Assembly: GCF_963921235.1 (NCBI RefSeq)
Contig: NC_086108.1
Coordinates: forward strand, 53,508,001-53,572,000
Reading direction: 5' to 3'
Origin: Mobula hypostoma
Lineage: Eukaryota
DNA length: 64,000 nucleotides
Positions 1 to 64,000 of the stretch are shown piece after piece. The notes beneath the pieces were generated by a model. That model was given only the letters and a program-made list of their open reading frames with translations, searched no databases and had not been told where the DNA came from. The position numbers and the translations under genes are program-made. Numbering within the stretch: position 1 is the stretch's first letter; the number at the start of each line of letters is the position of its first letter.

Positions 1-955
1 TTGTCCACTCTGCTTGTTACTTCCTCAAAGAACTCTAACAGATTTGTCAGGCAGGATTTCACTTTACAGAAACCATGCTGACTTTGACTTACTTTGTCAT
101 CAGCCTCCAAATACCCCAAAACTTCATACTTAATAATAGACTCCAGACTCCAACACTTTCCCAACCACTGAGGTTAGGCTAAATGACCTATAATTTCCTT
201 TAATTTGCCATCCTCCCTTCTTAAGGATTGGAGTGACATTTGCAATCTTCCAGTCCTCTGGGACCATGCCAGAAACAAGTGATTTTTTAAAGATCATCAC
301 CGATGCATCTGCTATCTCTTCAGTAACCTCTCTCAGGACTCTGGCATGTTATCCATCTGGTCCAGGTGACTTATCCACCTTAAGACCTTTGAGTTTGCCT
401 AGCATGTTTTCCTTTGTTATAGCAATGGCACTCACTTCATCTCCCTGACACTCGTGGACTCTGGCACACAGCAAGTGCTTCCACAGTGAAGACAGATGCA
501 AAGTAGCCATTAAGTTCATCTGCTATTTCTTTGTTCTCCCCCCCCCCCCCATTACTACCTCACCAGCATCATTTTCCAGTGGTCCAATACTATCTCTCAC
601 TTCCCTTTTATTCTTTATATAACTGAAACACTTTTGGTATCCTGCTTTATATTATTGGCTAGTTTGCCCTTGCATTTCATCCTTTCCCTTATAGCTCTTT
701 TAGTTGACTTTTGTTGGATTTTAAATGCTTCCCAAGCATCCAACTTCCCACTCACTTTTGCTACATTATAGTCCCTTTCTTTTGCTTTTATGCAGTCCTT
801 AACTTACCTTGCCAGCCACAGATGTCTAGCCCCGCCACCTGAGAACAACTTCTTCTGTGGGACTTGCCTTGCGTCTTGTGAACTATTCTCAGAAAGTTCA
901 GCCATCTCTGCTCTGTCATCATCCCGCCCAGTACCCTCCTCCAATCCATCTAGAC
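1..955 (-). mobile_element. CR1 LINE ORF2 fragment (degenerate), cut by window start
   Basis: Reverse complement matches CR1 ORF2 at 7300-8280 and 61820-63780 (e.g. tgacaaatctgttagagttctttgaggaagtaacaagcag; MAELSENSSQ segment). Confidence 0.9.
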
Positions 956-959
956 AAGA

Positions 960-3900
960 AGTGAAATGGCAGGTGGTGAAGAGAAGAAATCCCTGAAGAC
1001 AACATCCAAAAGATAGTGGGCTGCCTAGAGTTAAAGGAATAGGAAGGACAGGACAACAAACAGATGCCAGCAACCTCTCTTTGTCAGAGGATGAAGCAAG
1101 CACAGGAATCTGATAGCCCAGGCATAGGAAGTACCAATTAATAGAGGAAAAAGTATAAAGGAACCAACAGGCAATTATGGATAGGGAAAGAATTATGTTA
1201 CCCAAATCCCAGACCGGGTGCAGCACAAAATCCATAAGCTCCCAGCTCCAGGAGCGGCACAGTGCCCAATCAAAACCAGCACTGGGAAACCGGGAGCTGT
1301 ACAGAGGCCACTTGCTCCCAGCTCCAGGAAACCAGGAGCAGCAGAGGAGACAACCACCACCAGCTCCAGGAGTCTGGGAGCAGACCAACATCTGAGAGGT
1401 GGACAGTGTGGATCGACTAGAGCAGGATGTCGGAGGAGGAACAGTGACCAACCTCCCCCCAGGCACACCACCAGCATCGCCACACCCAAGGGAGGATCAT
1501 CCTCAGTACCTGAACCCACAAGCAGTATGCCAGTTCACCAATGCTGTGTGCATGATAGCTCAAACTGAGTGACAAGTGGACTGTGATACAAGAACTCAAT
1601 CATGGACATAAAACTGGCATCTTTGAATGTGTGCAGTGTGAAGAGAATGGTGCGACCTGTCAACGCTTTACAATAGCTGGCCAAGCCAAGGCGTGTGTGA
1701 CTTTTTTTCAGGAGTACGGGCTACCACACCTCCACAGCTACCAGAGGTGGGCGTGATGATGGCCCTATGGTTTTTCTGTGTGGTTGGGGGGCAATCATTG
1801 TTGTGCTTTGGGCCTGGGAATTTTGCTATGGGGAAGCAACTTGTCAATCACCCATCAGAGAGGTGGTTGGGGGGGGAGGGTTCACCTCCTCATGGCAGAC
1901 ATAATGAACCGGAACACTCTGCTGCGGCTAATTAATGAGTATGCCTCATCTGTGCAGAGCGAGTGGCTGGCCGGTTCCAACCAGTTCCCACCACTGATGC
2001 TGTTGTCATTCTGGCCAGTGCCTCCAACTGCATCATCGACGTGGCTGGACAGTCTGTCAGTGTGGACTCAGACTGGGCAGCAAGCCCAGATTCTTGATGG
2101 AAATGGCTAAAACTGCCAAGCTGTGCAGCCCCTTCAGCAACCCAGTAGACAGAGCACCGCTTCAACCCACCTGCTCACAACTGGATGACCCAGTCTGCTC
2201 TTGGATCAATTCCTCTTTATGTCAGAATCTGTCACAGTCAGATTCACTGACGTCACACTGGTGCTCTTCTCTGACTACTGCCTCCTCCAAGCTTCCTGTC
2301 ACCTACAGGAGGACTAGAAAGCAGGCAAACAGGGGGACACGGAAGTTAAACATCAGGCTAATGACACCAGAGAACATTAAGGAACTTGAGAGGGACTACA
2401 CAGGTTGGAGAACCTTGAAGCCCCTCTTTGATTCCTCTGTTCACTGGTGGGAAGCATCAAAAGGTTCTTCATCTGCAAAGACAGAGTCAGAGGGAGTCAG
2501 AGGGTCCAGACAGTGACTTCTCCTTCTGCAGTCCAGGGGATGGATCTGAGGGATGAGTAATGAGAGGTGAAAGGTGAAACGCCAGCAGATCCACTACTTC
2601 CATGCCAAATCCTCCAAGATCATCCTCCAGTCCTGGGTTTTCACTGTGGAACAGGATAAGGTGTGCTCACGTTTCTTCCAAAAGGTTCATGGGGGGGGGG
2701 GGGGAGCTCTGTGATGCATTGCCTTAATGAAGAGGAGAGCTCAGTAGCATCCTCACAGACAGGCATACTGAAGATCTGCAGATTCTTCTGTGTCAGTCTG
2801 TATGACAGAAAGGTCACAGACACCACAGCTTCCCAGAAATTTCTGTCCTCTTTCACGTTGGTGTTAGATGACAGCAAACGGGAAAGTCTGGACCAGCCAC
2901 TGACCCTGGAGGAGCTGGCCAGCTCCATTCATTTCTTTCACTCAAATAAAACTCATGGAAGCAACAGCTTACCGGCTGAATCGTACTCAGCCGTGTGGCA
3001 CGGCAGGGGCTCAGACTTGCTGGAAGTGTAGAATGCTATGCTCCTAGCTGGCAGCCTGTTGAACTCCATGAGGAAGGGCATCATTTCCCACATCTACAAG
3101 CAGAAGGGGAAGAGGGATGATATCAGGATTTCGAGGCCAATTTCACTGTTGAATGTAGACTATAAGATCATGTCCAAGGCCATAGGCAAGAGGGTGAAGT
3201 CTATTCTGGGACAGGTGATCCTCCCAGACCAAATGTGTGGTGTACTTAGCAGGAAGATCTTTGACAGCCTCACACTACTCAGGGACACTCATTGCCAAAG
3301 TGCAGGACAGGGGGTCATGCCTTCCAGGTCAGCTTGGACCAGGAGAAACCTTTTGACAGGATGTCACACACATACACAATGGACATACTCTCCAACATGG
3401 GTTTTGAGGATGGAATCAGGAATTGGATGCAACTGCTCTACACAGACATCTGTAGTGTAGTTTGAATCAGTGAGAGGGAAACAGGTAACTTCACCATCAA
3501 GTCTGGAGTCAGGCACAGTTGTCCACTCTCCCCTCTTATTTGTGTGCTATATAGAACCCTTTGCCAAAGGTATCAGGAAGGACAAGAGCATAAAAGGCGT
3601 GATGCCGCCTGGCAGTGGAGGAACCCAAGCGAAAACCTTCCTGTGCATGGATGACATCACTGTCTTCTGCTCAGGTCTAGGGCCAGTTCGCAGAATGATC
3701 AGCATATGCACCCAGTTTGAGTTGGCATCAGGAGTCAGAGTTAACTGCACGAAGAGCAAGGCCACGGTCTTCAGCAACAGGCCCAACCGATCCCGTGTCC
3801 TCTTAACCATCGGGGTCTGTGCAAAGAATTGGCTGGAGTGGATTCGGAAGGTAAAACAAAAATTGGAACTGTGTGGAGAGTGCTCCCTATCCCTGGGAAG

Positions 3901-4632
3901 AACTTGGTCGTCTGGTGTGAAATTCTCTCAGGGCATCTGTACTTGGTGCAGGTGTGGTCCATCCCCCAATCCTTCAGCTTGGGAATCATCTGAACTGTCT
4001 TCAGGTTCATCTGAGGATCCAAGATGGAGCAAGTCAGACAGGTCACAATGCATAAGTCTCTGTACAGTGGGAGCAAAAATATACCCAATGTTGCCCTTGT
4101 GTGGCTGCACCAGCTGTGTGCAAAACCTAAATACATAGGCACCAAGGACCACTTCGTGTTGAGGTTCTATCTGTTCCCATTGTTGCATGAATGGGTCTGG
4201 CCCCATTGCTGCACAACAACCCAGTCAGTTGGATAATGCCACACTACCTGCCCTTTGTGAAAAAGTTCTTCCAGACCAATACCTTTGACCATAAGTCCGT
4301 CAGGTAGTGGTCCTGAAGACACTGCAGGAGAAGGACTCAATGGACGAGGTAAGGTGGTTCCCTGAGCAGACTGTCCACACCATCTGGCAGAACGCCTTGT
4401 CACCAGACATCACCAACTGGTAGCAAGACCTTGCCTGGCTGGTGGTGAGAGGGGACCTCCCTGACAGATCCTTCCTGCATGCCCGAAGCATCAATCCCAC
4501 AGCATGCTGCAGCGAGTAGCTCACCTCTATGGACGGTGAGTTTGCGAAGAGGGTGAGGAGAAAGATGCAAGGACCTACTGTATGTTAGACTTCATCCTGA
4601 GCAGCTGCATGACAGAGGATTCTCTGATCTAC
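960..4632 (+). mobile_element. Tx1-like (L1 clade) LINE, degenerate: ORF1 C-terminal tail plus ORF2
   Basis: ORF2 starts at ATG 1602 (MDIKLASLNV, APE motif I) followed by QE and WLGGNHCCALGLGILL; RT motifs RPISLLNVDYKI (ORF 3038-3460) and CMDD (ORF 3470-4138); many frameshifts. Confidence 0.85.
1602..4630 (+). pseudogene. Tx1-like ORF2 (APE endonuclease + reverse transcriptase), disrupted
   Basis: ORF pieces 1778-2110, 2663-3031, 3038-3460, 3470-4138; the C-terminal half of the APE is replaced by unrelated sequence at about 1975-2515. Confidence 0.8.
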
Positions 4633-4765
4633 AAATTCAAGTATAATTGTCATTCAACCATACATGAATACCCCTAAACACAGCCAAACAAAATAGTATT
4701 ATTCCAGGGCCAAGGTGGAAAACACAGTACCACCAGCGCACACAGCACAAGGCACATGTAAGGTA
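4633..4765 (-). repeat. LINE 3'-UTR-like dispersed repeat
   Basis: Reverse-complement similarity to 29110-29272 (ggtactgtgttt.caccttggccc...cgtttggctgt...gtattcatgtatg.ttgaatgacaa). Confidence 0.7.
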
Positions 4766-4988
4766 GAGCTTTAAAAAGGCAGTCTCTATAAAAGAGAGGT
4801 ACCGCCAAGCGGAGCGGTCATCGTTGGGTAGTCTGAATCAGAGTAGTAAGGCTTTTGCTCAACAAGGATTCAGAGAGAACAGCAGAGAGAGGCAAGGTAA
4901 ATAGGCAAGTTCTTTCCTTATTGCTTATTTCTTTTTTACTGAATTAACTCTTGAGAGAATAGGGGGTATGTCTACAGATCCAGTGTTT

Positions 4989-5640
4989 GACAATAGGTGC
5001 TGGAGTAGGCCATTCGGCCCTTTGAGCCAGCACTGCCATTCACTGTGATCATGGCTGATCATCCACAATCAGTATCCAGTTCCTGCCTTATCCCCATAAC
5101 CTTTGATTCCGCTATCTTTAAGAGCTCTATCCATCTCTTGTTTGAAAGCATCCAGAGACTTGGCCTCCACAGCCTTCTGGGGCAGAGCATTCCATATATC
5201 CACCACTCTCTGGGTGAAAAAATTTTTCCTCAACTCCTTTCTAAACGGCCTAACCCTAATTCTTAAACTGTGGCCTCTGGTTCTGGACTCACCCATCAGC
5301 GGGAACATGCTTCCTGCCTCCAGCGTGTCCAATCCCTTAATAATCTTATATGTTTCAATAAGATCCCCTCTCAGCCTTCTAAATTCCAGAGTATACAAGC
5401 CCAGTCGCTCCAATCTTTCGACATGTGACAGTCCCACCATCCCAGGGATTAACCTTGTGAACCTACGCTGCACTCCCTCAATAGCAAGAATGTTCTTCCT
5501 CAAATTTGGAGACCAAAACTGCACACAGTACTCCAGTGTGGTCTCACCAGGGCCCTGTACAGCTGCAAAAGGACTCCTTTGCTCTTATACTCAATTCCCC
5601 TTGTTATGAAAGCCAGCATGCCATTAGCTTTCTTCACTGC
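4989..5640 (-). mobile_element. CR1 LINE B, 5'-truncated 3' fragment nested in ORF1 of CR1 A
   Basis: ORF 5069-5524 QFWSPNLRKNILAIEGVQRRFTR...FFTQRVV is the CR1 ORF2 C-terminus; 3' UTR gggccgaatggcctactcc. Confidence 0.92.
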
Positions 5641-8450
5641 TTCTCTATGTCAGATGTGGGATTTCCAGCAGACTTCCAGCCTCCCCAATGGCCACATCTG
5701 CGCCAAGTGCATCGAGATGCAGCTCCTTAGAGATCGTGTTGGGGAACTGGAGCTGCAGCTCAATGAACTTTGGCTTGTTAGGGAAAGTGAGGAGGTGATA
5801 GACAGGAGCAACAGGAAGGTAGTCATCCCGAGGCTATAGGAGATAGATGAATGGGTGACTGTCAGGAGAGGGAATGGAGAACATCAGATACTGGAGAGCA
5901 CCCCTGTAGCCACCCCCTCAATAATAAGTATTCCATTTTGAGTACCATTGGGAGAGTGGGGGAAGCAACAGTGGCCATGCCTCTAGCACTGAGTCTGGTC
6001 CTGTGGGTCAGAAAGACAGGAAACTGAAGAGGATGGCAGCAGTAATAGGGGACTCTAGAGTTACGGGGACGGATAGGCAATTCTGTGGACGCGAAAAAGA
6101 AACATGGATGGTGGATTGCGAGAATATAGGGAGTTAGGAAGGAAACTGAGAAGCAGGACCTCAGGGTAGTAATCTTGGGATTGCAGCCTGTGCCACATGA
6201 CAGTGAGGATAGGAATAAAATGAGGTGGTGGATAAATACATGACTGAAAAATTGGAGCAGGAGGCAGGGATTCAGATTTCTGGATCATTGGGACCTTTTC
6301 TGGGACAGGAGTGACCTGCACAAAAGGGACAGGTTGCACTTCAATCTGAGAAGGACCAATGACCTTGTGGGCAGGTTTGCTAGAGCTGTTGGGAGTGGTT
6401 TAAACTAATATGGTGGGTGGATGGAAACCAGTATGATAGCGCTGAGGATGAGCCAGCAGGTTTACAAGCAAATGATATAATATGTAATATGACTGTATAG
6501 AAGGACAAGCCAATGATTGGGTACAACTGCAGACAGAAAAAACAGTTAAGTTGTACTACAGAGGCAAAATTCATAAGGAAGAAGAATACAGGATTGAAGG
6601 TGCTGTACTTAAACGCACATAGTAGTCGGAATAAGGTGGACAAACCCGTGGCACAATAAGAGGTTGGTCGGTATGATGTTCTGGGCATCGCTGGTTGTGG
6701 CTGAAAGAAAGTTATAGTTGGGAGCTTAACATCAAATGATATACTTTGTACCAAAGTAGCAGGCAGGAAGGCATACTGTAGGTGGTGGTGGTGTGGCTCT
6801 GTTGTAAGGGATGGAATTACATCTTTAGAAATAGGTGATATGAGGTCAGAGAATGTTGGATCTTTGTGGGTGGAGTTAAGAAACTGCAAGAGTAAAAAAA
6901 CCATTATGGGAATCATATATAGGCCTCCAAATAGTAGACTAGATGTGGGATTGAGATTACAAAGGGAGCTGGAAAAGGCATGTAATAAGGGTAATGTAAC
7001 AATCAATTTGCAAGGGGATTGGGAAAATCGGTTGGTGTCGGATCACAAGAGAGGGAATTTTTTGAATGCATACAAGATGGTTTTTTAGAGCAGCTTGTGC
7101 CTGAGCCTAATTGGAGAGAAGGAATCTTAGATTGAGTGCTGTGCAATAACCCAGATCTTATTAATCAGCTTAATTTAAGGGAAACCTTAGGAGACAGTGA
7201 TTATAATATGATTGAATTCATACTGCAATTTGAGAGGGAGAAGTACAAGTCACATGTATCAGTGTCACAATGGAATAAAGAGAATTACACAGGTATGAGA
7301 GAGGAGCTTATCCAGGTGGATTGGACGGGGATACTGGCAGGGAGTACGGCAGAACAGAGCTTGGTGAAGGTTCTGGGAAAAGTTCACAAGATGCAGGATA
7401 GATCTGTCCTATAGAAGAAGCAGTTGTCAAATGGCACGGCAAGGCCACTGTGGCTGTCAAGGGAAGTTCAGGACTGCATAAAAACTAAGGAAAGAGCATA
7501 TAAGGTAGCAAAAGTGAGTGGGAAGTTGGATGATTGGGAAGCTTTTAAAATCCAACAAAAGGCAAATTAAAATGCTATTAGATGGGAAAAGATGAAATAT
7601 GATGGTAAACTAACCAATCATATAAAGTAGGATACTGAAAGATTTTTTCAGTTCTGTAAAGAATAAAAAGAAGGTAAGAGATGATTTTGGACCACTGGAA
7701 AATGATGTGGTGATGTGGTAGTGTCAGACAAAGAAATGGCAGATGAACTTAATAAGTACTTTTCTTCTGTCTTTACTGAGGAAAACACTAGCTGTATGCC
7801 AGAGCTCTGTGAGTGTCGGGGAGCAGGAGTGAGTGCCATTGCTATTACAAAGGAAAAATTGCTAGGCAAACTGAAAGGTCTTAAGGTGAATAAATTGCCT
7901 GGGCCAGATGGAGTACATCCCAGAATCCTGAAAGAGGTTGCTGAGGAGATAACAGATGCATTGGTCATGATCTTTCAAGAATCCCTTGATTCTGGCATGG
8001 TCCTGGAGGACTGGAAAATTGCAAATGTCACTCCACTCTTTAAGAAGGGAGGAAGACAAAAGAGAGGAAATTATAGGCCAGTTAGCCTAACCTCAGTGAT
8101 TGGGAAAGTGTTGGAGTCCATTATTAAGGATGAGGATTTGGGGTATTTGGAGACTAGTGATAAAATAAGTCAAAGTCAGTGTGGTTTCTGTAAAGGGAAA
8201 TTTTGCCTGACAAATCTGTTAGGGTTCTTCGAGGAAGTAACAAGCAGGGTGGACAAAGGAGAGGTAGTGGATGTCATTTACTGAGATTTTCAGAACACAT
8301 TTGATAAAGTGCCTCAGATGAGACTGCATAACAAGATAAAATCATATTGTGTTTTAGAAATATATTTGTATGGATAGAGGAATGGCTGACAGCCAAGAGG
8401 CTGTGAATGGGAATAGAAGTGGTCTTTTCTGGTTGGCTACCAGTGACTAA

Positions 8451-9065
8451 TATTGGAAAATGTAAACACATACATTGTATTTTCTATGTATTACAGTATT
8501 TGCAGTATTTACTCAGCAGTATTTACCCCAATGTACACATTGTAACAGCATTTACTCAAAGGGACATTGTATTTTCTATATTCACTATGTAACTGCTGCT
8601 AGCTCAGTGGAAAGTATTCACTATGTAGCCATGACTTTTGACCTAATCACTATTAATTCATGAAGAGAACTAGAATGAAACCAAGTAGGAAGATAACGGT
8701 GGCGAGTAAGGTAATGAAATATGTGGCAGTATGTCAAAACAAGACCAATTAAGAAATAACTGTGGTTAGGGATGAGGGGACACCTGGTCTAAAAAGTAAA
8801 CTAGGACATAATTAAATTGGGGAGTAAAACAATAGTGGAAGGTCGAGAGCGGATGTATTGATGATATGTGATCACAGGCCGTCTGGATATGATAATGTAG
8901 CTAAGATAGGAGATTGCTATAAAAAATGCTGTGTACAAGCCTTGATGGGCAGTCAGCTACTAGCTTTCTGATTGTCTCAGCTTTGATTTGCAAATTAAAG
9001 TTTAAAACTTCTTGAAGGATTTTCTGCATCTCCTTGTTGTTTGTAAGAAATGAGAAACCACAACA
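8451..9065 (+). mobile_element. Solo LTR (615 bp) inserted in the RT of CR1 A
   Basis: 4-bp TSD ctaa at 8447-8450 and 9066-9069; termini tattg...caaca (mutated TG...CA); TATA tataaaaaa 8918-8926; attaaa 8994-8999; CR1 sequence gtgactaa|cagtgttcctcagggg rejoins across it. Confidence 0.85.
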
Positions 9066-9170
9066 CTAACAGTGTTCCTCAGGGGTAAGTATTGGGACTA
9101 CTACTTTTTACATTGTTTCTCAATGATTCAGATAGTGGAATTGATGGCTTTGTGCCAAACTTTGCAGATG

Positions 9171-9368
9171 GCCATTTCTTCGGCAGTTGAACGGGGCACG
9201 ACTGTGCAAGTGCATGCAAGTCGGACCGTGAGGCGGCGGGAGTGTGTTTAAAAGAGAGAAGTGTGTGGAAGTCGTTCATTTCTTCGGCAGTTGAACCGGA
9301 CACAACTGCGCAAGCACGTCTATGTCGGACCGTGAGGCAGTGGGAGTGTGTTTAAAAGAAAGAAGTGT
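9171..9368 (+). repeat. Two ~104-bp tandem 5' monomers of CR1 C
   Basis: catttcttcggcagttgaac...gtcggaccgtgaggc...gggagtgtgtttaaaaga.agaagtgt occurs at 9173 and 9277. Confidence 0.9.
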
Positions 9369-9519
9369 AACGGAGCGGGCGACGGAGTAGAGGGAGACAG
9401 AGTAGGAAGGCTTTGGCTCAAACGGCTTTGGCGAGTAGAGGCTGAGGAAGAGCTTCACTCCAAGTGAGGTAAGGCCGGGTAAGTTCCTTTAATAAATCTA
9501 ATTACCTTAAGAGTAGTTA

Positions 9520-10424
9520 GGGCAGTTGAGTGCTCCGTTTGTAGGATGTGGGAAGTCAGGGCGAGCACAATCATCCCTGATGACTACACCTGCGAAAGGA
9601 GCATCCAGCTGCAGCTCCTGACAAACAGAGTTAGTGAACTGGAGCTGGAGCTGGATGAACTTCAGATCATTCAGGAGGCAGAGGCAGAAATGAACAGGAG
9701 TTACAGGGAGGAGACAGGTAGCTGGGTGACTGTCAGGAGAGGGAAGGGGAATAGACAGAAAGAGCAGAGCACCCCTGTGGCCATTCCCACCAATAATAAG
9801 TACCTCGTTTTGGATACTGTTGGTGGGGATGACCTACCAGGGTCAAGTTGCAGTGGTTGCGTCTCTAGCACCGAGATGGGACCCTCAACTCAGAAGGGAG
9901 GGAGGGAAAAGAGGAGAGCAGTAGTGATAGGGGCTTCGATAGTTAGGGGAACAGATAAGAGGTTCTGTGGAAGAGATTGAGAATCCCGGATGGTCTGTTG
10001 CCTCCCTGGCGCCAGAGTCTGCGATATCTCGGATCGAGTTCTCGGTATTCTCAAGAGGGAGGGTGAGCAGCCAGATGTCGTGGTCCATGTAGGGACCAGT
10101 GACGTGGATAGGAAGAGTGAGGAGGTCCTGAAAGGTGAGTTTAGGGATTTAGGCGCCAAGTTAAAGGACAGGACCTCCAGGATAGCAATCTCAGGATCGC
10201 TACCAGTGCCACGTGCAGGTGGGTGTAGAAATAGTAAGATAGCGCAGATCAACACAAGGCTGAAGACATGGTGCAGGAGGGAGGGCTTCAGATTTATAGA
10301 TAATTGGGCAGTTTTTCAGGGAATGTGGGACCTGTTCCGGAGGGACGGTTTACATCTGAACTGGAGGGGGACAAATATTCTTGCAGGCAGGTTTGCTGGA
10401 GAGGCTCCAGTGGATTTAAACTAG
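9520..10424 (+). pseudogene. CR1 ORF1p: zinc finger/leucine zipper + SGNH esterase-like domain, one premature stop
   Basis: C-x2-C, LELELDEL zipper, VVIGASIVRG (GDS-like), VHVGTSD, RDGLHLN (DxxH); TGA at 9978-9980. Confidence 0.85.
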
Positions 10425-11608
10425 ATACAAGGGGGAAGGGGAACCAGAGTGTAGGAACAGATGTAGGGGAGAAGGAAGAAAAAGAAAATAGTAAAGTTGT
10501 TTGCACCCTTAGTGATAAACAGAATAAGAGATGGAAAATTTCTTAAATGCATTTATTTTAATGCTAGGAGCATTATAAGAAAAGTGGATGAGCTTAAAGC
10601 ATGGATTGATACCACGAAGTATGTTGTGGTAGCTATTTGTGAAATGTGGTTACAGGAGGGGTGTGATTGGCAACTAAATATTCCTGGATTTAATTGCTTC
10701 AGGTGTGATAGAATCGGAGGGACAAGAGGGGGAGGTGTTGCATTGCTTGTCAGAGGAAACATTACAGTGGTGCTCTGGCAGGATAGATTAGAGGGCTCAT
10801 CTCGGGAGGTTATTTGGGTGGAATTGAGGAATGGGAAAGGTGTAGTAACACTTATGGGGGTGTATTATAGACCACCAAATGGGGAGCGAGAATTGGAGGA
10901 GAAAATTTGTAAGGAGATAGCAGATATTTGTAGTAAGCGCAATGTTGTGATTGTGGGAGATTTTAATTTTCCACACATAGACTGGGAAGCCCATACTGTA
11001 AAAGGGCTGGATGGTTTGGAGTTTGTAAAATGTGTGCAGGATAGTTTTTTGCAGCAATACATAGAGATACCAACTAGAGAAGAGGTAGTGTTGGATCTCC
11101 TGTTAGGGAATGAGATAAGTCAGGTGACGGAGGTTTGTGCTGGGGAGCACTTCGGGTCCAGTGATCACAATGCTATTAGTTTCAATATAATTATGGAGAA
11201 GGATAGGTCTGAACCCAGGGCTGAGATTTTTGATTGGAGAAAGGCTAACTTTGAGGAGATGCAAAAGGATTTAGAAGGAGTGGATTGGGACAATTTGTTT
11301 TATGGGAAGAATGTAATAGAGAAATGGAGGTAATTTAAAGGTGAAAATTTGAGAGTACAGAATCTTTATGTTCCCGTTGCTCGAGGAATATAAAGAATGT
11401 AAAAAGAATCTTGAGAAAGAAATTAGAAAAGCTAAAAAAAGATATGAGGTTGCTTTGGCAAGTAAGGTGAAAATAAATCCCAAGGGTTTCTACAGTTATA
11501 TTAGTAGCAAAAGGATAGTGAGGGATAAAATTGGTCCCTTAGAGAATCAGAGTGGACAGCTATGTGTGGAGCCAAAAGAGATGGGGGAGATTCTGAACAA
11601 TTTCTTTT

Positions 11609-14600
11609 TCTTTCTTTCTTTCTTTTCTTTCTTTTTTAATTAATCATAGAGATAAAAGAAATAAAAAGAAAAAAATACAAAGAAAACCCCCCTAAAAGAA
11701 ACAAAAAGAGAACTAAATACTAAACCCAAAAAAGCAAACGGAACAAAACAAGGTGAGACCATTATCTTAAATCGAACACGTTCAATAATGTCGTCAACTC
11801 TGCTCCTCTATTCATATATTTTAAGTTAGTAAGAAGGATTCAGAAAGGTCAAATTACATCATATGAAAATGTTGAATAAATGGTTTCCAAGTCTCTTCAA
11901 ATTTAACCGAAGGATCAAAAATATCACTTCTAATTTTTTCTAAATTTAAACATAATATAGTTTGGGAAAACCGTTGGAATGTAGTAGGAGGATTGGTCTC
12001 CTTCCAGTTCAATAAAATGGATCTTCTGGCCATTAAAGTAAAAAATACAATCATCTGACAGGCTGAAGAAGATAAAAATCTATGTTTGACCATTGGCAAT
12101 CCAAAAATTTCCATAATAGGATGGGGTTGTAAATCAAAACACAGAACTGTTAAGATAATATCAAAAATATCTTTCCAATATTTTTCCAAAAGAGGACAGG
12201 ACCAACACATATGAATTAAAGAAGCCACCTCAGAGTGACATCTGTCACAAATAGGGTGTATATGGGAATAAAAATGGGCTAATTTATCTTTAGACATATG
12301 GGCTCTATGCACTACTTTAAATTGTATTAATGTATGCTTAGCACATATAGAGGAAGTACTGACTAATTGAAAAATTTTGTCCCATTTCTCTATAGGTAGG
12401 CAAAGTTGAAGTTCCCTTTCCCATTCATTTTTAATTTTATCAGATATATCTGGCTGTAATTTCATAATTATATCATAGATAAATGCTATTAATCCCTTCT
12501 GAAGAGGATTTAAACCTCAAATTTTATTGATGATATCAGTAGGGTATGAGGTCGGAAAGGTAGGCAACATGGTATTTTAAAAATTTCTTATTTGTAAATA
12601 TCTAAAAAAATGGGATCAAGGCAAATCAAATTTCTTAGATAACTGTTCAAAAGACATGAAACAGTTATCCAGATATAAGTCACGAAAACATGTTATATCT
12701 TTTGTTTTCTATATCAAAAAACCTTGGTCCATAACCGAGGGTTGAAAAAAAAGTTAGATATAATAGGGCTTCTAATATAAATTAGTTCAAACCAAAAAAT
12801 TTACGAAATTGAAACCATATTCGTAATGTATGTTTAACTATTGGATTAACCGTTTGTTTATTCAATTTAGATAGTACAAAAGGAAGTGAAGTTCCGAAAA
12901 TGGAAGCCAAAGAGAACCTTTGCACAGAGTGACCTTCAAGGTTTACCCAATGTGGATTTGGAATTATATTCCAATCTTGTGTCCAAAATATTAAATATCG
13001 AATATTAATTGCCCAATAATAGAATCTTAGATTAGGCAGTGCTAAACCACCATCTTTCTTGGACTTTTGTAAATTTTTTTTACTTAATCTGGGATTTTTG
13101 TTCTGCCATATATAACAGGAAATTTTAGAATCAATATTATCAAAAAAGGATTTAGGAATAAAAATTGGTATCGTTTCAAATAAATACAAGAATTTAGATA
13201 AAATAATCATTTTAATAGCATTAATTCAGCCAATCAGTGATAGAGACAATGGGGACCACTTAGTAATCAGTTGTTTAACCTGACTAATTAACGGTAAAAG
13301 GTTGAACTTGAATAAATCCTTATGTCTCTTAGTAATTGTAACTCCCAAATAAGTAAAATAGTCAGTAATCACTCTGAATGGAGAACATCTATAAATGGGA
13401 ACCTGCATATTTAATGGAAATAGTTCGCTCTTACCCAGATTCAATTTATAACCAGAAAAACTACTACGCTGAGTAAGCAGAGTTAATACTGCTGGAATAG
13501 ATTTCCCCAGCTTAGAAATATATAATAGTAAATCATCTGCATATAGTGATAGTTTATATGTCTCATTTCCACGGGTAATGCCAAATATATTAGGGGAGTC
13601 ACGAATAGCAATAGCTAACGGTTCCAAGACAATATCGAATAGTAGTGGACTAAGAGGACAGCCCTGCCTTGTATCACGGAATAGATGAAAAAGGGGAGAT
13701 CTTTGATTATTAGTAAATACCGAAGCCAAAGGAGTAAGATACATCAATTTAATCCAAGATATAAATATCGGTTTTAAATTAAATTTCTCAAGGGTATTAA
13801 ATAAGTATGTCCATTCAACTCTGTCAAAGGCTTTCTCAGCGTCCAATGAAATGACACATTCTGGAATTCTGGGTGAAGGAGTATAAACAATATTCATTAA
13901 TCTCCTAATATTAAAAAAAGAGTAACGATTTTAAATCAATCCAGTCTGATCAGCAGAAATAATTTGAGGTAATACATTCTCCAATCTCATTGCCAATATT
14001 TTAGAAAAAATCTTAGAATCCACATTCAACAAAGATATAGGCCTATAAGATGCACATTCAGTAGGATCCTTATCTTTTTTAAGAATTAGGGAAATAGAAG
14101 CTCGATAAAAAGATTGTGGTAATTTACCTGTAGATACTGCATCCCTAAAAATTCTACATAGCCAAGGAGTCAGTGCAGTAGAGAAAAATTTTTTAAAATT
14201 CTACTGTATATCCGTCTGGGCCAGGTGCTTTACCTGAGTTCATTGAAAGAATAGCATTTTTTATTTCCTCTACCGTAATAGGTATGTCTAGTTTTAAACA
14301 TTCATTAGATGATAATTTTGGAATATTCAATTTCTTTAAAAATTCATGCATTATAGTGGAGTCATCAGGAAATTCTGGCTGATATAAGGAGGTATAAAAT
14401 TCTTGAAAGGATTTATTTATCTCGTCATGGTCAACCATCAAAGTGCCATCTTGTTTACGAATCTTAACAATCTGTCGCTTAACTGAGGCCGATTTCAATT
14501 GATTAGCCAATAGTTTCCCAGTTTTATCACCATGTATACAGAATTGTCTCTTAGTTTTGGTTAATTGACTTTCAATTGAAGATGATAGTAATAGAGTATG

Positions 14601-15345
14601 TTCCATTTGAAGTTCAACTCTCTGTTTGTAAAGCTGATTAGGGGCTATAGAATATTTCTTGACAATTTCTTTAATCTTGTCAACCAGTTTAAGTATTTCA
14701 TTATTAGCTCACTTTTTTAATCCAGCAGTATTTGAAATAATTTGTCCACGAATATATGCTTTAAAAGTATCCCATAGTGTCTCACTTGTAGAATTCGTTG
14801 TCAAGAAAAAATTAATCTGTTCCTAAATAAACTTGACAAAATCTGAATCTTGAAGCAAAGTGGTATTAAATCGCCATTGTCTAGAATGAGAAGATGTATC
14901 CTTTGACTTATTAGATAGTTTCAACAGCGCATGATCAGAAACAGCAATGGAATCATATTTGCAACCAGTAAGAAGTGGAACTAATCGAGAATCGATAAGA
15001 AAATAATCAATTCTTGAATAGTGATGATATACATGTGAAAAAAATGAGAACTCTTTCTCATTTTGATGCAAGAATCTCCAAATTTCTGAGATTCCAGAGT
15101 CAGTCATAAAAGAGTTAATAAGAGTAACTGATTTATTGGGAAGTACTTGATTGGACATTGATCTATCCATCAAAGGATTTAAACAACAGTTGAAATCTCC
15201 ACCCATAATCAACATATAATCATTTAAATTAGGAAGAGATGTAAAGAGATTCTATAAAAAATCGGGACACTCGACGTTTGGGGCATAAACATTAAGCATA
15301 ACAACTTTTTTGCTAAATAACAAATCAGTAATTTTAAAAAATCTT
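11609..15345 (-). mobile_element. L1 LINE, 5'-truncated within the endonuclease, AT-rich, frameshifted
   Basis: APE GGDFN, YSRIDYF, SDH (14823-15215); KAPGPDG; RT LDAEKAFD, RQGCPLSP, YADD (13226-13897); C-terminal CDRC..HMCWSC; A-rich (aaag)n tail; 11-bp TSD caatttctttt at 11598-11608 and 15346-15356. Confidence 0.95.
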
Positions 15346-18300
15346 CAATTTCTTTTCTTCAGTATTCACGAAGGAGAAAGATATTGAATTGTGTAAGATA
15401 AGGGAAACAGGTAGGGAAGTTATGGAAACTATGATGATTAAAGAAGATGAAGTACTGGCGCTTTTAAGGAATATAAAAGTGGATAAGTCTCTGGGTCCTG
15501 ACAGAATATTCCCTATGACCTTGAGGGAAGTTAGTGTGGAAATAGCAGGGGCTCTGACAGAAATATTTCAAATGTCATTAGAAACAGGGATGGTGCCAGA
15601 GGATTTGCGTATTGCTCATGTTGTTCCATTGTTTAAAAAGGGTTCCAAGATTAAACCTAGCAATTATCGGCCTGTGAGTTTGACGTCAGTGGTGGGTAAA
15701 TTGATGGAAAGTACTCTTAGAGATGGTATATATAATTATCTGGATAGACAGGGTCTGATTAGGAACAGTCAACATGGTTTGTGTGTGGAAGGTCATGTTT
15801 GACAAATCTTATTCAATTTTTTGAAGAGGTTACTAGGAAAGTTGACGAGGGTAAAGCAGTGGATGTTGTCTGTATGGACTTCAGTAAGGACTTTGACAAG
15901 GTTCCACACGGAAGGTTAGTTAGGAAGGTTCAATCATTAGGTATTAATATTGAAGTAGTAAAATGGATTCAGCAGTGGCTGGATAGGAGGCACCAGAGAG
16001 TAGTGGTGGTTATCTGTTTGTCAGATTGGAGGCCGGTGACTAGTGGTGTGCCTCAGGGGTCTGTACTGGGTCCAGTGTTGTTTGTCATATACATTAATGA
16101 TCTGGATGATGGGGTGGTAAATTGGATGAGTAAGTATGCAGATGATACTAGATAGGTGGAGTTGTGGATAATGAGGTAGGTTTTCAAAGCTTGCAGAGAG
16201 ATTTAGGCCAGTTAGAAGAGTGGGCTGAAAGATGACAGATGGAGTTTAATGCTGAAAAATGTGAGGTGCTACATTTTGGGAGGACTAATCAAAATAGGAC
16301 ATACATGGAAAATGGTAGGACATTGAAGAATGCAGTAGAACAGAGGGATCTAGGAATAATGGGGCATAATTTCCTGAAGGTGGAATCTCATGTGGATAGG
16401 GTGGTGAAGAAAGCTTTTGGTATGCTGGCCTTTATAAATCAGAGCATTGAGTACAGGAGTTGGGATGTAATGTTGAAATTGTACAAGGCACTGGTGAGGC
16501 CAAATTTGGAGTATTGTGTACAGTTTTGGTCACTGAATTATAGGAAAGATGTCAACAAAACAGAGAGAGTACAGAGAAGATTTACTAGAATGTTACCTGG
16601 GTTTCATCACCTAAGTTACAGAGAAAGGTTGAACAAGTTGGGTCTTTATTCTTTGGAGCGTAGAAGGTTGAGGGGGGACTTGATAGAAGTATTTAAAATT
16701 ATGAGGGAGATAGATACAGTTGATGTGGATAGGCTTTTTCCATTGAAAGTGGGGGAGATCCAAACAAGAGGACATGAGTGGAGACTTAAAGGGCAAAAGT
16801 TTAGAGGTAACATGAGGGGGAACTTCTTTACTCAGAGAGTGGTAGCTGTGTGGAACGAGATTCCAGCAGAAGTGGTTGAGTCAGGTTCGATGTTGTCATT
16901 TAAAGTTAAATTGGACAGCTATATGGACAGGAAAGGAATGGAGGGTTATGGGCTGAGTGCAGGTCAGTGGGACTAGGTGAGAGTAAGAGTTCGATACAGA
17001 CTAGAAGGGCCAAGATGGCCTGTTTCCGTGCTGTAATTGTTATATGGTTATATGGTACAAAAATAGGTGAGGGGGTAGGTAGTGCTGAGGAAACAATGTG
17101 ATTGTAGCAGAACTTGGACAAATTGGAAGAATAGGCAAAAAAGTGGCAGATGGAATACAGTGCTGGGAAATACATGATGCATTTTGGTAAAAAGAACAAT
17201 AGTGCAGACTATTATCTAAATGGGGAGAAAATTCAAACATCAGAGGTGCGGGACTTAGGAGTCCTCATGCAGGACTCCCAGAAGGTTATTTCACAGGTTG
17301 AGTCTGTGGTAAGGAAGACAATACATCCTCTGAGATATGGGCCTCAAAACTGTTGACAATACTCTAAGTGCGGCCTGACTGGTGTCCTATAAAGGCTAAG
17401 AATTATCTCCTTGCTTTTATATTCTATTCCCCTTGAAATAAATGCCAACCTTACCACTTGACACCAAGTATGGAGTTAAATACTATCACGATTAAATAAT
17501 TAGCGGACACGTGCATTTTCACAAGCGTAATTGCCGTATCTAATGCACTGCCGAATCTGAGATTGTGACAGGGCTCCCCTCTCTAGGCTCAGCCCGAGGT
17601 GCCACAGACCTGTGTCCGCTGGAAGTCCCAGATCAGTAACTTGTCCAAGATATCCTTCGCCGGGATCCAAGTACGTTCTTCTGGGCCAAACCCTTCCCAG
17701 ACCACAAGGTACTGAACCTTACCACGTACCCGGCGAGATGCCTGGAGGCGCTGCACAGTGTAGACAAGGGAACCATCTACCAGGCGGGGAGAGGGGGAGG
17801 TGGGGTGACTGGGGCTAGGGGAGAGGTAGTAACCGGCTTGAGCTGGGAAACATGGAATACTGGGTGGATCTTCAGTGATGCTGGCAGACGCAATCGATAG
17901 GACACCTTGTTGACAGCCTTTTCCACTAAAAACGGTCCCACGTAGCACGGTGCCATTTTCCGGTTCTTGACTTTCAGGGGAACATCCCTTGATGCCAACC
18001 AGTTCTCCACTCCTGGCTTGAATGGCCTTACCTGTCGACGGAGCTAATCAACCTGCCAGGAATGTTGTTTCTGGGCACGCAGCAGAGAAGCCCTGGCTTG
18101 TCTCCAGGTTCGCTTGAGGTGCTGGATCAGTTGCTCAGCAGCAGAAACTCCTACGTCGACCTCCTGATCAGGGAAGAGTGGGGGCTGGACTCCCTTCTGA
18201 CGTTCAAAGGAGACATACCGGTGGAGGACGACTGGAGGTTATTGTGGGCGATCTCTGCCCAAACCAATTGGGAGCTCCAGGACCTGGGATTGGAAGAGGC

Positions 18301-19475
18301 AGGGTTGTCTCCAACTCCTGGTTCACTCTGTCTGGCCTGTATGCTGGGGTGGAAGCCAGAAGAGAGGCTGGCCGGGGGTCCTACAAGAGAGCAGAAAGCC
18401 TTCCGAAAGCGAGAAGTGAACTATGGTCCATGACCAAACACTGTCTTGAGGAAAGCCATGGAACCTGAATACCTGTTGAACCATGACTGTGGCAGTCTTA
18501 CGAGCTGATGGGAGCTTGGGGAGGGCAATGAAGTGGGCTGGGTGCTGAGGGAGGGGGACGAGGGCGAGGAAAGACGGTGATCAGTCGGTGTAGGAAGTTT
18601 GAAACACTCAGTTACCCGGTCGTCAACTCGAATAGCCAGATTAATCAGGTCATCCAGACTATCCTGCTCGTCCCGGACACGATCTCATGCCGGACCCCTG
18701 CGTTCGGTCCACGCTGGAAGGAGGTGATGAGAGATCTCTCATTCCATCCCGTCTCTACTGCAAGTGAGTGGAATTTCACTGCATAGGCTCCCACCGTTCC
18801 TCTGCCTTGGCGCAGGTCCAAGAGTCGGTGGGCAGCCTCCTGACCCTGTACTGGAAGATCAAAAACCCTCCTTAACTCCTCCAGGAAATGTCAGAACATC
18901 TGGGCTGCGGGGTATCTTTGCTCGCGTGAAGCATTGAACAGGCTGAGTGGAGGTCCGTCAAGAAGATTGACCAGATACCCCCATCGGGATCACCAGAATA
19001 TCTGCCTAGTGGTGGAATATTCGGTTCCTGTACGGTCGTGGGAGTCGGCTCTGGTCCGGGAGCGGGAGCAGGAGCATTAGTAGCAGAGATTGTTGGGGCA
19101 GCAGAAGGGGAGGGCCTGCGAGATGCTGTGAGTGGGACTGAGGCGGCCTGAAGCTACTGAATTGAGCTGGCTAGAACGTTAATGTCTGCCTACTGATGCT
19201 GGCTGTTCACAGCAAGTTCGTGGACGGCGGCCGTAAGTGCGGAAATCGCAGACTCCCGAGTCTGGTTGTCTGTGGTGAGCTGTTGAACAGCAGCGGCGAG
19301 GGACGATACCTGTTCCTCCATGTGAGACTGGGTTTGTCGGCATGAGGTTATCTGCCTCATTGCCTCCGCTACTTCACTGAGAACAGATTCCATTGCCTGT
19401 AGCTTGTCTCCTACCTGACCAATGACTCTCATGGCCAAGGTCAGCTGCTCTCTCTCTGCTGTCCATCTTTGTGTG

Positions 19476-19486
19476 GTCGAGACTTG
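19476..19486 (-). promoter_or_regulatory. Self-priming primer-binding site of the chromovirus
   Basis: caagtctcgac (minus strand) lies 1 nt past the LTR end and is the exact complement of LTR positions 21548-21538. Confidence 0.8.
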
Positions 19487-19693
19487 CTGTTACCAGGCTC
19501 GGATATGGCTCAACTGCGGAGTGAGAGACACCGAAGAAGGTCGATAGTTCACAAACTTTATTGCGAATAGTGTTAAAGGGAAAATAAAACTAGGCCAAAT
19601 AGGGCCGTAAACTAAAACTCTCAAATGAGAAATGAAAGCTACACTGCAGCTGAAAAAGAAAATCTAAATATTAAACGAATACCGCTAGTCTTC

Positions 19694-21449
19694 CCCATCA
19701 GGAAGGTCTCAAAGCTCTACGCTTCTTTTTGGATTCCAGACCTAATCAGTTCCCCTCTACCACCACTCTGCTCCGTCTAGCGGAATTAGTCCTTACTCTT
19801 AATAATTTCTCCTTTTGCTCCTCCCATTTCCTCCAAACTAAAGGTGTAGCTATGGGCACCCGTATGGGTCCTAGCTATGCCTGCCTTTTTGTTGGGTTTG
19901 TGGAACAATCTATGTTCCGTGCCTATTCTGGTATCTGTCCCCCACTTTTCCTTCACTACATCGACGACTGCATTGGCGCTGCTTCCTGCACGCATGCAGA
20001 GCTCGTTGACTTTATTAACTTTGCCTCCAACTTTCACCCTGCCCTCAAGTTTACCTGGTCCATTTCCGACACCTCCCTCCCCTTTCTAGATCTTTCTGTC
20101 TCTGTCTCTGGAGACAGCTTATCCACTGATGTCTACTATAAGCCTACTGACTCTCACAGCTATCTGGACTATTCCTCTTCTCACCCTGTCTCTTGCAAAA
20201 ACGCCATCCCCTTCTTGCAATTCCTCCGTCTCCGCCGCATCTGCTCTCAGGATGAGGCTTTTCATTCTAGGACGAGGGAGATGTCTTCATTTTTTAAAGA
20301 AAGGGGCTTCCCTTCCTCCACTACCAACTCTGCTCTTAAACGCATCTCCTCCATTTCACGTACATCTGCTCTCACTCCATCCTCGCACCACCCCAATAGG
20401 AATAGGGTTCCCCTGGTCCTCACCTACCACCCCACCAGCCTCCGGGTCCAACATATTATTCTCCGTAACTTCCGCCACCTCCAACGGGATCCCACCACTA
20501 AGCACATCTTTCCCTCCCCCCTCTCTCTGCATTCCGCAGGGATCGCTCCCTACACAACTCCCTTGTCCATTCGTCCCCCCCATCCCTTCCCACTGATCTC
20601 CCTCCTGGCACTTATCCGTGTAAGCGGAACAAGTGCTACACATGCCCTTACACTTCCTCCCTTACCACCATTCAGGGCCCCAAACAGTCCTTCCAGGTGA
20701 GGCATCACTTCACCTGTGAGTCGACTGGGGTGATATACTGCGTCCGGTGCTCCCGATGTGGCCTTTTATATATTGGTGAGACCCGACGCAGACTGGGAGA
20801 CCGCTTTGCTGAACATCTACGCTCTGTCCGCCAGAGAAAGCAGGATCTCCCAGTGGCCACACATTTTAATTCCACATCCCATTCCCATTCTGATATGTCT
20901 ATCCACGGCCTCCTCTACTGTAAAGATGAAGCCACACTCAGGTTGGAGGAACAACACCTTATATTCCGTCTGGGTAGCCTCCAACCTGATGGCATGAACA
21001 TTGACTTCTCTAACTTCCGCTAGGCCCCACCTCCCCCTCGTACCCCAGCTGTTACTCCTTTTTATGCACACATTCTTTCTCTCACTCTCCTTTTTCTCCC
21101 TCTGTCCCTCTGAATATACCTCTTGCCCATCCTCTGGGTCACCCCCCCCCCGTCTTTCTCCCTAGGCCTCCTGTCCCATGATCCTCTCGTATCCCCTTTT
21201 GCCTATCACCTGTCCAGCTCTCGGCTCTATCCCTCCCCCTCCTGTCTTCTCCTATCATTTTGCATCTCCCCCTCCCCCTCCAGCTTTCAAATCCCTTACT
21301 CACTCTTCCTTCAGTTAGTCCTGACGAAGGGTCTTGGCCTGAAACGTCGACTGTGCCTCTTCCTATAGATGCTGCTTGGCCTGCTGCGTTCACCAGCAAC
21401 TTTGATGTATGTTGCTTGAATTTCCAGCATCTGCAGAATTCCTGTTGTT
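19694..21449 (+). mobile_element. Penelope-like element (Neptune type), 5'-truncated, inserted in chromovirus 5' LTR
   Basis: RT GVAMGT..YIDD (19729-20700); CKRNKCYTC linker; GIY-YIG GVIYCVRCSRCGLLYIGET (20697-21023); TSD tagtcttc at 19686-19693 and 21450-21457. Confidence 0.95.
21312..21353 (+). ncRNA. Minimal type I hammerhead ribozyme motif (PLE)
   Basis: agtc-CTGACGA-agg...cct-GAAA-c-GTC-gact: core boxes, stem I agtc/gact, stem II agg/cct. Confidence 0.8.
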
Positions 21450-21573
21450 TAGTCTTCAAAGTCAGTTGATTCAAAAGTCCAATTTCTCAGGAAAGACCTA
21501 AAGCAAACAGGCAGTAAAGCGTTGCTATGATCTGTCCCAAGTCTCGACAAGCTCTATGATGACAAGTATGGAG

Positions 21574-21580
21574 TTAAATA
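21574..21580 (-). promoter_or_regulatory. TATA-like box (TATTTAA) in chromovirus LTR U3
   Basis: Present in both LTRs; 25 nt upstream of the 11-nt self-primer sequence. Confidence 0.65.
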
Positions 21581-21671
21581 CTATCACAATTAAATAATAA
21601 TTAGCTGACACGTGCAAATTCACATGAGCAATTGCCGTATCTACTGCACTGCCAAATCCGTGGTTGTGAGA

Positions 21672-23795
21672 ACTAGAGGTCACCCGGTTTCATTCCACCT
21701 TTTGTCGCACACCCATGTTGGTGAGGCCTGATACCAGCTTTGAGGCTTAGGGTACAATTCCCTGGACACCACCATGTTATTTTGTGGGCTCCGTACTTCC
21801 GGCCCCTCCGAGGGCAAACCACATTGGTTTACTCTTTCTCGTTTCAGGTTTGGGCATTCTCTCTTAATGTGTCCCTCCTGACTACAGTTATAGTATTTAA
21901 TTACTCCACCTTTAGTTCTCCCTGTTCCTGGCCCTGATCCATTTCCTCTGCCCTTCCTTGCCCCTTGATGGTAGGCCACGGAGGCTCTCAGAGTCGGTCC
22001 CCAACCCTCATTTCTCTAGGCAGGTGCCTGACTTTTAATGGGCATCGCTTTCCCATTAGAGAGTATCTCTTTGTACCTCTTTTCCCCATGCTCTACTCAT
22101 TTTCATCAGTACTCATGCCTTAGTTTGTGTGGGCTCAGAAGGATCAAATATTTCCAATGCTTTTTTTAAGATTCATCGGTACAGAGAGACACCAGTGTCC
22201 TCAACCATCTATTTGAGGCTTCGGGTCCTTAATGGTCCCGCTCTAATGCTGTTTCATAAACCCCTAGGAACACAGTCCATAAACGGGATGCAAATGCAGT
22301 GGGATGTTCACCTCTCCTCTGGGAACATTTCGCTAGCGCGTCTTCCAGGTCCCCTCTGTTCTGCGTTTTTCAGTTCCCCACTTGTTCGCCCACCATGTCA
22401 TTGTATATCTGGCAAAGCTGAGTGTATATTTGGGTGTAAACACATGACAATCAGTGTCCTTTCCTCAGAGTCGTCTAGGCCCTTTATTATTCTCTGATGG
22501 CTGGTTGTTTGGAAAAGCTCTGGAGGATCGTCTCCGAGCAGTCATGTCCCAATATCCTTAGCGATATCCCTAAGCAGCTGCACCCCGAACGGTGTGGTTT
22601 AACCAATTTCCCCCGGGATTAATAAAGTATGACTACTACTATTCTGATGTTGATCTGCTCCCCCTGCTCCCCCTCTCTGATGGTAACAGGGGCGCCCATC
22701 ATGCAGACTGTAGCACCGGCTCCCGTTGGTAGGCTGTCGGTGGGAGTTCCTCGGGAAATGGTGCTTTGTAATTATCGTAACTCTATCTAGTTGCTTCGTC
22801 TGCTAAGTCATGCCAAGCAATGTCTCCATATTCACCTTCCTCCCCTCTCTCAGACCGAAAAGCACACCTCGCTGTTCAGCAAGTTGGCCTTGCAGCTTTT
22901 GAATCTGCTTTAAACACTGCATGATCCCCTTGTTACTATTCCTTTCCTGTGCTGATTTCTGAATCACATTCATAGCCGTCTTTAAATCACTGCACTGTTT
23001 CCTCAATCCTTCCACTTCATTCTTCACTAGTTTGGCTGCTTCCTCTGGTTTACTTTTTACTTTAAGTAATTTCTCACACTTCAGCTGAAACTGTCTGTCT
23101 GTATTTTGTTTTACGGCGGTTGGCATCCAGCTTAATGGTGCATTACCGCCACCAGCTGAAACTGGTTCATATGCATCAAGCCCATTCCTCTCGGACCCTG
23201 TAAATAAGTAGCCCTTTCTCTAAACGATTCTCCCTCCTTTCGGAGCAGTTTGTGTTCTCCTTCTAACCTATCTCGCTCGGCTTCTGCTTTACACCGACAT
23301 TCGTTTGCCGATTCTAATCTGTGCAGCTCCGCCTTGGCGTTTTGTCGTAATTAAATCAAATCTCCAATCGACAAAAACCGAGTGCTACTGGTTTTTGTAA
23401 TTGTTTAAACTTCCTGCTCGACAGCTTCCCGTGGGCGATTTTCCACAGGGCACCAGCAGCCGTTTTCCCCTCACAGTCAGTAGCCAACTAATTCCTCATA
23501 TTGTGACCACTTCCCAGACACGTATTTCTGAAGGTATCCCCTCCAATCAAAACAATCCAAGTCTTTTAGACTTACAGAATTTCCTGAATTCTTCATCCTG
23601 GGTTAGTAACCGCTAACTACCCAGTCCCAGATCTCTCTGTACCTCACCCATGTGGTCCCGCTGAGCAAAGAGATTTGTTCAGCTCACCCAGGGACACCAA
23701 TTCTGTTACAAGAAAATGGCAAATGCATCCAAGATGACTGGAGACAGCTTTCCATTGTGTGGTTATCAACACATGTAGGCATCATTTAGCAGACA
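21672..23795 (-). mobile_element. LTR retroelement 5' portion (LTR end, PBS, degenerate gag); Gypsy vs ERV unresolved
   Basis: LTR end tgtaaca at 23710-23704; PBS tggtgtccctgggtgagc (23699-23682) resembles the complement of the tRNA-Asn 3' end; coiled-coil ORF 22803-23126; zinc knuckle YYNCSQEGHIKRECP (21680-21979). Confidence 0.75.
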
Positions 23796-23796
23796 A

Positions 23797-24460
23797 ACCT
23801 CTTGTTGGCACAATTTCAGATGGTAATGAGGAAGCATACAAGAGCAAGATTGATCAGCTGATTGAGTGGTGTGGTAGCAACGATCTTGCATTCAACATGA
23901 GTAAGACCAAGGAATTGATTGTGAACTTCGGTAAGGGTAAGTCAAGGGAACAGACACCAGTCCTAATCGGGGGATCAGAAGTGGAAAGTGTAGGCAGTTT
24001 CAAGTTCGTGGATGTCAACATCTCTGAGGATCTATCCTGGGCCCAACATATTGATGCAATTACACAGAAGCCACGAAAGCAGCTATGTTTTATTAGGAGT
24101 TTCGGCAGAATTAGTATGTCACCAAAGACATTCACAAGTATTTACAGACGTACAGTGGAGAGCATTCTAACTGGTTACATCACCACCTGGTATGGAGGGA
24201 CCCCAGGACATGCCCTCTTCTCATTGCTACCATAAAAGAGCAGGTACAGGAACCTGAAGACACACACACAACATTTCAGGAAGAGCTTCTTCCCCTCCAT
24301 CATTAGATTTCTGAATGGACATTGAACCAATCAATACTTCCTCAGTATTTTTTCCTTCTCTTTTAGCACTACTTATTAATTTCTTTTTGTATATTGTAAT
24401 TTATAGTTTTTATTACTATGTATTACAATGTACTGCTGTTGCCAAACAACAAATTTCATG
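23797..24460 (+). mobile_element. Rex1/Babar-type LINE 3' fragment with internal deletion
   Basis: KTKELIVNF..SFKF..ISEDLSWAQHIDAI..RRTVESILTG (23759-24235); 3' UTR shared with 59700-59980. Confidence 0.85.
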
Positions 24461-25011
24461 AGACTAACCACTCTGTGCATTCCCTCAATACTTGTCTTCT
24501 GTCTCCCTCTTTCCTTTCCTTCTTCTACTGGTACTATTACTACTGCAATCTCTCAGCAGCTGTGGTTTTGCCAGTGAATGATCGTACACATGCAATGGAA
24601 AGGGTTCCAGGGATTAGGTATGGACTAAAAGGATTGGATTTAGACAGCAATTTTCTGCGGCAGTTTCTACGGAGTCAACCAAAGGTGTTACTGTGTTTTA
24701 TTTTACCATTGAAAGACCTTGCTGGGCATTAACAACAGGTCTACCTCATCAGCGAGTTGCTCTTTGGCACAGAAACTGACTTCATGCTGCCTGCAACAGT
24801 GAGGCGTCAATGCGCAAAAGAGGTGTGCAGTCCAACAGTGGGTGGTTGTCTTAGTTGCTTTTCTTGTGATATCAAGACCCAGTTGGAAATTAGTGGTGTG
24901 GAATGTTTAAGTCCAAACAACAGGAATTCTGCAGATGCTGGAAATTCAAGCAACATACATCAAAGTTGCTGGTGAACGCAGCAGGACAAGCAGCATCTAT
25001 AGGAAGAGGCG

Positions 25012-25053
25012 CAGTCGACGTTTCAGGCCGAGACCCTTCGTCAGGACTAACTG
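25012..25053 (-). ncRNA. Minimal hammerhead ribozyme motif (PLE)
   Basis: Reverse complement cagttagtcCTGACGAagggtctcggcctGAAAcGTCgactg. Confidence 0.8.
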
Positions 25054-25345
25054 AAGGAAGAGTGAGTAAGGGATTTGAAAGCTGGAGGGGGAGGGGGAGA
25101 TCCAAAATGATAGGAGAAGACAGGAGGGGGAGGGATGGAGCCGGGAGCTGGACAGGTGATAGGCAAAAGGGGATACGAGAGGATCATGGGACAGGAGGTC
25201 CAGGAAGAAAGACAAGGGGGCAGGGGTGACCCAGAGGATGGGCAAGAGGTATATTCAGAGGGACAGAGGGAGAAAAAGGAGAGTGAGAGAAAGAATGTGT
25301 GCATAAAAATGAGTAACAGATGGGGTACGAGGGGGAGGTGGGGCC

Positions 25346-27814
25346 TTAGCGGAAGTTAGAGAAGTCAATGTTCATGCCATCAGGTTGGAGGCTACCCAGA
25401 TGGAATATAAGGTGTTGTTCCTCCAACCTGAGTGTGGCTTCATCTTTACAGTAGAGGAGGCCGTGGATAGACATGTCAGAATGGGAATGGGATGTGGAAT
25501 TAAAATGTGTGGCCACTGGGAGATCCTGCTTTCTCTGGCGGACAGAGCGTAGATGTTCAGCAAAGCTGTCTCCCAGTCTGCGTCGGGTCTCACCAATATA
25601 TAAAAGGCCACATCGGGAGCACCGGACGCAGTATATCACCCCAGTCGACTCACAGGTGAAGTGATGCCTCACCTGGAAGGACTGTTTGGGGCCCTGAATG
25701 GTGGTAAGGGAGGAAGTGTAAGGGCATGTGTAGCACTTGTTCCACTTACACGGATAAGTGCCAGGAGGGAGATCAGTGGGGAGGGATGGGGGGGACGAAT
25801 GGACAAGGGAGTTGTGTAGGGAGCGATCCCTGCAGAATGCAGAGAGAGGGGGGGAGGGAAAGATGTGTTTAGTGGTGGGATCCCGTTGGAGGTGGCGGAA
25901 GTTACGGAGAATAATATGTTGGACCCAGAGGCTGGTGGGATGGTAGGTGAGGACCAGGGGAACCCTATTCCTAGTGGGGTGGTGGGACGATGGAGTGAGA
26001 GCAGATGTATGTGAAATGGGGGAGATGCGTTTAAGAGCAGAGTTGGTAGTGGAGGAAGGGAAGCCCCTTTCTTTAAAAAATGAAGACATCTCCCTCGTCC
26101 TAGAATGAAAAGCCTCATCCTGAGAGCAGATGCGGCGGAGACGGAGGAATTGCAAGAAGGGGATGGCGTTTTTGCAAGAGACAGGGTGAGAAGAGGAATA
26201 GTCCAGATAGCTGTGAGAGTCAGTAGGCTTATAGTAGACATCAGTGGATAAGCTGTCTCCAGAGACAGAGACAGAAAGATCTAGAAAGGGGAGGGAGGTG
26301 TCGGAAATGGACCAGGTAAACTTGAGGGCAGGGTGAAAGTTGGAGGCAAAGTTAATAAAGTCAACGAGCTCTGCATGCGTGCAGGAAGCAGCGCCAATGC
26401 AGTCGTCGATGTAGTGAAGGAAAAGTGGGGGACAGATACCAGAATAGGCACGGAACATAGATTGTTCCACAAACCCAACAAAAAGGCAGGCATAGCTAGG
26501 ACCCATACGGGTGCCCATAGCTACACCTTTAGTTTGGAGGAAATGGGAGGAGCAAAAGGAGAAATTATTAAGAGTAAGGACTAATTCCGCTAGACGGAGC
26601 AGAGTGGTGGTAGAGGGGAACTGATTAGGTCTGGAATCCAAAAAGAAGCGTAGAGCTTTGAGACCTTCCTGATGGGGGATGGAAGTATATAAGTACTGGA
26701 CATCCATGGTGAAAATAAAGCGGTGGGGGCCAGGGAACTTAAAATCATCGAAAAGTTTAAGAGCGTGAGAAGTGTCACGAACATAGGTCGGAAGGGATTG
26801 AACAAGGGGGGATAAAACAGTGTCGAGGTATGCAGAAACGAGTTCGGTGGGGCAGGAGCAAGCTGAGACAATAGGTCAGCCAGGACAGGCAGGTTTGTGG
26901 ATCTTGGGTAGGAGGTAGAAACGGGAAGTGCGGGGTGTGGGAACTATAAGGTTGGTAGCAGTGGATGGGAGATCCCCTGAGCGGATAAAGTCGGTGATGG
27001 TGTGGGAGACAATGGCCTGGTGCTCCTTAGTGGGGTCACGATCGAGGGGTAAATAAGAGGAGGTATCCGCGAGTTGTCGCTGTGCCTCGGCAAGGTAGAG
27101 GTCAGTACGCCAGACTACAACAGCACCCCCTTTATCAGCGGGTTTAATAATAATGTTAGGATTAGTGCGGAGGGAGTGGAGAGCAGAGCGTTCCGAAGGA
27201 GTGAGGTTGGAATGGGGACAAGGTGCGGTGAAGTCGAGACGGTTGATGTCCCATCGGCAGTTGGCAATAAAGAGATCCAGAGCAGGCAGAAGACCAGAGC
27301 GGGGTGTCCATGAAGAAGAGGAGGGTTGAAGACGGGAGAAGGGGTCATCGGTGGGGGTGGAAGAGTCCTTGCCGAAGAAGTAGGCTCGGAGACGGAGACG
27401 GCGGAAGAAAAGTTCCGCATCATGGCGAACACGGAACTCGCTGAGGTGTGGGCGAAGGGGGACAAACGTGAGGCCCTTACTGAGGACAGAGCGTTCTGCC
27501 TCCGACAGTTGAAGGTCGGAGGGGATGGTAAAGACCCGGCACGGATGACAGCTGGGATCAGAGGGGGGAGGGGGGAGGCTGGGGGTGTCAGTGGAGAGGG
27601 GAGGGTTGGGGTGAGAGGAAGATGGAGCCTCTGAGGGCCCAGGAGCTGACGGTGGGATCTGAAGGAGATGGGATTGCAGAGTGTTGGTGGGGGAAGGGGA
27701 GATGGGAGTCACAACAGCAGCACATAAAGACCCGGCCTGGAGTTCAAGGCTGGAGTTGCAGTTGGTGGTTGCGCAATCGCCGTGAAGGTGTCCATGGTCG
27801 TTGCTGGAGTCCGG
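25346..27814 (-). pseudogene. PLE RT-GIY-YIG polyprotein, 5'-truncated, single in-frame TGA
   Basis: ORFs 26876-27712 (IKPADKGGAVVV, FYLLPKIHK) and 25346-26707 (MDV..LYT, YIDD, GIY-YIG) share one frame; TGA at 26878-26876 where the copy at 40565-42721 has AGA. Confidence 0.9.
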
Positions 27815-28793
27815 GTTAAACGCATCTCCCCCATTTCACGTACATCTGCTCTCACTCCATCCTCCCACCACCCCACTAGGAATAGGGTTCCCCTGGTCCT
27901 CACCTACCACCCCACCAGCCTCCGGGTCCAACATATTATTCTCCGTAACTTCCGCCACCTCCAACGGGATCCCACCACTAAGCACATCTTTCCCTCCCCC
28001 CGCCTCTCTGCATTCTGCAGGGATCGCTCCCTACACAACTCCCTTGTCCATTCGTCCCCCCCATCCCTTCCCACTGATCTCCCTCCTGGCACTTATCCGT
28101 GTAAGCGGAACAAGTGCTACACATGCCCTTACACTTCCTCCCTTACCACCATTCAGGGCCCCAAACAGTCCTTCCAGGTGAGGCATCACTTCACCTGTGA
28201 GTCGACTGGGGTGATATACTGCGTCCGGTGCTCCCGATGTGGCCTTTTATATATTGGTGAGACCCGACGCAGACTGGGAGACCGCTTTGCTGAACATCTA
28301 CGCTCTGTCCGCCAGAGAAAGCAGGATCTCCCAGTGGCCACACATTTTAATTCCACATCCCATTCCCATTCTGACATGTCTATCCACGGCCTCCTCTACT
28401 GTAAAGATGAAGCTACACTCAGGTTGGAGGAACAACACCTTATATTCCGTCTGGGTAGCCTCCAACCTGATGGCATGAACATTGACTTCTCTAACTTCCG
28501 CTAAGGCCCCACCTCCCCCTCGTACCCCATCTGTTACTCATTTTTATGCACACATTCTTTCTCTCACTCTCCTTTTTCTCCCTCTGTCCCTCTGAATATA
28601 CCTCTTGCCCATCCTCTGGGTCACCCCCCCACTGTCTTTCTTCCTGGACCTCCTGTCCCATGATCCTCTCATATCCCCTTTTGCCTATCACCTGTCCAGC
28701 TCTCGGCTCTATCCCTCCCCCTCCTGTCTTCTCCTATCATTTTGGATCTCCCCCTCCCCCTCCAGCTTTCAAATCCCTTACTCACTCTTCCTT

Positions 28794-28835
28794 CAGTTAG
28801 TCCTGACGAAGGGTCTCGGCCTGAAACGTCGACTG
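28794..28835 (+). ncRNA. Minimal hammerhead ribozyme motif (PLE)
   Basis: cagttagtcCTGACGAagggtctcggcctGAAAcGTCgactg. Confidence 0.8.
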
Positions 28836-29109
28836 CACCTCTTCCTACAGATGCTGCTTGACCTGCTGCGTTCACCAGCAACTTTGATGTATGTTGTTTA
28901 AGTCCAGTTCATTGGCTTATTGGTGAATGGCGGGAGTGCAGGGCAGGGGAGCTGTGTGACCCCAGTTGCAGAGGGGACCAGGCCTAAAGCCATGATGTTG
29001 CTGATTTGCAGCCACCCAGGCAGAGGTGTTGTAGTCAGGCCCTCTACCAGATTGCTAGAGGTGGTGGGGCGCAGCATTCATGCACTCAGGGCCTTGGATG
29101 ATATTTTTG

Positions 29110-29272
29110 TGTGACTGTATTTTACTGCTATATGATATGTGCTGTATGTGCTTTGTGCTGTGTATGACTGTTGGTACTGTGTTTTGCACCTTGGCCCCAG
29201 AGCAACATTGTCTCGTTTGGCTGTATTCACGGCGGTATTCATGTATGCTTGAATGACAACTAAATAATTTCA
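29110..29272 (+). repeat. LINE 3'-UTR-like dispersed repeat
   Basis: Second copy of the repeat at 4633-4765. Confidence 0.65.
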
Positions 29273-30144
29273 TTAGCAGCAGCAGTTGGTGATGCGCTGC
29301 TGGGAGGTCACTGTTGGAGTGGCAATGGTGGAAATATTAATGCATTAATGTCATCATTATGGAGAAAGGACAATAGATTCATACTCTATGATGTCATTGT
29401 CATTCCCACTGGATTTTATATTAGCAATTCTTGAGAGTTGTTGCAGCACAGATTGTTGGACTGCTCTGATAACTTCAAAAGGTACTGGAAGCTGGATCAT
29501 TGATGACAGTAATCTGAGTTTATGTTGCAGGAAATGCTGCTTGCATAGCAGAAATTAGAATTCCCACTGCAGTTTTTTTTTAGCAGTATCTGCTTATGTT
29601 GTAATGAATGCTGCAACTTTAGCCATTCAAATGCTGCACTGTGTGTATGTAAATGCTGACTTCACAACTGACTTTCACTTCCATAATGCAAAGGATGGGG
29701 GTCTGGCACCACTTAAGTTTGAAGCAGGACTCTGCATTGCTTCTAGAAGATTCTTCAGGATTTCCAATACTAACCATAATCTCATTTTACATGATTGTCA
29801 TCCTTTGTCAATAGGCTTTACTATTGTGGTGATCATTTGCCTCCGATCATGCTTCTTGATACCTATCATATGAACTGCCCTTTCTCCAGTGCCTGGTTGT
29901 AGTCCACTTGTGCTTGATAAATTGAGTAGACTACCTCTGAACTGCTCAATACCGGAATCTGAACTGGGGAATGTGAATATCTAACGGTGTGAAATGATGG
30001 TTTCTTCTCATTCTTGTGGCTTCTTGGCTGAGATTTATGAATTTTATATTTGCTGAGTTACTTAACTGAAAGGGACGCAGTATATGATTGTTGTGATAGG
30101 ACGGAGCAGTTAAGAGAGGCATGTTTAAACTACTTGCACATTAA

Positions 30145-31302
30145 GCAGCACACATGAGGCTACTTAAAAAGATAAGAGCCCATGGAATTACGGGAAAGTT
30201 ACATACGTGGATACAGCGTTGGCTGATTGGCAGGAAACTGAGAGTGGGAATAAAGTGAACCTATTCTGGTTGGCTGCCGGTTACCAGTGGTTTTCCACAG
30301 GGGTCCGTGTTGGGGCCGCTTCTTTTTACATTGTACATCAATGATTTGGATTATGGAATAGATGGCTTTGTGGCTAAGTTTGCTGATGATACGAAGATAG
30401 GTGGAGGGGCCAGTAGGTCTGAGAGTCTGCAGAGAGACTTGGATAGATTGGAAGAATGGGCAAAGAAGTGGCAAATGAAATACAATGTTGGAAAGTGTAT
30501 GGTTATGCACTTTGACAGAAGAAATAAATGGGCAGACTATTATTTAAATAGGGAAAGAATTCAAAGTTCTGAGATGCAACGGGACTTGGGAGTCCTCGTA
30601 CAGGATTCCCTTAAGGTTAACCTCCAGGTTGAGTCGGTGGTGAAGAAGGCGAATCCAATGTTGGCATTCATTTCTAGAGGAATAGAGTATAGGAGCAGGG
30701 ATGTGATGTTGAGGCTGTATAAGGCGCTGGTGAGACCTCACTTGGAGTACTGTGGGCAGTTTTGGTATCCTTATTTAAGAAAGGATGTGCTGACGTTGGA
30801 GAGGGTACAGAGAAGATTCAATAGAATGATTCCGGGAATGAGAGGGTTAACATATGAGGGACGTTTGTCCGCTCTTGGACTGTATGCCTTGGAGTTTAGA
30901 AGAATGAGGGGAGCCCTCAGAAACATTTCCAATGTTGAAAGGCATGGACAGAGTGGATGTGGCAAAGTTGTTTCCCATGATGGGGGAGTCTAGTACGAGA
31001 GGGCATGCCTTAAGGATTGAAGGGCCCCCATTCAGAACAGAAATGCGAAGAAAATTTTTTAACCAGAGGGTGGTGAATCTATGGAATTTGTTGCCACGAA
31101 CAGCAGTGGAGGCCAAGTCACTGGGTGTATTTAAGGCAGAGATTGATAGGTATCTGAGTAGTCAGGACATCAAAGGTTATGGTGAGAAGGCGGGGGAGTG
31201 GGACTAAATGGGAGAATGGATCAGCTCATGATAAAATGGTGGAGCAGACTCGATGGGCCGAATGGCCAACTTCTGCTGATTTGTCTTATGGTCTATGGTC
31301 TA
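30145..31302 (+). mobile_element. CR1 LINE 3' fragment
   Basis: LGPLLFTLYINDLD..KFADDTKIG..VRPHLEYC (30307-30993); 3' UTR and (atggtct)n tail. Confidence 0.93.
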
Positions 31303-32059
31303 ACAGTTTGTGAATGGGAAGCCACTGAGGTTTGAGGTGAAGGACCAGAGATGAGCATCTTCCGTGATCTCTGATGCTGGACCACACCAATAACCACAAA
31401 AATGTGCTTGTCCAAAGTGTGCAGCATTGTGTCCTCTCTCATGCCTGAGTTACCATTTCTCAAATCCCAAGCTGCACTCACTTCCTACAATGCCTACAGT
31501 CAGTGAGAACTCCTGTACACGAGATGCTGGTATGATGTGAATTAACAGTTTAGTTTCATCTGAGATATCATTTTCCTGAAATCACTAACAATTGTAATTG
31601 ATACCCCTTATGTGCTTAAACCCTGATATGAGATCTGTGTATGAATACGTCGTGCAAGGGGCTCCAGGACCAGCTGGATCAGTTGCTGCACACAGTCATT
31701 TCAACACATGAATACGTTTCTAACAGCGTGATCCACAATCTTTATTTTTATGATTAAATTCTAAAAAAGTATTCCAGTTTTGACCTAATTTTAAAAATCA
31801 GACTGATATATTGAAAGTGTGATTCCAATGAGTACACAGAAAAGAAGGCACAGCTGAGTCATGACTGTTTCATTTCAAGATTCAGTCAATGCTCTGTCAA
31901 ATTTAGTCATTTACTAACAAATAGTGTTTCTATTGTTTTAAATTAAATTTCAATTTCATTATTGGTTATGCAAAAGAAAACAAATTCATTTTTGACTATA
32001 GTAAGAATTGTTTCTTTTTGAAATCTAAAATAGCTTACTACTTATGAACTACAGTATTG

Positions 32060-32353
32060 TGAGGTTTACACTTTGTGCTGAACTGAGGCTGTGGCCTACA
32101 ACTATCAGGCTCCTGGATCGGCTACAATGAAGACTGGCTTCGTCGCTATGAACTCACTTTTGTGAACTTCAGTTCTGAATGTTACATGCTTTCTTTTATT
32201 GTTTACACAATTAGTTTTCTTTCTGCACATTAGGTGTTTGAATGTCTTTTCTTTAAAATGGGTTCTTGGTTTTGAGGCTGCCTGTAAGGAGACAAATCTC
32301 AAGGTTGTATATAGTATACATACTTTGATAATAAATATACTTTGAACCTTGAA
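32060..32353 (+). repeat. Non-coding retro-repeat 3' end related to 38391-38500
   Basis: acaaatctcaaggttgtatatagtatacatactttgataataaat..ctttgaaccttgaa resembles the reverse complement of 38391-38470. Confidence 0.6.
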
Positions 32354-33817
32354 TACTCCAAGCAAAAGCACGCCAATGCTCCTGCTCTTTTTCTGACCAA
32401 CAGCAAAGCCTTCTTTTTATTGTTATGCTGGCCATATATCACTGAGAACCCATCTGAAATTTGGATTCCTTAGGGAAGTATCAGATGAAGGCATGCAAGT
32501 GAGTGCGGTGCAGTGACAGGAACGCAGATCCATGAACAAAAATTGGGGATTCCTTCATCTGTTGCCATCTGCTACATCCTGGATAACTGATCTTGTAAGC
32601 ATTCCCAACTACCCAACCAAGAACAATTACTATTAAAGAAGGAAGAGGCCAAGCTTCACAGAAAGTGGGAGAAGCTGCTGCAAGTGCTAGACACGAAGAT
32701 GCCAAGGCAAAAAGGCAGCAGCTGATAGACCAGTAGATAAAAGTTTTCAGTAAGAAATGCTATCAAAACAACATTTATGCATTAACTCTGTGGTACAGTC
32801 CTTAAGTGCTAGCCCCTGTAGCTTCTCAGATTCTGAATGCAATTTGCATTGTACAGATTCTCTGGTATAAATACTTTAACAAACTTCCATTTAGTGCAAT
32901 TTTATTTATTGCATTCATAGATTATCAGAATATTTTCAACCTACTGTGACCTTAGGGAAGTTTTTTTGTCTTTTCCTACAGCTGATTGCTTTTATGAAGA
33001 GAACCACTAGATTCAACAAGTTTGTTGGAAATCTGCTGATGCTTAGGAGATATTTGTGGCTACCTTTTGCAACTCAGGAGTTTGAAGGGGTTTAGAGCAT
33101 GCAATGTTTTGGCTGACACTGGGAGAACCTAATGCAGTTGCTTTGTGTTCACTGAGACAATCACTGTGTGGTAACCTCACAACTGAATCAGTCAGAATTC
33201 CATCTCGCTATTCTTGTTCTTTGATTGAACCTTTAAAACCATGTGCACATGTTACAACAATCTCTGTGAGAAAAACATATGACTATTGAAGGGGAACGGG
33301 TGTTTCAACTTGCTTTATGGCTGCCATTTGAGATTCCGCTAAATTTGAGAAGAAATTTGATCTTACCCTTGTGAGGCCCAGCTGTAGCGTCCAAGGAAAA
33401 GGCTACATTCAGTCCAGGAGTGAGCTTCATTGTTTTTAAGCATAGTGCGTGAACTTCCAATACCTGTGGACCAGCAATTTTCTTCTCAGTGCTGCAGTTT
33501 GAAAGTAGGCACTTTTGCAGTGATTTTGCTGCTTACTAGCAGACTCCTGGGCAATACATTTATCCTCTGTGTGCCCTTGTACTCCGTACATCATCAGGTA
33601 CAGACGCCTCTATTTCATTCTCTTAACCTTTCAGTGCATCCTCTGGTACATTAGAGTAATGCATTATCTGGTCTTTGAAGGGTTCTCCTCATACAGAATG
33701 CCTTCTTCACTCTCTTGTTAGAATCTCGAGAGCTAGCCTGCAAAAATCTATTGCAATCAGTAAACCTCATTACAACTTTTATAAAAGAGAGGACACACTG
33801 CTGAGAAGGGCCTAGAG

Positions 33818-34448
33818 CAGGGTTTCTCAAACGGGGTTCTGTGAGCAGTTGCTAGGGGTAGCATGAGAGATCCTGATTTAAAATGAAATATTGCTTTTTG
33901 AACTTAGTGCAATGCATGATGTTAGCACTCGCAGTGGTGGGCAGTAACCGAGCAGCCCCATTAGCAATCTCGTTACAGGTCACTCCATCCAGTCTGGCAA
34001 TGCACAGTTGGACCCTGTTTACTTGGTTGAGTCCATTCTCAGTTTTTAACGCAAGACAGGGCAGACTATTGATAATTGGTGAGCGCTGTATTGCACAGAG
34101 AGGAGGATGGGAGGCTGATAATTGGTGAGCGCTGTATTGCACAGAGGCTCGCTGACTTATGGGAGCGAACAAACTCTACTGGTGTAGTAGAAAATTGGAG
34201 GGAAATTTTCATCCTAAAGATGGTCCAGTATGGTGGTATTTGAAGAGGAGATGTGAGATGGAAGAGGAGGATTCTAGGCCTAGACCTACGGACAATTCTG
34301 ATAAAGTCAATGATGAAGAATTACACTTTTCTGAGTCATTTCACTGCACTTGTGTAACAAAGGACACAAAAAAGTCCGCCTTTACAACTAAAAGCTCTTT
34401 ATCAATGGGTTTTACATGGACTGATGATCCAAGTTGTCTTCTTCCATC
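33818..34448 (+). mobile_element. hAT (Charlie-like) DNA transposon, left part
   Basis: TIR cagggtttctcaaac after gcctagag (33810-33817); transposase N-terminal remnant LSMGFTWTDDPSCLLP. Confidence 0.8.
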
Positions 34449-34915
34449 GATGGCATGAACATCGATTTCTCCAGCTTCTGGTAATTTTCCCCCCTCACCC
34501 TTCCCTCTTCTTCTATTCCCACTCTGGCCTCTCATCCCCTCTCCTCACCTACCCATCATTCCCCCGCCCCATGCCTCCTCTTTTCCTTTCTCCCCTGATG
34601 CACTCTCCTCTCCTATCAGATTTCTTCTTCACTGGCCCGTTACCTTTTCTACCCATCAGCTCCCAGCTTCTTGCTTCCTTCCCACTCCCCCAGCCTTCTG
34701 GCGTCTTCTATCACTTTAGCTTGTGCTCCTTCCCCTCTTCATTCGCCCTCTTATTCTAACATTTTCTTTTCCTTTTCCAGTCCTGAGGAACGGGTTTCAG
34801 TCTGAAACATCAACTAATTATTCATTTTGATAAATGCTACCTGACCTGCTAAGTTCTTCGAGCATGTTGTATGTGTAGCTCTAGATTTCCAGCATTTGTG
34901 GAATCTCCTGTGTTT
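34449..34915 (+). mobile_element. Older PLE 3' end (displaced by inversion)
   Basis: gatggcatgaacatcgatttctcc (DGMNIDFS), pyrimidine-rich UTR, degenerate hammerhead, tgctacctgacctgct. Confidence 0.85.
34778..34816 (+). ncRNA. Degenerate hammerhead motif of older PLE
   Basis: cagtcCTGAGGAacgggtttcagtctGAAAcatcaact; stems mutated. Confidence 0.5.
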
Positions 34916-35127
34916 AGAGAATAATGACCATGTGAGGAACAAGACAAAGATATGTAGGTAGTAGCTTCATTGAATGGGATCTATGATAATTATTTGGTCT
35001 TCTGCATTAATTGCTGGAGATTAACCCAGCCAACTTGATCTCCTCATAAATATTGTGATACAAGTCTTCTGCAACTGCACAAACCTCACTGCTATCTGAA
35101 CTCATTAGGGTTCTCTATCCTCTAGGC

Positions 35128-35671
35128 CAGCCTTTCTGAACCTTTCTACCCTGGAGGAACCCTTGAAATAATTTTCAGGTGTTGGGGAACCCCTGCATAA
35201 AAATCATATCTACAGCACATGATACATTAATGTGTTCTGTAAGCTTTAGATATAATAATCTAAAATTATTTTTCAATGTTCTTTTGAGTAGAGAATGAAT
35301 TTTCAGCCAACTTTTCTTGAAAAAAAAACATAGTTAAGCTTAGCTTACCTTTATTGAAATTAATCTCTCACTTTTCCTTTCATAAATTTTAAAAATTCAT
35401 AAGGCAAACATAATAAATTTCTCAGTTCTGGGTTGAATCTGAGATAAGCGCACACAGATTTCATCTTCAGCTGAAATGAGATTTATCTTCGCTCTTGATG
35501 CTTGTTAAACAAGAAAAAGCTTGCCCACACATGTAAGAAGTTGAAAACCACAGCAATATGTTCATTGCTTTCCTATGAATGGCAGGATACTCTTCTTTCA
35601 GAAATCCAGAACTTGTCTAGGGGCAGGTCAGTAAATTTCATCTTGAGTGCACAAACAAACTGCAGCTCACA
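35128..35671 (-). mobile_element. hAT (Charlie-like) transposon, right part (inverted)
   Basis: Minus strand encodes a dimerization-domain remnant LDKFWIS..EEYPAIHRKAMNILL.FSTSYMC.QAFS; TIR cagcctttctgaacc at 35128 flanked by ctctaggc. Confidence 0.8.
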
Positions 35672-37665
35672 AAGTTGGAGGCTACCTAGATGGAATATGA
35701 GATGTTGCTTCTCCAATCTGTGACTGGCCTTATTGCAGCAGAAGAGGAGGTGAAGGACATGTCAGAACTTGAATGGGGATAGGGATTAAAATGGTTGGCC
35801 TCCAGGAAATGCCGCTTTTTGTGGATGGAATGGAGGTAGTCAACAAAGCAGTGTCTCAGTTTATGTTGGGTCTCACCAAAATAGAGAAGGCCACCTCGGG
35901 AGCACCAGATACAACCAACAACTCCAACAAATTCACAGGTGAAGTGTTACCTCAATAGCAAGCACTGTTTGGGGCCCTGAATAAGGGATGAGGTGAATGG
36001 GCAGGTTCAGTACTTCTGTGGCTTGCAGGGATAAGTGCCAGGAGGGAGATTAGTGGGGAGTGCAGAATGGAAAAGGGAATCACGGAAGGGGTGATACCTG
36101 CAGAATGCAGTGAGTGAAGAGGTGATAGGTAAAGTCGTGTCTGATGGTAGGGTCTTGTTGAAGATGGTGGAAATTGTGCAGAATGATGTGTAAGATGTGG
36201 AGGCCAATCATTGTTAAGGCAGCAGGAAGATGGGGTGAGCACAGATGCCCAAGAAATGTGGGAGATGTGGGTGAGGGCAGCATCAATGGTGGAAGAAGGG
36301 AAACCCCTTTCTTTGAAGAAGGAGTCTGTCTCCAGAGATGGGAAAGAGAGACTGAGAAAAGGAAAGAAGTGTCAGAAATGGAACAAGTGAATTTAAGGGC
36401 AGGGTGGAAGTTAGAGGCAAAGTTGAAGAAATTGACGAGCTCAGCATGGGTGCATGAAGCAGCATCAAGACAGTCGTCCATGTAGTGCAGAAAGAGTTAG
36501 GGGAGCATTACAAGTGGACAAGGCTTGGAGCATGGACCGTTCCACGGAGGTGATGGAAAGGGCGGGCATAACTGGGACCCATGGCTGCACCTTGAGATTG
36601 GAGAATGAGGGAGAACCCAAAAGAGAAATTGTTGAGGATGAGGACCAGTTCTACCAGAGAGAGGAGGGTGGTGGTGCAGGGGAACTGGTTAGGTCTATTG
36701 TTGAAAAAGAAGCAGAGCACTTTAAGGCCTTCTTGATGTGGGGGGGGGGGTGTAGAAGTGTATAGAGACTGGACTTCCATGGTGAAAATGAGGCAATTAG
36801 GGCTAGGAAATGCAAAGTTTTTTTAAGGAGATCAGGAGCATGTGAAATGTCGCTGATATAGGTGGGAAGGGAGTTGAGGTATGCGGACACAATTTCAGAG
36901 AGCCTGAGCAGGCAAAGACAATGGACCTACGCAGACTATCAGGTTTGTAGATCTTAGGTAGGAGGTAGAAATGAGCAGTGCAAGGTAAGGGATCTGTGTG
37001 GTTAGTGGCAGTAGATTAGAGATCTCCAGAGTTGATGAGGTAGGTAATTGTGCAGGAGATGATGGCTTGATGGTCTCGAGTGGGGTCCTTTTCAAGGAGT
37101 GAGTAAGAGGAGTGTCTGAGAGTTGCCGCCTGCCCTCAGAGGTCAGCCCGCTACATTACAATAGCACCCCCTTTGTCTGAGGGTTTGATAGTGAGGTTGG
37201 GAATGCCGTGCTGAGCACCCAGGACATCTTCAAGGAGCAGTGTCTCAGAAAGGCAGCCTCTAAAATTAAGGACCTCCAGCACCCAGGGCATGCCCTTTTC
37301 TCACTGTTACCATCAGGTAGGAGGTACAGAAGCCTGAAGGCACACACTCAACGATTCAGGAACAGATTCTTCCCCTCTGCCATCCGATTCCTAAATGGAC
37401 ATTGAACCTGTGAACACTACCTCACTTTTTTAATATATATTTTTTGCATGATTTGTAATCTATTCAATATGTATACTGTAATTGATTTACTTATTTATTT
37501 CAGTTATTTTTTCTTCTATATTATGTATTGCATTGAACTGCTGCTGCTAAGTTAACAAATTTCACGACACATGCTGGTGATAATAAAGCTGATTCTGAAT
37601 GGAGGGCAGTGCGTTCAGAGGAGGTCAGGTTCAAAGAGGGCAAAGAGTAGATTGGAGGGATTGGT
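35672..37665 (-). mobile_element. Older diverged PLE (RT + GIY-YIG remnants)
   Basis: MEVQSLYT (36508-36780); MDDCLDAASCTHAELVNF (36080-36481); KPSDKGGAIV near 37160; interrupted at 37206-37598. Confidence 0.85.
37206..37598 (+). mobile_element. Rex1-type LINE 3' end nested in PLE
   Basis: KDLQHPGHALFSLLPSGRRYRSLK (37208-37405); 3' UTR and gattct tail. Confidence 0.85.
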
Positions 37666-37780
37666 GTGGAGGACTATGCTCCAGGTGCAGTCAATGGGAC
37701 TAGGCAGAATAAGAGTTTGGTACAGATTAGATGGGCTAAAGGGCCTGTTTCTGCACTGTGGTGCTCTATGACTATTATGA
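37666..37780 (+). repeat. CR1 3' terminal fragment
   Basis: tgggactagg...gatgggctaaagggcctgtttctgcactgt..ctatgact. Confidence 0.7.
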
Positions 37781-37852
37781 TTCCACTGCTACATTATCAT
37801 CATGCTCGGTTTTCTGAATATCAGGGTATATTAGCCTCTATAATCTGTCTAT

Positions 37853-39625
37853 TTCAGAATCAGGTTTAATATCACTGGCATGTCATGAAATTTGTTGTTT
37901 TGCCGCAGCAGTACATAATAATATAAACTAGAAATTACAATACAAAGTAGATATAAAAAATGTTAAGCAATTAGCACAAAAAACAAAAAAATAAATACTG
38001 AGGTAGTGTTCATGGGTTCATTGTCCATTCAGAAATCTGACGGCGGAGAGGAAGAAACTATTCCTGAAACATTGAATGCATGTCTTCAGGCTCCTGTACC
38101 ACCTCCTTTATGGTGGCAATGATAAAAGGGCATGTCCTGGACGCTGAGAAGGCTAATGTCCATGGTGGAGCTTGGTAAGGTTACAAATCTCAGCAGCTTT
38201 GCCTGATCCTGTGGAGTAACCCCTCCATGCCAAATGGTGATATAACTGGTTACAATGCTCTCCACAGTACATCTGTAGAAATTTGCGAACGACTTTGGTG
38301 ACATACCAAATCTCCTCAAACTCCTAATAAAATAGAACTGCTGCCATGCCTTCTTTGTAATTGCATCAATATGTTGGGCCCAGGATAGATTCATAAAAGT
38401 TAAAGCTTCATTTATTATTATCAAAGCATGTATCCATATACAACTCTCTGAAATTTGTATTTCTCCAGATAGCCATGAAACAAAGAACAAGCAAGCCATT
38501 CAGAGAGAAACATCAAGCCCACTCTCCCTCTTGTACAAAACAAACCGGCATCCTGATCATCAACCTCCCCCCCAAAAAAAAACCCTGCTCCTTCCCCACA
38601 CAAAAGGAACAGAAACATTGACTCCCAGAAAAAGAACCCTCCCCTGCACAAAAAACTGGACAGTAACCCCAAAACACCTTCTCCTCGTAAAACAAAATGG
38701 AAAAGGAACAGGTGATAGAAAAACACAGAATATAAAAACCGTAAGTCAGAAAAAGTCCACAGTCCATAAACGCAGAACCACGGTACCATCCTACGATATC
38801 CCCGACATTCACTGAAAGAGCGTGACAGCGCGAGGCAGAGAGGCCTACCCGTCTGCCACCGCAAGCCACATAGCGAAAAGCCGCTCACAGACTGCTTCGC
38901 CGGCAGCGATCTCAAGGCAGGCAATCAGCACTAAAACTCTCCCTCAGTCTTCCTCAATGCTTTAATCAGTGATTAATGGTCGCCTTAAAGAGCAAAGTGG
39001 AATTGAACACTGGTTCACACCCTGTCTCGGAAGTTTCTTTACGTCGAGGTCGTCCGAGTACGCACTCACTTCCCAGAGTTTTCTTGGGGCCAGCAAAGCA
39101 CTGGATCACTCAAATGATCTCCAAGCTGTAAATTGGAGGCTCTAACAGTCCAAGAAACACATCGAAGGTGAAAAGCAGATGTAAAAGACGTAAAAAAAAA
39201 AGCTATTTCCATGAACTGTATATGGAAGATGTCGACCGCGGGAGCGTTTCGTGTGGGTGCCATCTTGACCCATGCACAGATCCTCAGAGACGTTGATACC
39301 CAGAAAGATGACCTACTTACCCTTCCCACTTCTGATCCCTCGATGAGGACTGGTGTGCGTTCCCGCAATTTACTCTTCCTTAAGTCCACAATCAATACTT
39401 TGGTCTTACCGACGCTGAGTGAAAGGTCATTGCTGTGACACCACTTAATCAGTTGATCTATCTCGCTCCAAACTGGTACTACGCCTCCTTGTCGCCATCT
39501 GAAACTCTGCCAACAATAGCTGTGTCGTCAGCGAATTTATAGACAGTGTTTGGGCTGTGTTTAGCCACATATTAGTGGGTGTAGAGAGGGTAGAGCAGTG
39601 GGCTAAGCACGTGTCCTTGAGATGC
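37853..39625 (-). mobile_element. Rex1-type LINE 3' part, split by a non-coding insert
   Basis: FADDTAIVG near 39530, LIVDLRK (39066-39395), LSWAQHIDAITKK (38086-38499), ctgattctga tail. Confidence 0.85.
38391..39270 (-). mobile_element. Non-coding, non-autonomous LINE-like element (~880 bp)
   Basis: Interrupts Rex1 between gaggat and ctatcctggg; starts caagatggcacc; T/G-rich body; ends aataaatgaagctttaactttt. Confidence 0.6.
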
Positions 39626-40564
39626 TGCAGGGTTGATTGTTATTTCCTTCATATCGATCTTACTTACAAAGATGTCTTTTGCTTTTCATTCTCCTGTATT
39701 GTTTCTATGCAAGTCTTCCTTTATTGTGTTGACATTTTTAACCATTTTAATTACAAATTTTTATCTTCCTCCAAAGCCAGGTTGATGTACACTTTTCAAC
39801 AATTGAAGGTAAGTTACCAATAATATAAAAGAGCATACCAAAGTTTTTTTTCAGATATATAAAGAGTAAAAGAGAGGCGAGAGTGGATACTGGACTGCTG
39901 GAAAATGATGCTGGAGAAGTAGTAATGAGGGACAAAAAAATGGCGGATGAACTTAATAAATATTTTGGGTCAGTCTTTACTGTGGAAGACACTAGCAGTA
40001 TGTCAGAAATTCGAGAGGTATTAGGGGACAGAAGTGAGAGTAATGGCTATTACTAAGGAGAAGATGCTTTGAAACCGAAAGTTCTGAAGGTAGGTAAGTC
40101 AGCTGGACCAGATTGACTACACCCCAGGGTTCTGAAAGAGGTAGCTGAAGAGACTGCGGATCAGTCAATAGTCACCAGATTTTGGAATAGTTCTGGAGGA
40201 CTGGAAGATTGAAAATGTCACTCCACTCTTTAAGAAGAGAAGGAGGCAGAAAAAGGAAATTATACGCCAGTTAGCCTGACTTTTTTGTGGTTGGAGTCTA
40301 TTATTAAGGATGAGGGTTTGGGGTACTTGGAGGCACATGATAAAATAGTCCAAAGTCTGACAAATCTGTTATATTTCTTTGAGGAAATAGCAAGCAGGAT
40401 AGACAAATAAGAGGCAGTGGATGTTGTGCCCTTGGAATTTCAGAAGGCCTTTGTCAAGGTGTCATAGTCACACATGGGACTGCTTAACAAGATAAGAGCC
40501 TATTGTATTACAGGAAAGATTGGCTGACTGGCAGGAGGGAAAGAGCGGGAATAAAGGGAGCCAT

Positions 40565-42721
40565 AATAACAGGAATTTTGCAGATGCTGGAAATTCAAGC
40601 AACACACATAAAAGTTGCTGGTGAACGCAGCAGGCCAGGCAGCATCTCTAGGAAGAGGTGCAGTCGACGTTTCAGGCCGAGACCCTTCGTCAGGACTAAC
40701 TGAAGGAAGAGTGAGTAAGGGATTTGAAAGTTGGAGGGGGAGGGGGAGATCCAAAATGATAGGAGAAGACAGGAGGGGGAGGGATGGAGCCGAGCTGGAC
40801 AGGTGATAGGGAAAGGGGATATGAGAGGATCATGGGACAGGAGGCCCGGGGAGAAAGACAAGGGGGGACAAGGGGTATAGTCAGAGGGACAGAGGGAGAA
40901 AAAGGAGAGAGAGAGAAAGAATGTGTGTATAAAAATAAATAACAGATGGGGTACCAGGGGGAGGTGGGGCATTAGCGGAAGTTAGAGAAGTCAATGTTCA
41001 TGCCATCAAGTTGGAGTCTACCCAGACGGAATATAAGGTGTTGTTCCTCCAACCTGAGTGTGGCTTCATCTTTACAGTAGGGGAGGCCGTGGATAGACAA
41101 GTCAGAATGGGAATGGGATGTGGAATTAAAATATGTGGCCACTGGGAGATCCTGCTTTCTCTGGCGGACAGAGCATAGGTGTTCAGCAAAGCGGTCTCCC
41201 AGTCTGCGTCGGGTCTCGCCAATATATAGAAGGCCACATCGGGAGCACTGGACGCAGTATATCACCCCAGCTGACTCACAGGTGAAGTGTCGCCTCACCT
41301 GGAAGGACTGTCTGGGGCCCTGAATGGTGGTAAGGGAGGAAGTGTAAGGGCACTTATTCCACTTACAAGGATAAGTGCCAGGAGGGAGATCAGTGGGGAG
41401 GGATGGGGGGGACGAAAGGACAAGGGAGTCACGTAGGGAGCAATCCCTGCGGGAAGCGGGAGGGGGGGAGGGAAAGATGTGCTTAGTGGTTGATCCCGTT
41501 GGAGGTGGCGGAAGTTACGGAGAATAATATGTTGGACCCGGAGGCTGGTGGGGTGGCAGGTGAGGACCAGGGGAACGCTATTCCTAGTGGGGTGGCGGGA
41601 GGATGGAGTGAGAGCAGATGTGCGTGAAATGGGGGAGATGCGTTTGAGAGCAGAGTTGATGGTGGAGGAAGGGAAGCCCCTTTCTTTAAAAAAGGAAGAC
41701 ATCTCCCTCGTCCGAGAATGAAAAGTCTCATCCTGAGAGCAGATGTGGCAGAGGCGGAGGAATTGCGAGAAGGGGATGGCAGTTTTGCAAGAGACAGGAT
41801 GAGAAGAGGAATAGTCCAGATAGCTGTGAGAGTCAGTAGGCTTATAGTAGACATCAGTGGATAAGCTGTCTCCAGAGATAGAGACAGAAAGATCTAGAAA
41901 GGGGAGGGAGGTGTCGGAAATGGACCAGGTAAACTTGAGGGCAGGGTGAAAGTTGGAGGCAAAGTTAATAAAGTCAACGAGCTCAGCATGTGTACAGGAA
42001 GCAGCGCCAATGCAGTCATTGATGTAGCGAAGGAAAAGCGGGGGACAGATACCAGAATAGGCACGGAACATAGATTGTTCCACAAAGCCAACAAAGGGGC
42101 AGGTATAGCTAGAACCCATACGGGTGCCCATAGCTACACCTTTAGTTTGGAGGAAGTGGGAGGAGCCAAAGGAGAAATTATTAAGAGTAAGGACTAATTC
42201 CTCTAGATGGAGCAGAGTGGTGGTAGAGGGGAACTGATTAGGTCTGGAATCCAAAAAGAAGTGGAGAGCTTTGAGACCTTCCTGATGGGGGATGGAAGTA
42301 TATAGGGACTGGACATCCATGGTGAAAGTAAAGCGGTGGGAGCCAGGGAACTTAAAATCATCGAGAAGTTTAAGAGCGTGAGAAGTGTCATGAACATAGG
42401 TAGGAAGGGATTGAACAAGGGGGGATAAAACCGCGTCGAGGTATGCAGAAATGAGTTCGGTGGAGCAGGAGCAAGCTGAGACAATAGGTCTGCCAGGACA
42501 GGCAGGTTTGTGGATCTTGGGCAGGAGGTAGAAGCGGGAAGTGCGAGGTGTGGGAACTATAAGGTTGGTAGCAGTGGATGGGGGATCCCCTGAGCGGATA
42601 AAGTCGGTGATGGTGTGGGAGACAATGGCCTGGTGTTCCTTAGTGGGGTCACGATCGAGGGGTAAATAAGAGGAGGTATCCGCAATTTGTCGCTGTACCT
42701 TGGCAAGGTAGAGGTCAGTAC
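40565..42721 (-). mobile_element. PLE (Neptune type), 5'-truncated
   Basis: RT ORF 41295-42320; GIY-YIG ORF 40972-41298; gccat duplicated at 40560-40564 and 42722-42726. Confidence 0.93.
40661..40702 (-). ncRNA. Minimal hammerhead ribozyme motif (PLE)
   Basis: Reverse complement cagttagtcCTGACGAagggtctcggcctGAAAcGTCgactg. Confidence 0.8.
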
Positions 42722-43279
42722 GCCATTTCTGGTTGGCTGCCAGTGACTAGAGGTATTTTGCAGGGTTCGGTGTTGGGATCCTTTCTTTAAATATTATATG
42801 TCAATGTTCTGGATGGTGAAATTAATGGCTTTGTGGCCGAGTTTGAAGATGATATAAGATAGATAGGCTGGCAGGTAGGGTGAGGAAGCAGGATGTCTGC
42901 AGAATAACAAAATCAGATTGGGAGAATGGGCAAAGAAGAGGTAGATGGAATATAGTGTAGAGAAGTGTGTGGTCATGCACTTTGGTAAAAAAAATAAAGG
43001 ACTATATTATTTCACAAGTTTGGAGAAAATTCAAAAAAAAAATCAAAGATGCAAAGGGACTTGGGAGTCCTCATGCAGAATTCCCTAAAGTTTAACTTGC
43101 AGGTTGAGTCAGTGGTAAGGAAGGCAAATGCAATGTTAGCATTCATTTCAAGAGGACTAGAATATAAAACAAGGATGTAATGCTGAAGCGTTACAAGGCG
43201 TTGGTCAAACTGCACTTGGAGTATTGCAAGATGTGAGCAGAGATGCCTTGTAAAACAAAGGATGCCTCAGTTCACCATT

Positions 43280-43580
43280 GGGTGCCATGGTTGCCTGGTG
43301 GTTAGCATGATGCTAATACAGCTCAGGTGTTCTGGAGTTTGGAGTTCAATTCTAGCGCCTTTCTGTACGTCCTCCCGGTGGAATGTGTGGGTTTTCCCCG
43401 GGTGCTCCAGTGTCCTTCACACTCCAAAGATGTACTGGGTAGTTTAATTGGTCATTGTAAATTGCCCCATGATTAGCTTAGGGTTAAATGCGTTTGTCAG
43501 GGGTTACTGGGGTGACATGGTCCGAACGGCTGGAAGGGCTCCTCTGTGTTGCCTTGCCAAAATAAAAATAATAAATAAAT
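43280..43580 (+). mobile_element. tRNA-derived V-SINE (HE1-like)
   Basis: A box tggttgcctggtggttagc, B box ggagttcaattc, V-domain gggttttccccgggtgctcc..ctccaaagatgtac..taattggtcattgtaaattg, (aaat)n tail. Confidence 0.8.
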
Positions 43581-46500
43581 GTATACCTCTTAGCTTTGTT
43601 AAGGAATTGTAATGGTCATTCCATATATTTGCCATTAGATGGCACCAAAGACCTGTCCCCTGAAACATGACTCATAATTTGCAGTTATTTTAATGATTTT
43701 AATTTACTTTAATCCCAAGTAAATTTCTCTGAAGGCAAACATGCAGAGAAAAAGAATGCTAAATGATCACATTCTTCCGTAAATGCTGCCTGACTTGCTG
43801 AGATCCTCCAGTGTGTTGCTCATTCTCTTTAGATAAATCGAGTTTGTGTGATGTAAATTGCTGTGTAAGGAACAATTTGAATAAGAGTACAAGATAAGGA
43901 AAGTACAGCTTTGATTTGTGAGCCAAAGCAAGTTTTGTTGGTTTGATGAAGCCCTGGTTTATACTTCCTCTAGCATATTAAATTTCTCTGTTCTACAAAA
44001 ATTCAAAAAAAAGCAAACAAAAAAAAATCCCCTAGAGGTCAACCCAGTTCTTGCTTATTATTGATTTAGAAAGCATTCACGTTAGTACAAATCTAGCTTT
44101 AATATCAAAGGTTAGCTAGGATATTAGTGAAACAATGGAGATGATATTCCTGTATTGGTCACATACTCTATGTCAATGTTGGAACATTTTTGACTTAAGA
44201 ACTGCAGTTTAATAATTTGGGTTTTTAAGGTCCTTGCTTTTGGCAAACAATAATTTACATGAAAGAGGCTGAGAGTGTACTTCATCACACCAGTGTATCA
44301 AGTGAGAATTTGCATTCAGTATTGAATGTAAATTTTTTTTGCTCAACCCAGTAAAAGTCACTATCCAATTATTTGGGAATCCTGATGGTTCAGCATCTGG
44401 CTCTCCGGGTGCCGACTCCCACACTCCCTTTGACAAACCATGCCCCTGATTCCCACGCTCCCCTTAAACTCACCTGCTTCTATTTCCTAGAAATCACTGC
44501 AGGCTCCATTCCCACACTCCCTTTACACATAGTTTGGCCCTGTACTTTGTGCCCCTTTGAAATTCATCACTCTATTTCCCAGGGTCCATTCAGACTCACA
44601 GGGTTCACTGGAATTTTTATGCTATTTTGTAACATCAGCAACAAAATGAATTAGTGTATTAGAATGTTAATTAGAATAATAATGAGTTTCCAGCCCTGCA
44701 ACTCCAAAGTCATGAGTATGGGGATGATGACATCAATCCTTGTGTGACACTGATTTCACACGTCCCATATGATCCCTTCTTCCATAATCCCTTCCTCATC
44801 TCCTCTTTGAAGGAAGATCCCTGATGTCCTTCAGAATGGAATCAGGATCTTTTATGGCAGCATTGTATAAATTGTTGGAGAAGTTGAAAGCTACTGTATG
44901 CATAAGTAGAATAATTTTTTTAAAAGCTTGTGATTTCTTGAGCCTTTTCAATCAATAAGATCATAGTTGATCTGATCTTGTCCTCAGATGTTTCCTGCTC
45001 AATTCCATAGCACTTATCTTCACAAAGAGGAAAAATATATCTATCAATTATTCATATATTTATTGACTCCTTCTTCACGGCTCTCTGATAGAGTTTCAAA
45101 GATTCAAAACTGGAGAGAAATCTCTTCTTTATCTCTGTCTTAAATGCCAACAACTATGTGTATAAACAATTTGTGTTGCAAAATAAAGTGTGGAATATGT
45201 TTACAGCAGAAGCCTTGCAACAGTGTAGCATGCAATGGAGACTTGCACACTCTTTAGTATTGCTGATGAAATCATTCTTGCCTCCCCTCTGAAATATTGC
45301 TGCATGTCCACTTTCAGACCAAGCATGTAGTGAGATTTGAAGTATGTGGCAGCTAGATCTGCTATTGGAGCCTTCCCAAACCCTTCATCGGAGTATCATG
45401 GAATACTTTCATTTGCCGAGATGGACAGATCTACGACAGCACTCAGAGTTCTCTGGTGAGTGAAGGAGTCTATCTGATCATCATTTTATTCATTTTTCCC
45501 ATTGGAACTTTCCCTATCCTACTTCACATTACTATCCAAACCTAATCTAGCATCCTTCACATGTAAAATCCCCTGAGCATAAGCTAGACTCTGTGAAACA
45601 GCAATCACCACATCCCATTGTTCTTGCAAAGAACTCATTCCATCACTGCAGCCACAATTCTATTTATTTGTTTGTTTGTTGATTTATTTAACTCCTGTAA
45701 AACTGCTAAGCTGCTTTCGTCAACACTTTACTTTTAGTTTGTGGAATAAAAGAACCAATGGATTGGTTATGGGTATTATGGAAAAAAAATCAATGAACAG
45801 TATTGAAGAGTACAGGTAGAGCCAGTAACTTCACATGTTAATCCTCTCATAGAACATCCCCTGTTAGAACGTGCCAGTATGACCAAAAGGAGTCATTTTT
45901 ATACTTACTGCAAATCCTTTCTTTCAATCACTCATTTATTACTAATCGACAGTGACATTCCAGCTGGCTCAAACACAAGCTGGAGATTGCTTGTAGTTGG
46001 TTGAGTTTTTGATTGACATTTGGTTGACATTGGACTAGGTTCCAGCTGCTGCTGCTGAGTGTACAACATTCATTTTCTTTTTAACAGCTTCTTGCATCTC
46101 ACCTTGCACCACTTCCCAATTAACCTCACCCCAGTGCTTACTGATCTGCTTACTTCTGATTAAACAACGCAGTCTTAAATTTCTCATCCTTGCTTTCAAA
46201 TTCTTGAATGCACTTATCCTCTCCAGCTTCTAGCTCAATAATCTCCTCCAGGACCTCAATCCACCAAAATAGCCATACCTTTAAATTGTGATTATAATTA
46301 AGTATTGTTTTATTGTGCAGGGAGGGTGTGGATTGGATCAGTATTCTGGACTGTATTAACTGATCTTGGTTTGGATGACAATAATCGCTTGTGAGTGGTT
46401 GAATGGGAAAATCAATCAGAGTTGCTGCTTCTAGCAATTCCTTGCTGGAAATGCACGTGCCTGGATTTTACCAAGATCAAGAATGGATTTATGGGATGCA

Positions 46501-46671
46501 GTAATGTGATGTTCATTGTCAAAAAGTCCTCATACATCATGTTATCTCAGCTCAGACATGACCATTGCTCAGATGGAGCACTAGAGAATGCTGCTAACTT
46601 GATTCAACCTAGACTATACTCCAAAAAATGAGAAAAGTGTTGTCATTCATTGGTTTTTATGTAAAGTAATT

Positions 46672-46900
46672 TTTAAATTTATTTTATTGAGATGCAGCAC
46701 ATAATAGGGTCTTCTGGCTCTTCGAGCCACGCTGTCCAGCAGTCCTGATTTAATCCTAGCCTAACCATGAAACAATTTACAATGACCAATTAACCTACCA
46801 ATCAGTACGTCTTTGGACTGTGGGAGGAAACCGGAGCACCTGGAGGAAACCCACATGGTCACAAGGAGAATATACAAATTCCTTATAGACAGCAGTGGGA
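46672..46900 (-). mobile_element. V-SINE, partial
   Basis: Reverse complement gggtttcctccaggtgctccggtttcctcccacagtccaaagacgtac..ttaattggtcattgtaaattg. Confidence 0.8.
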
Positions 46901-47944
46901 ATATTGTTATGATGTCATTTTCCATGCCATGTTCCTTATTACAGTGGAAAATTAAACCCCCCTGCTCAAAATCTAGGCATTATTGGCAAAATATAAAGTA
47001 AAAACAGTGTGCATCATTGTTACTTCAAAATGTACACTAAAATTGCAGTTTCCATCTGACCTGAGAACTTTGTTGAATGCTGGTACAAATCTGAGGGCCA
47101 TTTCCTTTCTCCTTCCTCTCACTTCTTGTGTTCTTTTATGGGGAAATCCAGAATTTGGGTAAGTCTTGGTCTGCCCTTTCTTCAAAATGGGAATTTCTGG
47201 AGTAAATATAGGCAGTATTGCTATCCGCAGAGAAATTTCCACCTCCTTTGGCTCTATACAAAAGTGCCTTGCATTCTGTAGCCACATGTGCAGTCTACCA
47301 TGGCTATTCCAAGGCCAATAATCAATCAACTCTCTGCTTGGCATGCAATTTCAATAAAATAGGCATAGTTTCAAAATAAACTCTCTGTCTTTCATGGATC
47401 GGCTCATCCTGGGTGCTAGCAATACTTGGAAATTTCTGGTTCCCCCAGGGAACAGACTGAATGCGTTACTGTAAATGAGATAGATAGGAAAGAACCCACT
47501 TCATATGAAAGAATCTTCTCTGGTTTTAGGAAGAAGTCAAAGCTACATTTCCTATTGTGAAACATCCACTGTTCACCCAGTTTTAATCATCCATTCTGAA
47601 ATATTTGCGGTGTAACTTGTCCCATACATCTTATTACGCTTTAGGCATTTTTGTCATCTGTTGTTTGAACACTGTTTCCATAAGCAGGCTGAAGCTATGT
47701 ATTCCATTATATTTGGGTTAATCTGTTGCAGAGCTTATGATTAGCTCTGATCATGACAAACTGTTTAATGCTGCATGCCCTCTACATATTCTATAACTGT
47801 AGTTATCTAAATTATTACTGTATATCATGGGATTATTATACAGCTAAGGATACTGAGATACAGCAGTCTCTTCTAACTGCACAATCAATTCTGTGGCCAA
47901 CATTGTATTTTGTTGTTCCTCACCAGGCGGTCTACGTCTTCCTG

Positions 47945-48705
47945 ATGTTTAATGCGAATATGATGGCAGAATATAGTATTTATGGTAAGACTCGACAGTG
48001 TGGAGGATCAGAGGGATCTTGGGGTCCGAGTCCATAGGACGCTCAAAGCGGATGCGTAGGTTGACTCTGTGGTTAAGAAGGCATACGGTGTTTTGGCCTT
48101 CATCAATCGTGGAATTGAATTTAGGAGCCGAGAGGTAATGTTGCAGCTATATAGAACCCTGGTCAGTCCCCACTTGGAGTACTGTGCTCAGTTCTGGTCA
48201 CCTCACTGCAGGAAGAATGTGGAAGCCATAGAAAGGGTGCAGAGGAGATTTACAAGGATGTTGCCTGGATTGGGGAGCATGCCTTATGAGAATAGGTTGA
48301 GTGAACTTGGCCTTTTCTCCTTGGAGCGTCAGAGGATGAGAGGTGACCTGATAGGGGTGTATAAAATGATGAGAGGCATTGCTCGTGTGGATAGTCAGAG
48401 GCTTTTTCCCAGGGCTGAAATGGTTGCCACAAGAGGTCACAGGTTTAAAGTGCTGGGGAGTAGGTACAGAGGAGATGTCAAGGGTAAGTTTTTTACTCAG
48501 AGTGGTGAGTGTGTGGAATGGGCTGCCAGCAATGGTGGTGGAGGCGGATATGATAGGGTCTTTTAAGAGACTTTTAGATGGGTACATGGAGCTTAGTGAA
48601 ATAGAGGGCTATAGGTAAGCCTAGTAATTTCTAAGGTAGGGACATGTTCAGCACAACTCCATGGGCCGAAGGGCCTGTACTGTGCTGTAGGTTTTCTGTT
48701 TCTAT
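47945..48705 (+). mobile_element. CR1 LINE 3' fragment
   Basis: VKKAYGVLAFI..PHLEYCAQFWSP..RVQRRFTRM (48069-48566); gggccgaagggcctgt 3' UTR. Confidence 0.92.
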
Positions 48706-49054
48706 CACAGGTTCATGCTGGCACAGTTGTAAAGGGAGTGCAGGAACAAAGGACCATGATGTATATTAGGATAAATCCTTGAAAGTGTCATGACTATGTT
48801 TAAAGAGTGGTTAATAAAACATTTAGGATCCTAGGGCTCATGGAATATTTATAAGATACTTTAATAGATCAAGATGTTGAGGAACCATCTCAGGAAAATG
48901 CTGTTTTCACATCTTACTTTGTCCAATGGAAAAGGGTTCATTAATAATTTTATTGCCAAGAGGAAGAGTGACCACAATGTGAAAGGATATAACAATGAAT
49001 TTGAAAATGATATAGTTCATTGTAGAGAATTCAATCTAAATTGAGTGTACAATC

Positions 49055-49745
49055 TGAGCTGTGTATATTTCAATGCAAGGAGTATTGTTTGAAAGGTGCT
49101 TGAGCTTAAAGCATGAATCAGCATGTGGAATTATGACATAGCCATTAGTGAGACTTGGTTGCAGGAAGGGCAGGACTGGCAGCTCAATGTTTCAGGATTC
49201 CATTGTTTTAGACATGATCGAGTGGAAGGGATTAAAGAGGAAGGGGTGACAATATCAGTCAGGGAAAATGACACAGCAATGCTCAGGCAGAACAGACTGG
49301 AGAGTTCATATTCTGAGGCTGTATGGGTGGAACTGAGGAAAAAGAAAGGGATGACCACGTTAAAAGAATTATATTATAGACCACCCAGCAGTCCACAGGA
49401 CTTAGAGGAGCAAATTTGGAGAGAGTTTGCAGGCTGTTGCAAGAAACATATGGTTGATAATAGGTGATTTTAACTTTCCACATATTTATTGGGACTCCCG
49501 TACTGTAAAAAAGTTTGGATGGGATAGAGTTTGCCAAATGTGTTCAGGAAAGTTTCCTTAATCAGTACATAGAAGTCCCAACAAGAGAGAGTGTGATACT
49601 AGATCTCCCATAAGTGAATAAGACAGGGCAGGTGACAGATGCTTGTGTAGGGGAACACTTTGCATTTAGTGATCATAATGCCATTAGTTTCAAGATAACT
49701 ATGGGGAAGGATAAGTCTGGTCCTTGGTTTGAGATTTTAAATTGG
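49055..49745 (+). mobile_element. CR1 ORF2 APE endonuclease fragment
   Basis: YFNARSI, AISETWL, VWVELR, YYRPP, GDFNFP, SDHN; similar to 10550-11240. Confidence 0.88.
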
Positions 49746-50209
49746 AATCTCAAATGAAGGCGATTCAGTTTTCCTTCCAGGGAGCGAGCATTGGAGAGGA
49801 GCACTGATAGGAGAGCCAGCCCACTGCCCACAGCCCAGCGCGGATTCCAGCGAGCCTGCTACGTCTCGATTCTCTCCTATGCTGCGTCTGGCTCCTCCCC
49901 CCAGGTGGCTGTAACAGGCCACGTCACACGGTCCGTGCAAAAACCCAGGGCCACGCATCTCCTCTGCCATTGGACCCACCAATAAACTAATAAACCGACC
50001 ATACAATATTTTGTATTAGCAATGATTAACAGTGTCTTGTGATCACTGGAAAAATATTTAACACAAAACATTTACACCACTTGCAGGTCCCAGTGAGGCT
50101 GCTACAACTAGTCGCACTGACATCTTACTGGAAGTAAGTTGGCAGGTTGGCAAGTTCTGCAAGTAGGGATCCATGCATGGTTCCAGCTTTCCAAAATCTA
50201 CAACTATTT

Positions 50210-50400
50210 GACTGAGGCGACCAAGTGTCACATTTCCAAATTTGCTGATGATACTGAACGAAACGGGATGTAGGAATGGTAGAAGTGATAATGAGACGTG
50301 AAGTGGTTATGGAAAAACTGAGTGAGTGGCTGAGGACATGGCAGATGGGAAAAATGCCAAGTTTTCAACTTTGATGCATGTAGCAGAGGAATAGGGTGTT
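50210..50400 (+). repeat. Very old CR1 RT remnant
   Basis: atttccaaatttgctgatgatact (ISKFADDT), gagtgg..acatggcagatg. Confidence 0.55.
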
Positions 50401-50689
50401 GTTGGATGGTTGGTGGGTGGATGGTAGCAAATGTGTGGAAATCTCAATTGCTATCTTGTTTTTCTTCTAGCACCTACCAAGTACTGATTGCCTGGGTCCA
50501 GCAGCCAGTGACAGCACTGTGAACGCAAAAAGAAAACAAACTACAGTTTCATTTCCTCCACTTCGCCTTATTTAAAATATGTCACAATCTAATCCAATTA
50601 AGAAGTTAAAGATATGACACCAAGTAGCACCTTTCATAAATTCTAATGTGCTTTATGGTCCAAGTATTTGTTCAAGTATGTTCACTATT

Positions 50690-51001
50690 TTTATTTAGGA
50701 CATGCACAGCAGTTTACCACAAACAGGAGTATGATACTGACCGGGTAACTTGTTTTCGTGTTGTTGCTCGAGGAAGCGATATTGGTCAGGATATCAGGTA
50801 TAACTTCCCAGCTCTTTTCAAGGTAATGTAATGGAATCATTTGCATCCATCTGAAAACATAAAAGGACAACATCATTCCTAGTCACCTGAAAGGCAGCAT
50901 CTCTGTATAAAGTGCCCTCCATATTTCTGTTGGCTTTAACTCCAGTCTTTGAGGCATGATTTGAACCCATGGCTTTCTCACTCATCGTTGACTTAGCCAC
51001 A
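50690..51001 (-). mobile_element. Old tRNA-headed DeuSINE (SacSINE1/AmnSINE-like) remnant
   Basis: Minus-strand head gtggctaagt..gggttcaaatc; Deu-like segment ctgaaaggcagcatctc..agtgc and cccagctcttttcaa..tggaatcatttgcatcca; matched from memory only. Confidence 0.55.
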
Positions 51002-51949
51002 TGGCAAACCAGTGAAAAATGTAGCAACTGATAGAGTGGGAGGAGACACTTATTAGTGTATATTTTTATTGTAATTTATTTGCAGGAGCACGAAAGCTTT
51101 AACACCCATTTAATACAAATAATCATAATGTGAGGAAAGTATTGTGTAACTCAAACCTCTGTAATCAGTGACAAAGAGAAAACTTTATAGCAACAGAATG
51201 TAAAACTGCTCGAGAAAAGATTAAATATCAAGATCACAATTATTTCTCAACCATAAATGGAAAAGATGATCTTTGCAGTTAGTTTGCATAGGACAAAAGC
51301 GAAAAATATTTGAGAAACTCAAATAATTTAAGGGTTACACTGAAATTCTGCTCATGTTACATTCATTCTATTTCAAAAACACTAGAGAAATCCATCATCA
51401 AACAGGGTTGATGAAGCCTGCTAGACTCTGTGTGTTTTACCATCACAGTCCTTAGAAGGAGATGGTTTTAGGTTTCTCAGCATTGGGCCTCCGTGGTCTT
51501 GGGTTTAAATCCTATAGTGCAAACATTTATGCTTGAGGTATTTGTATGAAATTCAAAACAACCTTTCAAAGTGGGAAAAATAGTATAAACAGAACTAAAA
51601 TTGATTGCTTCTGAAACAATGCCAGAAGTAAGAAGCTGTATTTTTTTTTAAAAAGGAACTGAGGTTCAGTAAATGTATTATCTTTCAGTTTCTCTTGCTG
51701 GATAGTGTTGTTGTCTTTGCCCCAAGTTTGACAGGCTCATCTCCTCCATCACCACCTCCACTCTTCAAAAAGATCAGACTCATACTAATCCACAGGGTGG
51801 AACCAACTTGATTTCATTTGAGAGAAGTGTTTAACATGTGACCGAGCATTTTACAATATCACTCAAAGTTTACATTATCCACAGTTTAACACACACAAGC
51901 CCATTTCTATCCTTACTGTATCTATCTACCCATATGTTCCTGCTAATGA

Positions 51950-53060
51950 TGCAATTAATTGAATGTGATACACAGAAGTGTGCAATGGAATTCCTTGCGT
52001 GAAGCTAACAGTGTGTGTATAATAAATACAGTAATAATACAATAATGAGTGCAAAACAGCTGTAACAGACTGTAACACAGTCTGACCTATTGCAAAAGGA
52101 AATAGTAAAGTGACAATAATGGATACCCAGTGTGGCACTGCTGAGAAGGGGAAATGAAAGAAATGATTGTTTCAGAAGTCTAATGGCAGTTCTTAAATCT
52201 AGTCATCTGTGCTTTCAACCTCCTCTGTTTTCTAGATGGTTGAAAAGGGAATTGCCAGGGGCTCAGACATCCTTGATGATACCTTTAGCCTCCCTGAAGC
52301 AATGCACAGTGCTGACATACTTAATGGAAGAAAGTGAAGAACTTTTGGTGGAGTGGGCAGTGTTTGCCACTTCCTGCTTGTTCCGTCGGTCAAGAGCAGA
52401 GCAGCTGCCATTATCAGGCTAAGATGCAATCTATTTTCCATAGCACATCGGTAGAAGTTTGGGAGTATCCTTGTGGACAAGCTGAATTTCCCAGATCCTG
52501 AAGTAAGTAATGTGCTCATTTGGTTTCTTGATCACCGTGTCAATGTGAAAGGACCAGGTCAAGTTGCAGAAGATATGCTTCACGTGAAGCTGCCAGTCAT
52601 CTTTGTGGCAGCTCCATTGATGAGGATAAGGTTGTGTTCCCCACTCTCCCTCCTACTCCCCCACCTTTCTTAGGTCAAAACCAATTCTTTCATCATGTTG
52701 TTGGTAAGGGCTAAGTTGGTCTGACGTCATGATACAAGGTTTGTGATCTCTTTCTAGCACTGTGTCTCATCATTGTAGTTTTAGTTGATAACAGTGGTAT
52801 CAATGGCACTATGTCTGGCCACACAGTCATGGGTATACAAGGAGTGGAGTAGGGACTGAGCATGCATCTCTGTTGAGCGCCAGTGTTGCAGATCACGGTA
52901 GATGAAATCATCATTTCTGACTGACTGAGGACTGCCTTTCAGGAAATCTAAAAGCGAGTTACAAGTGGGAGTCCCAAAGCCAAGGCCCAGGCATTTAGAC
53001 ATGTGTGTTCCATAATATGTTGTTGAAGAATAAGCAGAAGTCAATAAATAACACTGGAAA
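51950..53060 (-). mobile_element. Old Rex1-type LINE fragment
   Basis: ICNTGAQQRCMLSP, YTHDCVARH, NFYRCAME remnants. Confidence 0.75.
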
Positions 53061-53505
53061 GCAATTAAACATAGAAACTAAATATGCTTGGATGTTGTCT
53101 TCAGTTGTGGTATTGAAGACTAAGAACAAAGAATTGTTTCCATTTTGTTGTTTATTATATTACAAAGTTCTTTTGGAACGCTGCCAAGTGCAATCTATAA
53201 AATATCAAAGCTAGAGTTCTTATTTTTTGTAATATAATTTTACAATTTAGCCATAGATTTTTATTTCTTCCAAATAATTATCAACAAAAATCTCTAGAGA
53301 TTAGCATTTGTGCAGCAGTAATTCTGTAAAAAATGTAAACAGCTGCATATTGAAATAATTTGACAATGGGAAATTCCATTGAGACAAAGAACAAGATATC
53401 ATTAAACATTTTCATTACTTTCTTGAATGTAGCAACTAGATAATAATGATTTTGTACATAAGTGCTAATACCCCTTTGTTTTCTATTCTTTTGCTAGTGA
53501 TCAAT

Positions 53506-54095
53506 ATCAGAATCAGAATCAGGTTTACTATCACCGGCATGTGTCATGAAATTTGTTAACTTAGTAGCAGCAGTTCAATGCAATACACAATATAGAAGAA
53601 GAAAAAAATAAATAAATAGTAAATCAATTACAGTATATGTATATTGAATATATTAAAAACCGTGCAAAAACAGGAATAAACATATTTAAAACGTGAACAA
53701 CAGGAATTCTGCAGATGCTGGAAATACCACTCCACTAGTTGGCATATCTTGCTCCTGTGTATCCTCTCATCTCCATCTGAGATTTTACCAACAATGGTTG
53801 TATCATTAGCAAATTTGTAGATGGTATTTGAGCTATGCCTAACCACACAGTCATGTGTCTATAGAGAATAGAGCAGTGGTTAAGCACACACTCCTGAGGT
53901 GCACCAGTATTGATTGTCAGCAAGGAGGAGATATTATCACCAATTCGCACTGATTGTGGTTTTCCGGTTAGGAAGTCGAGGATCCAATTGCAGAGGGGGG
54001 TACAGAGGACCAGGTTCTCTAACTTGTCAATCAGGATTGTGGGAATGATGGTGTTAAATGCTGAGCTATAGTCGATGAACAGAATCCTGACATAG
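53506..54095 (-). mobile_element. Rex1-type LINE with internal deletion patched by a PLE terminus
   Basis: [33 protein letters not shown]; (gattct)n tail at 53506-53521. Confidence 0.88.
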
Positions 54096-56221
54096 GTCCT
54101 GGCAATACACCAAACTTGCTCACAGGTGACATACTGTATGTATCAACAAAAGACTTACCATTTTAGTTGGTAAGTAAACTATATATGTTATGTTTATCTA
54201 CCAGCTAAACATTAGTTGATACATGTATCAGCTTTTTATTAGGTACAAAATTGCCATAATTCAAAATAGTGAAGCCCTTTTTAATGTCAAGCAAGTGTTG
54301 TGCAGGGTTTGGGTGTGACGCTGTGAAAGGAGTTAGAGACTTGGAAAACTGATCATTATTTTGCCATCTTTGAAAATTGTCAGGTCTTGTGAATGTCCCT
54401 GGGACATCTAAAAAAAAATTAGTAATCATTGAAACAATTAAGTAAAATAAAATAGTGAAACTTCAATATTAAAACACTCAAAAGTACCAACACTTCTAAA
54501 TATTTAAATCCACTAAAGCAAGTTCAAATAATTTCTTATACTAAAATCTTTTTCGAGGTAGCCTTGCCTTTTAGCTTAATCAAGACACATACCTCACTTT
54601 TTTTGGCCATGGTTCCTTAGTTACACATGTGGAACTTTTAACGTTTAGGAGAATGTTCTGGATTTTTATTATCCAAAATATTCTCTGAGTATTTCCCACC
54701 TTTGTACATTTACTCATTAACTTTTCAATCCTGTTTACTATTGTCAGTTTATTTCTTGTCCTTCAAGGTTCGGCTAACTTAGATTTAAAATCTTTTGTTG
54801 TGGTTTTCTGTTTGCAACTGAAAATCAAATCATTTTCTTCTCAAACTGTTCCTTTACCATCAAACTGTAAACTCGTTCTGGCTGGCTATGCATTAATAAA
54901 TCCAGTGTAACTAACATTCCCTTGATGGTTCTAAAATATATTTTCCATTTTAAAAAAAGTTCTCTGAATGCAGTCTACAAATTCACTGCTTCTTTGTTTT
55001 GAGATGTTTTGCTTCTTACGGAATATGTAAAAGTAGGTTTTGCCATAGGCTTCTCTAATTTCCATAGTTTTGTATTCTCACTGCTGTATCATCACTACCA
55101 AGAGGTTTGCAGCTTACCTCCACTGTAGCTTTGAATCTTTTGCTGATTCTTAATTCTGCTTGAAACCCTTACACTGCGGGTTCATTTCTACTCAACCATT
55201 TTTATCTCCCCTCAACACTCATTCGCCTTTTCACTTTTTCTGATTTTTGTTTTGGTGCTGGACTATTTATTCATTCTTTCATTTAACTTTTGGTATTATT
55301 AATACACTTATTATTTCAGTCTTTCATCTCTTAATTAATTTAAACTTTGTGTAGTGTTATTTACCAATCCAATTGGAATGTTGTTTCAGGTATAGTCTTC
55401 CCTGATTTTTTTTTCCCTGTCCAAAGGAACCTGTAATTTATTTATCTTAATGCATCAACTTACCCATTTGACAATGAAAGTTTGTTTATTACCCTAACCT
55501 CATATTTAATGTTTTATGTTAAGTTGTCTTAAATTTACAATCTGGACAAGGTTAGAATATGGATGTGTAAATAAACACTGAGATTTAAGTCATTCGACTA
55601 TTCACTCTTTCCTCGTGTCGACTGTGACTTTATTTTTTTAAGCATACCCACTGTTTCAGCTTTTAAGTCACTCAGGATCCCTGTGCTTTTTCTGACAATT
55701 CTTCATTGCCACTGCTCACATTCTGGCGCTATTTATCCAATCCCCTGCCATATTCTGCCTACATTGCACAGCCGTTATTATTTCTGGCTTCTCTCACAAC
55801 ATTCTACTGTCTTGAAGTTTCCGATTTTTATATATGCACTTCATCACTTCTGCTTGAATTTCATCCAAATTTTCCTAATGAACATTTTGCCAAATTCCTT
55901 GCCCAATCAGAATATTCACCCAGGTGGCCTTTCATTTGGCATAAGTATAAATATTGACAAGACCTTTGGCCACCAGGAGATGCACGGGCACACGTATTCC
56001 AACAAGAATTGTCCAGAGAGTAAAGTCAGAGAATCAAGATTAGCTTTCTCCTTCCCTTCATGGGGAAATTCAGGCAAAATATATTCCTGCCTAGCTCAGC
56101 ACAGCTGAGTAATTGAGCTGATCCTCCTTGCCTGTTCTGCTCATTTAGATCACCTTATTACTGTCACTCCAATCTCGCTTTTTATAATCCTATGAAAATT
56201 GAACATGCTGACAATTTGCAG

Positions 56222-56936
56222 TATCTCAGGTGGAGGCATGATCAGGTCCTGAAGACCATCGCTGAAACCGTCAGCGCAGGAGTTGAGTGGGCGAAGCGGT
56301 CCCGACCCTCCAAGCAGACCATTGCCTTTGTCAGAGCTGGGGAGCAGCCAATACCTGCCAAAAGAACATCTGCAGGCATTCTGACCTCTGCAAGGGACTG
56401 GCAGCTGTTGGTGGACCTCGAATGGCAGCCGAAGTTCCCCAACCATATCGCAGCCACCACCCTGTGACCAGACATTGTCCTAGTGTCTGAGTTGACTAAG
56501 CAAGTGGTGCTGCTGGAGCTGACAGTCCCATGGGAAGATAGCTTGGAGGAGGCCTTTGAAAGGAAGCTCTCCAAGTACGCAGGACTGGTCAGCAACTGTC
56601 AGCAGGCTGGATGGAGAGCGAGGTGTCTCCCAGTGGAGGTTGGTTGTAGGAGATTTGCAGCCCGTTCCTTAGCTAGAGCCTTCAGCAATTTGGGCATCGA
56701 GGGAGAGAGGAAGAGGAGAGCCATCCGCAGTACGACCGATGTGGCAGAGAGGGCCTCAAGATGGCTGTGGCGCAAAAGAGGGGAGCCATGGAGACATAAG
56801 TAGCTAGCCACCTGGACTCAAGCTGGGGTCTGATCAGCCCCGGTTGGGTCACCTGGAGGAGGTTGTATGATGTTGAAAGACCCGAAACACCCGAAGATTC
56901 CAGGAACATCACTGAAGATGTGTCCTGAAGCATCAG
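56222..56936 (+). mobile_element. R2-superfamily (Hero/NeSL-like) LINE 3' end with restriction-like endonuclease
   Basis: WRHDQVL (RHD), .PDIVL (RPD codon mutated to stop), LLELTVPWE, ERKLSKY, PVEVG motifs in ORFs 56192-56467 and 56483-56803. Confidence 0.85.
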
Positions 56937-58134
56937 TAGATGTATGTACACAGAAGAAGGGTAGAATATGGCATCAATGACAGATATGTTGAATTAATTC
57001 ATTTAATTCTATTTCATTGCTCATAACATTGTATAATTAATGCTTCAGTTATTCATATTGACACCATATTTTTATGGAAACCGCGCTCCTCTTTAATATG
57101 TAATTCTGAAAAGAAACCGAATGTTGTATTTAGCTTCTTGCCCCATTCACTGCGTGCTGTGTCTTTGTTGGACTGAATGATGTCTGAGCTGATAATGTCA
57201 CAACACAATCAGATACCATTCTAAATTTCAAATATGAGACATTGTTCAACTTCCTTTGTAGCAATGCTCTCTTTTGAAATCATGTCATAGAATTTTTAAG
57301 TTTGCAGATCAGAAAGCCTATTAGCGTTGAGGGTGCTAAGCCAGGTAGCAAGAGCGGTTTCATCTTTCTATTTCTGAAGGACAACCACACTATTGCAAGC
57401 AGTAAGTATAGGGCTGTTTTTCTCATTTCAAATGAGCCCTGGGTTTGTAATAAAATTTTCTGCACTTGCAGAAATGCCTTCCAATATATAAAGCTTAGAG
57501 GAATCTAGTTTATTACTTGGGTTACTACCCAACTGAACTGAAGCCAAAATATTTGTTTTGTCAAGGGTCTTCATTAAACTGAAGGTTTGGCAGAAATAAT
57601 CAGGGGCAGGATAGTTTGCAATTGTTTTCCAGTGGCATAGTGGATGATGTAGTGAATGAATACTGTATGTGAATTGTTATAAACCCTCATTTATCCCATG
57701 GCTGCAACTTCTAGAGCATTACATTTTTTTTATATGGTTGCTTTCAATTCCTACAACCTTACCATTTCTCCCAGCAAAGACATTCTTAGGTTGGGAATTT
57801 AATATGTAACAAAAAATTTTCTGCATTGGGTGAGGGAGAAATAGTCACAGACCTGAAATTTAGCAAAAGTAGTAGCAGCAACAAATTAGATTACTAACCA
57901 AGTGGCAGTCTCTCACCTTTGGTCCAAGAAACCCTCAGAAACCAAGAACAAATTGTTGGATATGGCTTGTTCACCATATTCACAATGAACAAATATCAGA
58001 TACTAAAGTCCTACATGTACAATAGTCTCACATTATATTAAATGAGAACCATTTTCATGACAGAATCACTCAACTGTGTGCTTGCTTTATCACATTTTGC
58101 ATATCATTGTGAATGGTTAATGGGCAGACATTTG

Positions 58135-58520
58135 CCTCCCCAGCATCCAGAACATCTTCAAAAGGTGACGCCTCAAAAAAGGAGCATCCATCAGTAAGAA
58201 GTCCCATCACCCAGGACACACCCTCTTCTCATTGCCACCATCACGGAGGAGGTACAGGAGCTTGAAGACACACACTCAATGTTTCAGGAACAACTTCTTC
58301 CCCTCCGCCATCAGATTTCTGAATGGACAACATACCCATGAACACTACCTCAATATTTTTTCCTCTCTTTTTGCACTGCTTATTTAATTTAATTTCTTTT
58401 TACTATTCTTATTGTAATTTATAGTATTTATTATTACGAATTGCAATATACTGCTGCTGCAAAACAACACGTTTCACAACATATGTCAGTGATATTAAAC
58501 CTGATCCTATTTCTGATTCA
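58135..58520 (+). mobile_element. Rex1-type LINE 3' end
   Basis: cacccaggaca..ccctcttctcattg..aggaggtacagg; UTR ending taaacctgat..tctgattc. Confidence 0.85.
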
Positions 58521-58959
58521 AACCGAGGTTACAAGTGCTGGTGGTTTCCCGCGATATGACATCCCTGCCTCTTGGCACACTTTTGCAACATTTCTACTTT
58601 CTTGGAGGAATCAATGAATACCGATCAGATTGGGAGTATGGGTGAATTTTTCCTCAACCTATTTGAGATTGATGTTCAACTCCAGCTGCAATCTGTGTAA
58701 CTTAGACCTTGTGTTTCAAACCTCTTCAAAGAGACATGCAGAGAATGAAGAGAAAAAGCATTGTGGAAGCTACTAGAGTGGCAAAGTATTGCTACACATA
58801 TGAGTGCTGCCAAGTTATGGAATGCCGAGTTCCTAACCTTCAACATGCTGCCGTAACTGAGATCAGGTTTGAGCCACTGAACAGGGATTGATGTAAATTA
58901 TTTCCAGCATCGGGGTTGAAGTAGCTTCAAGAGAGCCAGTGACGCATATTCTTATGCTG

Positions 58960-59980
58960 GCAACACTGGTGCACCTCAGGGGTGTGTGCTTAGCCCACTG
59001 CTCTACTCTCTATATACACATGACTGTGTGGCTAGGCATAGCTCAAATACCATCTATAAATTTGCTGATGATACAACCATTGTTGGTAGAATCTCAGGTG
59101 GTGACAAGAGGGTGTACAGGAGTGAGATATGCCAACTAGTGGAGTGGTGCTGCAGCAACAACCTGGCACTCAACGTCAGTAAGACAAAAGAGCTGATTGT
59201 GGACTTCAGGAAGGGTAAGACGAAGGTACACATACCAATCCTCATAGAGGGATCAGAAGTGGAGAGAGTGAGCAGTTTCAAGTTCCTGGGTGTCAAGATC
59301 TCTGAGAATCTAACCTGATCCCAACATATTGATGTAATTATAAAGAAGGCAAGACAGCGGCTATATTTTATTAGGAGTTTGAAGAGACTTGGCATGTCAA
59401 CAAATAGACTCAAAAACTTCTATAGTTGTACCGTGGAGAGCATTCTGACAGGCTGCATCACTGTCTGGTATGGAGGGGCTACTGCACAGGACCAAAAGAA
59501 GCTGAAGAAGGTTGTGAATCTAGTCAGCTCCATCTTGGGTACTACAAAGTACCCAGGACATCTTTGGGGAGCGGTGTCTCAGAAAGACAGCGTCCATTAT
59601 TAAGGACCTCCAGCACCCAGGGCATGCCCTTTCCTCACTGTTACCATCAGGCAGGAGGTACAGAAGCCTGAAGGCACACACTCAGCGATTCAGGAATAGC
59701 TTCTTCCCCTCTGCCATCCGATTCCTAAATGGACAATGAACCTTTGGACACTACCTCACTTTTTTTTAATATACAGTATTTCTGTTTTTGCATATTTTTG
59801 CACATTTAAAAAAATCTATTCAATATACGTAATTGATTTACTTGTTTATTTATTATTGCTTTATTTTATTTATTATTTTTTTTCTCTCTCTGTTAGTTTA
59901 TGTATTGCATTGAACTGCTGCTGCTAAGTTAACAAATTTCACGTCACATGCCGGTGATAATATACCTGATACTGATTCTC
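58960..59980 (+). mobile_element. Rex1-type LINE 3' fragment
   Basis: LSPLLYSLYTHDC..KFADDTTIVG..KTKELIVDFRK (58986-59318); 3' UTR and tail. Confidence 0.92.
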
Positions 59981-60099
59981 TGATCAACGAAAGTAATGTG
60001 CAGAAGTGGAAGAACAATGGATTCTGGGTGAAAATGGAGAGGTTCATGGTCTAAATTGTACAGGGAACAAAACTAACGAGGACTGGGAGTCTGTTCTCT

Positions 60100-63000
60100 A
60101 AGGATGCAGCTCCTTAGAGACTGTGTTAAAGAAGTGAAGCTGCAGCTCGATGACCTTCGGATTGTTAGGGAGAATAAAAAGGTGACAGGAGCTACAGGGA
60201 GGTAGTCACCCCAAGGCCACAGGAGACAGATAAATAGGTGACTGTCAGGAGAGAGAAGGAAGAACGTCAGATAGTGGAAAACACCCTTGTAGCCATCCCC
60301 CTCAACAATAAATACTGTACTCCATCTTGAGAACTGTGCGAGGGGACATCCTACCTGCAGGAAGTAATAGTGGCCATGCCTCTGCAACTGAGTCTGGCCC
60401 TGTGGCTCAGAAGTGTAGGGCACTGAAGAGGATGACAGCAGTAATTGGGGACTCTACAGTTACAAGGACAGATAGGCAATTTGTGGAAAAAGAAACACAG
60501 ATGGTAGTTTGCCTCCCAGGTGCCGGGGTTCGCAATGTTTCTGAATGCGTCCTCAATATCCTGAAAAGGGAGGGTTAGCAGACAGAAGTTGTGGTACATA
60601 TTGGTAAGAACAACGTAGGTAGAAAAAGGGATGAGGTCCTGAAAAAAGAATATAGGCAGTTAGGAAGGAAGCTGAGAAACAGGGCCTCAAGGGTAGTAAT
60701 CTCGGGAATGTTGCCTGTGTCACACAACCGTAAGGATAGGATTAGAATGAGGTGGCAGATAAATACGTGGCCGAAGAATTGGAGCAGTGGGCAAGAATTC
60801 AGATTTCTGGATAGTTGGGACCTCTTCTGGGGCAGGTGGGACCTGTACAAAAGGGACAGGTTGCATTTAAATCTGAGGGGGACCAATATTCTTGCTGGCA
60901 GGTTTACTAGAGTTGTTAGAAGTGGTTTAAACTAATAAGGCAGGGAATGGGAACCAGTATGGTAGAGCTGAGAATGAGCCAGCAGGTTTACAAGAAGATG
61001 ATGGATGTAACATGAATGTAAGGAAGGACAAGCCATGATTGAGTACAAATGGAGACAGAGCAAAGAGTTAAATTGTACCATAGAGGCAATATTCAAAAGG
61101 GTGAAGAATACAGGACTAAAGGTGCTGTATTTAAATACATGTAGCATTTGGAATAAGGTGGACGAACTTGTGGCACAATTGGAGATTAGTCAGTGTGATA
61201 TTGTGGGCATTACTGAGCCCAGGCTGAAAGAAAGCCATGGCTGGGAACTTAACATCAAAGGATGTATTGAAAGCACAGGCGGTGGTGTGGCTCTGTTGTT
61301 AAGAGATGGAATTACATCTTTAGAAAGAGGTGACCTGGGGTCAGTGAGTGTTGAATCTTTGTGGGTAGAGATAAGAAACTGCAAGGGTTAAAAAAAATTA
61401 TGAGAATTATATATAGGCCACCAAATAGTTGCCAAGATGTGGGGTTGAAATTGCAAAGGGAGCTGGAAAAGCTATGTAATAATGGTAATGTCACAATTGT
61501 AATGGGGGACTTCAATATGCAAGGGGATTGGGAAAATCAGGTTGGTGTCAGATCACAAGAGAGGGAATTTGTTGAATGCTTACGAGATGGCTTTTTAGAA
61601 CAGCTTGTGCATGAACCTACGCAGGGAAAATCTATCTTAGATTGGGTGTTGTGTAATAACCCAGATCTTATGAGGGAGCTTAATGTAAATGAACCCTTAG
61701 GAGGCAGTGATCGTAATATCAAATTTATACTGCAGTTTGAGAGGGAGAAGCACAAGTCACATGTATCAGTATTGCAACGGAATAAAGGGAATTACAGAGG
61801 CATGAGAGAGGAGCTTACCCAGGTGGATTGGTGGAGGATACTGGCGGGGATGATGGCAGAGCAGAGATGGCTGAAGTTTCTGGGAATAGTTCACAAGGCA
61901 GGGATAGATATGTCCCACAGGGAAAGAAGTTCTCACATGGCAGGGGTAGGCAACTGTGGCTGACAAGGGAAGTTAAGGACTGCCTAAAAGCCAAGGAAAG
62001 GGCATATAAAGTAGTAAAAGTGAGTGGGAAGTTGGATGATTGGGAAGCTTATAAAACCCCCCAAAAAAAGCAACTAAAAAGCTAGAAGAAAGGAAAAGAT
62101 TAAATGAGGGCAAACTTGCCAATAAAATAAAGCAGGATACTAAAAGATTTTTTTCAGTTATATAAAGAATAAAAGGGAAGTGAGAATTGATATTGGATCA
62201 CTGGAAAATGATGCTGGTGAGCCAGTAATGGGGGTTGGGGGGGGGGAACCAAGAAATGGCAGATGAACTTAATGGGTATTTTGCATCAGTCTTCACTGTT
62301 GAAGACACTAGCAGTGTGCCAGAGGTCCATGAGTGTTAGGGAGTAGGAATGAGTGCCATTGCTATTACAAAAGAAAAAGTACCAGGCAAACTCAAAGGTC
62401 TTAGAAACATGGAAACATAGAAAATAGGTGCAGGAGTAGGCCATTCGGCCCTTTGAGCCTGCACCGCCATTCAGTATGATCATGGCTGATCATCCAACTC
62501 AGAACCCTGTACTTGCCTTCCCTCCATACCCCCTGATCTCTTTAGCCACAAGGGCCATATCTAACTCCCTCTTAAATATAGCCAATGAACTGGCCTCAAC
62601 TGTTTCCTGTGGCAGAAAATTCCGCAAATTCACCACTCTCTGTGTGAAGCAGTTTTTCCTAATCTCGGTCCTAAAAGGCTTCCACTGTATCCTCAAACTG
62701 TGATCCCTCGTTCTGGACTTCCCCAACATCGGGAAAAATCTTCCTGCATCTAGCCTGTCTAATCCCTTTAGGATTTTATACGTTTCAATAAGATCCCCCC
62801 TCAATCTTCTAAATTCCAACGAGTATAAGCCTAGTTGATCCAGTCTTTCATCATATGAAACTCCTGCCATCCCAGGAATCAATTTGGTGAACCTTCTTTG
62901 TACTCCCTCTATGGCAAGGATGTCTTTCCTCAGATTAGGGGACCAAAACTGCACACAATACTCCAGGTGTGGACTCACCAAGGCCTTGTACAACTGCAGT

Positions 63001-64000
63001 AGTACTTCCATGCTCCTGTACTCGAATCCTCTTGCTATGAGTGTCAGCATACCATTTGCCTTTTTCACTGCCTGCTGTACCTGCATGCCCACTTTCAATA
63101 CTGGTGTACAATGACACCCAGGTCTCGTTGCACCTCCCCTTTTCCTAATCGGCCACCATTCAGATAATAATCTGTTTTCCTGTTTTTACCACCAAAGTGG
63201 ATAACTTCACATTTATCCACATTAAATTGCATCTGCCATGAATTTGCCCACTCACCTAACTTATCCAAGTCACCCTGCATCCTCTTAGCATCCTCCTCAC
63301 AGCTAACACTGCCGCCCAGCTTCGTGTCATCCGCAAACTTGGAGATGCTGCATTTAATTCCCTCATCTAAGTCATTAATATATATTGTAAACAACTGGGG
63401 TCCCAGCACTGAGCCTTGCGGTACCCCTTAAGGTGGATAAGTCAACTGGGCCAAATGGACTACATGCCAGAGTCCTGAAAGAGGTTGCTGAAGAAATGAC
63501 ATAATTGGTCATAATCTTTGAAGAATCCCTTGATTCTGGCATGGTCCTGGAGGACTGGAAGATTGCAAATGTCACTCCACTCTTTAAGAAGGGAGGAAAG
63601 CAAAAGAAAGGAAATTATAGGCCAGTTAGCCTAACCTCAGTGGTTGGGTAAGTGTTGGAGTCTACGTTTTAGGGGTACTTGGAGACTAATGATAAAGTCA
63701 GCATGGTTTCTGTAAAAGGAAATCTTGCCTGACAAATTTGATAGAATTCTTTGAGGAAGTAACAAGCAGGGTGGACAAAGGAGAGGCAGTAAATGTCATT
63801 TACTTGGATTTTCAGAAGGCATTTGATAAGATGCCACACATGAGACTACTTAACAAGGTAAAACCCTATCTCATTACAGGAAAGATACTCACATGAATAG
63901 AGGAATGGCGGACAGCCAGGAGGAGCTTGGGAATAAAAGGGGCCTTTTCTGGTTGGCTGCCAGTGACTAGTGGTGTCCCTCAGGGGTCAGTATTGGGACC
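60100..64000 (+). mobile_element. CR1 LINE (ORF1 esterase, APE, RT), same subfamily as CR1 A, degenerate, runs off window
   Basis: VIGDS, VHIGKNN, RDRLHLN; APE IYRPP, MGDFN (61361-61963); RT NYRPVSLTS near 63610. Confidence 0.9.
62404..63426 (-). mobile_element. CR1 3' fragment nested in CR1
   Basis: LGPQLFTIYINDLD..KFADDTK (63095-63409); C-terminus 62499-63098; (tgtttcta)n-like tail; ctta duplicated at 62400-62403 and 63427-63430. Confidence 0.93.

Follow-up and report, generated by a model that had tools for sequence, protein, structure and literature searches.

Reverse transcription of the fission yeast element Tf1 is primed by the first 11 bases of its own mRNA, which are freed through cleavage by RNase H (PMC7175516). 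Self-priming and a structure of three duplexes are given as common to the Tf1/sushi group (PMC10085805; PMC6317226), with the former adding that Tf1 requires two further duplexes beside the primer duplex, and crediting the “pretzel” structure to Butler et al., 2001. Descriptions of self-primers in the Tf1/Sushi group cover yeast and vertebrates (PMC6317226), and self-priming has been implicated from fungi to vertebrates (PMC4600332). The feature is not universal, since a Tcn1 element is reported to have neither kind of primer-binding site (PBS; PMC2864245). Experiments have proven self-priming in fission yeast; where vertebrates are concerned, the papers cited here speak of it as described, proposed or implicated. 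It is nonetheless already in print for vertebrate Tf1/sushi elements and so is not new for vertebrates. No vertebrate test of self-priming appeared among the titles and opening abstracts that searches of the open-access literature listed.

The LTR element considered here shares with the vertebrate Tf1/sushi group (the GyDB V-clade: sushi-ichi, Amn-ichi, -ni and -san) a chromodomain integrase and a sushi-type gag, LTR ends near TGTYANR and CNTNACA with AATAAA close to the LTR end, and a PBS that is not of the tRNA type and has its complement within the 5' LTR. It differs from that group in being a separate family by protein identity, and in that the present copy is decayed and interrupted by a Penelope-like element. 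With Tf1 and Tf2 of Schizosaccharomyces pombe, Tj1, Tosmo1-3 and Tcry1 it has in common a PBS that directly follows the 5' LTR and is complementary over 11 nt to the predicted 5' end of the RNA, as well as a predicted leader-LTR helix. However, start site, cleavage and priming have been shown by experiment for Tf1, whereas for our element they are predicted from the sequence and, compared with Tf1 and its kin, this copy lacks reverse transcriptase (RT) and RNase H and has flanking helices that are not significant.

Layout of the LTR element and its insert

The element spans positions 21671 to 17465 on the minus strand of the window, by which we mean the whole 64-kb stretch of DNA analyzed; features below lie on that strand unless stated otherwise. 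The 5' LTR is in two parts. Its first part (U3 and the start of R; 21450..21671) begins with TCTCACA where the 3' LTR has TGTCACA, and its last part (R/U5; 19488..19685) carries AATAAA at 19562 and ends in GGTAACA. The 3' LTR (17465..17570) consists of U3 only, stopping before the primer 11-mer discussed below, and its stretch 17465-17568 is 86% identical to the start of the 5' LTR over 107 nt. A different repeat follows: 17345-17452, past the 3' LTR, matches two other repeats of the window at 73-75%. A polypurine tract, AGAGAGGGGAG (17574..17584), is found 3 nt before the 3' LTR. Because the 3' LTR stops at 17465, before the 11-mer, no second LTR brackets the 3' end of the 5' LTR, and we infer that end on three bases: the fit of the GGTAACA motif, the AATAAA situated 74 nt upstream, and the 3' LTR of a related locus (L002), which ends at TAACA and is followed by unrelated DNA, fixing the end there. 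The Sushi LTR model of PMC3601003 has the ends TGTYANR and CNTNACA and AATAAA near the LTR 3' end; against it, TGTCACA of the 3' LTR fits at 7/7 letters, the 5' LTR start shows one change, and GGTAACA fits at 6/7.

Downstream of the LTR, the leader and first gag ATG (19466-19464) occupy 19426..19475, a stretch predicted to pair back to U5 around 19530-19503. The gag itself, with its capsid region (18648..19466), is broken just after the first ATG and again at several later places; it matches the Retrotrans_gag profile at 18890-18648 (E 2.4e-6), and its sole match among solved structures is PEG10 (7LGA, E 1.7e-4), one of the sushi-ichi-derived mammalian genes. PEG10 and its kin are domesticated genes, in contrast to the window element, which is unselected and broken. 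What remains of pol is the broken 3' half of the integrase (17592..18580), recognized by profile matches to SH3_Tf2-1 (18043-17780; E 7e-19) and Chromo (E 1.5e-9). Everything from the end of gag through protease, RT and RNase H to the first half of the integrase is missing between 18681 and 18580; on a tblastn map against the relatives P0013, P0018 and P0001, the stretch matching residues 259-1151 of P0013 is absent. Many stops and frame changes mark the internal region as a whole.

Chromo, SH3_Tf2-1, Retrotrans_gag, LTRs and the polypurine tract are all features of a Ty3/Gypsy chromodomain element. Among vertebrates, the relatives with a name are from Nothobranchius, Hemibagrus, Leptobrachium and Podarcis, which suggests a vertebrate host, and there are plant and algal matches besides; identity to relatives is 41-73% over parts of the SH3 piece, with the best gag matches at about 50-56%. 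None of the longer proteins scored against the gag piece, and two scans of viral contigs yielded no relative. With RT missing from this copy, the tree was calculated from 90 columns of SH3, in an alignment built without a Tf1 or sushi-ichi row. It placed the window piece in a set of 21 rows (97/92) that holds nine of the ten named vertebrate rows together with the related L002 and L008, and from which plant and algal rows are absent. For the plant Tcn1 chromoviruses and the TAR (Houba, Osr-1) Copia elements, which belong to other hosts and lineages, self-priming has been predicted from the same kind of complement (PMC6317226). On its sequence features, we read the element as a chromovirus LTR retrotransposon of the sushi type (Tf1/sushi group), present here as a decayed copy, and all those features of the group that could be decided are present. 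The chromovirus identity proposed in an earlier note on this DNA is borne out by the three profile matches and the SH3 placement.

A 5'-truncated Penelope-like element (19693..21450, plus strand, opposite to the LTR element) separates the two parts of the 5' LTR, and has sister copies at 24906-26677 (98% identity) and 40565-42290 (93%). Its flanks carry GAAGACTA at 21457-21450 and at 19693-19686, a duplication of 6-8 nt that overlaps the insert ends. The frame of the insert itself has no RVT_1 or GIY-YIG match; we call it Penelope-like because the sister copies match both profiles just under the curated cut-offs (RVT_1, 20.9 bits against 29.6; GIY-YIG, 22.5 bits against 22.6). The insertion is much later than the LTR element, given 2% divergence from the sister copy, where the two LTRs differ by 14%. 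Its length contribution is 1,764 nt, so that the loop between the two 11-mers measures 2,051 nt with the insert and 287 nt without (306, 323 and 578 nt in relatives), in agreement with the 1.76-kb stretching of the loop that had been claimed earlier. The stretched loop is without likely consequence, because the copy has no protease, RT or RNase H. In three family contigs the alignment begins at 21667-21669, includes 37-40 differing letters and breaks off at 21450-21453 although the contig itself runs on, as expected of copies without the insert; a joint skipping the insert was not among the 15 joints listed of 3,132.

Sequencing depth of the family falls from 39,000-83,000 to below 75 beyond 21671 in the DNA-type runs X1, X5 and X9, which fixes the 5' end of the element and shows a multicopy family in three organisms. 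In X1, the region immediately 3' of the primer has about 2% of the depth seen in U3 (730 at 21530 versus 33,403 at 21625), and most family copies may have other letters near the primer or may be too broken up to align there. None of the 40 differences listed, of 252, falls in either 11-mer, an observation with no weight as proof. A further run, X20, which is RNA by guess only, covers U3 too and has no bearing on expression or start site.

Placement of two complementary 11-mers

The putative PBS, CAAGTCTCGAC (19476..19486), is set 1 nt past the LTR end, the spacer between TAACA (19492-19488) and the 11-mer being a single G (19487). Read as 19486-19476 it is the exact reverse complement, at 11/11 letters, of GTCGAGACTTG at 21548-21538 in the 5' LTR, and the complement extends no further on either side. 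This second 11-mer (21538..21548) is the predicted self-primer, with the predicted mRNA 5' end at its first base. A predicted TATA-like box, TATTTAA (21574..21580), starts 32 nt before it, leaving a gap of 25 nt; the 3' LTR has such a box too. The perfect complementarity and the 25-nt gap had both been asserted in the earlier note, and each came out unchanged when the letters were compared and recounted. Also upheld is its statement that the site is not of the TGG type, as no TGG follows TAACA before offset 22, in the region of the gag ATG. No tRNA gene was found in the 64-kb window, and a scan for bacterial promoters, not apt for an element of this type, found nothing.

At up to one mismatch the 11-mer has two copies in the window, namely those just given, and two matches were also obtained in 12 of 100 shuffles of the 64 kb, so that mere double occurrence is not rare; the signal is the placement of the pair. 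An exact 11-nt complement has a chance of 1.5e-7 at one place, and of about 4.5e-4 if allowed anywhere in a 420-nt LTR with seven PBS offsets. By direct count over the window, an exact complement lies within the 430 nt before an 11-mer in 16 of 63,559 cases, and within the 2,200 nt before it in 226 of 61,789. The energy of the primer-PBS duplex is -17.1 kcal/mol. That the complement arose by chance, or was produced by the Penelope-like insertion or some other rearrangement, is exceedingly improbable. The copy is old, its LTRs differing by 14%, and short matches come easily, as a lenient, unanchored scan of 14 distant loci (below) shows with complements of 9-12 nt in 13 of them; however, the anchored chance is below 5e-4, the insert ends are 88 and 200 nt away from the 11-mers, both of which are outside the insert, and relatives without any insert show the same PBS-primer layout, which largely refutes a reading based on chance or insertion.

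Conventional priming was considered with respect to the letters directly preceding the PBS. If the LTR ended 8 nt earlier, the 3' end of initiator tRNA-Met could prime at TGGTAACAG (19495-19487), which agrees with the initiator-Met PBS printed in PMC1797187 at 8 of its first 9 letters; the end is not bracketed, the 3' LTR being cut short, and most plant chromoviruses are primed by tRNA-Met (PMC6317226). We regard this as very improbable all the same: over its full length the match is only 9/18, where nearby places give 10/18 and 9/18, the LTR would end in GCC, not CA, and the 3' LTR in the family of L002, where TAACA gives way to unrelated DNA, fixes the end at TAACA. A TGG at the LTR end is found in no relative (it occurs at offset 8 in L001, and L003 and L006 have none), and priming by initiator tRNA-Met leaves the 11-nt complement without explanation.

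Pairing and folding in related families

An alignment of 31 gag proteins with the window piece led to seven loci from metagenome contigs and one from genome contigs. Two of these were left out of the pairing count, L005 as it starts inside gag and L007 as it has no LTR upstream; the six of eight with a readable LTR represent four families, which are L001, L003 with L002 and L004, L006, and L008, where L001 and L006 were placed by gag similarity alone. The window LTR has no DNA similarity to the LTRs of L001-L007. The predicted primer pairs with the PBS at 11/11 positions in L001, L003 and L006 and at 10/11 in L008; L004 repeats the pairing of L003, and in L002 the diverged 5' LTR matches the PBS over 7 nt only, with the full 11 in its 3' LTR. 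The spacer from the LTR end to the PBS is 1 nt in L001, L003, L004 and L008 and 4 nt in L006, and the TATA-like box starts at about -29 to -31 from the primer in L001, L003 and L006 and at about -30 in L008. The constancy of this distance lends indirect support, from sequence comparison, to the 11-mer as the predicted mRNA 5' end.

With the window included, the five families show pairing in 54 of 55 cells and at least two pair types at 9 of 11 positions, figures to be read with the families being few and the primers of L001, L006 and L008 being alike (7-9/11). Position 1 is G-C in all five, every primer starting with G. Non-cognate combinations of primer and PBS score 3-9 (mean 5.2). Covariation, a check suggested in the earlier note, was recovered across related families in the cognate pairs against the non-cognate range, and since different 11-mers pair at the same layout in related families it supports self-priming. 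For vertebrate self-priming the five-family table is a modest addition to the support in print; its fixed rule (a start at G, 11 nt, about 30 nt from a TATA-like box) could predict start sites, and could serve to classify vertebrate Gypsy families that seem to be without a PBS.

The same table bears on a further possibility, in which a tRNA half or some other small RNA of the host anneals to the PBS, so that the 11-mer in the LTR would be an arm of a structure or would copy that primer, and would not mark the start of the mRNA. Priming by half-tRNAs is known from Copia lineages (PMC6317226), and the mRNA start at 21548 is a prediction; yet the five families have five different PBS sequences, in each case with a match in the family's own LTR at one and the same distance from a TATA-like box, and five host primers each copied to that one place would be far less economical. 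Rfam gave no match over 17300-21800. We consider host-RNA priming of this kind improbable, and self-priming the reading to be preferred.

More distant sequences do not bear on the question in either direction. Fourteen contigs of a viral collection (L009-L022) are distant, circularly assembled, stop-ridden Gypsy retrotransposons, and the lenient unanchored test found its 9-12 nt complements in 13 of the 14 at scattered places, with a 10-nt complement after CAATACA in L012, L019 and L021; they are neither support nor a negative control. Two of the closer relatives show peculiarities of their own. The LTRs of L002 (873-1262 and 5500-6057) share U5 and differ in U3 and R, the 5' LTR carrying another 11-mer where the primer is expected, a poor match to the PBS, and this locus is either an assembly chimera or a recombinant of two subfamilies. 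L008 (1-5177) is a near-complete sushi-type chromovirus that fills an entire contig in a metagenome-assembled genome classed as bacterial, likely a case of host contamination of that assembly.

Flanking helices were assessed through constrained folds in which the PBS was held, each compared to 500 dinucleotide shuffles. For the U5-leader helix, shuffles were as good or better in 0/500 cases for L001, L006 and L008 and in 10/500 for L003; for the window copy, the helix was no better than shuffles (275/500), its topology being reproduced under the constraint. Narrower arms gave 3/500 for L001 and L003, 27/500 for L006, 31/500 for L008 and 71/500 for the window copy. The U5 hairpin is weak in four of the five families (-2.1 to -4.6 kcal/mol), with -7.9 kcal/mol in L006. 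When L001, L003 and L006 are folded without constraint, primer and PBS are not paired in the minimum-energy structures; the centroid fold of L006 has its 5' end paired at long range, and the unconstrained U5-leader fold in the window has a z of -1.3. At six listed places in U5 the window copy differs from more than 92% of the family depth, and two of these (19510 and 19514) are in the arm of the U5-leader helix, which fits decay.

The first in-frame gag ATG is situated within the PBS in L003, in the paired U5 stem in L006, 4 nt after the PBS in L001 and L008, and 9 nt after it in the window copy; in the last three, the codons after the ATG fall in the predicted U5-leader helix. The gag frame starts inside the PBS in L003 (469) and inside the LTR in L006 (742-769), so the PBS is also coding sequence. 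Based on this placement of the ATG we tentatively raise the idea, doubtful as it is, that the self-priming fold doubles as a translation switch in vertebrate-type sushi elements: an RNA that had folded back and had its capped 11-mer cut off would be out of translation and committed to copying, with no need of a tRNA.

Predicted priming mechanism and surroundings

The family to which this decayed sushi-type copy belongs probably used the 11 bases at the start of its RNA as the primer of reverse transcription, as judged from the sequence evidence above. We hold with considerable confidence that transcription of the family would have begun at the G at 21548, which stands about 32 nt from where the TATA-like box starts, with its first 11 bases folded onto the PBS and the primer freed by an RNase H cut between bases 11 and 12. 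The RNA 5' end would fold back over a loop of 287 nt, and a U5-leader helix would flank the primer duplex; the cut that separates bases 11 and 12, and extension of the freed 11-mer into U5 by RT, are proposed by analogy to Tf1. At a later time the copy lost most of pol, and the much younger Penelope-like insertion into R/U5 lengthened the loop to 2,051 nt. The self-priming put forward in the earlier note is supported: the PBS is placed as described there, no PBS of the tRNA type is found where the LTR ends, and the 11-mers covary over related families. The window copy is a dead record of the mechanism, and as dead DNA the locus changes nothing about it.

Directly before the LTR element, at 21680-23400 (minus strand), there is another gag, likewise decayed and of a different kind, in which a coiled-coil region and a zf-CCHC knuckle are recognized; given that the two directly adjoin, the LTR element is nested in or beside an older LTR element. 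Stretches related to this other gag recur at 37214, 58142 and 59080. On the opposite side, an AT-rich stretch among CR1-like pieces (14000-15400, minus strand) resembles by eye what we take to be a decayed LINE-1-type ORF2.

Three Penelope-like copies stop matching at the same place (19693, 26677 and 42290); the copy in the LTR is cut there and the other two run on. Hammerhead ribozymes are known in Penelope-like elements, and a putative minimal core of hammerhead-like pattern occurs near the 3' end of each of the four Penelope-like copies, at 21321-21345 (within the stretch over which Rfam gave no match) and 28803-28827 on the plus strand and at 25044-25020 and 40693-40669 on the minus strand, the pattern giving eight matches in the window.
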